DNA of 64,000 nucleotides from Acidimicrobiia bacterium (GCA_041577335.1 JBFGJH010000009.1:5177-69176), one strand, 5' to 3'; counted from the stretch's first letter, positions 1 through 64,000 are shown. Program-made: numbers and translations. The notes: generated by a model from the sequence alone, not told the origin.

Positions 1-1
1 G

Positions 2-2536
2 CGTACCTTGGACGAACAAGATGGGTACCGCCCGGCGACCAATGAGCGCTATCTGAAGAGTCCCGCCGAAATGGGCCAGCGCATGGTGCGCTATCCAGGA
101 GCCGTGCAGCGAGCGGCAGAGCTCGGCAAGGCCCTTGCCTTCGATCTGAACCTCGTTGCTCCCGGGCTACCCGATTTTCCGATGCCCGGCCATTTTCAGT
201 CCGAGATGGAGTACCTACGTCACCTCACTTTCGAAGGCGCTCAGAAGGTGTACGGAGACGGAGCCGGCGGAATCGAGCCAACCGCCCGAGCCCGGCTCGA
301 GCACGAATTGGCCATTATCGAGAAGCTCGGGTTTCCCGGCTACTTCCTGATCGTTTGGGACCTCATCGAGTTCGCACGAGCCCAGGACATCTTCTGCCAG
401 ATCAGAGGCTCAGGGGCCGACTCGGCTGTCTGCCGGTGCATAGGGCTCACTCGAGTCGATCCCATTCGGCTCCATCTCCCGTTCGAACGGTTTCTCTCCG
501 AAGAGCGTGGTCGCGCCCCCGATATCGATGTCGATTTCGAAGCAGACCGCCGTGAGGAGGTCATTCAGTATTGCTATCGGAGGTACGGCCGCGAGCGTGC
601 CGCCATGGTTGCCAACGTGATCACATATCGTGCCCGTTCGGTGTTGCGCGATGTCGCCAAGACCTTCGGCTTCACCCAGGCTCAGGTCGACGGCTTGTCG
701 AAATACGTAGACACTCGAAACCCGGCAGCTTTGCGAGACCAGACGCCTCTGCCCGAGGGTTGGACCGCCGACCGCATCTACGACCTGTGTTGGCGCCTCG
801 ACGGCTTCCCCCGACATCTGGGAATTCATTCGGGGGGCATGGTCATCGCCGATCGCCCGCTGTGGAAAGTCGTTCCCATCGAATGGGGCAGGATGAAAGA
901 TCGGTCGGTGCTCCAATGGGACAAAGAAAGCTGTGGAACGATCGGTATCGTCAAGTTCGATTTGCTGGGGCTGGGGATGCTGAACGCTCTCCATCTCACC
1001 ACCGACGCGATTGAAGAGATTCATGGCGTGGAGATCGACCTTGCCATGATTCCACAGGAGCCGGCCATCTACGAGATGATGACCAAGGCCGACACGGTGG
1101 GTTTGTTTCAGATCGAGTCGCGAGCCCAGATGGCGACCCTGCCCAGGCTCAAGCCGAAGACGTTCTACGACCTGGCAGTTGAGGTTGCTCTCATTCGACC
1201 CGGGCCCATCCAAGGCAATTCCGTGCATCCGTATTTACGGCGACGCAACGGCGAAGAGCCTATTCGATATCCTCATCCACTCACTGAGCCCGTGCTCGAG
1301 AAGACACTCGGTGTGCCGATCTTTCAGGAACAGCTGATGGAACTGGCACGTGTCTGTGCCGGATTCAACGGAGCCCAGTCGGATCGCCTCCGCCAGGCAA
1401 TGACCCACAAACGCTCGGAACAGGCAATGGCCCGGCTTCGGGACGAGGTGTATGCCGGGATGAGCTCCCAAGGAGTCACCGGGGCGGCAGCCGACGAGAT
1501 ATGGGAGAAACTGCAAGGCTTCGGCTCGTTTGGCTTCCCCGAGAGCCATTCGGTTTCTTTCGCCTACATCGTCTACATGTCGGCGTGGCTTCGGTATCAC
1601 TATCCCACGGAATTCCTGGCCGGTCTCTTGAACGCCCAACCCATGGGTTTCTATAGCCCGAACTCGCTGGCTCAGGACTCGATACGACATGGCGTCGTCA
1701 TTCTGCAGCCGGACATCAACGTCTCCCAGCACGACTGCACGGTCGAGGCCTATCAGACCGATCCGGAGGACATCGTGACATTCTTGGGTGCATCGTGGCG
1801 CCGGGGGAGAGGACCTGTCGATGATCCCGTTCGGCTCTCCATGGCGATGCGGATGGGGCTGCGATATGTGCGAAATCTCGGACAGGTAGAGATCACCCGC
1901 ATCGAAGCTGCTCGCCAAATCGGCGGTCCCTTCACATCGCCTGAGGATCTGGCCCACCGCACCGGGCTCGGCGTCGGCGCGCTCGAGGCGCTGGCTGCTT
2001 CCGGTGCTCTTGGATCATTGGGTCTTGGTCGACGAGGCGGCCTCTGGGCGGCCGGGTCTCTGGCTGAGATCGGCCCCGATCGTCTGGCGCTTGCTCCTGG
2101 GCTGAACGCACCCGCGTTGCCAGGGATGAACCTCGAAGAACAATCCCGCGCCGAGCGCTGGGCGACGAGTGTTTCCTCACATCATCCGGTGGAATTCATC
2201 CGTGACAGGCTCGAAGCGGCTGGATGCATCACGACAGCCGATGCGATGGCGATGAAACAGAATGGGGTCAAAGCAAGTGTGGGGGGAGTGGTCACGCATC
2301 GCCAGCGCCCAGGAACAGCTCAGGGAGTGATCTTCTTCAACCTCGAAGACGAGACGGGATTGTTGAATGTGGTGGTCCTCCCCGATGTCTGGCAGCGTCA
2401 CCGTGAGGTGGCCCGAAAGAACCCGGGTTTGATCATCTCGGGAGTGATCGAATATCGCGACGGCGTCACCAATCTGGTGGCTCGCCGGTTTACACCTTGG
2501 CCGGTGGCCGAGGTCAAGAGCCGGGATTTCCGATGA
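2..2536 (+). CDS. dnaE2: Error-prone DNA polymerase DnaE2 (5'-truncated by window edge)
   Basis: Pol III alpha motifs (RGSGADS, PDIDVD, RHLGIHSGG, KFDLLGLGML, FGFPESH), OB fold QRPGTA, DnaE2-type C-terminus SRDFR. Confidence 0.93.
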   Translation, partial: RTLDEQDGYRPATNERYLKSPAEMGQRMVRYPGAVQRAAELGKALAFDLNLVAPGLPDFPMPGHFQSEMEYLRHLTFEGAQKVYGDGAGGIEPTARARLEHELAIIEKLGFPGYFLIVWDLIEFARAQDIFCQIRGSGADSAVCRCIGLTRVDPIRLHLPFERFLSEERGRAPDIDVDFEADRREEVIQYCYRRYGRERAAMVANVITYRARSVLRDVAKTFGFTQAQVDGLSKYVDTRNPAALRDQTPLPEGWTADRIYDLCWRLDGFPRHLGIHSGGMVIADRPLWKVVPIEWGRMKDRSVLQWDKESCGTIGIVKFDLLGLGMLNALHLTTDAIEEIHGVEIDLAMIPQEPAIYEMMTKADTVGLFQIESRAQMATLPRLKPKTFYDLAVEVALIRPGPIQGNSVHPYLRRRNGEEPIRYPHPLTEPVLEKTLGVPIFQEQLMELARVCAGFNGAQSDRLRQAMTHKRSEQAMARLRDEVYAGMSSQGVTGAAADEIWEKLQGFGSFGFPESHSVSFAYIVYMSAWLRYHYPTEFLAGLLNAQPMGFYSPNSLAQDSIRHGVVILQPDINVSQHDCTVEAYQTDPEDIVTFLGASWRRGRGPVDDPVRLSMAMRMGLRYVRNLGQVEITRIEAARQIGGPFTSPEDLAHRTGLGVGALEALAASGALGSLGLGRRGGLWAAGSLAEIGPDRLALAPGLNAPALPGMNLEEQSRAERWATSVSSHHPVEFIRDRLEAAGCITTADAMAMKQNGVKASVGGVVTHRQRPGTAQGVIFFNLEDETGLLNVVVLPDVWQRHREVARKNPGLIISGVIEYRDGVTNLVARRFTPWPVAEVKSRDFR

Positions 2537-3754
2537 TCAGAAGTACTGCCCCACCGTGGGCGAGGGAAGCGAGAACGCCTCGTCGAGGAGACTCAACAGC
2601 TCGGGCGGTCCGCTCAACCGGTCGGTCACCGCCAGGCTCGTGGCGTCCCTGACACCGAACCACAGGCGTGAGAACGCGCCGACGCTCGCCTCGAGCTTCG
2701 GAAGACTTTGTGACGAGCCCTTTTCCGCTGTGGATTCGGCGCCCACCTCCACCACGTAGTCGCCACCTACACCGGTCCACGGCCCGTCGACGAGGCTGGC
2801 CAGCGGATCTCGGAGCGTGAGCTGGAATGCCACCGGTGCACCGTGCCAATGTCTGGCCGCGACCGCAGCCTCCACGTCCAGAATCCTGATTTGCCACCAC
2901 GCAAAGGCGTTGTTGGTGGTCTCATGCTTCGACTTCCGAGTCCGCGTGCGCTGGCGGTGAGGCCTGTCGAGAAGGTCTTGCAGCTGAATGCCAGGTGGCT
3001 CCACCATGGTCACCGAGACGACCTGGTCTCCGAGCTCTCGGATGAGCCGGAGCAACTCGAGCAGTTGGCGGTGATTCTGATAGCCGAGGAAGTCGACGCG
3101 GTAGGGGCCATTCTCGCCAGACGCCTCCCCGACAATGCAATGAGACACGGTATCGCCGTCGCGGTAGCCGAGCGCGAACGGGTTCTCGATGAATGCAATC
3201 TCGCCCCTCATGATCTGCGGCGGGTCGAGCGCCACGCCGCCATGGAGGCGCATTCGACCACTGATGCAGCCATGAATGGCCTCCCAGTCACTCTTGCCGA
3301 GCCGTGCCGGAGAGCGGTACGGCTCCTCGACCAATAGCGAGTGAGGATCGAAGGTCCACACGTGGTCGTAGGTACCGGTTCCAAACCCGAGCCGGTCGTA
3401 GAAGCCCTGATCGAACATCCCGAGCATGGCGACCTGAGATCCCTGCGTCTTTGCGCCGGCCAAGGCTTCTGCAGTCATCTTGGTTGCCAGGCCCTGGCGC
3501 CGGGCGACGCGGCTCGTGGTCACGGCGGTGACGGCAGCGAGGGAAAGGTCTGCTTGCTCGTAGCGAACCCGACCAGGCGTCCAGTGGACGAAACTCTCGG
3601 CTTCGCCGTTGATGATTCCCACCGAGCCGGTGCCCGTGCTCACGAAGTGCTTGATAGCCTTGCGAGCGCCCTCGGTGGGCAGCCAGCCGACCTCTTCCCA
3701 TGTGCGGCGAACGGCCTTGAAGTCGCGTTCGTGATCGTAGGGGCGAATGTCCAT
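2537..3754 (-). CDS. Eis-like GNAT N-acetyltransferase with C-terminal SCP2-like domain
   Basis: GNAT motif VTTSRVARRQGLA and FYDRLGF; about 405 aa Eis architecture; ATG directly after the stop of the upstream DinB gene. Confidence 0.75.
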   Translation of the reverse strand: MDIRPYDHERDFKAVRRTWEEVGWLPTEGARKAIKHFVSTGTGSVGIINGEAESFVHWTPGRVRYEQADLSLAAVTAVTTSRVARRQGLATKMTAEALAGAKTQGSQVAMLGMFDQGFYDRLGFGTGTYDHVWTFDPHSLLVEEPYRSPARLGKSDWEAIHGCISGRMRLHGGVALDPPQIMRGEIAFIENPFALGYRDGDTVSHCIVGEASGENGPYRVDFLGYQNHRQLLELLRLIRELGDQVVSVTMVEPPGIQLQDLLDRPHRQRTRTRKSKHETTNNAFAWWQIRILDVEAAVAARHWHGAPVAFQLTLRDPLASLVDGPWTGVGGDYVVEVGAESTAEKGSSQSLPKLEASVGAFSRLWFGVRDATSLAVTDRLSGPPELLSLLDEAFSLPSPTVGQYF

Positions 3755-3755
3755 A

Positions 3756-4265
3756 TCAGGCACCGGTTGCACCGTCGATGCTCTCTCGGATGAGGTCGGC
3801 GTGCCCGGCGTGTCGGGCCGTTTCCTCGATCATGTGCAGGAAGATCCAGCGCAGATCCCAGTGATCACCCGATCTGCTTGGCCGAACCGACAAAGTGTCC
3901 AGATCGACGCCGTCGCACGTCGCCCTGCTGCGTTGACAGGCCGCCTCGTACATGTCGATCAGCTCGGGGGGTTCATGATCCGGAGCGGTTGTGAACTCCC
4001 AGTCGCGGTCGTCGTCCCAGGGGGCGTCCGCCCACGGCTGCCGTTGGTCGTTGCCTCTGAACTGGTAGTCGAACCAATGGTCTTCGACCAGAGTGAGGTG
4101 CTTGAGGATCCCTGCCAGCGTCAAAGTGGATGGCTCGAGCCGCTGGTTCATCTGACCATGATCGAGAGCGTTGGCCTTCATCACGATTGACGCGCGCTGA
4201 TAATCGAGAAACGCCGCAAGGGCGGAGCTCTCGTCACCAACGGGTGCCGGGCGCTCACGTTCCAT
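3756..4265 (-). CDS. DinB-family (DUF664-like) protein
   Basis: LKHLTLVE and HMIEETARHAGHADLIRE metal-binding His motifs. Confidence 0.85.
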   Translation of the reverse strand: MERERPAPVGDESSALAAFLDYQRASIVMKANALDHGQMNQRLEPSTLTLAGILKHLTLVEDHWFDYQFRGNDQRQPWADAPWDDDRDWEFTTAPDHEPPELIDMYEAACQRSRATCDGVDLDTLSVRPSRSGDHWDLRWIFLHMIEETARHAGHADLIRESIDGATGA

Positions 4266-4731
4266 GGAGTTCCTTTACGTCCATGACCTCTGCGGCGGTG
4301 ATCTCTCCGAGGCGGGCAGGTGCGATGGGAAAGCACGTGTCGGGTGTTCCGGCTGCGGCCCAAACAACGTCATAGTCGAGCAGGTCTCGATCGAGCACAG
4401 TTCGGAGCGGCTGGGCGTGGCCACAGGGCGGGGTCCCGCCGATGGCAAAGCCCGTGGCGGCGCGTACCTGTTCGGCGGTGGCCTTCCGGAGTGAGGCAAC
4501 CTCCAAGCTCCCGGCAACTTCGTCCTCGTCGACGCGGTTGGCGCCAGACGTGAGAATCAGAAGAGGATCGTCTTCGATCATGAACACCAGAGACTTCACG
4601 ATCTGGCCAACCTCGACGCCTACCGCAGCAGCCGCGTCGGCGGCAGTTCGGGTTCCGTCGGGAAACACCCGGACATCGGGATCGATCCCCTGGGCGCGTA
4701 TCGCCTCGACAAACCGAGCTGAGCCAGCCAT
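4255..4731 (-). CDS. YbaK/EbsC family aminoacyl-tRNA deacylase-like protein
   Basis: TRTAADAA, QIVKSLVF, TGFAIGGTPP, WAAAG motifs; start trimmed to ATG 4731 (TAGCCT 8 nt upstream). Confidence 0.88.
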   Translation of the reverse strand: MAGSARFVEAIRAQGIDPDVRVFPDGTRTAADAAAAVGVEVGQIVKSLVFMIEDDPLLILTSGANRVDEDEVAGSLEVASLRKATAEQVRAATGFAIGGTPPCGHAQPLRTVLDRDLLDYDVVWAAAGTPDTCFPIAPARLGEITAAEVMDVKELHGT

Positions 4732-4809
4732 CGAGAGGGAGGCTACTGCACTGATACTGGCGAGTCGGCGGGATTTCGATACTCGACATCGGGGGTGGCG
4801 CCAGCCAGC

Positions 4810-5490
4810 ATGCTCCACATGACCGGCGTCGGGACCCTCAACGAGAAATCGCTCCATGCCCAGCTGAAGGTGTGGTACTCCCAAGAGGGCGACCGATTCG
4901 AGGTCCCGGTCGGGAGACACGTGGTCGACATCGTGCGCGGCGAGCTTCTGATCGAGATACAGACACGCAACGTCTCGGCGATGCGGAACAAGCTGGCCAC
5001 CTTGGTCGAAGAACATCCGGTGCGCCTGGTTTTTCCGATCCCCGCGTCGAAGACGATCGTGAAGCTCGGTCCCGGCGGTGAGATCGTCAGCCGTCGGAGA
5101 TCACCAAAACGGGGCTCGGTGTTCGATATCTTCGCCGAGCTCGTGAGCATCCCCACGCTCATCGACGAACCGTTTTTTGATCTCCGCGTGCTGTTGATCG
5201 ATGAGGTCGAGCTACGGGAGCATTCGCCAGACGGCAACTGGCGTCGCAAAGGTTGGAGAACAGTCGAGCGGCGCCTCGCATCGGTGCGCGAGGAGATTCT
5301 GCTGTCCTCGACGGCGCAATTGCTCGGGCTGCTGCCTCCGCTCCCACAGGAGTGGACGACGGCCGACATCGCCGAGAATGCCGGAGTCAACCGCCGTGTG
5401 GCTCAGCAGGTTGCGTATACCCTGAAGCACGCCGCAGCGGCCGTGGCCGTTGCCAAGCGCGGCAACACCCTGGTGTACACATTCGTCTGA
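4810..5490 (+). CDS. Hypothetical protein, PD-(D/E)XK nuclease-like N-terminus with possible C-terminal HTH
   Basis: E..LH..LK / VVDIV / LIEIQT pattern; C-terminal WTTADIAENAGVNRRVAQ. Confidence 0.55.
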   Translation: MLHMTGVGTLNEKSLHAQLKVWYSQEGDRFEVPVGRHVVDIVRGELLIEIQTRNVSAMRNKLATLVEEHPVRLVFPIPASKTIVKLGPGGEIVSRRRSPKRGSVFDIFAELVSIPTLIDEPFFDLRVLLIDEVELREHSPDGNWRRKGWRTVERRLASVREEILLSSTAQLLGLLPPLPQEWTTADIAENAGVNRRVAQQVAYTLKHAAAAVAVAKRGNTLVYTFV

Positions 5491-5527
5491 ATACCGTGCC
5501 GACTCGGCAGCTAGCCTGAAGCGCTGC

Positions 5528-6556
5528 ATGCCAGCCCATAATTTCGCGCGGCCGCTCGGCACCTTCGTTGAGATCGAAATCCGATCCGCCGCTTTGGCCG
5601 AGAACCTCCTCGGCGACCCGGCCACCCGGTCGGTTGCCGTGTACCTTCCAGAGGAGTACGAGCGTTCCGGCAATGACTATCCACTGCTGGTGGACCTCGT
5701 CGGGTTCACCGGGAGCGGGTTGAGTCACCTCGCCTGGAAAGCATTCGGCGAGTCGGTGCCGCAACGGCTCGACCGGCTGGTCGCCGCCAACAGGATGGGG
5801 CCGGTGATTGCCGCCTTCCCTGACTGCTTCACATCGCTCGGCGGCAATCAGTACATCGACTCGGCGGCCATGGGGAACTGGGAGCGCTTTCTGATCGATG
5901 AGATGATTCCCAGGCTCGAGTCCGAGTTCCGCGTGCGTCCCGGCCGGCAACACCGGGCGGTATTCGGGAAGTCGAGCGGTGGTTATGGCGCCATCGTTCA
6001 CGGTCTCCGCAGAGCGGATGCCTGGGGAGCAGTAGCGTGTCATTCGGGCGACATGTCGTTTGACCTCTGCTACGCCCCTGAATTTCCTGCCGCGCTCGAT
6101 TTGCTGGCCGAGCACGACGGGCTGGCCGGGTTCCTGGAACATGTGGAATCCGCGCCCAAACTCTCCGACGACGAGATGCACGGGCTGATGATCCTCGCGA
6201 TGGCGGCGACCTATGATCCCGACCCTGGCGCCCCCAAGGGCATCCGGCTTCCCGTTGACCCGGAAACCTGCCGGCTGGATCCGGAGCGATGGGAACGCTG
6301 GCTGGCGCACGATCCCTTGACGCTGATCGAGGACCCCGGCTGCCTCGAGAACCTGCGGTCCCTGTCCGGGCTCTACATCGATTGCGGATCGAAAGACCAA
6401 TATCACCTCGTGTACGGTGCACGGGCGTTCGTGGAGGCCCTCGTCGAGAATGGCATCGATCATCGCTACGAGGAGTTCGACGACAATCATTCGAACATCG
6501 ACTACCGGATGGACGAGTCACTTCCCTACCTCTATGAGGCAATCTCCCGGGCTTGA
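5528..6556 (+). CDS. Alpha/beta-hydrolase esterase (Fes/enterochelin-esterase-like)
   Basis: VYLPEEY, GKSSGG nucleophile elbow, DCGSKD, C-terminal His (DNH). Confidence 0.8.
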   Translation: MPAHNFARPLGTFVEIEIRSAALAENLLGDPATRSVAVYLPEEYERSGNDYPLLVDLVGFTGSGLSHLAWKAFGESVPQRLDRLVAANRMGPVIAAFPDCFTSLGGNQYIDSAAMGNWERFLIDEMIPRLESEFRVRPGRQHRAVFGKSSGGYGAIVHGLRRADAWGAVACHSGDMSFDLCYAPEFPAALDLLAEHDGLAGFLEHVESAPKLSDDEMHGLMILAMAATYDPDPGAPKGIRLPVDPETCRLDPERWERWLAHDPLTLIEDPGCLENLRSLSGLYIDCGSKDQYHLVYGARAFVEALVENGIDHRYEEFDDNHSNIDYRMDESLPYLYEAISRA

Positions 6557-6572
6557 TCGCGCCCCTGGAGAG

Positions 6573-7760
6573 TCACAGATTGGCCAGGAGGTATTCCTTC
6601 GTCTTGCGCCATGCGTCACTGTGGGGATCGATGAGCTCCATGTGGCCGGTATCTTCGAGCCGAATGAACTCCACTTCGTCTCCGAGGATTCTGGCGGCCT
6701 CCACGTAGCCGTCACTCATCGCAATGGGGACTGCATCGTCCTCGGATCCGTGAACGATGAGCTGTGGCGTCGACAGCGGAAGCATGTCGATGGGCGAGGA
6801 GTTTCGGTACAGGTTCGTGTGCTCGTGTGCTGAAGCGAGAAAGGCATCGGCCGCGCCGTCGCCGAGGTTGTGCGCCTGAGCGAACGCCAGGTCGGAGACC
6901 GGGGCGAGCCCGATGGCGAGAGCCGGGCTCACGAGTGGGTCGGCCCCCGGTCCGTCCGTCAACTGGCGGCGTCCGGCTACCCACAGCGCGAGAAGGCCGC
7001 CGGCCGAATGCCCCACCACTGCGACTCGAGAGACGTCGATGTCGGCGTGGTCGAAATCGGCGATTTGATCGATGGCCGTCGCGACATCGAGGGCAGTGTT
7101 CGGCCATCCGCCCGCCGAACCCATCCTCCGGTACTCCACGTTGAGCGAGGCAAGGCCATGGGAACGAAGATCGACGGCGAGGCCGTCCATCAGATCACGA
7201 GTCCACTGGTTCTTCCAGAAGCCGCCGTGGATCAGCACGACCAGCCGATGAGGACCAGGCGTTTCGGGAACTCGCAGATCGGCCACCTGTTGGGGGTCCG
7301 GTCCATAACGCACGAACTCGAGCGGGCCGGCCAATCGAGCGGCAAGATGCTGGAGGGCCCATCGGTAGCCTTCGGTGCCGCGTCCATAGACCGTGTGAAC
7401 ACATGCGGCCTCGACCACCGAGACGGCTCGCCATGGCTCTCGTTCTTTGACATTGGAGATATGGACCTCGACCGTCGGGATCCCAACCGCCACGAGGGCG
7501 TCGTGAATCGCATAGGAATAGTGGGTCAGTGCTCCCGAATTGAGAACGATGCCGTCCATCGTGCCGCGCGCCTCGTGGATGCGATCGATGATCTCGCCCT
7601 CATGATTCGACTGGAACGTATCGACTTCTGCGCCGAGGCTGAAACCCCACTGGGCACACATCTGGTCGAGCTCGTGCAAGGTCGTCGAACCGTAGATCTC
7701 TGGTTCTCTTCGCCCCAACAGGTTGAGATTTGGACCATTCAGGACCAAAAAACGCGGCAA
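6573..7760 (-). CDS. aroQ: Type II 3-dehydroquinate dehydratase fused to C-terminal alpha/beta hydrolase
   Basis: N-term LNGPNLNLLGRREPEIYG, QSNHEG, EVHISN; C-term HGGFW, GHSAGG, HGSEDDAVP, GHMEL; TTG start after AAGGAGGGG. Confidence 0.85.
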   Translation of the reverse strand: MPRFLVLNGPNLNLLGRREPEIYGSTTLHELDQMCAQWGFSLGAEVDTFQSNHEGEIIDRIHEARGTMDGIVLNSGALTHYSYAIHDALVAVGIPTVEVHISNVKEREPWRAVSVVEAACVHTVYGRGTEGYRWALQHLAARLAGPLEFVRYGPDPQQVADLRVPETPGPHRLVVLIHGGFWKNQWTRDLMDGLAVDLRSHGLASLNVEYRRMGSAGGWPNTALDVATAIDQIADFDHADIDVSRVAVVGHSAGGLLALWVAGRRQLTDGPGADPLVSPALAIGLAPVSDLAFAQAHNLGDGAADAFLASAHEHTNLYRNSSPIDMLPLSTPQLIVHGSEDDAVPIAMSDGYVEAARILGDEVEFIRLEDTGHMELIDPHSDAWRKTKEYLLANL

Positions 7761-7837
7761 TGTCCCCTCCTTACGCCAGGCTAAAGGCAAATCCGCTCAG
7801 GAGCGAAGACCTCAGTCGCTTATTCAGCCAAATCCGA

Positions 7838-8023
7838 TCATGTTGGTCGGCTTGATTCTTCCCACGGTTTTCGCCCCGGACGGCATATCGACCCACCGAA
7901 CTCCCGAGTCGGCTCTTCTCCCACACACCGAGGACAGGTCTCGTGGGCCGAATACAAGAGGTCGGCGAAGGCGAAGGGCATCGGGTCGTCGTCGACGAAC
8001 ACTCGTACTTCGTGCTCGGCCAT
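7838..8023 (-). CDS. Possible small hypothetical protein (CPRC motif)
   Basis: 61-aa ORF filling the gap between two minus-strand genes; no recognisable family. Confidence 0.3.
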   Translation of the reverse strand: MAEHEVRVFVDDDPMPFAFADLLYSAHETCPRCVGEEPTREFGGSICRPGRKPWEESSRPT

Positions 8024-8035
8024 CCGCGGTGTCCA

Positions 8036-8788
8036 TCAACCCACTCCGGGCTGATGGTCCGACATTCGCTCCACAGCGGCCGCCTCGGTGCCGGTATCAA
8101 CCTGGCCGCGGGTCAAATGAAACATCTGCTCGAACTGTCCCAAGACGGAGTCGATGACATCGCTGACCGCGATATTGCCGGAGACGTCTTCGATGGCCCC
8201 GGTCGTATCCGGATCCCAGGCCAGCTGGAGCGCTTCATAGACCGGCAGCAGAACCGATCGTACGGCGTTGCTGTCTTTGACCACCATGACACCCCCGACA
8301 TGTGCCGCGCCTCTGATGAGCCGTTGGCCGATGCCGACGAGTTTGCGGCCTCCGGCGTGCACGCTATATCGACCCGGGCAATACTCGCCCGGGAGCTCTC
8401 CGATCTCGGCCCGGATGCCGAGTGTCACGAGGGCGTCGCGCATGAGCTTCGCCATGATCTCGAAACGCTCCGTGATCCCCAACCGAGGATCGGGAATCGA
8501 CGATGCCATCGCAAACGCGATGGTGCCTTCGTGGAATACCGCGGCGCGCCCGCCTGCCAGGCGCTCAACCGCCGAGAAGCCCTGTGCGAGCGACGCTTCG
8601 ACAGCCGCCGGATATCCGGGCGCAACGACGTCGCGCCTGCCAAAGGCCACCACCCGGGGTGGTATGTGGATCCGCAGCGTGTCCGGTCTCAGCCCGTCGG
8701 CCACCTCTTGGAGGATCTGGCGCGATACAGCCGTGTCGAAAGCCGGCCCGGGCGAGTCGTAGCGTTGCCGAATCACCTCCAATTGCAT
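8036..8788 (-). CDS. Lipoate-protein ligase family protein, LipL-like amidotransferase
   Basis: RLAGGRAA, GEYCPGRYSV, KLVGIGQR; lacks LplA C-terminal domain. Confidence 0.75.
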   Translation of the reverse strand: MQLEVIRQRYDSPGPAFDTAVSRQILQEVADGLRPDTLRIHIPPRVVAFGRRDVVAPGYPAAVEASLAQGFSAVERLAGGRAAVFHEGTIAFAMASSIPDPRLGITERFEIMAKLMRDALVTLGIRAEIGELPGEYCPGRYSVHAGGRKLVGIGQRLIRGAAHVGGVMVVKDSNAVRSVLLPVYEALQLAWDPDTTGAIEDVSGNIAVSDVIDSVLGQFEQMFHLTRGQVDTGTEAAAVERMSDHQPGVG

Positions 8789-8904
8789 CGGCTCAGACTA
8801 GGAGAGGCGAGGGCGGGTGAGGAAAGGCGCGCCCTCTGGCGTGAGTATGAGCGGACCCGCCTGGGGAACTTTGTCGTCTTCGGTTACGTCGGTAGGTTAT
8901 GCGC

Positions 8905-9684
8905 ATGGTTGAACGGCGTTGTGGTGTCAGTCGCGCGCTCATTGTTGCTGCGGTCCTATTGCTCATGCTTTCGGCATGCGGCGAGGACGCGCTCAGCGAT
9001 CTCACCGTTGTCGAAGAATGGATCGATGACGGTCGAACGCCGGTCGAGGATCGCCGCGGACCCCAACCGATCGCGGTGGACCCCAACGTCCCCCGATCCA
9101 TCGAAACGGTTCTCTGGCACAACGGATGGGAGCCGGTCGTGGCGTCCGATCCGGCGCAGGTGATCATCGATGTCTGGGAGACCTCAAACCTCGAAGACTC
9201 GTTCGTGCAGGCGTCGCCGAACGAGATTGCAGCTGCGTTGCCGGGCGTGAAGATACCCGGGACGCTTCCCGCGGCTGCTCAAGAGATCACCTCTCAGCTC
9301 GTGTATGCCGGCACGACCGGTTTTCTCGATCAAGGAGTTGTTGCCGCGTTCGGGTTTTGGAACACCGAGGCATACTCGGTCAATCGTGCAACCGGCCAGC
9401 TGGGCGTGTTATCGGTGGCGTTCGAGCAGGAGCTGCCCCTTGATCCCCTTGATGGTTCCGAGGGATGTGATCGATTCGGCACCGTCTCCGTATGCGAGCC
9501 GACGACGGTGGGGCTCCACGCTGCGTGGTGGGTCACCGACATCGATGGTGAAACACTTGTCTGGCTGGATACCGACTACCGGTATGAGCTTCTGAGGCGT
9601 CCCCGACTTGCCCGAAATGAGGCCGAGATGATGGCGAACAGCATGGTCTTGATCTCGGCTTTGCGCCCTCCAGTCGAAGGATGA
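8905..9684 (+). CDS. Hypothetical lipoprotein
   Basis: Hydrophobic signal ending in lipobox LSAC; TAGGTT 6 nt before ATG 8905. Confidence 0.65.
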   Translation: MVERRCGVSRALIVAAVLLLMLSACGEDALSDLTVVEEWIDDGRTPVEDRRGPQPIAVDPNVPRSIETVLWHNGWEPVVASDPAQVIIDVWETSNLEDSFVQASPNEIAAALPGVKIPGTLPAAAQEITSQLVYAGTTGFLDQGVVAAFGFWNTEAYSVNRATGQLGVLSVAFEQELPLDPLDGSEGCDRFGTVSVCEPTTVGLHAAWWVTDIDGETLVWLDTDYRYELLRRPRLARNEAEMMANSMVLISALRPPVEG

Positions 9685-9718
9685 TGGGTAGGGGGCCAAT
9701 CGACGATATCCTCACCTG

Positions 9719-11620
9719 ATGTTCCATTCAGGGGGCTGGTACGCCCGACTCCAGTACGACGAGGACCAAGATCGTCCCCAGGTAGACAGAGCTCTGCTTC
9801 GGAGGGTCTTTTCGTACGCTGGTCCCTACCGGGCGGCCCTGGCCGGTGTATTGGCCACCATCGTCGTCATCTCCTCGTTGTCGGTGCTGCCTGCCGTCCT
9901 CATAAGAAATCTGATCGACGTCGCTATTCCCGAGAAGAACATCGGCTATCTCTCGTTGCTCGGCCTCGCCATGATCGCGGTGCCGTTCGTCAATGCCCTC
10001 GTCGGCGGCTTCCAACGATGGCTCAGCGCCAAGGCGGGCGAAGGCATCATCTTCGATCTGCGCCGCGAGCTCTACCGCCACCTCCAGTCGATGTCGTTGC
10101 GCTTCTTCACGGCCACTCGTACCGGAGAGTTGATCTCTCGGCTGAACAATGATGTCGTCGGAGCTCAGCAGGCCATCACCGGAACCTTTGTGACGATCAC
10201 CTCGAATGTGGTCTCGGTCGTGGTGATCCTCGTCGTGATGATCCGCACGAACTGGCTACTCACTCTGCTGGCAGTGCTGGCGCTGCCGCTGTTCATCTAC
10301 CCGGCCCGGCGCGTGGCCAAGATCCTTCGGGTCGTCACCGAGAAGCAGATGGAGCACAACGCCACGATGTCAGCGATCCTCCAGGAGACCTTCAACGTCA
10401 GCGGAGCCCTGCTCGTGAAGCTCTTCAATCGCGGCGAGACCGAGCAGAAGAAGTTCGCGGTTGAGGCCGCTGCCGTGCGCGATCTCGGGGTGCGGCGTGC
10501 TCTGGTGGGGCGTTGGTTCTTTGCCGCGCTCGGCTTGGTGACGGCGGTGGGCACCGCAGCCGTGTTCTGGGTTGGGGGCCTTTTCGTCATCAACGAGGTG
10601 ATCAGCCTCGGCGACCTCGTCATGTTCTCGACACTCACCGCGCTGTTGTATGGGCCGCTTTCGGCGCTTTCCAATGCCCGCGTCGAATTCGCAACATCGT
10701 TGGTCTCGTTCGAGCGGGTCTTCGAGGTCGTGGACCTACCGCTCGATATCGAAGAGAAGGACGATGCGTGGATGCCCGACAGGCTCGAAGGCGCAATCAG
10801 CTTCGAGTCGGTCTTTTTCAGGTATGGGTCTGGCGAACCCGAGGGACTCGATCAGGTGAGGCGCTTCCGGGCATGGGGGGCAGGTGAGGTGGAAGCCGGC
10901 CCATCCGAGCAGGCTTCCACCCGAGCATGGGCGCTCGAGGATGTCTCATTCGACGTGAGCCCTGGTCAAATGGTGGCTCTCGTGGGCCCGAGCGGCGCCG
11001 GTAAGACCACGATCAGCTACCTCGTGCCTCGTCTCTACGACGCTACCGAAGGCGCCGTCACCATCGACGGGCGTGATGTTCGTGACTTCGGGCTGGGAGC
11101 GCTCGCCGACGGCATCGGGATCGTGACGCAGGAGGCCTATCTCTTTCACGACACGATTGCGGCCAATCTCCGTTACGCGAAACCTGAGGCGAGCCTCGAG
11201 GAGCTCCGGGAGGCGTGCCGAGCCGCCAATATCGCCGACTTCATCGAGGCACTGCCCAAGGCATACGAGACGATGGTTGGCGAGCGCGGCTATCGGTTGT
11301 CCGGTGGCGAGAAGCAACGACTCGCTATCGCCAGAGTGATTCTCAAGAATCCGCAGATTCTCATTCTCGACGAAGCAACCGCCCATCTCGACAGCCAGTC
11401 GGAGGCCCTCATCCAGGACGCACTCGAAAAAGTGATGGAAGGCCGAACCTCGTTGGTCATCGCCCATCGGCTGTCGACGATACTCGCCGCCGATTTCATC
11501 TTGGTGATCGACAACGGTCGCCTGGTCGAGTCCGGTCCGCACGAGAAGCTCGTCGCAGCAGGCGGTCTCTACGCAGAACTGTATGAAACACAGTTCCGGC
11601 CCGAATCGTCGTTCGCGTGA
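9719..11620 (+). CDS. ABC exporter, fused permease/ATP-binding protein
   Basis: N-terminal TM domain, GPSGAGKT, LSGGEKQR, ILDEAT, IAHR. Confidence 0.93.
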   Translation: MFHSGGWYARLQYDEDQDRPQVDRALLRRVFSYAGPYRAALAGVLATIVVISSLSVLPAVLIRNLIDVAIPEKNIGYLSLLGLAMIAVPFVNALVGGFQRWLSAKAGEGIIFDLRRELYRHLQSMSLRFFTATRTGELISRLNNDVVGAQQAITGTFVTITSNVVSVVVILVVMIRTNWLLTLLAVLALPLFIYPARRVAKILRVVTEKQMEHNATMSAILQETFNVSGALLVKLFNRGETEQKKFAVEAAAVRDLGVRRALVGRWFFAALGLVTAVGTAAVFWVGGLFVINEVISLGDLVMFSTLTALLYGPLSALSNARVEFATSLVSFERVFEVVDLPLDIEEKDDAWMPDRLEGAISFESVFFRYGSGEPEGLDQVRRFRAWGAGEVEAGPSEQASTRAWALEDVSFDVSPGQMVALVGPSGAGKTTISYLVPRLYDATEGAVTIDGRDVRDFGLGALADGIGIVTQEAYLFHDTIAANLRYAKPEASLEELREACRAANIADFIEALPKAYETMVGERGYRLSGGEKQRLAIARVILKNPQILILDEATAHLDSQSEALIQDALEKVMEGRTSLVIAHRLSTILAADFILVIDNGRLVESGPHEKLVAAGGLYAELYETQFRPESSFA

Positions 11621-12537
11621 CCGTCGGGCCAGCCGAGATTCGGAAGGCCCACAATCGGATCGTCGAACGAGTTCGCTTCACGCCGGTCATCGACGTCTCC
11701 TTGGCCGGGCTACCCCCATTCACGCTCAAGCTCGAGATGATGCAGCACACAGGCTCGTTCAAGCCTCGTGGTGCGTTCAACAAGGCGTTGACGTCGCCCA
11801 TGACACAGGCGGGTCTGGTGGCGGCTTCGGGCGGCAACCATGGGCTTGCGGTCGCCCATGTGGCTGCCGAATTGGGTGTGAAAGCTGAGATCTTCGTGCC
11901 ATCACTCATCTCGGCTGCCAAGTTGGAGAGTCTGCACCGCACGGAAGCGACGGTCGTCGTGGGCGGCGACGCATACGCGGACGCACTCGCCGCGTCCGTC
12001 GACCGGGCACAACAGACAGGCGCAGTCATGGTGCACGCCTACGACGACCCAGCCGTGATTGCCGGCCAAGGCACCGTCTTCTGGGAGGTCGAGCATCTGG
12101 CGCCAGACGTCGACGCGGTCGTGGTGGCCGTCGGCGGGGGCGGGCTCTCGGCGGGAGCTGCCGCCTGGTTCGGAGAACGCGTTGACCTGATCGCAGTCGA
12201 AACCACCGGCACCCAAGCCTTGCACGCCGCTCTCTTGGCAGGGAGGCCGGTCCCGGTAGAGGTATCGGGTATCGCAGCGGACTCTCTCGGCGCACGCCAA
12301 GTTGGCTCACATCCTTTCGAGCTCCTGGCGCCGCTTGCCATCAGTGTCGTGGTCACCGACGACGACGTCGTCGGGGCACAACGGGTTCTCTGGGACCAAC
12401 TCCGGGTGGCCGCCGAGCCAGGCGGTGCGGCGGCATTCGCCGCTGTGCAGAATGGGACCGTCGACCTTGCCGCCTACCGCCGGCCCGTGGTCGTCGTGTG
12501 CGGCGGAAACGTCGATCCAGCGTCGCTCACCTCCTAG
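11617..12537 (+). CDS. PLP-dependent serine/threonine dehydratase-family protein
   Basis: QHTGSFKPRG PLP lysine, ASGGNHG, VGGGGL, EPGGA, CGGN. Confidence 0.88.
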   Translation: MTVGPAEIRKAHNRIVERVRFTPVIDVSLAGLPPFTLKLEMMQHTGSFKPRGAFNKALTSPMTQAGLVAASGGNHGLAVAHVAAELGVKAEIFVPSLISAAKLESLHRTEATVVVGGDAYADALAASVDRAQQTGAVMVHAYDDPAVIAGQGTVFWEVEHLAPDVDAVVVAVGGGGLSAGAAAWFGERVDLIAVETTGTQALHAALLAGRPVPVEVSGIAADSLGARQVGSHPFELLAPLAISVVVTDDDVVGAQRVLWDQLRVAAEPGGAAAFAAVQNGTVDLAAYRRPVVVVCGGNVDPASLTS

Positions 12538-12627
12538 CGAGCGATCGTCGGCCGATCTCCGCGACCTTCTGTCACGCTCCGTGCCAAATCCCCGTTTTTG
12601 TCACACCCCCTTGGCATCATGAATGGC

Positions 12628-12987
12628 ATGCACGATGCGTTCAACTGCCGTCATCACCTTCAGCCAGTCGGCGATTTGTCCGTGATGGTGTGTACCACCT
12701 GTCAGACCACCCAATGGTGGGACGGGAGAGGTTTGATCCACCCCGCGGACGGTGTCGCCCGGCTCTTCGGAGAGTATGAGCTCATCGGGACGCTTCCCGC
12801 CGTTGGTGGGCCGTCTTCGGTGATCCTCACCTATCGAGCTCCCAACTTCTCGGCCCGGCAACACCTCGCGGCGTTTCCCGTGAATACCTGGATCCGCATC
12901 GACAACGGCCTGTGGCTGAGCCACGATGGAACGACCTTGCTCCTTGCCCCTGCCGATCGGCACGTTGCCAGCACTTTCGCCGGCTGA
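12628..12987 (+). CDS. Hypothetical protein with N-terminal Cys/His (zinc-ribbon-like) motif
   Basis: CRHH...CTTC; start uncertain (12619 or 12628). Confidence 0.5.
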   Translation: MHDAFNCRHHLQPVGDLSVMVCTTCQTTQWWDGRGLIHPADGVARLFGEYELIGTLPAVGGPSSVILTYRAPNFSARQHLAAFPVNTWIRIDNGLWLSHDGTTLLLAPADRHVASTFAG

Positions 12988-13034
12988 GCCCGCGACCGGG
13001 CGGCGTTGCGGCGGCCCGGTAGTACGGTTGCGCT

Positions 13035-13826
13035 GTGTCACACGAGCCATCAACTCCCCGGTCGGTCACTCCGATCGTCGACGGTGTCAAAGGGGCGGCG
13101 ACCGACGACCTGGTCGTCACCGAGTCACCGATGGAGCTCCGGATTGCGTCGGTCCCGATCGCCGTTGTCATGCGCACGCCCGGCAACGACAGCGAGCTGG
13201 CGATGGGATTCCTGCTCACGGAAGGCATCATTTTGTCACCGGGCGAAGTCGCCGCGATTGCGCGTCTGTCCGACGATCGTCTGGAAGTGATGCTTTCGGA
13301 AGGGGTGGTCCTCGACCCAGAGCAGTTCCGGCGAAACCTCTACACCACCTCGTCGTGTGGCGTGTGCGGAAAGGCGAGTATCGACGCCGTTCGAATCACT
13401 GCGCGCGCGATGGCGGACGGACCGGTCGTTCCGGCGGATCGCCTCGACTCTATGGCGGACGTTCTGCGGTCCGGACAGGCGACGTTCGAAACCACGGGAG
13501 GTTTGCATGGGGTCGGGCTGTTCGATGCGGACGGGGGACTCGTGGCCCTCCACGAGGACGTCGGGCGGCACAATGCGGTCGACAAAGTCGTCGGCGAGGC
13601 TGCCCGCAATCGCTGGCCGCTTTCCGACACGGTGCTCATGGTGTCCGGCAGAGTCTCATTCGAAATCGTCCAGAAAGCAGCGGTTGTCGGGATTCCCTTC
13701 GTGGCCGGCATCTCGGCGGCTTCGTCGCTGGCGGTGGAGCTCGGCGAAGAAATGCGAATGACGGTGGTCGGGTTTGTTCGGCCGGGCCGAGCAACGATCT
13801 ATACCGGTGCAGAGCGAGTCGGTTGA
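13035..13826 (+). CDS. fdhD: Formate dehydrogenase accessory sulfurtransferase FdhD
   Basis: MRTPG, SSCGVCG, TGGLH, EDVGRHNAVDK, SGRVSFE. Confidence 0.95.
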   Translation: MSHEPSTPRSVTPIVDGVKGAATDDLVVTESPMELRIASVPIAVVMRTPGNDSELAMGFLLTEGIILSPGEVAAIARLSDDRLEVMLSEGVVLDPEQFRRNLYTTSSCGVCGKASIDAVRITARAMADGPVVPADRLDSMADVLRSGQATFETTGGLHGVGLFDADGGLVALHEDVGRHNAVDKVVGEAARNRWPLSDTVLMVSGRVSFEIVQKAAVVGIPFVAGISAASSLAVELGEEMRMTVVGFVRPGRATIYTGAERVG

Positions 13827-13833
13827 GATCGCT

Positions 13834-14289
13834 GTGCGAGCGTTGGTGGCATTGATTGCGGTTCTGGCGGCATGTGGTGGGTCGGCCACCTCGTCGACCC
13901 CGGCAACCAGCTCTGCTCCGTCGACCGAGACCGTCGCGACCTCCGCGGTGGTGGGTGACGACACGGCTCTCGTGCAGGCATGCGCCGACGTTGTCGGGGT
14001 GACGGCCGAGCAAGCGGCCGATGGGACGTGGACCATCTCGGCGACCGTGCGGTCGGGCGATACGGGTTGGGACAAATACGCCGATCTCTGGGAGGTGTGG
14101 GTCGATGGAGTCGCGGTCGGTGAACGTGTTCTGGCGCATCCTCACGAAACAGAACAGCCATTCACCCGTAGCGTCGCAGGAATCGATCTTCCGGCAGGGA
14201 CGGAAGAGATCGAAGTCGCAGCTCGCGACTCCATCAACGGCTTCTGCGGGCAGACATTCGTGTTGGCGCTCGCAACGCCGGAGCCTTAG
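13834..14289 (+). CDS. Hypothetical lipoprotein
   Basis: Lipobox LAAC, S/T-rich linker, DTGWDKYAD.W...RVLAHPH..EQPFTRS domain. Confidence 0.65.
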   Translation: MRALVALIAVLAACGGSATSSTPATSSAPSTETVATSAVVGDDTALVQACADVVGVTAEQAADGTWTISATVRSGDTGWDKYADLWEVWVDGVAVGERVLAHPHETEQPFTRSVAGIDLPAGTEEIEVAARDSINGFCGQTFVLALATPEP

Positions 14290-14807
14290 GCGTCGACGCC
14301 ATCCTCTGCCAATTGCTCTTCGCGCCCATCCCTACCAGCGCGTGATGCACCTGGGACGAGGAGCAGGGGGACCTTCGTTTGTTGCATCACCCGAACGGAA
14401 ACGCTTTCCCATGCATCCGCATCGAAGATTGGTCGGGTGGCACCCAAGACGATGACGTCCGCCTCGTGCTCGACTGCCGTATCCACGATTGCTCTCGCCG
14501 GATCGGTGCCTTCGACGAACAGCGCCCGGACGTCGACCCCACCGGCAGACAGCGCCGCAACGATGGGCTCGACCAAGCGGATCCCTCGCTCTTCGACGTA
14601 TTGGGCGACTGCTTGCTCGATCGCCGGGGTGCGCGGCTCGTCCGAGAACGGCTGCCACGTCTCGGTGGCAAGCTCTTCGAGGAATTCCCGGGGCACTTCG
14701 AGACACGACATCACTGTGACCGCTCCCTCGGTTCCTACGAGTCGCTCGACCAGCTTGGCAACTGAGGAAGAGGGCAGCGCCCCGGCGGTTGCAATGAGCA
14801 CATGCAC
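14286..14807 (-). CDS. Universal stress protein (Usp)
   Basis: VLIAT N-terminus, DPARAIV...ADVIVLGA...SVSVRV...PLLLVP. Confidence 0.8.
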   Translation of the reverse strand: MHVLIATAGALPSSSVAKLVERLVGTEGAVTVMSCLEVPREFLEELATETWQPFSDEPRTPAIEQAVAQYVEERGIRLVEPIVAALSAGGVDVRALFVEGTDPARAIVDTAVEHEADVIVLGATRPIFDADAWESVSVRVMQQTKVPLLLVPGASRAGRDGREEQLAEDGVDA

Positions 14808-14910
14808 CAGAAGGACATTACCGAATGTCCGCCGTTACGCCAGGCCCGGTGCACCGATCTTGCCCGAGCCTCGTCTACCCTCCGCTCGCACGACATTCGG
14901 AGGGGAACCG

Positions 14911-15414
14911 ATGACACTCGACGACGCGGCCGTGAACAAGGTGACATGGAAGATTCCGAACGCTTTGGCGCTGGTCGGCTCACGCCACGGCGACGAACGG
15001 AATGCGATGACGACGTCGTGGATCACCCAGGTGTCGATGGAGCCGGTTCTCATTGCCATCGGCGTCGACAAGAGCGCTGTCACTCACCGCCTCATCAGCG
15101 ATGGTGGCTCATTCAGCGTGAATCTGTGGGATTCCGATGACACGCGACCATTCGTCAAATTCTCCAAGCCGGCGACGTACGAGAACGGTGAACTGAACGG
15201 CCGCCCTGTGACGGAGGGACTCACGGGCGCGCCGATCTTCGAAGAGGCGATCGCGTGGATGGATTGTGCTGTTCGGCAAACGGTCGACTGCGGTACCCAT
15301 TCGCTCTTTCTCGGTGAGATCGTCGATGTGGGAATTCGCGACGACGAAGCACGTGCTGCGGCGATGAGCGACACACGCATGAAGTACGGAGGAGTGCGGC
15401 GCGGCGGTCACTGA
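14911..15414 (+). CDS. Flavin reductase-like protein
   Basis: NAMTTSWITQVSMEP, GTHSLFLGEI; RBS GGAGGGG before ATG. Confidence 0.88.
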   Translation: MTLDDAAVNKVTWKIPNALALVGSRHGDERNAMTTSWITQVSMEPVLIAIGVDKSAVTHRLISDGGSFSVNLWDSDDTRPFVKFSKPATYENGELNGRPVTEGLTGAPIFEEAIAWMDCAVRQTVDCGTHSLFLGEIVDVGIRDDEARAAAMSDTRMKYGGVRRGGH

Positions 15415-15420
15415 ACCAGG

Positions 15421-17148
15421 TCATTGGCCGGCCTCTTCAGCGAGCTCCAACCACCGGTGTTCTGCCGTTTCCAATTCTTCGAGGCTCGTCGCCAACTGAG
15501 CGCTCAGCTCGTGTGCGTTGTCCCAATCTGAACCGGCAACGTCCAGCCTTTGGCGAAGCTCGGCGATCTTGCGTTCGATGGTGGGTATGCGCTTCGAGAG
15601 GGCCGAATATTCTCGCTGGTCATTGAAGCTGAGGCCTCGGCGGGCGGTCTTGGGCTTGGCGAGCGTCGATGATGCCCTTTCGGTTGGGGGCGTGGGCGCT
15701 TCCTTGGCTGCCCGGTAGCCGGCCCAGCCCTGAGGATGATGCACCACCGCGCCTCCCGGCTCGAGCGAGAACAGGTGCTCGCATACCCGGTCGAGGAAGA
15801 AGCGATCATGGCTGGCCACGACCACTGCTCCGATCCAATGGTCGAGGAGATCCTCGAGGGTCCGAAGCGTGTCGAGGTCGAGATCGTTGGTCGGCTCATC
15901 GAGCATGAGCACATTCGGCGCCGTGGCCAGGACGCGGATGAGCTCGAGCCTGCGGCGTTCGCCGCCGGAGAGCTCATCGATCCGGGTTGAGTGCTGGCGC
16001 GAAGGAAAACCGAATCGCTCCAGGAGCTGGCTGGCGCCGATGGTCACACCGGTCGAGAGTCGAGTCTGGAGGGCAACATCTCGGACCGCATCGAGCAGCC
16101 GCAGTTCTGGGGCCAGGACCGTCGGTTCCTGCCCGTACCAACCGACTCGCACGGTGGACCCATGGACCACCTTGCCCTCGTCCACGGGTACGAATCCTGC
16201 CATCATGCCCAGCAGGGTGGTCTTCCCCGAGCCGTTGGGGCCGACCAATCCAATCCTGCTGTCCGGGGCCAACCGGTACGTGAAGTTGCGGACGACCCAC
16301 CGGTCGTATCGCTTTCCGGCATTGTGAAGATTGACGACCTTGCCGCCGATACGAGCGGTTGGGAGTGTGAAGTCCACGGCGACCTGGCTCTCGGTGGTCG
16401 TCACATCCTGGAGTTTTTCAGCTCTCTGTACTCGATACTTGGCCTTGCCGGTCCGCGCCTTGGGGCTGCGGCTGAGCCACTCGAGCTCACGACGAGCTGT
16501 GTTCCGCAGCTTGCGCTCCGTCGCCTCGGTATGAGCCTGGCGACGCGCCCGGGCAGCGAGGAAGTCGGAGTAGCTGCCCTGGTGCTCGAAGACCTCGGTT
16601 CGGTCCACCTCGAGAATGCGGTTGCTGACCCGGTCGAGAAGGTATCGGTCGTGGGTCACGATCACGAGCGCGCCCGGCCGAGTGGCCAATCTCTCTTCGA
16701 GCCAGTCGATGAAGTCGACGTCGAGGTGGTTGGTTGGTTCGTCGAGGATCAGCAGTTCTGCCGGCTTCGCCAACGCCTCGGCGAGCGCGACTCTGCGTTT
16801 CTCGCCGCCTGACAGGTCGGCGAGCGGGACATCCATGGCGGCGAATCCCATTCGATCCAACAGCGCCAAAGTGTCTCGGCTTCGTGAGGCGACGTCGCCG
16901 ACGGTGCGGCCCGGGACAACCAGAGGCTGCTGCTCGAGGAAGCTGATCCGCAACCCGACGTTGGTGATGACGGTCCCTTCGTCGGGCTCGTCGAGCCCGC
17001 CCAGGATGCGCAGCAGGGTTGATTTTCCGGATCCGTTGACGCCAATGACACCGATCCGGTCTCCTTCGTGGATGCCCAGGCTGACTGACTCCAAGACCGG
17101 TCCTTCGGGATAGCGCTTGGAGATGTCTTGGCACGTGAGGAGGACCAT
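15421..17148 (-). CDS. ABC-F family ATP-binding protein (Uup-like)
   Basis: Two NBDs (GVNGSGKST, GPNGSGKTT; LSGGE; LDEPTN; HDR), no TM segments, C-terminal coiled coil. Confidence 0.92.
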   Translation of the reverse strand: MVLLTCQDISKRYPEGPVLESVSLGIHEGDRIGVIGVNGSGKSTLLRILGGLDEPDEGTVITNVGLRISFLEQQPLVVPGRTVGDVASRSRDTLALLDRMGFAAMDVPLADLSGGEKRRVALAEALAKPAELLILDEPTNHLDVDFIDWLEERLATRPGALVIVTHDRYLLDRVSNRILEVDRTEVFEHQGSYSDFLAARARRQAHTEATERKLRNTARRELEWLSRSPKARTGKAKYRVQRAEKLQDVTTTESQVAVDFTLPTARIGGKVVNLHNAGKRYDRWVVRNFTYRLAPDSRIGLVGPNGSGKTTLLGMMAGFVPVDEGKVVHGSTVRVGWYGQEPTVLAPELRLLDAVRDVALQTRLSTGVTIGASQLLERFGFPSRQHSTRIDELSGGERRRLELIRVLATAPNVLMLDEPTNDLDLDTLRTLEDLLDHWIGAVVVASHDRFFLDRVCEHLFSLEPGGAVVHHPQGWAGYRAAKEAPTPPTERASSTLAKPKTARRGLSFNDQREYSALSKRIPTIERKIAELRQRLDVAGSDWDNAHELSAQLATSLEELETAEHRWLELAEEAGQ

Positions 17149-17205
17149 GCCCGAGACGCTAGTGGCCTGGCCTAGTCTCCTCACGTCTCACCGAGGAGCG
17201 AAACA

Positions 17206-17982
17206 ATGGAAGTGCGTGTCGACGGAAAGGTGGCTGTGGTCACCGGGGGCAGCCGGGGTATCGGCCTGGCCATCGCCGAGGAACTGATCCGATCCGGCGC
17301 GACCGGAGTCGTGATCACCTCGAGAAAACCCGACAACCTCGCCGCAGCGCTCGAGGCCATCGGTGGGAGCACTGGGCAGCCCGAGCGTGTCCATGGTGTG
17401 ATCGCTCCGGCGGATGACCCCGAGGCAGCCCGATCAGCGGTCGAGGAGACTGTCGAGCGGTTCGGGTCGTGCGACATTCTCATCAACAATGCCGGAACGA
17501 ACCCGGCCGTCGGCGATCTCGCCGATGTCGACTTGGGGGCCGTCGACAAGACGTGGGCGGTCAACCAGAAGGGCCCCGTCGTCTGGGCACAACAGGCGTG
17601 GCACCAGTGGATGAAAGCCAATGGCGGTGTGATCATCAACACGGCATCGGTGGGCGGATTCGCCCCGGGCCCCATGATCGGCGCCTACAACGTTTCCAAG
17701 GCAGCGCTGATTCACATCACTCGTCAACTGGCGATGGAGATGGCACCCGGCGTGAGGGTGAACGCGGTGGCGCCGGCGGTCGTGAAGACGAAGCTGTCTG
17801 AGATGCTGTGGACGCACGATGAAGCGGCCGTCGCCAAGACTCATCCGCTCAACCGGTTGGGCGAGCCACAAGACATTGCCAACGCCGTGGTGTTTCTATG
17901 CTCCGACAAGGCGTCATGGATCACCGGAGTCACTTTGCCCGTCGACGGCGGGGTCGTTGGTGCGTCGGGAGCGATCGGCTGA
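17206..17982 (+). CDS. SDR family oxidoreductase
   Basis: TGGSRGIG, NNAG, YNVSK catalytic motif. Confidence 0.93.
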   Translation: MEVRVDGKVAVVTGGSRGIGLAIAEELIRSGATGVVITSRKPDNLAAALEAIGGSTGQPERVHGVIAPADDPEAARSAVEETVERFGSCDILINNAGTNPAVGDLADVDLGAVDKTWAVNQKGPVVWAQQAWHQWMKANGGVIINTASVGGFAPGPMIGAYNVSKAALIHITRQLAMEMAPGVRVNAVAPAVVKTKLSEMLWTHDEAAVAKTHPLNRLGEPQDIANAVVFLCSDKASWITGVTLPVDGGVVGASGAIG

Positions 17983-17996
17983 ACCGCCCTCAGGCC

Positions 17997-19277
17997 ATGC
18001 GTGCCCTATTCGTTGCTGGATGCGTCGGGCTGGCCTCTTGCACTGCTGCACCGCCAGCCACCGTCGCAACGACCCAGGATTCGGCCTCCGCAGTCGAGCT
18101 GTCAGAGCCAGCTGCCCTGCAGTCGATCACGACGGCCAACAGTCCGGACGGTAACCGCCTCGTTTCCGGCCACGGAAACATGCCGGCGGATCCGATCACC
18201 GCCGATCTTGGGGAGCCGGCTCGGTGGGTGCTCGCCGTTCCCGATGGCGACACCGCTCTTTGGGTGGTGGTCGCCGAATCCGGCGCAGTTTCTGCCTTCT
18301 CGGTTTCACAAGGGAGGCTGGATCCGCGGCCGGTCAACTTGCAGGCGCTGCCACCGGGGACGCCGCCTTCCGCTGCGGTTGGGCCCGAAGGCGTCCTGCT
18401 GCTCGCCCCTCCGCCACCAACCGCGTCACTCTTCACCAACCCCATCGCCCTGAGCGACGGAGGCCTGGCGTTCGTTGCTGCGGACGGCTCGGTGGTCACG
18501 GTCGCACGAGAAGGCAATCGGACGTTCGATATCGATGCGTTGCCCGACGCCCGCCTCGTGTCCGACGGTGGGCTCATCGCGGTGCTCACCGCTCCCACCG
18601 ATCGATATGCGCATGGGGTGCTCGGCGACACGTTGGAAGCCGGGGCGGTCACGGTTGTCGATCCATCGTCGCAGACAGTCGTCCAGACCATCGAGTTCGA
18701 CTCGTCTGTCGTCGAGGGCGTTGCCCCGATGTGGGCCGACGTCGACGGCGACGGTGTGTCCGAGCTCTTGGTGACGTTGTCCGATTCCGGCGGCGGTGCC
18801 CGGTTGGCCGTCATCAGTGAGAGCGGCCAGATCTCGGCCGAGTCGGATCCCATTGGCGTGGCGAATCGGTGGCGGCACCAGATAGCGGTTGGCCCGCTCG
18901 GACCGGGCGGCGAGACGGAGATCGTGGAAGTGATCACCCCCCACCTGGGCGGCATCGTCACCTTCCGCCGCATGGATGGACCTCATATCCCCGAAGTCGC
19001 CTCGCTGTCCGGATTCACGTCACACGTGTTGGGCTCGCGCAACCTCGACATGGCAGTCGTCGCCGACGCCGATGGGGACGGTCAGCCCGAAGTGGTGCTC
19101 CCGACCCAGGATCGCAACGAGTTGGCAGGCCTGGAGCGGTCGGCAGAAGGGGTCGAGGTGGCATGGAGCGTCCCGCTGGACGCTCCGATCGTTTCGAACC
19201 TCGCCGCTGCCGATGTCGGAGGACGACTCGTCGTGGGGCTCGGCACCGCTGACGGGCGCCTGTTGGTGTGGGAATAG
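17997..19277 (+). CDS. Lipoprotein with FG-GAP/VCBS-like Ca-binding repeats
   Basis: Lipobox LASC; ADVDGDG..E and ADADGDGQPE repeats; YAHGVLGD motif. Confidence 0.7.
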   Translation: MRALFVAGCVGLASCTAAPPATVATTQDSASAVELSEPAALQSITTANSPDGNRLVSGHGNMPADPITADLGEPARWVLAVPDGDTALWVVVAESGAVSAFSVSQGRLDPRPVNLQALPPGTPPSAAVGPEGVLLLAPPPPTASLFTNPIALSDGGLAFVAADGSVVTVAREGNRTFDIDALPDARLVSDGGLIAVLTAPTDRYAHGVLGDTLEAGAVTVVDPSSQTVVQTIEFDSSVVEGVAPMWADVDGDGVSELLVTLSDSGGGARLAVISESGQISAESDPIGVANRWRHQIAVGPLGPGGETEIVEVITPHLGGIVTFRRMDGPHIPEVASLSGFTSHVLGSRNLDMAVVADADGDGQPEVVLPTQDRNELAGLERSAEGVEVAWSVPLDAPIVSNLAAADVGGRLVVGLGTADGRLLVWE

Positions 19278-19281
19278 CCGT

Positions 19282-20649
19282 CTATCCGTCGAGTAGGTCC
19301 GGGGACCAGAGTTCGGTGGTGGGGTGGAACTGGCTCCACGCAAACCAGAAGGCCTGGTGCGTCGCCAGTTGCGTACCGTCGGTCCGCTGAGCGCGCAGGC
19401 CGTCTCCGTCGAGGGTGACAGTCACGCCTGCCAGCTCCACGGTATCGCCGTTCTCGAGTGCCGCGCGAGCGGATTCCGCCGGGAATGCGATGAATACGTT
19501 CTCGTCGAGGGTGACCCCCAGCACTTGCTGCTGAACCGGCAGGCGAGGATCGACATCGCCGATCGGGAAGATGGGCCCATTGTCATCGCGGCCTCGCAAC
19601 GGGTTGGCGGCGTACGTGCGGCCGATGCCGCCATCCTGGGCGAGGATGGTCGTGTCGGGATGGGCTTCTTTCCACGCTCCCCATGTGGACGTGACCACGG
19701 TCACCATGTCCAACTGCACCCCGGCGTCGTGGAGTGGCCCCGAGAGTGCCTGGCCTGTGAACGTGTCGAAAGCCGACCAAGTGTTCAGGTCGTACATGAG
19801 CTTGTTGGAGCGGACCAAGAGACCGGAGGTCCGCAAGACCGGTGCTTCGAATCCGTCCGGCACCGACTCCAGGTCGTATGCCTGAGCAGAGCCGCACAGC
19901 GTGCAATAGGGGATCCCCAGCCGCACTCCGCCGACCGTGTCGATCACCATCTCATGTACTTCCATCATGTTCTTGGGATACGCTCGGGCCTCGCCACCGA
20001 TATCAACACCGAAGATGATGGCGTCGTCTGGATACCACCCACCTCCGGCGGCGTCGGTGAATGCCGGGTTGTCGAGCGCGGGGATGCAGCTGGTGGCACA
20101 GGACTGGTCGAACTCGCCGAGCGGCCGATCGTCCGGGCCAACACCACCGAAACCGAGATGTCGATACTCGATCACGCTGTTGGGGTCGTCGAAGAACGGG
20201 CTCCAGCGGGCATCGACGATGGTGTATAGCTGTCCCTTGAGACGTTGGTACTCCGGAGGAGCCGCGATGTCTTCAGCGATCAGGTAGTTCGACGACTCAA
20301 CCCACGGACTGGTCTCGCCCGCCAACACGACTCCGGTGAGCTCCTCGAAACCTTGGGCGAGCGTGGCGCTGATGTCGCCAGGGCCGAAGAACCGCAAGAG
20401 GTCGGAGAGCAACCACGCATACCGAACATCGCCAGACTCGGCGAGCTCGGCGACGGCCGCAACATCGATCTCGTCGCCAAGCGAGTCATACAGCGCTTGA
20501 GATGCCTCGAATGCGTTTCGATCCTCGCGAACGCCCACCGTGATCGCAACGGTCGTTGTGGGAAGGCTGTCTGGGAGGGTCGTTGGAGGCGTTTGTGGAA
20601 CGCACGACGCCATCACCAGGCTCATCATCGCAACCAGTGTCGCTTTCAC
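19282..20649 (-). CDS. DUF3179-domain lipoprotein
   Basis: IPALDNP, ARAYP, HEMVID, YCTLCGS, SGLL..SNKLMYD, FWFAW; lipobox MASC; TATCGT 7 nt before GTG. Confidence 0.8.
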   Translation of the reverse strand: MKATLVAMMSLVMASCVPQTPPTTLPDSLPTTTVAITVGVREDRNAFEASQALYDSLGDEIDVAAVAELAESGDVRYAWLLSDLLRFFGPGDISATLAQGFEELTGVVLAGETSPWVESSNYLIAEDIAAPPEYQRLKGQLYTIVDARWSPFFDDPNSVIEYRHLGFGGVGPDDRPLGEFDQSCATSCIPALDNPAFTDAAGGGWYPDDAIIFGVDIGGEARAYPKNMMEVHEMVIDTVGGVRLGIPYCTLCGSAQAYDLESVPDGFEAPVLRTSGLLVRSNKLMYDLNTWSAFDTFTGQALSGPLHDAGVQLDMVTVVTSTWGAWKEAHPDTTILAQDGGIGRTYAANPLRGRDDNGPIFPIGDVDPRLPVQQQVLGVTLDENVFIAFPAESARAALENGDTVELAGVTVTLDGDGLRAQRTDGTQLATHQAFWFAWSQFHPTTELWSPDLLDG

Positions 20650-20677
20650 GCTCGCGACGATACTGTTGTCGGCGGGG

Positions 20678-21151
20678 CTACCACCCTCGCGTCCCGGGCC
20701 CCCCCTTGAAGGGGCCGGTGATTTCCGGAGTGATCCACCCGCCATAGAAATCACCTTCCTGAGCGGAGACGGGCACACCCCCGACGGAGCAGCGATCCAT
20801 CTTGGACGGGTAAAACGCGAAGTGCCCCGCCAGAGACTCGTATCCCTGGGTGGGCTGCGGGTAGCCCCAGACTGCGTCGTCGGCGCGGTGCGCCTCCACC
20901 TCGACGGTCCAATACGTCGCTCGCCCTTTGAACTCGCACCATGAGGAGGCTTGCGTGGGGAAGAGGAACTCCATGCGCACGTCCTCGCCGGGGAGATAGA
21001 AGACAGGTGGATGCGACGTTTCCAGGACGCGCAGCGCCTGCGTCGTGTCGGCGATCGAGATGCCGCCGAATTCCACCTGGACTCGACGGGTGTCGGGCTC
21101 GATGCGAGGCGGGCGCGGATAGTCCCAAACGGATTCCTGAGTGTTTTCCAT
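20678..21151 (-). CDS. DUF427-domain protein
   Basis: ESVWDYPRPP, LETSHPP, CEFKG, FYGGWIT, GPFKG. Confidence 0.88.
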   Translation of the reverse strand: MENTQESVWDYPRPPRIEPDTRRVQVEFGGISIADTTQALRVLETSHPPVFYLPGEDVRMEFLFPTQASSWCEFKGRATYWTVEVEAHRADDAVWGYPQPTQGYESLAGHFAFYPSKMDRCSVGGVPVSAQEGDFYGGWITPEITGPFKGGPGTRGW

Positions 21152-21173
21152 GGTCCCCATCGTAGAAAGCGGC

Positions 21174-22367
21174 CTACATTTCCGGTACCGGGAACCCAGG
21201 ACGTCCCTCGGCAACCCATGACTTGAATGCGGCGGCCGTGCCGATGTCGCTGCCTGCCTCTGCCGATTTCAAGTAGCGGTGATTGAGCAGATCGCAGTAG
21301 CCCTGCACCGGATCGAGGTCGGGATCGACCGCACTGATGGCTTTCAACGTCGGCTCGAAATGGCTCACCCGCCACTTGATGGCTTCCACCGCCTTGCCGG
21401 ATTGCGTGTTGTTGCCACTGGTCGCTTGGTAATGGTACAAGTCGGCCAGTATGTGCCGAGCCTGGAAATCTCCAGCCTCGACGCCTGTCAGAGCCATGAG
21501 GCGGTCTCGGTGGTAATTGCGACCGGCGACCGTGACCTTGAAACGCAGGTCTTCACCGCCGGGTGCTTCGGTGAGCTGCATCTCGTCGACATCGAAGCCC
21601 AACGCGTTCAGTCGTCTCACGCGCTCGGTGATTCGGTACTGCTCGTCCAAGGGAACCGTTTCGGTGCGATTGAGCTCGTTCCAGAGGGACTCATATCGGT
21701 CGGCGATGTCCACGCCCAGCGACAGGTCCGCTTCGTCGACCTCGGTGCCGGAGCTGGCCGCAATGTCCGCCATACCGCCCGCCACGTTCATGGTCATGAT
21801 CTCGATGTCTTCCATCCGCTGACCGTCGGAGAGCTCGTCGTGAATCGAAGCGGTTTCGGCGTCGACCATGATGGTCTCGATGGCGGCGGCGTCCCAGCGA
21901 TACAGCACATTCGACAGCGAGCAGTCGCCCCAGAAGCACCCGGCGACGTGGAGCTCTACGAGCAAGCCGGCAAAGGCGTCGAGCATCTTCTGACGATTTG
22001 GCCCAAAACCGGGCCCGGCGAGAATCTCCCGGTAGCTGAACGAGTACGACTCGTACTCCGTGATGAGCGCCGCCGACTCTTCGGCGTGGTGGTCGTCGGT
22101 GCGTTCTTCAACGAGTCCAGCCGGGACCACGCTGGGTGTGCCTTTGGGCTCCAACGCTCGGAGGACTCCGTAGTCCTGGCGGGCCGCCCGCCGAGGCAGC
22201 TCCTTGATGGCGTACACGCCTTCTGAATACTGAACGAAACGAACCGTGTGCCTCGAAATCCCTTTCGGGATGTCGACGAGCCGAGGATGATCCCATTCGA
22301 GCAGCGAACGATCCCACGGGAGATCGAGAAAGTCGGGATGACCGGGTCGGATCTTTAGCTCAGGCAC
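21174..22367 (-). CDS. DUF4032-domain / LPS-kinase-like protein
   Basis: LDLPW, GISRH.VRF, WGDCSLSN, VDAET motifs typical of this actinobacterial family. Confidence 0.8.
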   Translation of the reverse strand: MPELKIRPGHPDFLDLPWDRSLLEWDHPRLVDIPKGISRHTVRFVQYSEGVYAIKELPRRAARQDYGVLRALEPKGTPSVVPAGLVEERTDDHHAEESAALITEYESYSFSYREILAGPGFGPNRQKMLDAFAGLLVELHVAGCFWGDCSLSNVLYRWDAAAIETIMVDAETASIHDELSDGQRMEDIEIMTMNVAGGMADIAASSGTEVDEADLSLGVDIADRYESLWNELNRTETVPLDEQYRITERVRRLNALGFDVDEMQLTEAPGGEDLRFKVTVAGRNYHRDRLMALTGVEAGDFQARHILADLYHYQATSGNNTQSGKAVEAIKWRVSHFEPTLKAISAVDPDLDPVQGYCDLLNHRYLKSAEAGSDIGTAAAFKSWVAEGRPGFPVPEM

Positions 22368-22405
22368 GGCAACAGGGTACCCAGCCGGAGCGGTACGCTC
22401 ATCCG

Positions 22406-22717
22406 ATGGAGACGCCGAGCCGAATCGAGCTGGTCGGAGGAGAGGTTCTCATCCTCGAGTGGGCCGACGGGACGGTATCCGAGCTGACCGCTCGTGCGCT
22501 GCGGGACGCGTGTGCCTGCGCAGATTGTCGGGCCAAGGACGATCGCCCCCCAGCCGCGTTGCGACTACAGGCGCCGATGGTTGCCGCGATCGTCGATGCC
22601 CATCTCGTGGGGTCGTATGGCATCAACTTGACGTTCGCTCCCGACAACCACCGGACCGGGATCTTCACATTCGACCAACTGAGAGATCTGGCTGGCACGT
22701 TGGGCACCAGTACGTGA
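22406..22717 (+). CDS. DUF971 / gamma-butyrobetaine hydroxylase-like N-terminal domain protein
   Basis: W.DG, LRDACACADC, VGSYGI, H.TGIF. Confidence 0.85.
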   Translation: METPSRIELVGGEVLILEWADGTVSELTARALRDACACADCRAKDDRPPAALRLQAPMVAAIVDAHLVGSYGINLTFAPDNHRTGIFTFDQLRDLAGTLGTST

Positions 22718-23474
22718 CCCGTTCGAAATCGCCGATCCACGCAGACTCGATGGCGGTCCTACATCGTCGGCACGGCTCGGACGCCCGGTCGTAGACCCAC
22801 AGCTCCCGGCCTCGCCGAGTGTCTCCGGTGGTGATCCGACGAGGCCGCTCGCGATTGATCATCAGCAGCTGCCGAGCTCGCTTCACCAACTGGCCCTTGA
22901 CGGCTTCTTCGAGCTGACCGCTGGGTGTCATTGGGTTGAGCCGGTGCATGAACAGGATCTCGCTCTTGTAGACGTTCCCGACCCCCGCCATGACACGCTG
23001 GTCGAGGAGCACATCTCCGATAGGCCGATCCGGCAGTTGCTCGGCCATCCGTCGCGCGGCGTCTTGCTCGTCAAACGTGTCGGCGGTGAGATCGGGTCCC
23101 CATTGGCGCAACTCGCCGTTGATTCGGTCGGTCTTGTCCACCTCGACGGTCGGTGCCGCGAAACAAACCGCGGCATGATCGGTCGTGGCCAGGATGACCC
23201 GGGCAGCGCCGACCGGTTTCGCCCATCGAGCATGCCGCTCATAGACATGCCACACGCCCGGCATGCCCATGTGGGTTCGAATGGTGAGGCCGGCATCTGT
23301 GTCCACCAGGTGGTGTTTCCCGTACGACCGGACGGCTGTCACCACGGCGCCTTCGAGCCGGGAGGCCTTCGTCCGTATCGCGGGATGTGATCCCTGCACC
23401 CTCGTCAGGATTTGGTCGGTGAGAGCCCGGCCCACGTTTTCGGCTGCTCGGTAGATCGTGTCACCCTCGGGCAT
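22665..23474 (-). CDS. nei: Fpg/Nei family DNA glycosylase (Nei2-like)
   Basis: N-terminal PEGD, GKH, H2TH GVGNVYKSE, zinc finger CRRC...CPTCQ; directly downstream of lhr. Confidence 0.92.
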   Translation of the reverse strand: MPEGDTIYRAAENVGRALTDQILTRVQGSHPAIRTKASRLEGAVVTAVRSYGKHHLVDTDAGLTIRTHMGMPGVWHVYERHARWAKPVGAARVILATTDHAAVCFAAPTVEVDKTDRINGELRQWGPDLTADTFDEQDAARRMAEQLPDRPIGDVLLDQRVMAGVGNVYKSEILFMHRLNPMTPSGQLEEAVKGQLVKRARQLLMINRERPRRITTGDTRRGRELWVYDRASEPCRRCRTAIESAWIGDFERVTYWCPTCQPDLSVGRM

Positions 23475-26400
23475 TCACGCCCACCGCAGACCTTTGGGGG
23501 TCCGGACGAAGCCGGCATCCAGCATGGCGGCGCCAAGCAACGACTCCGTGATCGGCTGATCGTTGATCGATTCCACAACGAGCTTTCGCGACCGTCTGCC
23601 GAGCTCCGCGAGCGCCGGAGCACATTCAGCAACCGCTTCCGGCGTTGAGACCGATAGGAGCTTCCGGCCGCCCCGCTCGACGTAGATCGTCAATTCGCCG
23701 TCTCTCAGGATGACAAAGGCGCCTGCCGCTCTGGCGAATCGGGCGATTTCGGTTTCTGGCCAGGGCAACGCGGCTCCGAATGGGCTGGCCGGGTCCGTGG
23801 CGGCGAGCACAACCGGATCGGTGCTGTCAGGTGTGCTCCGTAGGCGATCGACCGCACCGGGCAGCGCAAACTGGGCGCCGCCCAACCCTTCCACGAAATA
23901 GCCGCGGCGCACCCGGCCCGAGTCCTCCAACTGGGCAAGCACCGGGTACAGACCGGTGAACGCTCCCGGCACACTCTCGCTCGCAACGCCCAGGCGAGTG
24001 ACCACCCCATGACGATCCAGCAACAGGTTGGTCCAGGCGGTGGCACGTTGGGTGGGGGACGCCGAGCCCGGCTCCAGGTCGGCCACGAGGCTCCACCGTC
24101 CCACGCCGCTTGCGGGAAACGAGGGATTGCGCGGGTTGCGGTTGGCTCGTCGTGCCCGGCTGGCCAGTAGGGCACGAACCGGCGCCAAGGTGTCGTTGGT
24201 GATTTCGCCTGCCCAGACCAGGTCCCACAAGGCATCGATGACCTCGGCTGGATCGCCGCCTCCCGCTGCCTGGTAGAGGTCAGGGAAGAAGGATGCGCCC
24301 CGCTCCGAAAGGTGAGCGCGCATGGCTTGGTGAATCGGTGACTGAGGGGGTTCGCTGTCGGGTTCGAACGCCAGCAGCGGAACCTGATCGCGTCGAAACA
24401 GCATGACTCGTCCGTCCTTGGTGCCGATCGAGCCCTGCCCGATCCACACGACGTCGCCGGTCACCATCACTTGGTCGAGCAAGTGGGGCGAGAAGTCCAT
24501 GCGGGCCGACAGCACGTCTCGTTCGAGCACAGAAGCAGGGATGGCAGCCGCCTGGAGGCGTCCGATCACCTCGAGAAGCGCGCTGGTGGAACTGCGCTGC
24601 GAAGCGTGGTCGATCCCGTGCCACGCCAGTTCGAATCGAGCGAAAGCAGCGCCATCGACCGGCTCGATCTCGTTGCGGAGCGCTGCGAGCGAGCGGCGTT
24701 TGAGCCGGCGCAGCACTTCGGTGTCCACCCACTCGTGGTCTTGGCCGCCCGGCCGAAATGCCCCTCGCACCACACGACCGGCCGCCGACAAACGGTCGAG
24801 AGTCGTAGTGATGACCGCAGGCGCCAGATCCAGGGCGGCGGCGATTTCGCTGTCGGTGAACGGCCCGTGCGTGCGTGCGTACCGTCCGACGATATCGCCC
24901 AGAGGATCCACTGCGGGCTCGAGGAACGCATGTGGGATGCCGGCAGGCGGCTGAATGCCCATGCCGTCTCGCAAACGACCGGCGTCTTCTACGGCGGCGA
25001 GTTTCGTCTGGCCACGCGTCACAACCGTCATGAGACGTTTGGCCTCGATGAGTGCTCCGACCCATTCGGGCCCTGGACCGTCGGTGCGAGCAGCGATGTC
25101 GTCGGGCGTGAGGGGGCCGAGGTTGCGCACGAGGTCTGCCACTGCGTCGATAGAGCGAGCCTTACGTCCGGGAGCGAGATGCTGCAATTCGAGCTCGACC
25201 TCGGCAATCACGTCTTCGGCGATCAGGGACCGCAGCTCGGATTCGCCGAGAAGCTCGCGCAAGAGGTCTCTGTCGAGTGTCAAAGCCGCAGCGCGCCGCT
25301 CGGCGAGCGGGGTATCGCCTTCGTACATAAAGGCCGCCACGAAGGAAAACAGCAGCGAGCTGGCGAACGGGCTCGGCGAGCTCAACTCGACATCGACCAC
25401 CCGGATCTGGCGCGATCGGATGGCTGACAGGACCTCTTTGAGCGCGGGAAGGTCGAAATCGTCCTGGAGCACCTCTCGGAACACCTCCAGCATCATCGGA
25501 AAGGTCCCAAATTGTTTGGCCACGGTGAGCAGATCGGCGGAGCGCCGCCGTTGCAGCCATAGCGGCGTGCGCGAGCCCGGTCGGCGCCGGGGGAGCAGCA
25601 ACGCTCGGGCGGCCGCCTCCCTGAACCGGGCCGCGAACAGCGCGGTGTCAGGCAATTGGTCCATGAGGAGTTGTTCAGCGTCGTCGGGGTCGATGAGGAG
25701 GTCGTCGACCGAAGGGGGGTCGTCGATATCGGCAAAACGGAAGGCGATGCCGTCATCGGCCCAGATGGCGCTGACGTCGTGCCCGAAACGGTCACGGAAG
25801 CGATTGGTGAGGGCCATGGCCCACGGCGCATGAACACGAGCTCCCAGCGGCGAGAGGAGGACGAGCCTCCAGTCACCGATCTCGTCGCGAAATCGCTGCA
25901 CGACAATCGTCCGATCGGTGGGCAGTGCGCCGGTTGCTTCGACCTCCTCGTCGAGGAACGCCTTGAGATTGCGAGCAGCCCGAAGGTCGAGTCGGTATTC
26001 GGTTTGGAGCGCCGCCAGAGCATCGGTGGATTCCATGGCCCCGACGTGGCGGACGAAGGCACCGAGCGCCCGGCCGGTCTCGAGCGGTCGCCCCACCGTA
26101 TCGCCGTGCCAGAACGGCATCTTGGCGGCGGGTTCCCCAGGGGCCGGCACCACCTCGACACGATCAGGTGTGATATCGGCGATTCTCCACGTCGTGGTGC
26201 CGAGCACGAACGCGTCGCCCGGCCGGGACTCGTACACCATCTCCTCGTCGAGCTCACCGACCTTGGCGCCGTCAGGCAAGTTCACGGAATACAGTCCCCG
26301 ATCCGGGATCGTGCCGGGATTCTGCACGGCCAGCCGCTGCGCTCCTGGACGGCCTTCGATGACATTGGTGGTGCGGTCCCAGTTGAGGCGAGGGCGGAGC

Positions 26401-27833
26401 TCCGCAAACAGGTCAGACGGGTAGCGGCCCGCCAGCATGTCGAGTGTTGCCTCGAACGGCCCCCGTCCGAGCTCAGCATACGGCGCAGCACAACGGACGA
26501 GGTCGTAGAGCTCGTCCACCTCGATGGAATCCATCGCGGCGATTGCCACGATCTGCTGCGACAAGACGTCGAGCGGGTTCTTGGGGATGATCGTTCGTTC
26601 GACGGCCCGTTGCATCATCCGGTCGACAACCACCGTCGAGACCAACAGATCACCCCGGAATTTCGGATATACGGTGGCGTGGCTCACCGCCCCTACCTGG
26701 TGGCCTGCCCGCCCCACCCGTTGCAGACCGGAGGCAACCGTGGAAGGCGATTCCACCTGGATGACGTGGTCCACGGCACCCATGTCGATACCGAGCTCCA
26801 ACGAGGAGGTGGCGACTACGCACGGCAAGTCACCCCGTTTGAGTGCTTCCTCTATCTCGACTCGCTGTTCACGAGCCACCGACCCGTGATGCGCCCGTGA
26901 GATTGGTTCTCCGGCCAGATCATTGATCTCGGACGAGATGCGTTCGGCCAGGCGCCGGCTGTTGGCGAACAGAATCGTCGACTGGTGCGACCGAATCTCG
27001 TCGAGGAGGCGTGGATACACGGCGGGCCAAATCGACCGCCCCGGCAGCTCGTCGGTGGCGGATTCGACGGGCTGGGTCATGTCTTCGACGGGTACCACGA
27101 TCTCGATGTCGAGCTCCTTGTCGCCTTCGATATCGATGAGAGTGACCGGTCGAGCGGTGATCGATTCGGCTTCGACGTCGAAGCCGCCCAAGAACTGTCC
27201 AATCGTCTCGAGGGGCCGCTGGGTGGCCGAGAGGCCGATTCGCTGCGGAGGCGCCTCCGCCAACGATTCGAGGCGTTCCAGCGAAAGGGCGAGATGGGTG
27301 CCCCGTTTGGTCCCGGCGACTGCGTGTACCTCGTCGACAATGACCCAGCGGACTGTCGTGAGGATCTCTCGGACTTGCGAGGTCAACATCAGGTACAGCG
27401 ACTCCGGCGTCGTGATGAGGACATCGGGCGGGTGGCGATGCATCCTCCGGCGGTCGGCGGCGGGGGTGTCGCCGGTGCGGAGCTGGGTGGTGATCGCCGG
27501 GAGATCGCCGATCCCCAGGCGATCGGCGGCATGCCGGATGCCGATCAATGGTGCTCGCAGATTACGGTCGACGTCATAGGCGAGCGCCTTGAGCGGTGAC
27601 ACATAGAGAACCCGACAGCGCCGGCGATCCACGGGCAGGGGATCGTGGAGCAACCGGTCCAATGTCCACAGGAATGCGGCAAGCGTCTTACCCGAGCCGG
27701 TCGGGGCATGGATGAGCGTATGGGATCCGCTCGAGATGGCCGGCCATCCTTCGACTTGCGCTGCCGTTGGAGCCTCGAACGACGACTCGAACCAAGCTCG
27801 GGTGGCCTTGGAGAAGGATTCGAGGACATCCAT
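23475..27833 (-). CDS. lhr: Lhr-family ATP-dependent DEAD/H helicase (full length)
   Basis: APTGSGKT, DEVH, SAT, SSLELGID, QRVGRAGH; long C-terminal domain; TACAGT 6 nt before ATG 27833. Confidence 0.93.
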   Translation of the reverse strand: MDVLESFSKATRAWFESSFEAPTAAQVEGWPAISSGSHTLIHAPTGSGKTLAAFLWTLDRLLHDPLPVDRRRCRVLYVSPLKALAYDVDRNLRAPLIGIRHAADRLGIGDLPAITTQLRTGDTPAADRRRMHRHPPDVLITTPESLYLMLTSQVREILTTVRWVIVDEVHAVAGTKRGTHLALSLERLESLAEAPPQRIGLSATQRPLETIGQFLGGFDVEAESITARPVTLIDIEGDKELDIEIVVPVEDMTQPVESATDELPGRSIWPAVYPRLLDEIRSHQSTILFANSRRLAERISSEINDLAGEPISRAHHGSVAREQRVEIEEALKRGDLPCVVATSSLELGIDMGAVDHVIQVESPSTVASGLQRVGRAGHQVGAVSHATVYPKFRGDLLVSTVVVDRMMQRAVERTIIPKNPLDVLSQQIVAIAAMDSIEVDELYDLVRCAAPYAELGRGPFEATLDMLAGRYPSDLFAELRPRLNWDRTTNVIEGRPGAQRLAVQNPGTIPDRGLYSVNLPDGAKVGELDEEMVYESRPGDAFVLGTTTWRIADITPDRVEVVPAPGEPAAKMPFWHGDTVGRPLETGRALGAFVRHVGAMESTDALAALQTEYRLDLRAARNLKAFLDEEVEATGALPTDRTIVVQRFRDEIGDWRLVLLSPLGARVHAPWAMALTNRFRDRFGHDVSAIWADDGIAFRFADIDDPPSVDDLLIDPDDAEQLLMDQLPDTALFAARFREAAARALLLPRRRPGSRTPLWLQRRRSADLLTVAKQFGTFPMMLEVFREVLQDDFDLPALKEVLSAIRSRQIRVVDVELSSPSPFASSLLFSFVAAFMYEGDTPLAERRAAALTLDRDLLRELLGESELRSLIAEDVIAEVELELQHLAPGRKARSIDAVADLVRNLGPLTPDDIAARTDGPGPEWVGALIEAKRLMTVVTRGQTKLAAVEDAGRLRDGMGIQPPAGIPHAFLEPAVDPLGDIVGRYARTHGPFTDSEIAAALDLAPAVITTTLDRLSAAGRVVRGAFRPGGQDHEWVDTEVLRRLKRRSLAALRNEIEPVDGAAFARFELAWHGIDHASQRSSTSALLEVIGRLQAAAIPASVLERDVLSARMDFSPHLLDQVMVTGDVVWIGQGSIGTKDGRVMLFRRDQVPLLAFEPDSEPPQSPIHQAMRAHLSERGASFFPDLYQAAGGGDPAEVIDALWDLVWAGEITNDTLAPVRALLASRARRANRNPRNPSFPASGVGRWSLVADLEPGSASPTQRATAWTNLLLDRHGVVTRLGVASESVPGAFTGLYPVLAQLEDSGRVRRGYFVEGLGGAQFALPGAVDRLRSTPDSTDPVVLAATDPASPFGAALPWPETEIARFARAAGAFVILRDGELTIYVERGGRKLLSVSTPEAVAECAPALAELGRRSRKLVVESINDQPITESLLGAAMLDAGFVRTPKGLRWA

Positions 27834-27939
27834 TCGGTCACTGTAGACCGTGCGAATGACCAAAACGCCGGGCAGAACCGGGCCTGTTCTGGGCATTGAT
27901 TGACGTGTCGATGGCCGGTACCTCCGCGACAATGCTGGG

Positions 27940-28557
27940 ATGGACATCGCCGTGAATCTGGTCGAGACGTATCTGCGCTTCAACGGATATCTGACCATGT
28001 CCGAATTCGAGGTGCAGCGAAGAGTCAAAGACGGAAGCTACGAAACCGTGACCGACGTCGACATCGTCGGCATCCGATTCCCGGGCGATATCTATGCGGC
28101 CGACGTCCACGACGATGCCGAGGCTCGGATGCTCCTCGTGGAAGATCCGAGCTTGTTTCTCGCCCCCGAAACGATCGACGTCATCATCGGCGAGGTGAAG
28201 CAAGGCGAGGCGCTCCTCAACGTCGGTCTGACCCGCCATGAGGTTCTGCATACGGTGCTGCGCCGGGTTGAGTGGGTCTACGCGGTGCCGCTCGACGACG
28301 TGATCGCAGGTCTCCAGGCGGGCATGACCTGTCGCGTCGAGGCGCGCAGCGGCGGCGAGGTGAGAACGAGGCTCGTTGCGTTTGGGCAAGCCCCGATCAC
28401 CGACGAGAACATGGTGTCGCTCACCCACGTGTTTCGCGAGGTGGTGGGCTTCATGGATCGTTTCGGGGACGTCTTACGACCTGCCCAATTCTCTGAGCCG
28501 GCCCCGGCGCTCCTGCATTTGCTCTCCAAGCTGGGATTCACCATCAACGACGACTGA
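27940..28557 (+). CDS. Hypothetical protein, PD-(D/E)XK-like
   Basis: VETYLRFNGY...TDVDIVG...IGEVK pattern. Confidence 0.55.
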   Translation: MDIAVNLVETYLRFNGYLTMSEFEVQRRVKDGSYETVTDVDIVGIRFPGDIYAADVHDDAEARMLLVEDPSLFLAPETIDVIIGEVKQGEALLNVGLTRHEVLHTVLRRVEWVYAVPLDDVIAGLQAGMTCRVEARSGGEVRTRLVAFGQAPITDENMVSLTHVFREVVGFMDRFGDVLRPAQFSEPAPALLHLLSKLGFTINDD

Positions 28558-28618
28558 ATCCCCGCTGGTAGCCGCACTTCCCCGACGACGGCACGGGTCT
28601 GGCCTCCTGGGGCGGGAC

Positions 28619-29398
28619 CTAGAGGAGGGCTTGGCGAGCCGCCAAGGCCACCTTGGCTGCCAGGTCGCGGTCGATGGGATCTGCGGCTCGCCCGACCTTC
28701 AGTGACGACCCGATGATGGCGCCGGTGGCGGCCGCAAGCAACGAGGCGGCGTTGGCGGCATCGACCCCCGACCCCAGAAAGATCGGCGCATCCGGCCCAA
28801 GCACGTCGCGTGCTTCGGCGACATGCGAAGCATCGGGAGCCCGACCGGTTCCTGAGCCCGACACGACCACCGCGTCGGCACCTGATCGCTCCCACAGGTC
28901 CACCAGGGCTTGCTCGAAGGTCACGCCCGGCGGAGCAGCTGCATGTTTGACGAAACAGTCGGCCATGATCGCGACGCCGGGGGCGAAGCTCTGGCGGGCC
29001 CGGGCCACGGCAGCCGCCTGGCTTTCGATGATCCCCTGATCGGTGTACATCGTCCCAGACAAGACGTTCACGCGGATGAAGGCGGCTCCGGCGGCCGCCG
29101 CCACGGCCAGGGCGGCCAGCGCGTCGTTCCGCAACACGTTCACCCCCACGGGCAGCCGGGCGGCATTGGCCACGGTGATCACAGCGCTGGTCATGGCCGC
29201 CACCGTGATCTTGGGAACGTCGTCCTTGTAGAAGGGGGCGTCTCCGAAGTTCTCGACCATGATGGCGTCGTATCCCGTCTCGGCGAGCACGGAAGCATCG
29301 GCGGCCGCCCGTTCGAGAACCGAATCGAGATCGGCTGGATGGGCAGATCCGGGGAGTGGCCCGAGGTGGACCATTCCGATGAGTTGGGGGAGCCTCAC
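28619..29398 (-). CDS. BtpA/SgcQ family TIM-barrel protein
   Basis: IGMVHL.PLPG, ENFGDAPF, GVNVLRND, VKHA, VSGSGTG; GTG start overlaps upstream TGA. Confidence 0.9.
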   Translation of the reverse strand: MRLPQLIGMVHLGPLPGSAHPADLDSVLERAAADASVLAETGYDAIMVENFGDAPFYKDDVPKITVAAMTSAVITVANAARLPVGVNVLRNDALAALAVAAAAGAAFIRVNVLSGTMYTDQGIIESQAAAVARARQSFAPGVAIMADCFVKHAAAPPGVTFEQALVDLWERSGADAVVVSGSGTGRAPDASHVAEARDVLGPDAPIFLGSGVDAANAASLLAAATGAIIGSSLKVGRAADPIDRDLAAKVALAARQALL

Positions 29399-30135
29399 AG
29401 GTGGACGCGAACCAGTTCGAGCGCCCGCTGGGCGAGATCGCCTGTGGCGGTCAAGGTCTGGGTGTCTTCGAGGTCGACCCGGTCGACGGCCAGAGCCGCC
29501 CACTCCGTCGCTTCTCCGCGGATGACGTTGGCGGCGTCTGCTGGGCCAAACACCCACTTCGAGTACAGCGGTCCTCGAAACTCTGCTCTGACCTCGGATG
29601 GGTATTCCTCACCGGCTTCCTTGAACACATGCGGAAGCGACTTCCATGCGAGCCAGGCGATATGGCGGATGCGGGTCGTCTCTTCCGGCTCCTCGCCGAC
29701 TGCGTAATAGACGTCCATGCCGTGGGCCCAGGTCTCCATGAGACGGGCGGTGGCGAAGCTCTTGGCGCTCATGTCGCCGAAGAACCACGGAACACGATCG
29801 GTTGCCGCGCTCCGGGACAATTCCTCCACGACTTTCGCGCGGGCTCCTCGCCACCATTCGATGACGTCCTGGGGCCGCATATCCAGCCCGGCGGCGAGGC
29901 CCGCCTCGTTGAGCGCGTCGATGTCGCCGTACTCTTCGAGCTCCTTGAGGCGCGAACCCTTCTCGGCGAGGGCGTTGAACGCATACTCTTCCGAGGAGGC
30001 CAGATGGCTCACGGTTTCGTGGATGGTCCAGCCATGCCAGACGGTGGTTTTCCGCCAATCGCGCGGATTGATTTGCTGGAGGAACTGATCCAGCGATTGT
30101 TCTTCCGCAACCAGATCGGAAAGTATCTCTCTCAC
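29395..30135 (-). CDS. Mycothiol-dependent maleylpyruvate isomerase-family (TIGR03084-like) metal-binding protein
   Basis: GWTIHETVSHL, ARLMETWAHGMD. Confidence 0.82.
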   Translation of the reverse strand: MREILSDLVAEEQSLDQFLQQINPRDWRKTTVWHGWTIHETVSHLASSEEYAFNALAEKGSRLKELEEYGDIDALNEAGLAAGLDMRPQDVIEWWRGARAKVVEELSRSAATDRVPWFFGDMSAKSFATARLMETWAHGMDVYYAVGEEPEETTRIRHIAWLAWKSLPHVFKEAGEEYPSEVRAEFRGPLYSKWVFGPADAANVIRGEATEWAALAVDRVDLEDTQTLTATGDLAQRALELVRVHL

Positions 30136-30274
30136 CGTTAAATTCTAGGCATGCCGGGCCGATTTCCGCCACAGAAGGCCCCGCCTTCGGCCCGGCTCGG
30201 TCCGTGACGAGCGGCTCTGCGGCCGCGTTCAGGTCGTGGTTGGTGGCGACGCGGTCGCCGCACGACCAGCAATC

Positions 30275-30296
30275 CGATCGGATCCTGATCCGATCG
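30275..30296. repeat. 22-bp palindrome CGATCGGATC-CT-GATCCGATCG (copy 1)
   Basis: Perfect 10-bp inverted repeat, identical arms to copy at 37827-37848. Confidence 0.8.
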
Positions 30297-30307
30297 CAAA
30301 CCCGGTG

Positions 30308-31399
30308 CTACCAGGGCCGATCTTGTTGTTCTGAGGTGAACGGGTCCCCGGGGTGGACGACCGTAGGGGTGGTGACCCACTGGTTGATCTGATCGATCAT
30401 GAGCCGCAAACGTCCGTAATGGCGGCGATCGAAATGAAGTTGCAGCCGGGCTGCCTCGACATCGTCACCGTCGCGACGCTCAGGATCGGTGGGTTCGATC
30501 ATCTCGATGGTTCCCGACACGACGATATCGGCGAACTCATCGTTGAGCTGGGCGACCTGTTCGGGAGTCGGTACGACTTCGAGGCGCAGGATGAGATTGC
30601 CGTTCACATATCGCTGCGATCGGTAGTTGGCGTAGAACGCACATACCTCGGCCGCGGCGGCGGCCGGGTCGGTGAAGTGCCGGTAGAGATGGACGTCTTC
30701 GGGGGCAATGAGCTCAGCTGCGACGAGTTGGCGGTCCACGAACTCGATCCAACTGCGCCAGTAGGTCGACTCCGGGCTCTCGACCAGAACGATCGGGTGC
30801 ATGTCGGATTTGCCGGTCTGAACCAGGGTGAGCAGTTCAAACGCCTCGTCCATGGTGCCGAAGCCGCCCGGGAAGAGAGCGAAGGCGCTTGATTCTTTGA
30901 CGAACCCGAGTTTGCGCGTGAAGAAGTACTTGAAGTTGATGACCCGGTCAGGGGAGAGAAACTCGTTGGAGTCGGACTCGAAGGGAAGCCGGATGTTGAC
31001 GCCGAGCGAGTTCTCCAGGCCTGCGCCCTCGTTCCCGGCCCGCATGATGCCGGGCCCAGCCCCGGTGATGATGTCCCACCCGCGTTCATGAGCCATGATC
31101 TCGGCAAACTGCTTGGCCGTCTGATACTCGACGTCGCCCGGGGGGGTGCGTGCCGACCCGTACATGGTGACTTTGGGTTTGTCGTGATACTTGCGGAAGG
31201 TGAGCATCGAGTAGCGCATCTCTTTGAGGGCGGTGTTGACGAGCTTGAGCTCGCCGCGATCGGGGTCATCTCGGTGCAACTTGAGCGCCGTGGTGATGAT
31301 CTCGCGCACGAGATCGGCATTGGGGTTTTGAGATCCGGACGCCACCAGTCCTTCAATGGCGGCATCGATTTCCGGATTGCCGATTTCGTACGATCGCAT
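30308..31399 (-). CDS. LOG-family (TIGR00730 / nucleotide monophosphate nucleosidase-like) protein
   Basis: YGSART, TGAGPGIM, FFTRK, PGGFGTMDE. Confidence 0.88.
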   Translation of the reverse strand: MRSYEIGNPEIDAAIEGLVASGSQNPNADLVREIITTALKLHRDDPDRGELKLVNTALKEMRYSMLTFRKYHDKPKVTMYGSARTPPGDVEYQTAKQFAEIMAHERGWDIITGAGPGIMRAGNEGAGLENSLGVNIRLPFESDSNEFLSPDRVINFKYFFTRKLGFVKESSAFALFPGGFGTMDEAFELLTLVQTGKSDMHPIVLVESPESTYWRSWIEFVDRQLVAAELIAPEDVHLYRHFTDPAAAAAEVCAFYANYRSQRYVNGNLILRLEVVPTPEQVAQLNDEFADIVVSGTIEMIEPTDPERRDGDDVEAARLQLHFDRRHYGRLRLMIDQINQWVTTPTVVHPGDPFTSEQQDRPW

Positions 31400-31480
31400 G
31401 GCGAGAACGGTAGCTCACCGCCTGGCCAACGGCGATCACTCGGCCGGTAACCTGGCTGTCTTGCTCGTGAAAGGTTGGTC

Positions 31481-32461
31481 ATGCAGTTTGGTGCTTTTGT
31501 TTCCCAGGGTTGGCGACTCGACCTGGTGGGGATACCGGTCGAACAGCAGTGGCAGTCGATGGCAAACATGGCCGCGACGCTCGAGAAGGCAGGGTTCCAG
31601 TCGGCATGGGTCTACGACCATCTCCACACCTTTCCGACCGCCACGCAGGAATCTTCCTTCGAGGCGTGGTCACTCATGGCGGCACTGGCAGCGGTAACGG
31701 ACACGATCCGGCTCGGTCAGATGTGTACCTGCAACTCGTATCGACCACCGTCGTATCTCGCCAAGATGGCTTCGTCCATCGACGTCATCTCCAATGGCCG
31801 GCTCGAAATGGGCATCGGTGCGGGATGGTACGAAGCCGAATACCTCGGATACGGCTACGAATTCCCGAAGGCTTCCGTCCGCATCGGGATGCTCCGCGAA
31901 GCAGTCGAGATCATGCGGGCGATGTGGACCGAAGATGTCGTCCAATTCGACGGTGAGTATTACCAGCTGGCTGGCGCCATCAACCAACCAAAGGGAATCC
32001 AAAAGCCTCACATCCCGCTCTGGATCGCCGGCGGTGGCGAAAAACTCACCCTCAATGTGGCTGCCCGATATGCCAATTACACCAACTTCGGCGGGCGCAT
32101 CGAGGAGTTCGTCCACAAGTCTGAGGTCTTGGCCGGCCACTGCCGCGAGGTCGGCCGGAACTACGACGAGATCGTTCGATCCTCGAACTTCAATGTCGTG
32201 TGTGCCGCCACCGAATCCGGCCTACGGGAGAAGAAGGAGCGACTCGCCGACAAGTGGAGCGGGCTGGTCCCCGACAAGGTTCACCAACGGTGGGTCGAAG
32301 AGCTGAACGACAATGCGGGAACGCCTGAACAGCTCGTCGAACGATTCCGGCCATATGTCGAGGCCGGGTCCACGTACGCCATCATCTATTTCCCGGATTT
32401 CGCGTACGACGACAGCGGTGTCGAGCTGTTCGCCAGCGAGGTCATGCCCGCGTTCGGGTAG
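31481..32461 (+). CDS. LLM-class F420-dependent oxidoreductase
   Basis: WVYDH, RLGQMCTCNSYR, GIGAGWY, WIAGGGEKLTL. Confidence 0.88.
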   Translation: MQFGAFVSQGWRLDLVGIPVEQQWQSMANMAATLEKAGFQSAWVYDHLHTFPTATQESSFEAWSLMAALAAVTDTIRLGQMCTCNSYRPPSYLAKMASSIDVISNGRLEMGIGAGWYEAEYLGYGYEFPKASVRIGMLREAVEIMRAMWTEDVVQFDGEYYQLAGAINQPKGIQKPHIPLWIAGGGEKLTLNVAARYANYTNFGGRIEEFVHKSEVLAGHCREVGRNYDEIVRSSNFNVVCAATESGLREKKERLADKWSGLVPDKVHQRWVEELNDNAGTPEQLVERFRPYVEAGSTYAIIYFPDFAYDDSGVELFASEVMPAFG

Positions 32462-32473
32462 GCAAGCCGGCCA

Positions 32474-33028
32474 TCAACTCTCTTGCCAATCGATCCAATC
32501 CTCGAGCGGAACGCCGAGGCCGTCGGCAATTCGATTGACGTAGGCGTAGTAACCCACCACCTCGGCGATGTCCAGGATGTCACGATCGCTGAACCCTGAC
32601 TCACGGAGCGAATTGATATCTTGTTCGGTCATATCCCACGGGGTCATCGTCAACTTGACCGCGTACCGGAGCATGGCCTTGCGTGCGTCGCTGATCGCAG
32701 CCGCTTCGTAGTCGGTTTCGATTGCTGACAGGAGCTGGTCGTCCTTGAGAAGACGGCGCAGACCGCGCCGATGGTGGGCCACTCAGTAGTGGCATTCGTT
32801 GGATTGCGACACGATGAGGGCGATCATCTCCCTCTCGACTTTGCGAAGGGTGGCGGTCCCCGCCATCACTGCTCGATAGAGATCGAAGTGAGATCTCAGC
32901 CCTGCTGGGTGGAGCGAGTGGATCCCCATGATGTGATCGACCTTCCCGTTGGTCGGGTCGGCGACCTCGTCGTAGAGGGCGGCCAGCTCGTCGGATACTT
33001 CCTCGGGGTCGGTGTTGATCCAGGCCAT
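32474..33028 (-). CDS. AhpD/CMD-family peroxidase-related enzyme with in-frame UGA (probable selenocysteine, CxxU)
   Basis: Two ORF-track ORFs are contiguous in frame across one TGA (32783-32785): EREMIALIVSQSNECHY-U-VAHH; C-terminal GFSDRDILDI...YYAYVNRIADGLG; 184 aa with read-through. Confidence 0.85.
32754..32782 (-). promoter_or_regulatory. Bacterial SECIS-like hairpin
   Basis: UGA-GUGGCCCACCAU-CGGCGC-GGUCU-GCGCCG: 6-bp stem with a G-containing loop starting 18 nt after UGA. Confidence 0.7.
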
Positions 33029-33095
33029 GACCAAAGCCTAGGACCTGCCTGAACGCGGGTGCGCCGTAGGATGGCTCTTCGTCGGAAGGAGTCAG

Positions 33096-33398
33096 ATGAT
33101 CGTCATCGCCGGCACGCTGCCCATCAAAACGGAAGAGCGCCCCGCGCTCGAACCCGGCCTGCGCGACCTGATCGCGGCGACGCTCCAGGAGCAAGGCTGC
33201 GTCGAATATGCCTTTGGGTTCGATGTGACCGAGCCTGGTCTCATCCGGATCTTCGAGATCTGGGAATCGGATGAGGCACTTGCCGCGCATGCCCGATCCG
33301 AGCATGTGGCGGCCTGGGGGAGGCTGGCGCGGCCGGCCATCGACGGCCCGTTGCAATTGACCCGGTACGTCATCGAATCAGCCGGCCCCTACCCGTGA
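33096..33398 (+). CDS. Antibiotic biosynthesis monooxygenase / putative quinol monooxygenase
   Basis: E.GC..Y...IFEIWES.EAL.AH..SEH pattern; RBS AAGGAG. Confidence 0.85.
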   Translation: MIVIAGTLPIKTEERPALEPGLRDLIAATLQEQGCVEYAFGFDVTEPGLIRIFEIWESDEALAAHARSEHVAAWGRLARPAIDGPLQLTRYVIESAGPYP

Positions 33399-33493
33399 CG
33401 CAGGAGGGCTGCCGAGGCGTTGGGCGTCGCGCGGGTCTCTCGCAACTGGTTGTGATGAACTGGAGCGCCCCCAGCCACGGTTAGCCTCGTCCG

Positions 33494-34702
33494 ATGCGTC
33501 CCCTCCCGCGATGGAAAGTCTTGCTGTTTGCCATCATTGGGACAGCACTCACCGGGCCCGGCCAGACGATCGGCGTGTCGGTATTCGTGGATTCGATCAT
33601 CTTCGATCTCGGCCTCTCGCGGTCGCAGGTGTCAGGCGCCTACCTGGTGGGAACCCTCATCGGAGCTGTGGCGTTGCCGACCGTCGGGCGCCTGATCGAC
33701 CGGGATGGAGTCGGACGGTCGATGGTGTGGATCGGCGTGGCGTTCGGTCTCGGCATCGGCATCGTGAGCCGATCGTGGTCGCTGGTGACCCTGGCCGTCG
33801 GCTTCACCCTGATTCGCATGTTCGGGCAAGGCTCATTGACGCTGGTCAGCGTCGTCGCGGTGACGAAAGCCATCGCCGAGCGGCGCGGAGCAGCGTTGGG
33901 CGTCCTCTCGACTGTGGGTGGCGCCATGTTGGGGATTGTGCCCGTGGCCCTCAATCGGCTGATGGAGTGGACGGACTGGAGAACGGCATGGCTCATCTCG
34001 GGCGCGGTTGTGCTGGCGACCGTCCCTGCAATCGGGCGGTGGGGGTTCGGCTATTCAGCAAGAGGTCGTGCCGAGGCCACCGAAGGCCAGGACCACGGAA
34101 CTGTCACGAGCGACGTCAACCGAGCCGGCGCCATTCGTACCTACCGGTTTTGGGTCTTGGGAGCGGCGTCGGCGGCCGCGGGCATGTTCGTGACAGCGCT
34201 CAACTTCCAGCAGATCTCGCTGTTGGGCGAAGCCGGATTGACGCCTGCTGCCGCGGCCGCCATGTTCATACCGCAGGTGCTTGGCACCGCCGGCGCCGGC
34301 TATCTGTTTGGGTGGCTGAGCGACCGGTGGTCGTCGCGAGCTCTGCTTGTGATCATCATGGGGATGCTGGCGGGAGCGCTTGCCCTGACTGCTGTGCTTC
34401 GACCGGGTCCGCTGATCGTTGTCTACTCGGTCCTGCTTGGCATGACCGGTGGCTCCGTGCGGGCGGTGGGAGCCGCAGTCCCGCCTCGCTGGTTTGGTAT
34501 CGGTTTCATCGGTGCAATCCAGGGGTTTCTCACCTTCCTGGGTGTCTTCGGCTCGGCCGCCGGACCGCTCTACTTGTCGATGGGTCGGGACATCACCGGA
34601 GAGTATTCGACCATTGCTCTCTTTTCGGCGATCGTGCCCGCTCTCATCGCGCTGGCGGCATTGCGCATCACCGACGACCGACCGGTGACCGCGGTCAGCT
34701 GA
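33494..34702 (+). CDS. MFS transporter
   Basis: About 12 hydrophobic segments, GRLIDRDG and GWLSDRW motif-A loops. Confidence 0.88.
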   Translation: MRPLPRWKVLLFAIIGTALTGPGQTIGVSVFVDSIIFDLGLSRSQVSGAYLVGTLIGAVALPTVGRLIDRDGVGRSMVWIGVAFGLGIGIVSRSWSLVTLAVGFTLIRMFGQGSLTLVSVVAVTKAIAERRGAALGVLSTVGGAMLGIVPVALNRLMEWTDWRTAWLISGAVVLATVPAIGRWGFGYSARGRAEATEGQDHGTVTSDVNRAGAIRTYRFWVLGAASAAAGMFVTALNFQQISLLGEAGLTPAAAAAMFIPQVLGTAGAGYLFGWLSDRWSSRALLVIIMGMLAGALALTAVLRPGPLIVVYSVLLGMTGGSVRAVGAAVPPRWFGIGFIGAIQGFLTFLGVFGSAAGPLYLSMGRDITGEYSTIALFSAIVPALIALAALRITDDRPVTAVS

Positions 34703-35687
34703 ACGGCGGTGCCTTCGGCCCCTTCCGGACCACGGCATTCCAAACCGTTTCGTAATGATCTCGGTCGTAGTCGTCCACGTGAGGCAGCACGAACTCCTGC
34801 CAGGCCCGCCGCAGGCTGTCATCGGCGTCGGCGTAGATCGCCAGTCCGGTCGGCAGCCGATCAAGGGTCGAGCGCAGGCTCATGGGGGTCTCCACCCTGG
34901 TCCCGGCATCCGAGGCTTCGAACGACTCGTTCACCTCGGATACGAGGCGGCTGATAGCCGTGCGGTACTCCTCGTTGAGGTTCGGGTAGCGGACCACCAG
35001 CATCTGGTCCAGCTGTTCGATGGTGGGGAACCCTTTCTCCCAGATCACCCATCGGTCGGCGAACGCCTTATTGAGGGTTTGCGTTCCGGCGTAGTCCCGT
35101 AGATCCGTTGGGTTCATCGTGCCAAACAGCCGGGTATCGCCGCGCAAGCGCACCGTTTCGCCGTCGGGCAGGTCGAGCGCCTGATATCGGTCGAGGAGCC
35201 CGTGAAGGGCGAACAGCGTCTCCGCTCCCGCCGCGTTGAGTTCCGACAGGTTCACCAGCGCGGGACCTCGCAGCGCCCGCGTGATGTCACCGTCTTCCCA
35301 GCGGCTCTCGGTGCCGCCTTTGCCATCTCCATGCAGCTTGGTGGAGCCGATCAAGGTGATGTCCCGGACCTCACCGGTCAACGGGATCCGGTAATAGGGC
35401 AGCTTCATGAGCGCGGCGAACTGCTCGATGTCGTGATCCTTGCCAGTGCCCATGTGACCTCGCACCGCAACGTGCAGCGGGATGAACGAAGCCGGCGAAT
35501 CGCGTGCGACGCGCTCGAGTTGCGCAAACTTGTACAGCATGCCGAGGTCGACGTAATGCGGATCAGGCTCGGGGATCTTGGCGACGCGTTGTTTGCGGTC
35601 CGCGATGTCCTTGGGGACCGTGAACGTCTCCAACTCGATTGGCTTTCCTTCGCCGCTGGGGTCTTCAAAGACAACCGTGCTACCCAC
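34695..35687 (-). CDS. MoxR/CobS-like AAA+ ATPase
   Basis: GHMGTGKD.DIEQ, LVNLSELN, RLFGTMNP, YAGTQTLNKAFADRW; start overlaps stop of VWA gene. Confidence 0.8.
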   Translation of the reverse strand: MGSTVVFEDPSGEGKPIELETFTVPKDIADRKQRVAKIPEPDPHYVDLGMLYKFAQLERVARDSPASFIPLHVAVRGHMGTGKDHDIEQFAALMKLPYYRIPLTGEVRDITLIGSTKLHGDGKGGTESRWEDGDITRALRGPALVNLSELNAAGAETLFALHGLLDRYQALDLPDGETVRLRGDTRLFGTMNPTDLRDYAGTQTLNKAFADRWVIWEKGFPTIEQLDQMLVVRYPNLNEEYRTAISRLVSEVNESFEASDAGTRVETPMSLRSTLDRLPTGLAIYADADDSLRRAWQEFVLPHVDDYDRDHYETVWNAVVRKGPKAPPFS

Positions 35688-37797
35688 GGGCGGCCTCCTT
35701 TCGTTGCAGAAACTGGCTCGTGTCGATCTCTTGTCTGGCTCCCTTGATCCACCACCCGTCGAATCCCCAGGAAGCGAGGCTCCTGCGGAGGGCGTCGCGG
35801 ACGCCGTTGACCATGGAGTTGGCCAGGGATGCCGGGTGCTGGACGGTGCGATAGCGCCCGTAGATCGACTCGACGGTGTCGCCTCCGATCCCTATCCCGA
35901 GGACTGTCACCCCCGACGCCTCGGCGGTGCGAACCGCCTGGGCCAGGGCCTCCGCCGATCCGCGAGTCATACCGTCGGACAGAACGACCAGGACCCGCAC
36001 GGTCGCCCCGGTTCTGTTGAGGCGGTCGGCGGCGTGAGCAACGTTGTACTCGTCGACGTTGGCTCCCTTGGTGAACAGCGATACGGGAGGTGCCTGGCGA
36101 GGATCGCGTCGAGCCCGATCGGCGGCGGTACGTGGGTCGGCGGCCGCCAGGAAGAGGCCCTCCATGAGCCCAGAAGCAACTCGCCAACGCTGGTTGAAAC
36201 TCTTCAACATGTAGTGATTCACGGTGTTGGTGAGTCGGTCGGCCGCCGTTCCTTGGCTCCGCCGGAGCCCCGTCATCGCCTGCGACTGGCGGCGGGTGTA
36301 GCTCCAATCGGAGTCGGTAACGGTGGCGGCGAACGATCGGTTGAACAGGGCTACCTCGAACTCGACTTGCAACTCGTCACAGAGGTGGGCCAGTGACCAG
36401 GCTCCCAGTGTCGCCGCCGCCAATCCCCAGGGAGACCGGCGGGCGCTGTTGCCGATCGGTTGCGGTTGCAGCATCGAAGCCGAACCGTCGATGAGCAGAC
36501 TGACCGCGTATGAACGGCGAGACCGCAATGACCGCCGCTCATACATCCGCTCGTAGAGGCCGGCAGCGAGCAACAGTGGCGCATGCGGGGAGAGATCGCC
36601 TGCATCGAATCCGGACTGGAGCCCTCGCCGCTGGTTGGCGGCAAACAGCGGATAGAGCTCTCCTGAGATGTGTTGCTGGCGAACGCCCCAGGCGGCAGAT
36701 GTTTCGGCGAGCAATGCCCGACCTTCCGGAGTGAACTGGCGAAAGCGTTCGGGAAAGGGAATGACCAGCAATTTGCCACCGTGGCCGTTCGGCAGGTAGA
36801 CCGTCGGAGCCTCGGAAACGCGGAGAATCTGATCGGTCGACTCCTGGCCTGCCTCATCGGCAGGCCCTTTGCGATCCGACTCACCGGCTCGTGCCTCGGC
36901 TGCTTGTTTGGTGTCTTCGTAGGATCTTGCGTCCGTGAGGATCGGCGTCATCAGCCGGACGCGGTCCACGCCTTCGGCGATGGAATCTCCGGCGTCCTCG
37001 TCCTGTTGCTTCTGCTCGCCGACCGTTGCGCCCTCGTCCTCGATCGAGACGATGCGGTGCAACTTGGCCAGGTTGAGGAGTTGTAGCGCCAGCGTGCCGA
37101 TTTCCCAGGGGTCCGTCGTTTCGGCGGCTTTCTCGAGAAACGGCTGTGCGTCTGCCAAGGCGAGCGCGACTCGACCGTCGGCGCGCTTCTCGAGCAGATC
37201 CCGCTCCGCGTGGCCCCCGAGCAGCATAAAACAACCAACGGCGAACTGGCCGAGTGGTGTTGAGTTCTTGATGGCGTCACGAGTAGCTGCTCGATAGAGG
37301 TCGGTGAGCACCGATCGTGCACCCGGATACTGATCCAAGCCCTGCCGCTCCTGGCGGGCGTCTTCGAGGGAAAAGAACAGAGCTTCGCTGGCCTTGCCGC
37401 CCGCCCGGTTGAGAGCGTCGAGCAAGTCGACGTCCTCGGCGGGCGCCTCTTGGTCTTTCGCCAACCATGTCTGCGGAACCGGGCGCCGGTCTTCGAAGTC
37501 CGTGGAAACGAGGTGGACGACTTCGTGAAGTGCCGATGCCAGCGCCACCTCGTCCGGGGTCACCGGCGCCCGCCGCGTGTACGCCGCCTGGAAGAGACCC
37601 GGGTTGACGACCACCTCATCCTTCCCCGACGATGCCTCGGCGCCGAGTCGCACCCGGAGCTCGTCGTTGCCGCACAGGCTGCGGGCGAACCGGGTCACCG
37701 CCGGCGCAACACGCTGATAACGGGCCACCACGGCCTCGATCGCCCGCTCTTCTGGCGGGAGGATCTCTTCGAGCAGGCTGCGATCGCGCGATTGCAT
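35680..37797 (-). CDS. CobT-like VWA-domain protein with N-terminal HEXXH
   Basis: LHEVVH, LEDAR.E, MIDAS LLIDGSAS, VLSDG, GIGIG. Confidence 0.72.
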   Translation of the reverse strand: MQSRDRSLLEEILPPEERAIEAVVARYQRVAPAVTRFARSLCGNDELRVRLGAEASSGKDEVVVNPGLFQAAYTRRAPVTPDEVALASALHEVVHLVSTDFEDRRPVPQTWLAKDQEAPAEDVDLLDALNRAGGKASEALFFSLEDARQERQGLDQYPGARSVLTDLYRAATRDAIKNSTPLGQFAVGCFMLLGGHAERDLLEKRADGRVALALADAQPFLEKAAETTDPWEIGTLALQLLNLAKLHRIVSIEDEGATVGEQKQQDEDAGDSIAEGVDRVRLMTPILTDARSYEDTKQAAEARAGESDRKGPADEAGQESTDQILRVSEAPTVYLPNGHGGKLLVIPFPERFRQFTPEGRALLAETSAAWGVRQQHISGELYPLFAANQRRGLQSGFDAGDLSPHAPLLLAAGLYERMYERRSLRSRRSYAVSLLIDGSASMLQPQPIGNSARRSPWGLAAATLGAWSLAHLCDELQVEFEVALFNRSFAATVTDSDWSYTRRQSQAMTGLRRSQGTAADRLTNTVNHYMLKSFNQRWRVASGLMEGLFLAAADPRTAADRARRDPRQAPPVSLFTKGANVDEYNVAHAADRLNRTGATVRVLVVLSDGMTRGSAEALAQAVRTAEASGVTVLGIGIGGDTVESIYGRYRTVQHPASLANSMVNGVRDALRRSLASWGFDGWWIKGARQEIDTSQFLQRKEAARG

Positions 37798-37826
37798 AGC
37801 TTTTCATTGTCTCATGGCGGTCAAGC

Positions 37827-37848
37827 CGATCGGATCGGGATCCGATCG
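37827..37848. repeat. 22-bp palindrome CGATCGGATC-GG-GATCCGATCG (copy 2), in VWA-AAA promoter region
   Basis: Perfect inverted repeat (extends to 11-bp arms), 30-51 bp upstream of ATG 37797. Confidence 0.8.
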
Positions 37849-37992
37849 GAGTCTGTCGGAGCCGCCCTTCGGCGGCGCTCACCCGGGGCTTGGCTCCGAC
37901 GCGGTCGCAGCCAAGCCAAAACGACGGGCTGGCGGAGCCACTTCCTCGAGCACCTCCAATCGAAAGGGTGAAGGTGGTCTCGGACGGGTAGG

Positions 37993-38640
37993 TCAGGGGG
38001 CGATGACTACTTCTACGTCGGTGTAGCCCAGGGCGGTGAGGAACTCGGTGAGAACGTTGATGGCCGAGTTCTCGGCGTCGGTGAGAAGCCCGTTCTCGAT
38101 GGTCTCAGTCACGATCACTTCTTCGGCGGCGAGGCGGGCCGAACGTTCGAGATTCGGGTCGCCCCGAGTGAAGAGGCCGGTGTCACGGTTGTACACATGG
38201 GTTGCCTCGTTGTCGACGGCCACGTAGGTGATTGCGGCAGGTGGGAGTTCGATGCGGATGGACCCGGCGACGAGATCGGCTTCCACGTCTCCCGATTGGA
38301 CTTTGCTGAGATCCACGCCTGCTCCAATCTCGGCGACCGCGAACATCGAGATCGAGTCGCCGGCTGCCCAATCGAGCCAGCCCCGGTCGGTGCCCTTTTC
38401 GACGGTCGTGTAGGCCACTGCCTGGACCGTGGTGAGCTCGGACAGATTGCGGATCGATTCGATGGCGACGGGACCGACCTTTTCGATCGGTGTCTCCGGA
38501 GTGATGTCGAGGTTCCCGATGGCGTTGGACGTCCGCCCCACGAAGAAGGCGAAGCCCAGCACGAGAATGAGCAGGATGACAATGGCCACCGTGGCACCGA
38601 CGATGGCCCACGGAGCGACTTGTTTGGGGCTCTCTGACAT
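37993..38640 (-). CDS. DUF4230-domain membrane-anchored protein
   Basis: One N-terminal TM, SELTT, AGVDLSKV, LPPA.I. Confidence 0.75.
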   Translation of the reverse strand: MSESPKQVAPWAIVGATVAIVILLILVLGFAFFVGRTSNAIGNLDITPETPIEKVGPVAIESIRNLSELTTVQAVAYTTVEKGTDRGWLDWAAGDSISMFAVAEIGAGVDLSKVQSGDVEADLVAGSIRIELPPAAITYVAVDNEATHVYNRDTGLFTRGDPNLERSARLAAEEVIVTETIENGLLTDAENSAINVLTEFLTALGYTDVEVVIAP

Positions 38641-38734
38641 CGCCGCACAGGGTAGTGGCGACCCGCACCAACCATGGCCAGGCCCCATGAGGACGGTCGG
38701 TCGACCATGAAGATGCCCTATCATCTCGGGGCCG

Positions 38735-39985
38735 ATGCACTACGACCTCACCACTCTCCCCAACGGCCTGCGCGTGATCACAGAAACGATGCCCGGCGTC
38801 CGTTCGGTGGCCGTGGGATGCTGGGTCGATACCGGGACTCGCGATGAGACGGTGAGCGAAGCCGGTGCTTCGCACTTTCTGGAGCACCTTTTGTTCAAAG
38901 GCACCGATGAGATTTCGGCGCGTGAGATCTCGGAGACATTCGATGCCATGGGGGCGCAGTCCAATGCGTTCACCAGCAAGGAGTACACATGCTTCTGGGG
39001 CCGCATGGTCGACGAGGACCTGCCAACGGGACTGACCCTGCTGTCTGAGATGTTGCAGCGACCCGCTTTTCGCCAGTCGGAAATCGACTCGGAGCGCCAT
39101 GTGGTGATCGAAGAGATCAACATGAACGAGGACGACCCGAACGACGTGGTGTTCGAGGCGTTTGCTCAGCGGGTGTTCGCCGGCCATCCGCTGGAGCGCC
39201 CGATCCTCGGCACTCGCGACTCGATTCTCGGTATGAGTCGCGACGACATCGTCGGCTACTGGGCGCGTCGCTATGGCGTTCATTCGACGGTGGTGGCCGT
39301 GGCAGGCAACATTGATCACGCTGACGCAGTCGGCATGGCCGCCGAGCGATTCGGAGACTGGGAAGGCGGGCCGGTCGATCACGAGTTCTTACCTCTCGAG
39401 CTGGCTCCGTCGGCCGTTGCCGTGACCCGCGACACCGAACAGGCCCACCTGCTGGTTGGCGGCAAAGGCATGAACCGAGACGACGACCGCCGCTGGGCGT
39501 TTGAGGTGATGAACCACATCATGGGCGGGGGAATGTCGTCGCGACTGTTCCGATCGATTCGTGAAGAGCGCGGCTTGGCCTATTCCGTATACAGCTTCGC
39601 CATGCCGGCCGCTGACACGGGAGCATGGGGCGTCTACGCCGGGACAACGCCGAACAACACCGATACGGTGATCGAGCTGATCCGCGAAGAATTCGAAGCC
39701 ATCATCAAAAAGGGTGTCGCCGAGGAGGAGCTCGATAGGGCGAAGGGGAATGTCCGAGGTTCCCTGGCCTTGAGCATCGAGGACGCCAATAGCAGGATGC
39801 TGCGACTGGGCCGCCAGGAGGTGACCGGTGGTGACCACTTGTCGGTTGGTGAGCGTATCGAAAAGATCCAAGAGGTCACCGGTGACGACGTGCGCCAGGT
39901 GGCCGACGAGATCCTGTCCGGGCCCAAGGTTCTCGCCGCGGTCGGCCCGTTCGATTCGTCCGACTTGGAGAGCTACCTCTCGTGA
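38735..39985 (+). CDS. M16 family zinc peptidase (PepR-like)
   Basis: HFLEH inverted zinc motif, NAFTSKE, GGGMSSRLF..IREERGLAYSV. Confidence 0.93.
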   Translation: MHYDLTTLPNGLRVITETMPGVRSVAVGCWVDTGTRDETVSEAGASHFLEHLLFKGTDEISAREISETFDAMGAQSNAFTSKEYTCFWGRMVDEDLPTGLTLLSEMLQRPAFRQSEIDSERHVVIEEINMNEDDPNDVVFEAFAQRVFAGHPLERPILGTRDSILGMSRDDIVGYWARRYGVHSTVVAVAGNIDHADAVGMAAERFGDWEGGPVDHEFLPLELAPSAVAVTRDTEQAHLLVGGKGMNRDDDRRWAFEVMNHIMGGGMSSRLFRSIREERGLAYSVYSFAMPAADTGAWGVYAGTTPNNTDTVIELIREEFEAIIKKGVAEEELDRAKGNVRGSLALSIEDANSRMLRLGRQEVTGGDHLSVGERIEKIQEVTGDDVRQVADEILSGPKVLAAVGPFDSSDLESYLS

Positions 39986-40710
39986 TCCGCGTCGGAATCT
40001 CTGGTGGCTACGGCCGCATGGGATCCATGATCGCCGGCGCCGTCGACGCCGAGCCCGATCTCGAGGTGGGCGGGCGCTACGACCCCAAACATGGCGACCA
40101 TGACGCGCTCGCTGCATGCTCGGTCGTCGTCGAGGTCACCCGCCCCGACGTGGTGATGGACAACCTCGCCGAATGGAGGCGTATGGGTGTTCACACCGTT
40201 GTGGGTACGTCCGGCTTCGACGCTGCGCGCCTCGAACGCGTTGCGGAGTTATGGGAGGGAGCCGATTCGAACTGTCTCATCGTTCCCAACTTCTCCATAG
40301 GAGCGGTGCTGCTGATGCGCTTTGCCGAGCTTGCCGCACCACATTTCCCCATGGCTGAGGTCATCGAATATCACCACGCCGACAAACCTGACGCCCCGTC
40401 GGGAACGGCGTTGGCTACCGCCCGCCGGATTGCCGATGCCCGGTCGAGCGCGGCCACATCGCCTTCTCGGGAGCTCGTGGCGGGGGCACTGGGAGCTGAT
40501 GTTCACGGAGTGAGAGTCCACTCGGTGCGGATGGCCGGGTTGCTCGCCGATCAGGACGTCATCTTCGGCGAGCCCGGTCAGACGCTGGCGCTTCGTCATC
40601 ACACCCACACGCTGCAGGCGTTTGCGCCCGGCGTGCTCGTGGCAATCCGTGGCATCGGAGACCTCGCCGACCGGCTCACGATCGGTCTCGAGCCGCTTCT
40701 GGGGATCTAG
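39982..40710 (+). CDS. dapB: 4-hydroxy-tetrahydrodipicolinate reductase
   Basis: GRMG, VVGTSG, PNFSIG, EYHHADKPDAPSGTA. Confidence 0.95.
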   Translation: MIRVGISGGYGRMGSMIAGAVDAEPDLEVGGRYDPKHGDHDALAACSVVVEVTRPDVVMDNLAEWRRMGVHTVVGTSGFDAARLERVAELWEGADSNCLIVPNFSIGAVLLMRFAELAAPHFPMAEVIEYHHADKPDAPSGTALATARRIADARSSAATSPSRELVAGALGADVHGVRVHSVRMAGLLADQDVIFGEPGQTLALRHHTHTLQAFAPGVLVAIRGIGDLADRLTIGLEPLLGI

Positions 40711-40738
40711 ACGGCCGACCGAACCCGCCGGGATCCGA

Positions 40739-41641
40739 TCACGGTGCCCATATGTCGATGTTCATGCCGACCACCTTGTTGGTCGATCCGTCCACGAAGA
40801 CGTACCAGGTGGTCCAGTCGAGGCCGTCGAACTCTGGATCGTCGCCCGGGTCGTGCACCGCCACATACCCGAAGTTCGTGAAGATGTCGGGGATGGCGTG
40901 TTCGGGCACTGTCCCGTTGGGTGCGGAAATCGGCTCGTTGTACGACAGCATTACGTCGTCGTCGGCCCAGACGTCGAGGAAATCATCGGCCACGGCATCG
41001 GCAAAAGTGGCTTCGTTGGGGCACTCGTCGGGGGAGCATGCCGGAGAACCCCACGGGTAGAGCGTCTCGTCGTCCATGACTACCGCCAGATCCAGGCCGG
41101 CGAAGCGCTTTGGCTGGTCGAACGAGATGACGAACAGTCCGCGGTCGTCGACAACCGGCCGCAAGTCCCCACCGGTTGCCAGGGCAGCCGCGAAGTCGGA
41201 TACGGCTTCTTCAATGGTGTCATCGTCGGGACGAGGCCCCGTCAGGAAAAAGCTGTTGACCCAGCCCTCGGGGGAGGTGATCCTCTTCCAAAGTCCGCTG
41301 TTGGTCCCTTGTTCTTCACCCGTGAGCGCCACTCCCGTTGCGTCAAAGGCCAGGGTGCTCACGATGTCCGACTGCGGATCGGGGTCACCACGCACATTCA
41401 GGACGTCATCGGAGGTCACCAGCACAACGGAGGCCGGCTCGGGGGCGAGGACCGTGGGAGGGGTCTGCGGTTGAGTTGTCGGAGCGGGAGGTGCGGTCGA
41501 CGTGGGGGATGGGACGGTGCTGGGCTCCACCGTGGTCGTCGTGGCCTGCGGGGCGCTGGTTGAGCCGCCACATGCTCCGAGGAATACGACCAGAGCTGCA
41601 CTTGCGGCCATCACGAAGCACGAGCCAGTCCACTTGTTCAT
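40739..41641 (-). CDS. Lipoprotein with bacterial SH3-like domain
   Basis: Lipobox LGAC, P/T-rich linker, DVLNVR...W....EGWVNS.FL. Confidence 0.65.
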   Translation of the reverse strand: MNKWTGSCFVMAASAALVVFLGACGGSTSAPQATTTTVEPSTVPSPTSTAPPAPTTQPQTPPTVLAPEPASVVLVTSDDVLNVRGDPDPQSDIVSTLAFDATGVALTGEEQGTNSGLWKRITSPEGWVNSFFLTGPRPDDDTIEEAVSDFAAALATGGDLRPVVDDRGLFVISFDQPKRFAGLDLAVVMDDETLYPWGSPACSPDECPNEATFADAVADDFLDVWADDDVMLSYNEPISAPNGTVPEHAIPDIFTNFGYVAVHDPGDDPEFDGLDWTTWYVFVDGSTNKVVGMNIDIWAP

Positions 41642-41675
41642 ATTTCTCTGACGCTTCTCACCCGGGATTGGTTTC

Positions 41676-42044
41676 CTAACCGAAATTGGTCGACGGTTCG
41701 ACGAGCAATCCCATCGCCCATCCGTACACCAGAGCTATCACCATGACGGCGGCGATCGTCCTCCACCAGGCGGGACCGGGTGCTCGGCGTCCGGGCCACG
41801 CCGAAACCGCAATCCATACGATGGCGTCCACTGGCCAGGCGACGACGAATTCCCCTCCCAGCACGGTGAAAACCGCCGACACCGGCAATCCGGCGAACAG
41901 GAGACCAAAGCTGGTGAGCCGGTAGCCCACAACACCCGCGGTGATCGAGAAGAGCGCCAGGATGAAGAAGGCAAAGGCAGTCGACCTGACGTCGAGACCG
42001 TCGTCAAGGTCCGTCGATGATGACTGATTCGATGATGATGTCAT
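41676..42044 (-). CDS. Small hypothetical membrane protein
   Basis: Several hydrophobic segments; start uncertain, overlaps upstream gene. Confidence 0.4.
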   Translation of the reverse strand: MTSSSNQSSSTDLDDGLDVRSTAFAFFILALFSITAGVVGYRLTSFGLLFAGLPVSAVFTVLGGEFVVAWPVDAIVWIAVSAWPGRRAPGPAWWRTIAAVMVIALVYGWAMGLLVEPSTNFG

Positions 42045-42684
42045 TGATGGGCCGGTCCGCGGCCGTCTCGGCTGCCGCGATCGCATCGACCACGTCGAGA
42101 CCTTCGATTACTTCGCCGAAGATGTTGTATTGATAGGGAAGGCCGGCGTCTTCGAGCACGATGAAGAACTGCGATCCATTGGTGTTGGCTCCGGCGTTGG
42201 CCATCGCGACGATGCCGCGTGCATACGGTTGCGGGTCGTTGAGCTCGTCGGCGAAGCTGTAGCCGGGCCCACCCCGGCCGGTCCCGGTCGGATCCCCGCC
42301 TTGAATGACAAAGCCGGGCACGACCCGATGGAATATGACGCCGTCGTAGAAGCCTTCTCTCGCCAAGAAGACGAAGTTGTTGACCGTCTGCGGGGCCGAA
42401 TCGGGGAACAGCTCGAGCGTGATGGCGCCCAGGTTCGTGCTGATCGTGGCTGTGTATGCGGCAGTGGCGTCGATGACCATCTCGGGCGGCGCAGTCCATT
42501 GCAGCGTCTCTGCGATCTCCTCGGGCTGGGTTTCGGCGGGGATTTCGGTCGAAACGACCGTCGTCGTGACCGCCGCCGATGGTGCCGGCGCCTCCGTGGC
42601 GGGCGCGGCGGCGTCGCTGGCATCCGATCCACACGCCGCAGCAACCAACACGAGGGCGCCCATGGCTGCGATGGAGCGGCGCAT
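42004..42684 (-). CDS. Cyclophilin-type peptidyl-prolyl isomerase, lipoprotein
   Basis: Lipobox AAAC; FHRVVPGFVIQGGDP, MANAG..TNGSQFFI. Confidence 0.92.
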   Translation of the reverse strand: MRRSIAAMGALVLVAAACGSDASDAAAPATEAPAPSAAVTTTVVSTEIPAETQPEEIAETLQWTAPPEMVIDATAAYTATISTNLGAITLELFPDSAPQTVNNFVFLAREGFYDGVIFHRVVPGFVIQGGDPTGTGRGGPGYSFADELNDPQPYARGIVAMANAGANTNGSQFFIVLEDAGLPYQYNIFGEVIEGLDVVDAIAAAETAADRPINDIIIESVIIDGP

Positions 42685-42686
42685 GC

Positions 42687-43196
42687 TCACGATTCGGTGA
42701 TCTCGATGGTCCGGATCACACAATCTTTGAGCGGCTTGTCGGCCGGCCCGGTGGGCTGATCGGCGATGGCGTCGACGGTGTCGAGGCCCTCCGTCACGTT
42801 CCCGAAGATCGTGTAGGCATGGGGGAGTCCCACATCTGCATGACAGATGAAGAACTGTGACCCGTTCGTGTTGGGACCTGCATTGGCCATCGCCAAGGTC
42901 CCCCTGCGATAGGTGCCGGCACCGTCGAGCTCGTCACGGAATTGGTAGCCGGGTCCTCCCCGGCCGGTGCCGGTCGGGTCGCCGCCCTGGATCATGAATC
43001 CGTTGATGACTCGGTGAAAGATGACGCCGTCGTAGAAACCGTCCCGGGCGAGGAATACGAAGTTGTTCACGGCGAGAGGGGAGTTGTAGATATCGAGATC
43101 CAGCGAGATATCGCCGTGGTTGGTTCGGATGACTGCGGAGTAGCTCTTGTCGAGGTCGATCAGGAGCTCCGGCGGCCCGGCGTAACGTTGCGGCAT
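42687..43196 (-). CDS. Cyclophilin-type peptidyl-prolyl isomerase, cytoplasmic
   Basis: FHRVINGFMIQGGDP, MANAGPNTNGSQFFI, no signal peptide. Confidence 0.93.
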   Translation of the reverse strand: MPQRYAGPPELLIDLDKSYSAVIRTNHGDISLDLDIYNSPLAVNNFVFLARDGFYDGVIFHRVINGFMIQGGDPTGTGRGGPGYQFRDELDGAGTYRRGTLAMANAGPNTNGSQFFICHADVGLPHAYTIFGNVTEGLDTVDAIADQPTGPADKPLKDCVIRTIEITES

Positions 43197-43332
43197 AGGT
43201 CAGATCCCCTTACTCGGCGTTCGTTGGAGGTGACAGGATAACGGGCCGAGGTGGCTTTCCTGCCACCGGAAACGCGGCAAACGCCCATTCGCGCACAGGG
43301 GCGCTCCTATGCTGCGCGCCGGAAAGGAAACC

Positions 43333-44661
43333 ATGGCCGGCCTTTGGAACCGAGCGCTGCGCATTGCCGACGACACGCCTGATTCGCGGAACCGGCTGAT
43401 CGATTTCCTGCGGGTGTTTTCCATCGTCATCGTGGTCTTCGGGCATTGGCTTGCCGCCGTGCTGTTCGTCAGCGACGGTCAGTTGCAGATCAGCCACGCT
43501 CTGGAGCTCTCCAGGGGCATCCACTACCTCACCTGGGCGCTGCAGATCATGCCGATCTTCTTTCTCGTCGGCGGCTACTCGAACGGCAAGTCACTGGCAG
43601 CGGCGCAGCGCAAGGGCACCGCCCGCCGGGTGTGGCTGGCGTCGCGCTACCACCGGCTCATGACGCCCATCGTCCCGTTCCTCATCGGCTGGAGCATTCT
43701 CGTTCCCGTTCTGGGGGCGTTCGTCGAGCCCGACCTGTTGAAGCTCGCGTCCCAGGTGGCAGCCGTGCCGCTCTGGTTCCTTGCCGTCTACCTGTTGGCT
43801 GTCGGCGGGGCACCATGGACGTTCGCCGCGTGGCAGCGCTGGCGCTGGGCCACGGTCCTGGTGCCCATAGGCATCGCCATCATCAACGATGTTCTGCGAT
43901 TCCAGGGTGGGCCCGCCGGGTTGCTCGCCTGGTCCAACTACCTGTTCATATGGATGACGATCCACCAGCTCGGCTACTACTGGGCTGAGCGAGACGCGCT
44001 GCTGCCGGTTCCGTTGGCAGCAGCGCTCGCCGGAGCGGGCCTGGCTGGGTTGGTGGCGTTCACCACATTTGGTCCATACCCCGTGGCACTCATTGGTGTG
44101 CCGGGCGAGCCGTTCTCCAACACAACGCCGCCAACCATCGTCCTGTTCGCTCAGACTCTGCTCCAAATCGGCCTCATTTCCCTGCTCGGACCCGCAGTCA
44201 GACGGCTCCTCGAACGGCGGGCGGTATGGGCGGCCATCGTCCTCGTGAGCGGCATGATCATGTCGCTCTTCGTGTGGCACATGACCGCCATGGTGCTCAC
44301 CATCGGTATTGCTGTTCTTGCCGGTAACGCCGGGTTCGGTCTGGAGCCGCTCACGGCCGCGTGGTGGCTGTCGCGGCCGCTGTGGTTCTTGGCGATCGGG
44401 GTCGTGCTCGTGCCTTTCGTTGTGGTCTTCGGCCGCTACGAGCAACGAGCCCAGTCGGAAGAGGTCGCCCCGAAGCCATTGGCTCTGGGGATATCGATCA
44501 TCGTGTCAGCCGGCGGGTTGGCAGCCAGTGCCGCATTCGGCATGGCCCGTGTCGACGAGTTTCCATTGCGATGGTGGGTTCCTCTCCTCGTCATCGTGGG
44601 CACCTTCCTAGCCGGCATGTTCACCTTCAGCCGATCGAATCAGGATTCGATAGGAGTCTGA
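43333..44661 (+). CDS. Acyltransferase family 3 membrane protein
   Basis: R...IDFLR...VVFGHW, MPIFFLVGG, LWFL..Y; polytopic; RBS GGAAAGGA. Confidence 0.85.
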   Translation: MAGLWNRALRIADDTPDSRNRLIDFLRVFSIVIVVFGHWLAAVLFVSDGQLQISHALELSRGIHYLTWALQIMPIFFLVGGYSNGKSLAAAQRKGTARRVWLASRYHRLMTPIVPFLIGWSILVPVLGAFVEPDLLKLASQVAAVPLWFLAVYLLAVGGAPWTFAAWQRWRWATVLVPIGIAIINDVLRFQGGPAGLLAWSNYLFIWMTIHQLGYYWAERDALLPVPLAAALAGAGLAGLVAFTTFGPYPVALIGVPGEPFSNTTPPTIVLFAQTLLQIGLISLLGPAVRRLLERRAVWAAIVLVSGMIMSLFVWHMTAMVLTIGIAVLAGNAGFGLEPLTAAWWLSRPLWFLAIGVVLVPFVVVFGRYEQRAQSEEVAPKPLALGISIIVSAGGLAASAAFGMARVDEFPLRWWVPLLVIVGTFLAGMFTFSRSNQDSIGV

Positions 44662-44716
44662 TTGAGCCAAAGGGCCGCACCATCAACTCGCTCCGGGCTT
44701 GCCCGGAGCGAAAGCC

Positions 44717-45547
44717 TCAGTAGAGGGCGTTGGCGAGGCGGCGGCGGTACTCGGTGGCGGCCGGGTGGGCGGGGCCGAGGGCGTCGAAGACGGAGATCAT
44801 GGCCAAGCGGGCGTCGTCTCGGCTGTCGCCTCCCGCGTAGACGATGTCGAGGAGGCGTTCGAGCCCTTCTTCGTGTTTGCCGCCTCCTGCCAGCGAAACC
44901 GCGTACCGAATCTGGAGCCCGACATCGTCGGGGTTGGTTTCGAGCTGGGCTGCCAAGCTGTCGGCCTCGCCGGCGGTCATCGCCATGGCAGCAATCGAGC
45001 GCAGCTGGTCGGCTTCTGGCGAGCCCTCGACGCCCTCGAGGACCTCGATGGCATCGGCCATCCGGTTCTGATCGATGTACAGAGTGGCCAAAGTGAGCGC
45101 GGTCTCAGCGTCGGGCGTCTCGGCGAGGAGCGCTCGAAGCGCCTGCTCGGCGCCGGCTTCGTCGCCTCGATCGAGCATTTGCATTGCCAGTTCGAGGCCG
45201 TCGCTCATGGCGGGCCTGGCGAATCCGGAGAGCCACTCGCGAACCTGCGGCTCGGGGAGAGCCCCCTGGAAACTGTCGACCGGCTGGCCGCCGGAGAAGG
45301 CGACAACGGCGGGAATGCCCTGTACGCCCATTTGCTGAGCAAGTTCCTGGTTGGCGTCGACGTCGATCTTGGCAAGCTCGAAGGCACCGTTGTACTCGTC
45401 GGCGAGCTTCTCCAGCACGGGAGAAAGCTGCTTGCACGGTCCGCACCACTCGGCCCAGAAGTCCACGACCACGGGCACGGTCTTCGACCGTTCAATGATC
45501 GCGGTGTTGAAATCGGCTTGGTCGACGTCGGAAACATAGGCGCTCAT
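44717..45547 (-). CDS. Thioredoxin-TPR chaperedoxin (YbbN/CnoX-like)
   Basis: VDFWAEWCGPC plus C-terminal TPRs ending YRRRLANALY. Confidence 0.9.
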   Translation of the reverse strand: MSAYVSDVDQADFNTAIIERSKTVPVVVDFWAEWCGPCKQLSPVLEKLADEYNGAFELAKIDVDANQELAQQMGVQGIPAVVAFSGGQPVDSFQGALPEPQVREWLSGFARPAMSDGLELAMQMLDRGDEAGAEQALRALLAETPDAETALTLATLYIDQNRMADAIEVLEGVEGSPEADQLRSIAAMAMTAGEADSLAAQLETNPDDVGLQIRYAVSLAGGGKHEEGLERLLDIVYAGGDSRDDARLAMISVFDALGPAHPAATEYRRRLANALY

Positions 45548-45649
45548 AGCCGTCAGGTTACTGCGGTCCCATGGCTTCGCTCGCTTCCACCGGACCGGCC
45601 CGCCAGAGCACTATCGTGGGGGTGTGTTCTACGAGGAGACACCGATCAA

Positions 45650-46531
45650 ATGAGTGGCTTCGGTTCCATCGTCACCGCGATGATGACTCCATTCGACACA
45701 ACCGGCGAGGTCGACTTCGCTCAGACCGACCGGTTGGCCCGGTTCCTTGTGGCCAGCGGAAGCGACAGCATCCTCGTCACCGGGACTACGGGCGAATCTC
45801 CAACCTTGTCGAAGGCGGAGAAGAAAGCGCTCTACAAGACGGTGGTCGACGCGGTTGGAGGCAAGGCTTGGGTGGTCGCCGGCACGGGATCCTACGATAC
45901 GGCCGCGTCCGTGGAACTCAGCAAGGAGGCCGCCGATCTCGGTGTTGACGCACTGTTGGCGGTGACGCCCTACTACAACAAGCCGTCGCAGCGGATGCTG
46001 GTAGCCCATTTCTCGGCGATCGCAGACTCCACCGACCTGCCGGTCATGCTGTACAACATCCCGTCTCGTACCAGCAGGCTCATCGAAATCGAAACACTGG
46101 TGGCCCTGGCCGGCCATCCCCGCATCGGCGCCGTCAAAGACGCCGTCGAGTCGGTCGGCCATACCATGCGCGCTCGCCAGCTCCTCCCGGCCGACTTTCC
46201 CATCTACTCGGGCTCAGACTTCATGACGCTGCCGATGATGGCAGTTGGCGCCGCCGGCGTCGTCTCGGTGGCTTCGCATCTGGTCGGCCCTCAGATTCGC
46301 CGGATGGTCGACGCCGTGCTGGCCGGGGATATGGGAGAGGCCCGTCGACTGCACTTTGGTCTGCTGCCGGCATTCGATGCATGCTTCCTCGAGCCCAACC
46401 CGACACCGCTCAAAGGAGCCATGCACGAGCTGTGGGAGCCCATGGGGCCCCCCCGGCTGCCGCTCATGGCAGCGAATGAGGAGACGGTCCGAGCAGTGGT
46501 CGAAGCGGTCGGGAAGGCGCAAAGCCTGTGA
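45650..46531 (+). CDS. dapA: 4-hydroxy-tetrahydrodipicolinate synthase
   Basis: TAMMTPF, GTTGES, PYYNKPSQ, YNIPSRT, VKDA; RBS GAGGAG. Confidence 0.93.
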   Translation: MSGFGSIVTAMMTPFDTTGEVDFAQTDRLARFLVASGSDSILVTGTTGESPTLSKAEKKALYKTVVDAVGGKAWVVAGTGSYDTAASVELSKEAADLGVDALLAVTPYYNKPSQRMLVAHFSAIADSTDLPVMLYNIPSRTSRLIEIETLVALAGHPRIGAVKDAVESVGHTMRARQLLPADFPIYSGSDFMTLPMMAVGAAGVVSVASHLVGPQIRRMVDAVLAGDMGEARRLHFGLLPAFDACFLEPNPTPLKGAMHELWEPMGPPRLPLMAANEETVRAVVEAVGKAQSL

Positions 46532-46541
46532 GGCCGGCCTC

Positions 46542-48179
46542 GTGAGCGTCACTGTCACCTTCATGGGCGGTTTGGGCGAGATCGGCCGCAACAGCGCTGT
46601 CATCGAAATCGACGGGAAGCTCGCGCTCATCGACTGCGGGCTCATGTTCCCCGAGGCCGACATGCTGGGTGTCGACCTCGTGTTTCCCAACTGGGAATGG
46701 CTGAGCGACCGACGCGAGGATCTTGAGTGCGTGATCGTGACCCATGGTCACGAAGACCACGTCGGGGCGCTGGCCTACTTCCTTCGTGAGTTCCAGGTGC
46801 CCGTCTACGGCACCGACCTCTCGGTTGCCCTCGCCCGTGGCCGCGTCGACGAGCTTGGCGTGGAGGCCACATTTGTCGGCTGTGCCGACAACGAGTGGGT
46901 CGATCATGGACCGTTCGGTTTCATGTTCATCCCGGTGTCGCATTCGATCCCCCAGGGCGCCGGCCTCGCATTCGATACGCCTGAGGGCTACGTCATCCAC
47001 TCCGGCGATTTCAAACTCGACCCCACGCCGGTTGATGGCCGTGCCACCGATCTTCCCCAATTCGCGTGGTTCGGCCGCCAGGGGGTGCGGTTGCTGATGG
47101 CCGATTCCACCAACGCCGAAGTTCCCGGTTTCGTCCCGTCCGAGCGGTCACTCGCCAAAGAGATCGATTCCATCGTGGGCCATGCCGGCGGACGCGTGAT
47201 CGCCGCTTGCTTTGCATCGCATATCCATCGCGTCCAGCAGATCGCAGATGCGGGCGTGGCGGCGGGGCGCAAGGTGGCCTTCCAGGGACGGTCGATGTTC
47301 CGGGTGTCTGGTGTCGGATCCGACCTTGGGGTACTCGACATCGACGAGAACGCAGTCATGGACATCGAAGACCTCATGAAGCTTCCCCCCGAACAGCAGC
47401 TCATAGTGACCACAGGCAGCCAGGGAGAGCCGTTCGCCGCGCTGTCGCTCATCGCGTCAGGCAGGCACAAATACGTCGATCTCGCCGAGACCGACACGGT
47501 GTTGATTTCGGCCACGCCCATTCCTGGGAACGAAACTGCCGTCTCCCGTGTGATATCCAAGCTGCACCGCAGCGGCGCGCGGGTGTACCACGGTCGCAAT
47601 GCAACCGTCCACGTCTCCGGCCATGCTGCCCAGGACGAGCTGAAGACCTTCATCAACGTCATTCGTCCTCATGCCTTCGTGCCGGTCCACGGGGAATACC
47701 GACATCTGCGGGCGCACGGTGACCTTGCTCGTGAGATGGCGGTGCCCGAGGTGCATGTTCTCGAAGACGGCGATGCCATCGAGCTCAAAGGTGACAAGAC
47801 GGTGGTCCACCGCCGGGTGGTCGACGCTTCGTATGTCTACTTCGACGGGTCTGAGATCGGGGACATCAAAAACTCGATCCTGCGGGATCGTTCCCACCTG
47901 GCGGACGACGGAGTCGTCGTCGTTACGGTCGGCGTTGAGCTTTCCACCTGCAACGTCATCCTCGGGCCGGACATCGACAGTCATGGTTTCGCCGACGATC
48001 CCCAGCCGATCCTCAGGAAAGCCGCCGATGCCGTCCGAGCGGCCGTCACCGAGATGGATAGGGGATCAAAGGCCGACATCCAACAGATCCAGAGGGCCGT
48101 GCGCCAAGCCACCCAACGCATCATCAGGTCGGAGACGTCGCGAAAGCCCGTCGTGATTCCCGTCGTCCTGGAAATGTGA
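46542..48179 (+). CDS. rnj: Ribonuclease J
   Basis: GGLGEIGRN, THGHEDHVG, GDFK, DSTNA, TGSQGEP, HVSGH, PVHGE. Confidence 0.95.
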   Translation: MSVTVTFMGGLGEIGRNSAVIEIDGKLALIDCGLMFPEADMLGVDLVFPNWEWLSDRREDLECVIVTHGHEDHVGALAYFLREFQVPVYGTDLSVALARGRVDELGVEATFVGCADNEWVDHGPFGFMFIPVSHSIPQGAGLAFDTPEGYVIHSGDFKLDPTPVDGRATDLPQFAWFGRQGVRLLMADSTNAEVPGFVPSERSLAKEIDSIVGHAGGRVIAACFASHIHRVQQIADAGVAAGRKVAFQGRSMFRVSGVGSDLGVLDIDENAVMDIEDLMKLPPEQQLIVTTGSQGEPFAALSLIASGRHKYVDLAETDTVLISATPIPGNETAVSRVISKLHRSGARVYHGRNATVHVSGHAAQDELKTFINVIRPHAFVPVHGEYRHLRAHGDLAREMAVPEVHVLEDGDAIELKGDKTVVHRRVVDASYVYFDGSEIGDIKNSILRDRSHLADDGVVVVTVGVELSTCNVILGPDIDSHGFADDPQPILRKAADAVRAAVTEMDRGSKADIQQIQRAVRQATQRIIRSETSRKPVVIPVVLEM

Positions 48180-48192
48180 GGCCACGCCGCCG

Positions 48193-48546
48193 ATGGACGA
48201 TTCCAACGCCCCCGACAACGCCGGCGAAAACGCTGATCGCCGGTGGCACTGGGCATACCTCATCCCGATGATGGCGCTGCTCATACCCATCCTCGCTGTC
48301 ACCGAAGCCCAGCTGGGCGATATCGTGCCCGTGCTCGTGACGCTGGCAGTCATCGGCGGCCTGTGGGCTGCCGGGCGCAACTTGCTCGGTTACCGTCACG
48401 AGCTGCGGATGAAGGAACTCGAAGTCGAGCGAGATGTGGCGGCCCTCGAGGCCGAGCGCCTCAAGGAAGCCCAGAAGGTCCTCGATCTCGACGATCGAAT
48501 TGCCGAGCTCAAACAGACGGACCGAGAACCGCCAACGCCCGCCTAG
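48193..48546 (+). CDS. Hypothetical membrane protein with coiled-coil tail
   Basis: Two hydrophobic segments then charged helix. Confidence 0.55.
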   Translation: MDDSNAPDNAGENADRRWHWAYLIPMMALLIPILAVTEAQLGDIVPVLVTLAVIGGLWAAGRNLLGYRHELRMKELEVERDVAALEAERLKEAQKVLDLDDRIAELKQTDREPPTPA

Positions 48547-49481
48547 TCCGTGGCGGTAGCCGCCCAGGCGAGCCGGTCCACGCCAAGGCCACTCGTCATG
48601 AGACGCTCCTTGCGGCTCCCCACCAACTGCTGGGTCCAGTCCACGAATCCGCCATCACCCACATCGAAGGCCTTCGTCCCGAAATCGCAAGTGAGGTTGA
48701 ACACCGGACCTTGGTAATACCCCCGACCGGCCTGTCGCTGGGGATCGCGGCGCAGGATCACCCGCTCATCGTGATCGATCCGATCCATTGCATTGGCGAT
48801 GACTCGGTCTTTTGTCCCCTCGGCGAAGTCGGTGAAACTCACCGTGACCCGACGGGCACCGACCGCCAGAACCGCTCCGGAGAGGATTGCGACATGCTCG
48901 CTGAGCGAGTCGATCTCGAACGTGTCATGGCCCACGTCACGGCCCGCCGTGACCAAGCCGAATGCGTCGAAGTGCGCCCACGACAGGGGGCCGTCGAACC
49001 GCTGCGCTCGGGTGATCCGTTGCAGCGAGGCAAGGCGAACCCGCTCCGGCGATTTGGGGTCGTTGGCGAGAACTGCCCGTCGCCTGACGGCCGCTTCCAG
49101 CGCCAAGCCGGCGGTCGGGTCTCCGGCGACCTCGGTGTTCCTGGCAGTAGCAACGAGGCGATCCTGGTGGACCGCGGCCAGCGTGGCATGAGTACCGAAC
49201 GGCACCAATGGTGCCAGCACCAGCGTGGAGAACGACGACGGCAGCGCTGCCAGAATGGCGGCCTCCACCCGGTTTCGTTCCGCCAGATCCATGACTGCCG
49301 GCCGCACGAAACGGTCCGACCGATAGCTGCGCACGACGGTGGCAGGGTTGACTTTGCGTGCTCGTTGGCGGGAAACCTCCATGAGCAATGTCGTGTAGTC
49401 GGCGCCGCTCATGTCGGTGAGAGCGCCGATCGTGCCGTCGGGAACGAGGGCCGTGATGCGTTCGAGCGGTGAACGAGGCAT
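48543..49481 (-). CDS. Hypothetical protein with class II aminoacyl-tRNA-synthetase-like catalytic motifs
   Basis: QRITRAQ...AHF (motif 2-like), GYYQG..F, DGG..DW, SGLGVDRL (motif 3-like); 312 aa. Confidence 0.6.
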   Translation of the reverse strand: MPRSPLERITALVPDGTIGALTDMSGADYTTLLMEVSRQRARKVNPATVVRSYRSDRFVRPAVMDLAERNRVEAAILAALPSSFSTLVLAPLVPFGTHATLAAVHQDRLVATARNTEVAGDPTAGLALEAAVRRRAVLANDPKSPERVRLASLQRITRAQRFDGPLSWAHFDAFGLVTAGRDVGHDTFEIDSLSEHVAILSGAVLAVGARRVTVSFTDFAEGTKDRVIANAMDRIDHDERVILRRDPQRQAGRGYYQGPVFNLTCDFGTKAFDVGDGGFVDWTQQLVGSRKERLMTSGLGVDRLAWAATATD

Positions 49482-49633
49482 GGTGAACCGTACCTGGGCC
49501 CGAGCCGCCGACCGCGATGTTTTGCCGCTCCGCGAGTTCCGGGTGGGCCTCGCGACTCAAATCGCGCGGAGAGCGCTAAATTGCGCGCGGAGTGATTGGT
49601 GGGTGCGCCGGGGCGGTGTAAGGTGCTTCTCAC

Positions 49634-51919
49634 ATGCCAACTCGGACACCCACCCGCCGAGGGGCTACCGGACGGAAGCGGGTGTCCTCGAAGACCAAGA
49701 AAACGGCTCCGCCCTCCTCGCTGGCTCGGGCACGCCATTGGGTACGCACCCGTTTCGGCGATCAAGCCGACGACATCTGGGGCGTCGCCATCCTCGTCGT
49801 GGCTGCCATCGTCGGATTGGCGTATATGCGAGAGGCCGGTCCGGTCGGCGAAGGCCTCGTCTCGGTTGTCGAAGTTCTCTTCGGCTTGTGGGGCTACTTC
49901 ATCCCCTTCGCTCTGGCAATCATTGGCGCAGCGCTCATGGTTGCCAAGCCTCGCCACGACTACGGGCGCATGGCGATCGGGCTTCTCATCGTCTTCATCG
50001 GGTCGTTGTCCCTGTTTCACCTCCTCACCGGCGCCGTGCAGCTCCACGACTCACTCGACTTGGTTCGCGATCGGGGTGGCGCGGTCGGCTCGCTGATCTC
50101 GTTCCCGTTGAAGCGGATCATCGGCTTCTGGGGTGCGTTCATCGTGTTGGCGGCGGTGACATCGGTCGGCGTCCTCATCGCTACCCACACCACCGTTCGT
50201 GAGCTCGTGTTGGGAATAGCCGACATCGGTCGCAAGGTGCGTCACCTGGTCACGTCGTTCGACTTCCGTCACCCCGAGGGTGTGACCATCGAACGGCCGG
50301 TCATCGGCACGACCCGGCCGCAGCGCACCCCGACCCAGGGCCAGAAACCCAAGGCCGCTCAGCCCGCCGAGTCCAAGAAGCGGCCCGACCCGAAGAAGTC
50401 CGGAGCCGAAGAGAGCCCGATGCAGCCCGACGATGTGCCTATGGCGATCGTGACCAACGACACGACCTATACCAAACCGCCTCTGAAGCTGTTGGGGCTG
50501 GGTCGGGGTGAGTCGCAGAACCGGCGCTCCCTCGAAGAGACCGCCCAAGACCTGGAAGAGACCCTTCACGAGCATGGCGTCGACGCCCGGTTGACCAAGA
50601 TCGTGCCGGGACCGACAGTCACCCGATACGAGATCGAGCTCGCCTCGGGTGTCAAGGTTTCGCGAGTCACCAACCTCTCCAACGACATCGCTTACGCGTT
50701 GGCCACGCCCGACGTGCGGCTTCTCGCTCCCATTCCCGGCAAGTCGGCGATCGGCGTCGAGGTCCCGAACCGCAAGCGTCGTATCGTGACGTTGGGTGAC
50801 ATCCTCAGCTCAGACCGGGCGGTTGCGGAACAACATCCACTCACTGTCGGGGTTGGCATGGACATCAACGGTCAAGCCGTCATGCTGAACCTTTCCGAGC
50901 TTCCCCACGTGCTGATTGCGGGAGCTACCGGGGCGGGCAAATCGTCGTGCATCAACTCGGTGGTGACGTCGCTGCTCGTGAGGAGCCATCCCGACGACGT
51001 GAGACTGATCATGGTCGACCCCAAGCGCGTCGAGTTGGGCCAGTACAACGGCGTGCCGCATCTCCTCACGCGGGTCATCACCAACCCCAAGAAGGCGGCC
51101 GATTCTCTGAAATGGGCGGTCGACGAGATGGACCGGCGCTACGACCTGCTGGCCGACGCCGGAGTGCGAGACATCACCGGCTATCGCGAAAAACTCGACG
51201 CAGGCGGTCTCGACGAAGACGGATTCGACCGATTCCCCTATCTGGTGATCATCATCGACGAGCTCAACGACTTGATGATGGTCGCGGGAAGAGAAGTGGA
51301 AGCCTCGATTGTCCGTATCGCCCAGATGGCGAGGGCGGTCGGGATTCACCTGGTGATCGCCACCCAGCGCCCCTCGGTCAACGTCATCACTGGAGTCATA
51401 AAGGCCAATGTGCCCAGCCGGATGGCCTTTTCGGTTGCCTCGCAGACAGACTCACGAGTCATCATCGATGAGATCGGAGCGGAGAAGCTCGTCGGCATGG
51501 GCGACATGCTCGTGGTCACCGCCACCGAACCGAAGGCTCGACGGATCCAGGGAGCATGGGTTGAGGAGAACGAGATTCATGCCGTCGTCGACTGGGTGAA
51601 GAAGCAGCGCGAGGCTCGGTACCACGACAAGGTCATCGAGGCATCGGTCCAGAAGGCGCGCGAAGCCGAAGCCGACGTCGACGACGAAGATGCCGAGCTG
51701 CTTCGCCAGGCCACCGACCTCGTTGTGCGGTCGGGCTTGGGATCGACGTCCATGCTTCAGCGCAAGCTCCGAGTGGGGTTCGCCCGAGCGGGCCGCATCA
51801 TGGATGTGCTCGAGCAGCGCGGCGTCGTTGGGCCGTCGCTGGGATCCAAGGCCCGCGACGTGCTTCTGACGGTCGAGGATCTCGAAGCCGAAGCCGGCAC
51901 AGAACCGGTTGACGTCTGA
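49634..51919 (+). CDS. ftsK: DNA translocase FtsK
   Basis: N-terminal TMs, GPTVTRYE, PHVLIAGATGAGKS, IIDE, ATQRPS, gamma domain STSMLQRKLRVGFARAGR. Confidence 0.96.
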   Translation: MPTRTPTRRGATGRKRVSSKTKKTAPPSSLARARHWVRTRFGDQADDIWGVAILVVAAIVGLAYMREAGPVGEGLVSVVEVLFGLWGYFIPFALAIIGAALMVAKPRHDYGRMAIGLLIVFIGSLSLFHLLTGAVQLHDSLDLVRDRGGAVGSLISFPLKRIIGFWGAFIVLAAVTSVGVLIATHTTVRELVLGIADIGRKVRHLVTSFDFRHPEGVTIERPVIGTTRPQRTPTQGQKPKAAQPAESKKRPDPKKSGAEESPMQPDDVPMAIVTNDTTYTKPPLKLLGLGRGESQNRRSLEETAQDLEETLHEHGVDARLTKIVPGPTVTRYEIELASGVKVSRVTNLSNDIAYALATPDVRLLAPIPGKSAIGVEVPNRKRRIVTLGDILSSDRAVAEQHPLTVGVGMDINGQAVMLNLSELPHVLIAGATGAGKSSCINSVVTSLLVRSHPDDVRLIMVDPKRVELGQYNGVPHLLTRVITNPKKAADSLKWAVDEMDRRYDLLADAGVRDITGYREKLDAGGLDEDGFDRFPYLVIIIDELNDLMMVAGREVEASIVRIAQMARAVGIHLVIATQRPSVNVITGVIKANVPSRMAFSVASQTDSRVIIDEIGAEKLVGMGDMLVVTATEPKARRIQGAWVEENEIHAVVDWVKKQREARYHDKVIEASVQKAREAEADVDDEDAELLRQATDLVVRSGLGSTSMLQRKLRVGFARAGRIMDVLEQRGVVGPSLGSKARDVLLTVEDLEAEAGTEPVDV

Positions 51920-51950
51920 CCAAGTTCGGGGGGCGATTAGTGTCGCCCCG

Positions 51951-52964
51951 ATGCGACAGATCTTGGCGCCCTCCGGCGAGCTCTTGACCGAGCCGCCATG
52001 CGACATTGAGACCACCAAACGCCTGTACTGGGCGATGGTCGAATCACGGACGTACGACCGCAAATGCACTGCGCTGCAAAAGCAGGGCCGCCTCGCCACG
52101 TATGCGCCGCTCCTTGGGCAAGAGGCAGCCCAGGTCGGGAGCGCGGCGGCACTCCGCTCCGATGACTGGATGGTGGCCACCTATCGAGACGCCGCAGCCA
52201 TGTGGATGCAGGGCTACGGATGGGACCTGCTGATTCTCGGCCGAACCGGAGACGAGCGGGGCGGCTCGCCCCGCTCGACGGTGAACGTTTTGCCGCCGTC
52301 GATCACCGTGGGCGCCCATATGATTCACGCCGTCGGGCTCTCGTGGGCCGAACAACGGAAAGGCTCCGACCGGATCGCCATGACTTATTTCGGAGACGGC
52401 GCAACGTCGGAGGGCGACTTTCACGAGGCAATGAACTTCGCAGCCGTCTACAAGACGGGAACGGTATTCGTCTGCCAGAACAACGGATACGCCATCTCCA
52501 TGCCCCGGTCTGCCCAAACCGCCAGCGAGACCATCGCTGAGAAGGCAGCCGGCTATGGCATGCCCGGTGATCTGGTCGACGGCAACGACGTCATGGCCGT
52601 GTATGCGGCCGCTACTGCGGCGGTGGACCGTGCACGGGCCGGTGAAGGGCCCACCCTCATCGAGGCAGTCACCTACCGCGTCGGCCCGCACACGACCAAC
52701 GACGACCCGCACCGCTATCGCAGCCTCGACGAGGAGCAACGGGCCTTGGCCAATGACCCGCTCGAGCGGGTGCGGTTGTACCTGGCATCCGCCGGGGCGT
52801 GGGACGAGCAGTGGCAGCAGCGGCTCGAAGAGAAATCTGCCGAGTCCCTCGAAGCTGCGGTGGCAGCCGCCGAGAGCCTCGAGCCGCTGACCAAGAAGGA
52901 AGTCATCGAAGGGATGTTTGCGAGCCCGACTCCGGCTCTCCTCGACCAGATGGGGAAGGAGTAA
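51951..52964 (+). CDS. pdhA: 2-oxoacid (pyruvate/branched-chain) dehydrogenase E1 alpha
   Basis: GQEA, TPP motif GDGATSEGDFHE...QNN, YR.GPHTT.DD. Confidence 0.88.
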   Translation: MRQILAPSGELLTEPPCDIETTKRLYWAMVESRTYDRKCTALQKQGRLATYAPLLGQEAAQVGSAAALRSDDWMVATYRDAAAMWMQGYGWDLLILGRTGDERGGSPRSTVNVLPPSITVGAHMIHAVGLSWAEQRKGSDRIAMTYFGDGATSEGDFHEAMNFAAVYKTGTVFVCQNNGYAISMPRSAQTASETIAEKAAGYGMPGDLVDGNDVMAVYAAATAAVDRARAGEGPTLIEAVTYRVGPHTTNDDPHRYRSLDEEQRALANDPLERVRLYLASAGAWDEQWQQRLEEKSAESLEAAVAAAESLEPLTKKEVIEGMFASPTPALLDQMGKE

Positions 52965-53938
52965 TGGCCGTTCACACCATCGCGACGGCCCTCACCGAGG
53001 CCTTGGGCATTGCTCTCGAGGACGAATCAGTGGTGCTCATGGGCGAGGATGTTGGGCGCGCCGGCGGGGTTTTTCGGGTGAGCGATGGCCTGTTGGAGCG
53101 TTTCGGGTCGCATCGGGTGATCGATACACCGGTTGCCGAGTCGGGCATCGTCGGTGCGGCTTTTGGAATGGCGGTCGCCGGGCTGAAACCGATTGCCGAG
53201 ATCCAGTTCATGGGCTTCTCATACCCGGCATACGATCAGATCGTCTCTCACGTGGCTCGGATCCGTAACCGCAGCCGCCACCGATTCACCGCGCCCATGG
53301 TGATTCGAATGCCCTGTGGGGGCGGGTTCGGTGCAGCCGAGCATCACTCCGAATCGACCGAAGCCGTCTATGCCCACATCCCCGGGCTCAAGGTCGTCGT
53401 GCCGGCCACGCCTGCCGACGCCAAAGGGCTGCTCCTCGCGTCGGTCGACGACCCCGACCCGGTGATTTTCCTGGAGCCCATTCGCCTCTATCGGTCGGTG
53501 AAGGAGGAAGTGCCTGGTGGTCGCTACACGACGCCAATCGGCGAAGCTCGTATCGAGCGTGAAGGATCCGACGTCGTGCTGGTTTCATGGGGAGCAATGA
53601 CCAAGGAGACGCGGTCGGCCGCCGAACAGCTGGCGGAAGCCGGCGTCGAATCCACCGTCATCGATTTGCGGACCATCGTTCCGTGGGACTCGCCGACGGT
53701 CATCGAGGCGGCTCGCGCCGTCGGCAGGGTCGTCGTCATCAGCGAGGCGCCCCGTACGGGCGGTTTTGCGGCCGAGGTGTCGGCAACCATCACCGAACAG
53801 GCGCTCTATTCGCTCGAGGCACCGGTGGAACGTGTTGCCGGCCTCGACACGGTCTTTCCGCTCAAACGATCCGAATCCCATTTCCTGCCGTCGGTCGATC
53901 AGATCGTGGCGGCTGCAATGCGTACCCTGGAGGCGTAA
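52964..53938 (+). CDS. pdhB: 2-oxoacid dehydrogenase E1 beta
   Basis: GEDVG..GGVFR, DTPVAE, AEIQF, EHHSES, DPVIFLEP. Confidence 0.88.
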   Translation: MAVHTIATALTEALGIALEDESVVLMGEDVGRAGGVFRVSDGLLERFGSHRVIDTPVAESGIVGAAFGMAVAGLKPIAEIQFMGFSYPAYDQIVSHVARIRNRSRHRFTAPMVIRMPCGGGFGAAEHHSESTEAVYAHIPGLKVVVPATPADAKGLLLASVDDPDPVIFLEPIRLYRSVKEEVPGGRYTTPIGEARIEREGSDVVLVSWGAMTKETRSAAEQLAEAGVESTVIDLRTIVPWDSPTVIEAARAVGRVVVISEAPRTGGFAAEVSATITEQALYSLEAPVERVAGLDTVFPLKRSESHFLPSVDQIVAAAMRTLEA

Positions 53939-55164
53939 TGGCGTTTGAGTTCAAGCTCCCCGACATTGGTGAAGGCCTCGCAGAAGCCGAGATCGTGCGA
54001 TGGCTCGTGGCAGTGGGCGATCAGGTCGGTCAAGACGAGCCACTCGTCGAAGTGGAAACCGACAAGGCAGTCGTCGACATCCCGTCTCCTGTGGCGGGCA
54101 CGGTGCTGCACCACGGCGCCGGCGAGGGAGAAACTTGTGACGTTGGCTCCGTGCTCGCCGTCATCGGCGAGGCCGGCGAGGCCTGGCCGGGCGGGATCGC
54201 CATTCCGCCGGTACCGGCCCCTGCGGTGGCGCAGCCTCCCTTGGTCGGGACGCTCGACGAGGAGGCGACCGAACTGGTTGCCGCTCCCCAGCCCGCTTCG
54301 GTTGGGCATCGTCCGCAAGCATTGCCCCTGGTGAGAAGGCTCGCCCGCGAGCACGCCGTGGACCTGAGCCTCATCGAAGGGAGCGGCCCGGGAGGCCGGA
54401 TCGAGCGTGAGGATGTGCTGGCCGTTGTCGATGGGATCGCCTCGCCCCCGCGACAGACATCGGTGACGCCGCCGGATAACGTCGAGGGCGACCAGCGGGT
54501 GCGCATGACCAAGCTGCGCCGCACGATTGCCGACCGCATGCTCGAATCGTGGACGACGATCCCTCACGTCACCACGTTCGACGAGGTTGACGCCACCCGC
54601 CTCCTCGATACGCGGAAAGCGCTGGCAGGGCGCCATGGTGTCTCGCTGCAGCTCGACGCTCTCGTGATTGCCGCCGTGGCCCCGGTGCTTGGTGAGTTCA
54701 CCGAGTTCAATGCCGTGATCGACGGAGACGAGATCGTTTATCGGGCGTCCCTCAACGTTGGTGTCGCGGTCGACGCTCCTGAGGGGCTCATGGTGCCGAT
54801 CATCAAAGGAGTCGAGCATCGCTCGGTACTCGAGATCGCGTCCGAGATCACGCGCCTCTCCGATGGAGCCATCAACCGGACCCTGGCTCCCGATGACCTG
54901 CGCGGAGGCACTTTCACCGTATCGAACATCGGCGCCGCCGGTGGTGGATACGGCACGCCGATCATTCCTCCGGGCACCTCCGCCATTCTGTCGGTGGGGC
55001 GCGCCCGGACAACCCCTGTGGTTCGCGACGGCGCCATCGTGGCGAGGCCGATGATGCCCATCGCTCTTTCCTACGACCACCGGCTCATCGACGGCGGGCT
55101 CGGACGACGCTTCACGGCCCGGCTGATCGAGAACCTGGAGGAGCCGGCACTGTTCTTGGCCTGA
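53938..55164 (+). CDS. pdhC: Dihydrolipoamide acyltransferase E2
   Basis: Lipoyl domain VETDKA, E3-binding GSGPGGRI..ED, catalytic DHRLIDG. Confidence 0.88.
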   Translation: MAFEFKLPDIGEGLAEAEIVRWLVAVGDQVGQDEPLVEVETDKAVVDIPSPVAGTVLHHGAGEGETCDVGSVLAVIGEAGEAWPGGIAIPPVPAPAVAQPPLVGTLDEEATELVAAPQPASVGHRPQALPLVRRLAREHAVDLSLIEGSGPGGRIEREDVLAVVDGIASPPRQTSVTPPDNVEGDQRVRMTKLRRTIADRMLESWTTIPHVTTFDEVDATRLLDTRKALAGRHGVSLQLDALVIAAVAPVLGEFTEFNAVIDGDEIVYRASLNVGVAVDAPEGLMVPIIKGVEHRSVLEIASEITRLSDGAINRTLAPDDLRGGTFTVSNIGAAGGGYGTPIIPPGTSAILSVGRARTTPVVRDGAIVARPMMPIALSYDHRLIDGGLGRRFTARLIENLEEPALFLA

Positions 55165-55198
55165 GCTGGGAGGCGCCGGTGGACGGTCGGCTCGTGCC

Positions 55199-56653
55199 TC
55201 AGACGGAGTAACTCGTCGATGAGACGTCGCCGCCCGTGCCGGTCCAATTCGTGTGGAAATACTCGCCTCGTGGGGCGTCGACTCGTTCGTAGGTGTGTGC
55301 CCCGAAGTAGTCACGCTGTGCTTGGATGAGATTGGCGGGGAGCCGTTCGGATCGATAGGCGTCGAAGAAGGAAAGCGCCGCGCCATATGCCGGGGTCGGT
55401 ATGCCTGCGGCCACTGCTCGGGACACCGTTCGCCGCCAGCCGGCCTGTGCCTGGTCGACTTCTTCCGTGAAGAACGGGTTGAGCAGGAGACTCCGCAATT
55501 CGGGACGTTCGGTGTATGCGTTCATGATGTCGCTCAGGAATCGTGAGCGGATGATGCACCCGCCACGCCACATCGACGCGATCGAGGCGAAGTCGAGCGA
55601 CCAGTTATGTTCTTCGTCCGCGGCGTCGAGCAGCATGAAGCCCTGGGCGTAGGAGACGATCTTGGACCCGTAGAGCGCATCGTGGAGGTCGCCGAGCAGG
55701 GCATCCCGATCGCCGTCGATCCTCGGATCTGGCCCCCTGAGGACACCCGACGCTTCCACCCGCTGCTGTTTCAGCGCTGAGACGACTCGCCCGTAGACGG
55801 CTTCGGCAACCAGGGAGACCGGCTGGCCCAGCTCCATCGAGGAAATGACAGTCCATTTGCCGGTTCCCTTTTGGCCGGCTGCGTCGAGGATCTTGGTGAG
55901 GAGGGGCTCGCCGTCATCGTCGGAGTGGCGCATGATGTCGGCGGTTATCTCGATGAGATATGAGTCGAGCTTGCCCTGGTTCCATTCGGCGAATACCTCG
56001 CCGATCTCCGCATGATTCATCGCTAGCCCACGTCGCATGAGGTCATAAGCCTCGGCGATCACCTGCATGTCGCCGTACTCGATTCCGTTGTGGACCATCT
56101 TGACGTAGTGGCCGGCGCCGCCGGGGCCTACCCAGTCACAGCACGGGACGTCGTCTACCGAAGCGGCGATCGACTGGAAAATGTCGCGAATGTGTGGCCA
56201 CGCCTCGGGAGTACCCCCCGGCATGATCGAGGGGCCGAGGCGTGCGCCCTCCTCGCCGCCCGACACACCCGAGCCGACGTACCGGAGGCCTGCCGCTTCC
56301 ACCAGCTTTGCCCGGCGTGCGGTGTCGGTGAAGAGGGAGTTTCCCCCGTCGATGATGACGTCTCCTTCGTCGAGCAGCGGCACCAGCGTCTCGATGGCGG
56401 CGTCGATCGGCTCGCCGGCCTTGATCATGAGCATCACGCGGCGGGGGCGCTTGAGCTCACCGACGAGTTCCTCGAGCGAATGGGCTCCGATGACGTTGGA
56501 ACCGGCGGCGTCCCCTTGCAGAAACTCGTCCACGCGCGCCGTCGTTCGGTTGTAGGCAGCCACCGTGAACCCATGGTCATTCATGTTCATGATGAGGTTG
56601 CGGCCCATCACGGCGAGGCCGACGACTCCGATGTCGGCAGAAGGTTCGGTCAT
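55199..56653 (-). CDS. gnd: 6-phosphogluconate dehydrogenase, decarboxylating
   Basis: GLAVMG, SGGEEGA, KMVHNGIEYGDM, QKGTGKW, QAQRDYFGAHTY. Confidence 0.97.
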   Translation of the reverse strand: MTEPSADIGVVGLAVMGRNLIMNMNDHGFTVAAYNRTTARVDEFLQGDAAGSNVIGAHSLEELVGELKRPRRVMLMIKAGEPIDAAIETLVPLLDEGDVIIDGGNSLFTDTARRAKLVEAAGLRYVGSGVSGGEEGARLGPSIMPGGTPEAWPHIRDIFQSIAASVDDVPCCDWVGPGGAGHYVKMVHNGIEYGDMQVIAEAYDLMRRGLAMNHAEIGEVFAEWNQGKLDSYLIEITADIMRHSDDDGEPLLTKILDAAGQKGTGKWTVISSMELGQPVSLVAEAVYGRVVSALKQQRVEASGVLRGPDPRIDGDRDALLGDLHDALYGSKIVSYAQGFMLLDAADEEHNWSLDFASIASMWRGGCIIRSRFLSDIMNAYTERPELRSLLLNPFFTEEVDQAQAGWRRTVSRAVAAGIPTPAYGAALSFFDAYRSERLPANLIQAQRDYFGAHTYERVDAPRGEYFHTNWTGTGGDVSSTSYSV

Positions 56654-56773
56654 GTCACTCCAACGGGCGGGGAGAGAAGGGTACCTGCAGGGTGAGCCGT
56701 GATCGACTCAGGGTCGCGGCGGCTCGTATTCCTGGAGGGTCGCCAACTGGCCCAGCTCGCTAGGGTCGCAGGC

Positions 56774-57745
56774 ATGAAAGCTGCGCTATGCAAAGAGTTG
56801 GGGCCGCCCGAGGAGCTCTCCATCGAAGAGGTACCAGATCCCGCCGCCGGCCCCGGGCAGGTCGTCATCACGATCGAGGCTGCCGGAGTGAACTTTCCCG
56901 ACGCACTCATCATCGAAGGGAAGTACCAGTTCCAGCCCCCGCTTCCGTTCTCACCCGGGGGGGAAGTCGCCGGCACCGTCACCGCCTTGGGGGAGGGCGT
57001 TGACAACGTGGCGTTGGGTGACCGCGTCATCGCGTTTCCTGGTTGGGGCGGCTTCGCCGAGAAGGCGGCGGTGGATGCGACTGCGCTGGTGCCCATCCCC
57101 GAGGACATGCCCAGCGACGTGGCAGCGGCGTTCGTGATGGTCTACGGAACGTCGTATCACGCCCTCAAGGATCGAGCCGATGCCGAGCCAGGCGAATCGT
57201 TGCTCGTGCTGGGCGCCGCCGGCGGGGTGGGACTGGCGGCCGTGGAGCTGGGAATGGCGATGGGTCTGCGGGTCATCGCGGCTGCGTCGACCGAGGAGAA
57301 GCTGGCGGTATGTCGTGACCATGGCGCCGACATGACGATCAACTACAGCACCGAGAACCTGAAGGACAGAGCCAAAGAACTGTCGGGCGGCGGCGTCGAC
57401 GTTACCTTCGACCCGGTGGGTGGCGACTACTCCGAAGCGGCGCTGCGGGCGACAGCCTGGGGTGGCCGCCATCTCGTGGTCGGGTTTGCCGCGGGGCCGA
57501 TTCCCAAGATCCCGCTGAACCTCACCCTGCTGAAGGGATGTGACATCCGGGGCGTCTTCTGGGGCAGCTTCGCAGCCCGCGATCCGCAAGCGAACAGCCG
57601 CAACCTCGACGAACTCGTCGCAATGTACCAGCACGGAACGATCACGCCCCGTATCTCCGCCCGCTATCCGCTGGAGCAGGCAGGGGCGGCGATCCGCCAC
57701 CTCATGGACCGCAAAGCAATCGGGAAGGTCATCGTCGAGATGTAG
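56774..57745 (+). CDS. NADPH:quinone oxidoreductase-family (MDR) protein
   Basis: GVNFPD, PPLPFSPGGE.AG, GAAGGVG, DPVGG, GKVIV. Confidence 0.88.
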   Translation: MKAALCKELGPPEELSIEEVPDPAAGPGQVVITIEAAGVNFPDALIIEGKYQFQPPLPFSPGGEVAGTVTALGEGVDNVALGDRVIAFPGWGGFAEKAAVDATALVPIPEDMPSDVAAAFVMVYGTSYHALKDRADAEPGESLLVLGAAGGVGLAAVELGMAMGLRVIAAASTEEKLAVCRDHGADMTINYSTENLKDRAKELSGGGVDVTFDPVGGDYSEAALRATAWGGRHLVVGFAAGPIPKIPLNLTLLKGCDIRGVFWGSFAARDPQANSRNLDELVAMYQHGTITPRISARYPLEQAGAAIRHLMDRKAIGKVIVEM

Positions 57746-57785
57746 GCGGGGGCGCCGGTCGGGCGTGTGACCGGGCCTTCGGTGG

Positions 57786-58079
57786 CTAGCCGTTGAAGAG
57801 GTGCTGAGTGACTTCCTGGAGAACGACCTCTGGTGCAGACGTCATGAACTCGGCGAAGCCACCGAGAAGCTCCTGTGCCACGGCGGCCGCGGCTTCGGCG
57901 CTTTCCTTCGAGTCATAGACCGCAACCGCATAGCCGGCACCGGATTCCCGGTCGCCGGTCGTGACCCACATGGTCAGACCAGGCAGTGCACCCACCCGGT
58001 CGGCAATCCCAGCCAGCCTGGCCTCGGCCTCGGCATAGCGACTCGGGTCCATCGTCATGCGGGTTATTCGGGCGTACAT
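57786..58079 (-). CDS. Small dimeric alpha-beta-barrel (ABM-like) protein
   Basis: MYARIT...PG.......DRE.G....VYDS.E.A pattern; RBS GGAGGAGG. Confidence 0.6.
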   Translation of the reverse strand: MYARITRMTMDPSRYAEAEARLAGIADRVGALPGLTMWVTTGDRESGAGYAVAVYDSKESAEAAAAVAQELLGGFAEFMTSAPEVVLQEVTQHLFNG

Positions 58080-58223
58080 GCGGTCCTCCTCCATCGACAC
58101 TCCGCTGCTGACAGGGTACTCCGACGAAGCTCGAGCATCTCGAGCAGGCGGTCCCCATTCTTCCGACAACGCCGCTGCCACGCATTCTCCATTTAGGCTT
58201 GGCGCCATGTCGAGGTTGCACGG

Positions 58224-59534
58224 TTGACGGCGCGCCATTTCCCCAAGATACGGGGCGGACGACCTGCGCCGCCGTGGCTCGTCGAGCACACCGACCGGAA
58301 CATGCACCAGCTCGGGCCGCGCCCGGTGACGCTCGGCGAGTGGAACGACGCCGGCCTCCAGCTGCCCGACCTGGCGGCTATGCGTCGATTTCGGATCGAG
58401 CGGCTTCGCCAGGAGCTGCGGCGCAACGAGTGTGATGCCGCCCTGCTCTACGACCCGATCAACATCAGATACGCCACCGACACAACCAACATGTCGGTGT
58501 GGACCGCCCATAACGCCGTGCGGTATGTGGTGGTGGCGGCCGATGGTCCCGTCGTGATGTTCGAGTATTCCCAGGGGGAGTTCCTGTCGGCGCACTCCGA
58601 GGCCGTCGACGAGATCAGACCTGCCACGTCGCTGGTGCCGTTCTACGTCGGAGACCGAGTGGGGGAGATCGCTGCCCGTTGGGCGGCCGAGATCGTGGAT
58701 CTCGTGGATGCCTCGGCTCGATCCGGCCGGCGGCGCCTCGCCATCGACACGCTCAGCCTCGACAGCATCCGGGCGCTGGAAGCGCTCGACGTTGATCTGG
58801 TGAGCGGAATGCAGATCCTCGAGGATGCGCGGCTCGTCAAGGGTCCCGACGAAATCCTGGCCATGCGGTGTGCGGTTGACTCGTGCCAGCGAGATATCGA
58901 GGACATGCGAGCGATCTTCGAGCCGGGGATCACCGAAGTAGAGCTGTGGGCTCGCCTGCAGCAGGCGAACTTCGAACGGTTTGGCGAGTGGATCGAAACG
59001 CGGTTGTTGTCGTCGGGCCTGCGCACCAACCCGTGGTACCAGGAGGCATCCAGCAAGGTCGTCGAAGCGGGCGAGCTCATGGCGTTCGACACCGACCTCA
59101 TCGGGGCGTACGGCATGTGCGTCGACATGAGCCGCACATGGATCTGTGGCGATGGGAAGCCCACCTCGGCCCAGGCGGATGTCTTCGGGCGGGCTCGCGA
59201 CATGCTCGATCGCAACGTGCCACTATTCGTGCCCGGTATCTCGTATCGCGAGCTCACGGAGAAGCTCACCTATCCCGATCTCAACGAGTTCAACGGCTAC
59301 ACGGTGCTTGCCCACGGCACTGGTCTGGCCGATGAGTATCCGTCGATCTACGTGCGTGAAAGGTGGGAGCTGACCGGGTTCGACGGGGTGGTCGAGGCCG
59401 GCAACGTGTTCAGCGTCGAGGCCTATTGCGGTCGGCGAACCGGGGGAGAAGGCGTGAAGCTGGAAGAGCAGATACTGGTCACCGAGAGGGGACCAGAGCT
59501 TCTGACGACGTATCCGGTGGAGCTCAGCCGCTGA
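58224..59534 (+). CDS. M24-family metalloenzyme, DddP-like DMSP lyase candidate
   Basis: EW..AGL.LPDL..MR, DP.NIRYATD.TNM..W..HN, GEWIETRLL.SG.R.NPW.QE, FDTDL.G.YG.C.D.SR, HG.GL.DE, E..KLE; start uncertain. Confidence 0.75.
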   Translation: MTARHFPKIRGGRPAPPWLVEHTDRNMHQLGPRPVTLGEWNDAGLQLPDLAAMRRFRIERLRQELRRNECDAALLYDPINIRYATDTTNMSVWTAHNAVRYVVVAADGPVVMFEYSQGEFLSAHSEAVDEIRPATSLVPFYVGDRVGEIAARWAAEIVDLVDASARSGRRRLAIDTLSLDSIRALEALDVDLVSGMQILEDARLVKGPDEILAMRCAVDSCQRDIEDMRAIFEPGITEVELWARLQQANFERFGEWIETRLLSSGLRTNPWYQEASSKVVEAGELMAFDTDLIGAYGMCVDMSRTWICGDGKPTSAQADVFGRARDMLDRNVPLFVPGISYRELTEKLTYPDLNEFNGYTVLAHGTGLADEYPSIYVRERWELTGFDGVVEAGNVFSVEAYCGRRTGGEGVKLEEQILVTERGPELLTTYPVELSR

Positions 59535-59551
59535 CTCGCCCTCGCCGATCG

Positions 59552-60976
59552 CTAGTCATGCCGCTCGAGAAACTCGTAGATTTCGGCCATGTCGACGCCG
59601 GGGAACGTACCGGCGGGCAGGGCGGCCAATATCCGACTCTGCGCCTTGGGCGAGGGCCACGCCACGCCGTCCCAGCGGGTGGCGAGATCGGCCGGAGGGA
59701 TGCGGCAGCATTCACCGTCGGGGCATCGCGATTCTGAGTGGCGGGTCGTGTCCCGCCCTCGAAAGAACTGGGCCTCATCGAACCCGGCGCCGACGGTGAT
59801 GGCAGCGAGCGGAGCGCGGTCGGCGGCAATGTGGGTCGAGCACCAGAATGTCCCCACCGGTGTGTCGGTGTATTGATAGTGGATGGCGAACTTGTCATCG
59901 CTGTGAAACGCCTGCCGGGTGCCCCATTGCCGGCACAGGCGCTGACCCTCGATGGCCCCATGTCGATCAGTCGGGAGGGGAATGTCGTTGTTGGCATACG
60001 CCTTCCACACCACCCCCTCTTCGTCAGAGCGAATGAGATGGACGGCCAGTCCCAGATACTCGGTGGCGAGGTTCGTGAAGCGATGAGCCGCCATCTCGTA
60101 GGACACATAGAACCGATCGCGTAACTCCCCAACCGCGAGGTCCCGCGCCTGCTTGGCGGCTTCGAGGATGGGCCGTGCCGATCGAAGTGGCACCAACACT
60201 GCCGATGCGAAGTAGGCCGCCTCCATCCTCTGCCGCAGGAACTCGGCGTATGACTGAGGGTCGCTGTGCCCGAGGGCGTAATGCCCGAGGGTGCGCAGGA
60301 CGACTGATCGTGCTGCCCGGGTGCGGAGCTCGTCACGCTGGGGGATGAAGATCTTTGCGGATCGTTGATCGGTGACCGAGCGCACGGCCGTGGGGAAGTC
60401 TTGAACGGGGTGGATCGTGAACCCGAAGTGTCCGGCGATGTCGCGGAGCTCTCGTTCGGCAAGGGGGCCACTCTCATAGTGGACTGCGGCGAGGGCCGCT
60501 GCTGCGACCTTTTCCAACTCTGGAAAGAAGTTGCCGCGCTCGGCGGCCTCTTGTCGCAATGCAACGGTGGCGCGGCGCCCCTCTTCGGGGGTCGCCAGGG
60601 AATCGGATTCCTGCTCCTTGATTGCTCGGTAGAGGCCGAGGAGGTGCTCGAGCGTGTCATCGGTCATTCCGGCCGAGGGTTTGAGGTGGGGGAGCCCGAG
60701 GGCCCGATATTGGCGCTCGGCCTGTGACTTCTCGAGCTCGATTTCGAGCGCTGCCCGGCGGTTGGGCGGCTCGTTGGACAACAAGACACTGGTCTCGACT
60801 TCCAGCGCGTCGGCGAGGGCGTTGACGAGGGAGAGGTTTGCTTCGCGCTTGCCGTTCTCAACCAACGAAAGCAGTGAAGCCGGCTTGCCCACCATTGTGC
60901 CGAGCTCGGAGAGGGTCAGCCCGGATCGACGGCGGGCGGCACGAACCTGCTGACCAAACATCAGGTGATCGATCAC
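59552..60976 (-). CDS. XRE-family short-chain fatty acyl-CoA regulator (RamB/PrpR-like)
   Basis: N-terminal HTH_3 (LSLVENGKR), IrrE-like middle, VSYEMAAHR; divergent from aceB-aceA. Confidence 0.82.
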   Translation of the reverse strand: MIDHLMFGQQVRAARRRSGLTLSELGTMVGKPASLLSLVENGKREANLSLVNALADALEVETSVLLSNEPPNRRAALEIELEKSQAERQYRALGLPHLKPSAGMTDDTLEHLLGLYRAIKEQESDSLATPEEGRRATVALRQEAAERGNFFPELEKVAAAALAAVHYESGPLAERELRDIAGHFGFTIHPVQDFPTAVRSVTDQRSAKIFIPQRDELRTRAARSVVLRTLGHYALGHSDPQSYAEFLRQRMEAAYFASAVLVPLRSARPILEAAKQARDLAVGELRDRFYVSYEMAAHRFTNLATEYLGLAVHLIRSDEEGVVWKAYANNDIPLPTDRHGAIEGQRLCRQWGTRQAFHSDDKFAIHYQYTDTPVGTFWCSTHIAADRAPLAAITVGAGFDEAQFFRGRDTTRHSESRCPDGECCRIPPADLATRWDGVAWPSPKAQSRILAALPAGTFPGVDMAEIYEFLERHD

Positions 60977-61003
60977 AACTATGCCCTTTCCGTTCGCCTG
61001 GAG

Positions 61004-61087
61004 TAAAAACCCCGAAAGTTAACACTGACAGCGTACCCGATTCGGCCAGCAGGCGACCCATCATGATGAAAACACAGCAAAGTTATC
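61004..61087. promoter_or_regulatory. Candidate RamB-type operator pair
   Basis: Imperfect direct repeat AAAACnCnG(C)AAAGTTA at 61006-61021 and 61069-61085 in the AT-richer divergent spacer. Confidence 0.4.
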
Positions 61088-61097
61088 TCAAGAAGGC

Positions 61098-62686
61098 ATG
61101 GAGTCAATGACGGCAGACATCACGGTTCGCAAAGAAGGCCCGGGTCATATCCTCAGCCAGGAGGCGCTGGCGTTTCTCATCCACCTTCACCGAACATTCA
61201 ACGATCGGCGCATGCAGCTGCTCGAAGAACGCGCCAAACGCCAAGCGCGGATCGACGGCGGGGAAGTACCCACCTTCCTGCCACAGACGGCTGCGATTCG
61301 ATCCGGGGATTGGACCGTGCGGCTGGTCGGCGGAGACTTCCAGGACCGCCGGGTGGAGATCACGGGGCCGGTTGAACGCAAGATGATGATCAATGCGCTC
61401 AACTCGGGGGCCAAGACGTTCATGGCGGACTTCGAGGACTCCAACACGCCATCGTGGAACAACATCATGGACGGGCAAGTGAACGCCTTCGACGCGGTGC
61501 GCGACAACCTGCGTCACGAGACCAAGGACAAGGTATACGAGGTCGGCCCCGAGCCGGCCGTGCTGTTGATCCGCCCCAGGGGCTGGCACCTCGACGAGTT
61601 GAACATCGAAGTCGACGGACGGCCCATGGCAGCGAGCCTCGTCGACTTCGGCCTCTACTTCTTCCACAACGCCCGGGCACTCATCGACCGCGGCTCGGGA
61701 CCCTACTTCTACCTGCCCAAGCTCGAGTCACACCTCGAAGCTCGTTTGTGGGACGACGTCTTCACCGAGTCCGAACGATGGTTGGCGATCGAGCACGGGA
61801 CGATCAAAGCCACCGTCCTCATCGAGACCATCCTGGCGGCTTTCGAGATGGATGAGATTCTCTATGAGCTGCGTGATCACTCGGCAGGCCTCAACGCCGG
61901 CCGATGGGACTACATCTTCTCGATCATCAAGAAGTTTCGGAATGACCCCACCCGGGTGCTACCGGATCGCGCCCAGATCACGATGACCGTTCCCTTCATG
62001 AAGGCGTACACCGATCTCCTCGTGGCTACGTGCCACAAGCGAGGCGCCCACGCCATGGGAGGGATGGCCGCTTTCATACCCAACCGTCGCGATCCTGACG
62101 TGACTGCCCGCGCTCTCGAGAAGGTGACCGCCGACAAACGCCGCGAGGCGAACGACGGATGTGACGGCACGTGGGTAGCCCATCCCGATCTCGTTCCCGT
62201 CGCCCAAGCAGAGTTCGACGCGGTGCTCGGAGATCGACCCAATCAAGTGGTTCGGCACCGGCTCGACGTTGACGTTGCGGCGGCCGACCTGCTGACCACG
62301 ACCGTCGATGGTGGAACGATCACCGAAGCGGGAATCCGAACCAACATCAACGTGGGGATTCTCTACATCGCCTCGTGGCTGCGGGGTAACGGTGCCGCCG
62401 CCCTCTACAACCTCATGGAGGACGCCGCCACGGCCGAGATCTCGCGAAGCCAGATATGGCAATGGGTGCGAACCGGCTCCCGAACCGACGACGGTCAAGA
62501 GATCACCGCAGAGCGAATCCGGGAGATCGCGACCGAGGAAATGGCGCGTATCCGAGAGATGACCGGCGATCAGTTCGCGGCCGGCCGGTACGACGAGGCG
62601 CATGACCTGTTCCTCGATGTCGCCCTCTCCGACGAGTTCATCGAGTTTTTGACACTGCCCGCCTACCAACGAATCGAAGGAGCAAT

Positions 62687-62690
<4 letters not shown>
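61098..62690 (+). CDS. aceB: Malate synthase A
   Basis: [56 protein letters not shown]. Confidence 0.96.
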
Positions 62691-63970
<1,280 letters not shown>

Positions 63971-64000
63971 TCGTCGCAGCAAGTCGGTGGGTCGGCAACA

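Follow-up and report, generated by a model that had tools for sequence, protein, structure and literature searches.

A probable AhpD-like selenoprotein gene with an in-frame UGA codon and a SECIS hairpin in an Acidimicrobiia bacterium

Layout of the locus and family of its product

The window analysed here, a stretch of 64,000 nucleotides, belongs to an Acidimicrobiia-class genome that is available as a draft assembly of 128 contigs. On its minus strand, two open reading frames, 32783..33034 (83 aa) and 32474..32782 (102 aa), are listed in the same frame. When the TGA at 32783-32785 was read through, the translation gave a single frame of 187 residues, ...IVSQSNECHY-U-VAHHRRGLRRLLKDD..., with the read-through site in the context ...SQSNECHY-U-VAHHRRGLRR.... 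The initial annotation had described the two frames as one, split only by this TGA, and had placed the TGA at the second cysteine of the motif, NECHY-U-VAHH. The ORF listing and the translation agree on the former, and the latter is seen in the translation, where homologues with a cysteine align at the same place. The extent given for the gene, 32474..33028, also stood, its end coordinate already implying the ATG at 33028; the strand had to be corrected to minus.

The full-length homologues in the database begin with MAW, MSW or VAW, and the ATG at 33028 is therefore preferred as the start over the TTG at 33034. With this most likely start codon, the complete AhpD-like (TIGR01926) gene at 32474..33028 (minus strand) would consist of 184 codons, with selenocysteine at residue 82, and a terminal TGA stop at 32474-32476, the second TGA of the read-through frame. 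The searches were run on the 187-residue translation (P0002), in which the same position is residue 84. The N-terminal part of the gene (32786..33028) corresponds to the 83-aa frame of standard callers, 81 aa when counted from the ATG. The C-terminal part (32477..32782) is called as a gene of 102 aa with a GTG start that abuts the TGA. The in-frame UGA at 32783..32785 takes the second position of the CxxU redox motif and is assigned as the selenocysteine codon by its conservation and its pairing with cysteine in relatives.

The Pfam domain CMD (PF02627) matched residues 51-123, across the TGA, with an E-value of 9.8e-13. The NCBIfam model TIGR01926 ('peroxidase-related enzyme') scored 139.6 bits against a cut-off of 81.8, with residues 27-177 lying on profile positions 24-175 of 178, and TIGR00778, for the CMD/AhpD core domain, scored 40.2 bits against 27.8. 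The model of canonical AhpD, TIGR00777, reached 17.3 bits, under its cut-off of 191.95, and hence the product is not an AhpD equivalog. Under their equivalog cut-offs were also NF041238 (AhpD_rel_CFYUT, 51.6 bits against 175) and NF053654 (GroundWater YciW-related (seleno)protein, 24.2 bits against 310). The assignment to the AhpD/CMD family with a CxxU motif, proposed in the initial annotation, is borne out by the TIGR01926 score, the CMD match that spans the TGA and the C-H-Y-U motif.

The best solved relatives by sequence were 3c1l, 2pfx, 6k40 and 2prr (E-values from 1e-27 to 8e-21). The PDB entry 3c1l matched with an E-value of 1.1e-27, and its CyyC was aligned on the C..C(U) motif. An AlphaFold2 model, computed from an input of 28 sequences, showed a single helical domain with a pLDDT of 91.9 and a pTM of 0.88. 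The block means near the Sec site were 95-98, and the redox motif opens the helix 82-96. Compared by Foldseek with 2pfx, 2prr, 3c1l and 6k40, the model gave TM scores of 0.83-0.87 at 25-34% identity. Invariant columns in the homologue alignment are E69, C81 and H87/H88, and the Glu-(11 residues)-Cys-x-x-Cys/Sec-x-x-x-His spacing of E69, C81 and H88 resembles what we take to be the proton relay of M. tuberculosis AhpD. We infer that the product is a thiol-selenol oxidoreductase of about 20 kDa with the AhpD/CMD fold, belonging to the AhpD-like family. A putative peroxidase or disulfide-reductase activity is suggested by the motif and by the genetics of the relative DR1765.

The neighbours of the locus encode a LOG-like protein, a luciferase-like monooxygenase, an ABM protein, an MFS transporter and an AAA_5 protein; an ahpC-type gene was not found among them. 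When about 1.5 kb on each side of 24 orthologous loci was searched by tblastn, the LOG-like protein, the luciferase-like monooxygenase, the ABM protein and the MFS transporter were present at none (0/24). None of these four neighbours is conserved within these short flanks, although a more distant linkage is conceivable, and no redox partner can be proposed from the context.

The UGA codon and the hairpin downstream of it

The reading of the codon was checked in Logan contigs. Contigs from four runs of four studies cover 32783-32785 and show no alternative letter (records 5, 8, 14 and 21); one of them (X3) is possibly the source sample, in which case it would not be independent of the assembly. 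The variant nearest to the TGA in these contigs, 32771 A>G, is synonymous in a His codon. In more than 100 orthologues from independent assemblies, TGA rather than TGC or TGT was found. The initial annotation had reckoned with TGC or TGT in the reads as the sign of a sequencing error or a pseudogene, and the TGA in the contigs of the four runs and in more than 100 orthologues speaks against this. Short contigs of foreign organisms aligned in all four runs only to 32732-32802, where the summed depth rose 2- to 4-fold. This pile-up is what would be expected if no other nucleotide segment of the gene were as conserved as the UGA-SECIS stretch.

Conservation of the codon was followed in several sets of orthologues, which overlap in part because some of the same genomes were reached by two routes, so that the counts are not additive. 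Among 41 relatives, a single TGA was present in 17/17 matches with E <= 2.5e-31, and mostly none in the weaker paralogues. In 15 extracted orthologues, the TGA was matched to the column throughout, with the motif N-x-C-[H/V]-Y-U; one of them (L030) comes from a genome, G036, that is flagged as unpublished, and without it the count is 14/14. A class-level sample of 251 genomes contained 52 with a match at E <= 1e-30, and 61 of the 62 class-level matches listed had one TGA. Close orthologues, with pairwise identities of 52-92% (median 60%), carried TGA at the Sec column in 25/25 cases. Further species-level loci carried it in 79/80, the sole exception having TTA (L089). The C-terminal half of the gene is well conserved, both in the 15 extracted orthologues and in the full-length database homologues.

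A second, distant clade of AhpD-like genes also contains TGA (L030-L032 and many class-level matches, for instance in the genus g50). Its identity is 32-42% and its TGA is column-matched, and the downstream hairpins differ, one example being GACCUC-CGGGCC-GAGGUC. This clade occurred in 24 of the 60 genomes sampled from the family f16, whose genomes are very small, with about 1 Mb in g50.

The database search returned 261 relatives at E <= 0.001, and the classification covers the 120 that were listed. Twenty of these 120 are full-length homologues with cysteine at the Sec column; together with the aligned CyyC of 3c1l, they provide the Cys/UGA pairing that the initial annotation had proposed to look for in homologues. 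The others listed have tryptophan (13) or leucine (1) at this column, or are C-terminal pieces (82) or other fragments (4). The 82 pieces start with M/V-x-HHRRGL, right behind the Sec column. The statement that AhpD-like selenoproteins exist and are often mis-annotated thus found its counterpart here, in a published family and in the 82 pieces among the 120 listed relatives.

Downstream of the UGA, the RNA continues with a 12-nt spacer, GUGGCCCACCAU (32771..32782, minus strand), coding for V-A-H-H, and then with CGGCGC-GGUCU-GCGCCG, a predicted SECIS hairpin at 32754..32770 (minus strand). It consists of a 5' arm CGGCGC (32770-32765), a loop GGUCU (32764-32760) and a 3' arm GCGCCG (32759-32754). 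The stem, of 6 bp, and the loop, whose first base lies 18 nt after the UGA, were both noted in the initial annotation and can be read directly from the sequence. In an alignment of 104 sequences (100 distinct), the stem was 93.2% paired at 6 bp, whereas slid partners gave 17.7-50.7%. Nineteen compensatory cells with both sides changed were counted, and 0/500 shuffles reached the observed covariation, figures that overstate independence since the orthologues are phylogenetically related. This kinship affects neither the slid controls nor the finding of four different Watson-Crick pairs at a single position: the pair 24/36 is GC in 65 sequences, GU in 14, CG in 8, AU in 6, UA in 1 and unpaired in 6. 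The pair 27/33 is CG in 93, UG in 4 and UA in 2. In 25 sequences, a version of the stem with 7 pairs was 92.6% paired, and since its outermost pair holds in only 16/25, the core stem is taken as 6 bp.

The GGUCU loop was kept in 24/25 close orthologues and in 78/79 further loci, and the spacer was constant in length and free of gaps in 104/104 aligned sequences. The six hairpin codons had synonymous-codon identities of 0.71, 0.78, 0.92, 0.92, 0.59 and 0.38, against a mean of 0.34 and a maximum of 0.51 at 24 other conserved Arg, Gly or Leu columns. Five of the six hairpin codons lie above the maximum found elsewhere, a sign of suppressed synonymous variation. Since the Cys forms, too, retain the peptide HHRRGLRRLL, protein constraint accounts for some of the nucleotide conservation in the hairpin.

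The folding energy of the hairpin region was no better than that of shuffles (z = -0.18 and 0.00). Since the genuine fdhF element of E. coli likewise gave z = 0.10 against shuffles, folding energy was dropped as a criterion; the signal that exceeds chance is comparative and does not lie in the folding energy. Rfam gave no match at E <= 10 in 32400-33100. In the 75 nt after the terminal TGA, GGU was not found.

Selenocysteine machinery and the forms of the gene in other genomes

Selenocysteine decoding requires selA, selB, selC and selD, a search for which had been suggested in the initial annotation, and all four are present in the host genome. On contig C3, selA (424 bits) adjoins selB (338 bits). 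The tRNA-Sec scored 81.3 bits and was called by ARAGORN as tRNA-SeC with the anticodon TCA. The selD gene (381 bits) has a TGA at the catalytic site, SHGSG-U-ACK, and is itself a selenoprotein gene, located at L009:1501-2424 (G000:C64:8321-9244, plus strand). A TGA at SCNRT-U-HAPSV was found in an FdhA-like molybdopterin oxidoreductase on contig C50. This gene (L080, minus strand) extends over about 16893-17453 and further downstream, and NuoE/NuoF-like sequence follows in the same translation. The fdhD gene (FdhD-NarQ, 228 bits) that had been reported in the window was found there at 13116-13820 on the plus strand (C9:18292-18996); the Sec-type FdhA-like gene lies on a different contig.

The FdhA hairpin of the host, GUCGCC-GGUCU-GGCGGC, has its loop 18 nt after the UGA and thus the same architecture as that of the AhpD-like gene. 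In the host SelD, 32 nt separate the UGA from the loop of the hairpin, GGCGCA-GGUUC-UGCGCC. In a genome scan, open frames with an in-frame TGA were searched for a GGUYY loop on a perfect stem of 6 bp, 14-35 nt after the TGA. This gave 15 candidates, and a coding-like composition was found only for the AhpD-like gene, FdhA and SelD (GC3 0.76). At least these three selenoprotein genes are detectable, a lower bound given the strict stem and loop pattern of the scan and a genome completeness of 90.75%. A genome-wide reassignment of TGA was considered and rejected, as TGA is the main stop codon and closes 990 of 1539 long coding-like frames. It also ends the AhpD-like gene and three of its five neighbours.

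Among 51 genomes of the class that bear the TGA form, 46 have selA. A selD with TGA is present in each of the remaining five, and a tRNA-Sec of 75-80 bits was found in 4/4 tested; the presence of these two components suggests that selA is probably unassembled in the five genomes. G001, a genome of the same genus that is 98% complete, has the TGA-type selD, the AhpD-like gene with TGA and a tRNA-Sec (80 bits). A search for selA gave no match there even with the threshold relaxed to E <= 0.001, likely because of an assembly gap. The single stop-free form at class level belongs to G254, a genome of 95% completeness, which gave no selA match and, with the tRNA-Sec model, a top score of 55 bits, an ambiguous value.

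Homologues with TGC instead of TGA were obtained from three Acidobacteriota MAGs (L063, L064 and L066). They are mutually 80-81% identical and retain the peptide HHRRGL(R/Q)RLL. At the place of the hairpin they have CGGCGC-GGAUU-GCAGCG, CGGCGG-GGUCU-GCGCCG and AGGCGC-GGUCU-GCGCCG, and to judge from these sequences the hairpin appears to be eroding; it was intact in 15/15 TGA forms fetched alongside. In the three Acidobacteriota genomes, which may be incomplete, selA was not found. A Planctomycetota bin that keeps the TGA has a selA at 510 bits. The three Cys forms look like a recent conversion of selenocysteine to cysteine.

An Actinomycetes MAG (L089) has a leucine codon, TTA, at the Sec column, followed by the perfect hairpin CGTCGC-GGUCU-GCGACG. 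Its relative L090, 84% identical, has TGA and the same stem; the TTA is due either to an inactivation that happened very recently or to an error in base calling. Tryptophan was found at the Sec column of 13 full-length database proteins (P0005, P0007, P0008, P0010, P0016, P0020, P0021, P0024, P0025, P0034, P0037, P0055 and P0089). The nearest recovered relative of P0007, L083 with 86% identity, carries TGA at this column, and on this ground the tryptophan is probably a TGA that the gene caller translated under another code.

Orthologues with TGA and a GGUCU hairpin were also observed in bins of other phyla: L077, L146, L156 and L167 (Planctomycetota), L133 (Saprospiraceae) and L166 (Thermoanaerobaculia). 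They reflect either horizontal transfer or contamination during binning. It is conceivable, though we consider it rather doubtful, that a near-frozen SECIS cassette travels with the gene, and that in hosts without Sec machinery the UGA turns into a Cys codon and the hairpin decays as a datable fossil. If this were true, the gene would allow the conversion of Sec to Cys to be followed across phyla as in a natural time series.

Interpretation and comparison with known systems

We conclude that the region 32474-33028 (minus strand) is very probably a single AhpD-like selenoprotein gene whose internal UGA would be read as selenocysteine. Following the established bacterial mechanism, SelB-GTP with Sec-tRNA(Sec) would be held by the GGUCU hairpin 12 nt downstream when the ribosome reaches the UGA at 32785-32783, and would deliver selenocysteine. 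At the terminal UGA (32476-32474), which has no such hairpin, translation would terminate. In the folded protein, the selenolate of U82 and C79 would be placed at the N-terminus of a helix. U82 could then attack either a peroxide or a partner in its oxidised state, for instance a sulfenate of the peroxiredoxin type or a disulfide, and form a selenenylsulfide with C79 that would be re-reduced by a reductant.

Other fates of the UGA have to be weighed against selenocysteine insertion. It might be passed by a near-cognate Trp or Cys tRNA, or might mainly terminate translation and leave an 81-residue fragment, for example under selenium limitation. Selenocysteine insertion in bacteria is incomplete and depends on selenium, which leaves some room for such events. 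However, a conserved SECIS of the FdhA architecture and a complete machinery would not be kept for read-through without selenocysteine, and the termination product would be an N-terminal fragment that lacks half of a single domain. We regard this explanation as unlikely. Even less probable is a pseudogene, in which the former Cys codon of an ordinary AhpD-like gene (TGC or TGT) has suffered a nonsense change to TGA. Only one base separates these codons, Cys-form homologues are known, and the TTA in L089 shows that the Sec codon can mutate. Against this stand the TGA in 25/25 and 79/80 orthologues at 52-92% identity with both halves open, the conserved structured RNA 3' of the TGA and the capacity of the genome to decode selenocysteine. 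In addition, the well-conserved C-terminal half does not look as if it evolved neutrally.

The remaining two explanations can practically be dismissed. A sequencing or assembly error that hides a TGC or TGT might be suspected in a 128-contig draft, but the contigs of the four runs from four studies show no other letter and more than 100 other genomes have TGA as well. Two separate small genes of 83 and 102 aa, as standard callers annotate them, might be assumed from the GTG right behind the TGA and from the 82 of 120 listed relatives that are annotated as C-terminal pieces. The CMD match (51-123) and the TIGR01926 match (27-177), however, cross the break, the AlphaFold2 model is one compact domain and each Cys-form homologue is one protein of about 183 aa.

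The selenoprotein gene so identified belongs to a family described before. According to the available text of PMC1088965, AhpD-like proteins with CxxU were a new selenoprotein family in the Sargasso Sea data (2005), with 27 sequences in COG2128. In the available text of PMC2398784, 'AhpD-like 1' (COG2128) is the fourth most numerous family of the GOS analysis (2008), with 299 Sec and 902 Cys forms. An entry 'AhpD-like protein | TIGR01926 | CxxU' appears in the accessible part of a 2026 review (PMC13188914), and BSepDB, as presented in the accessible part of PMC13326102, has an AhpD-like family page and stresses truncation as the usual mis-annotation. The words 'Acidimicrobiia', 'Actinomycetota' and 'Actinobacteria' do not occur in the accessible text of PMC13188914, nor do 'Acidimicrobiia' and 'Actinomycetota' in that of PMC13326102; supplements or BSepDB itself may already list the orthologue group.

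Since AhpD-like CxxU proteins are a published and abundant selenoprotein family, the novelty of the gene is low, and with family and mechanism both established it opens no new question. Its main value is for annotation, as the gene would otherwise appear as two hypothetical ORFs. With 82 of the 120 listed relatives being C-terminal pieces and 13 more carrying tryptophan, the selenoproteome of the Acidimicrobiia class is systematically under-called. The scale of this mis-annotation and the fossil hairpins in the Cys forms are the more interesting by-products. Because the hairpin is very uniform and agrees with E. coli fdhF in loop and spacing, heterologous expression and biochemistry of the enzyme family should be practical.

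The likeness to the fdhF SECIS, noted in the initial annotation, was confirmed in NC_000913, where the Sec TGA of fdhF is followed by 18 nt and then by GGTCTGC. Both elements have GGUCUGC 18 nt after the UGA, a small G-rich apical loop and a stem containing GC pairs. In the MFE fold of fdhF, one base of the 5' arm is left unpaired and an A-U pair closes a loop of 4 nt; in the window element, the 6-bp GC helix is uninterrupted, without a bulge, and carries a loop of 5 nt. SelB binding to fdhF involves the bulged U and the G/U of the loop. In the available text of PMC1088965, a bacterial SECIS is defined as a stem-loop whose small apical loop contains G, and the window hairpin, with its small GGUCU apical loop on a 6-bp stem, has this form.

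Among the enzymes, the closest characterised structural relative is DR1765 of Deinococcus radiodurans (6k40). As reported in the available text of PMC8945050, its knockout is sensitive to H2O2 and complementation needs the cysteines of CxxC. DR1765, 3c1l (Mlr4105), 2pfx and 2prr share the fold and have the redox motif in the same place, but they contain CxxC and not CxxU and are only 25-34% identical. Canonical AhpD of M. tuberculosis (TIGR00777) shares the CMD/AhpD core domain; it differs in that its model scores 17.3 bits here against the required 191.95 and that no ahpC-type neighbour exists at the window locus. With the AhpD-like selenoprotein family, the gene has in common a TIGR01926 score above cut-off, the CxxU motif, the Sec/Cys pairing with many Cys homologues and the small SECIS loop containing G that is described in the available part of PMC1088965. 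Nothing essential differs, the copy in the window residing in an Acidimicrobiia-class genome. The gene shows every testable defining feature of the AhpD-like family and is an ordinary member of it, a correction of annotation and not a discovery.
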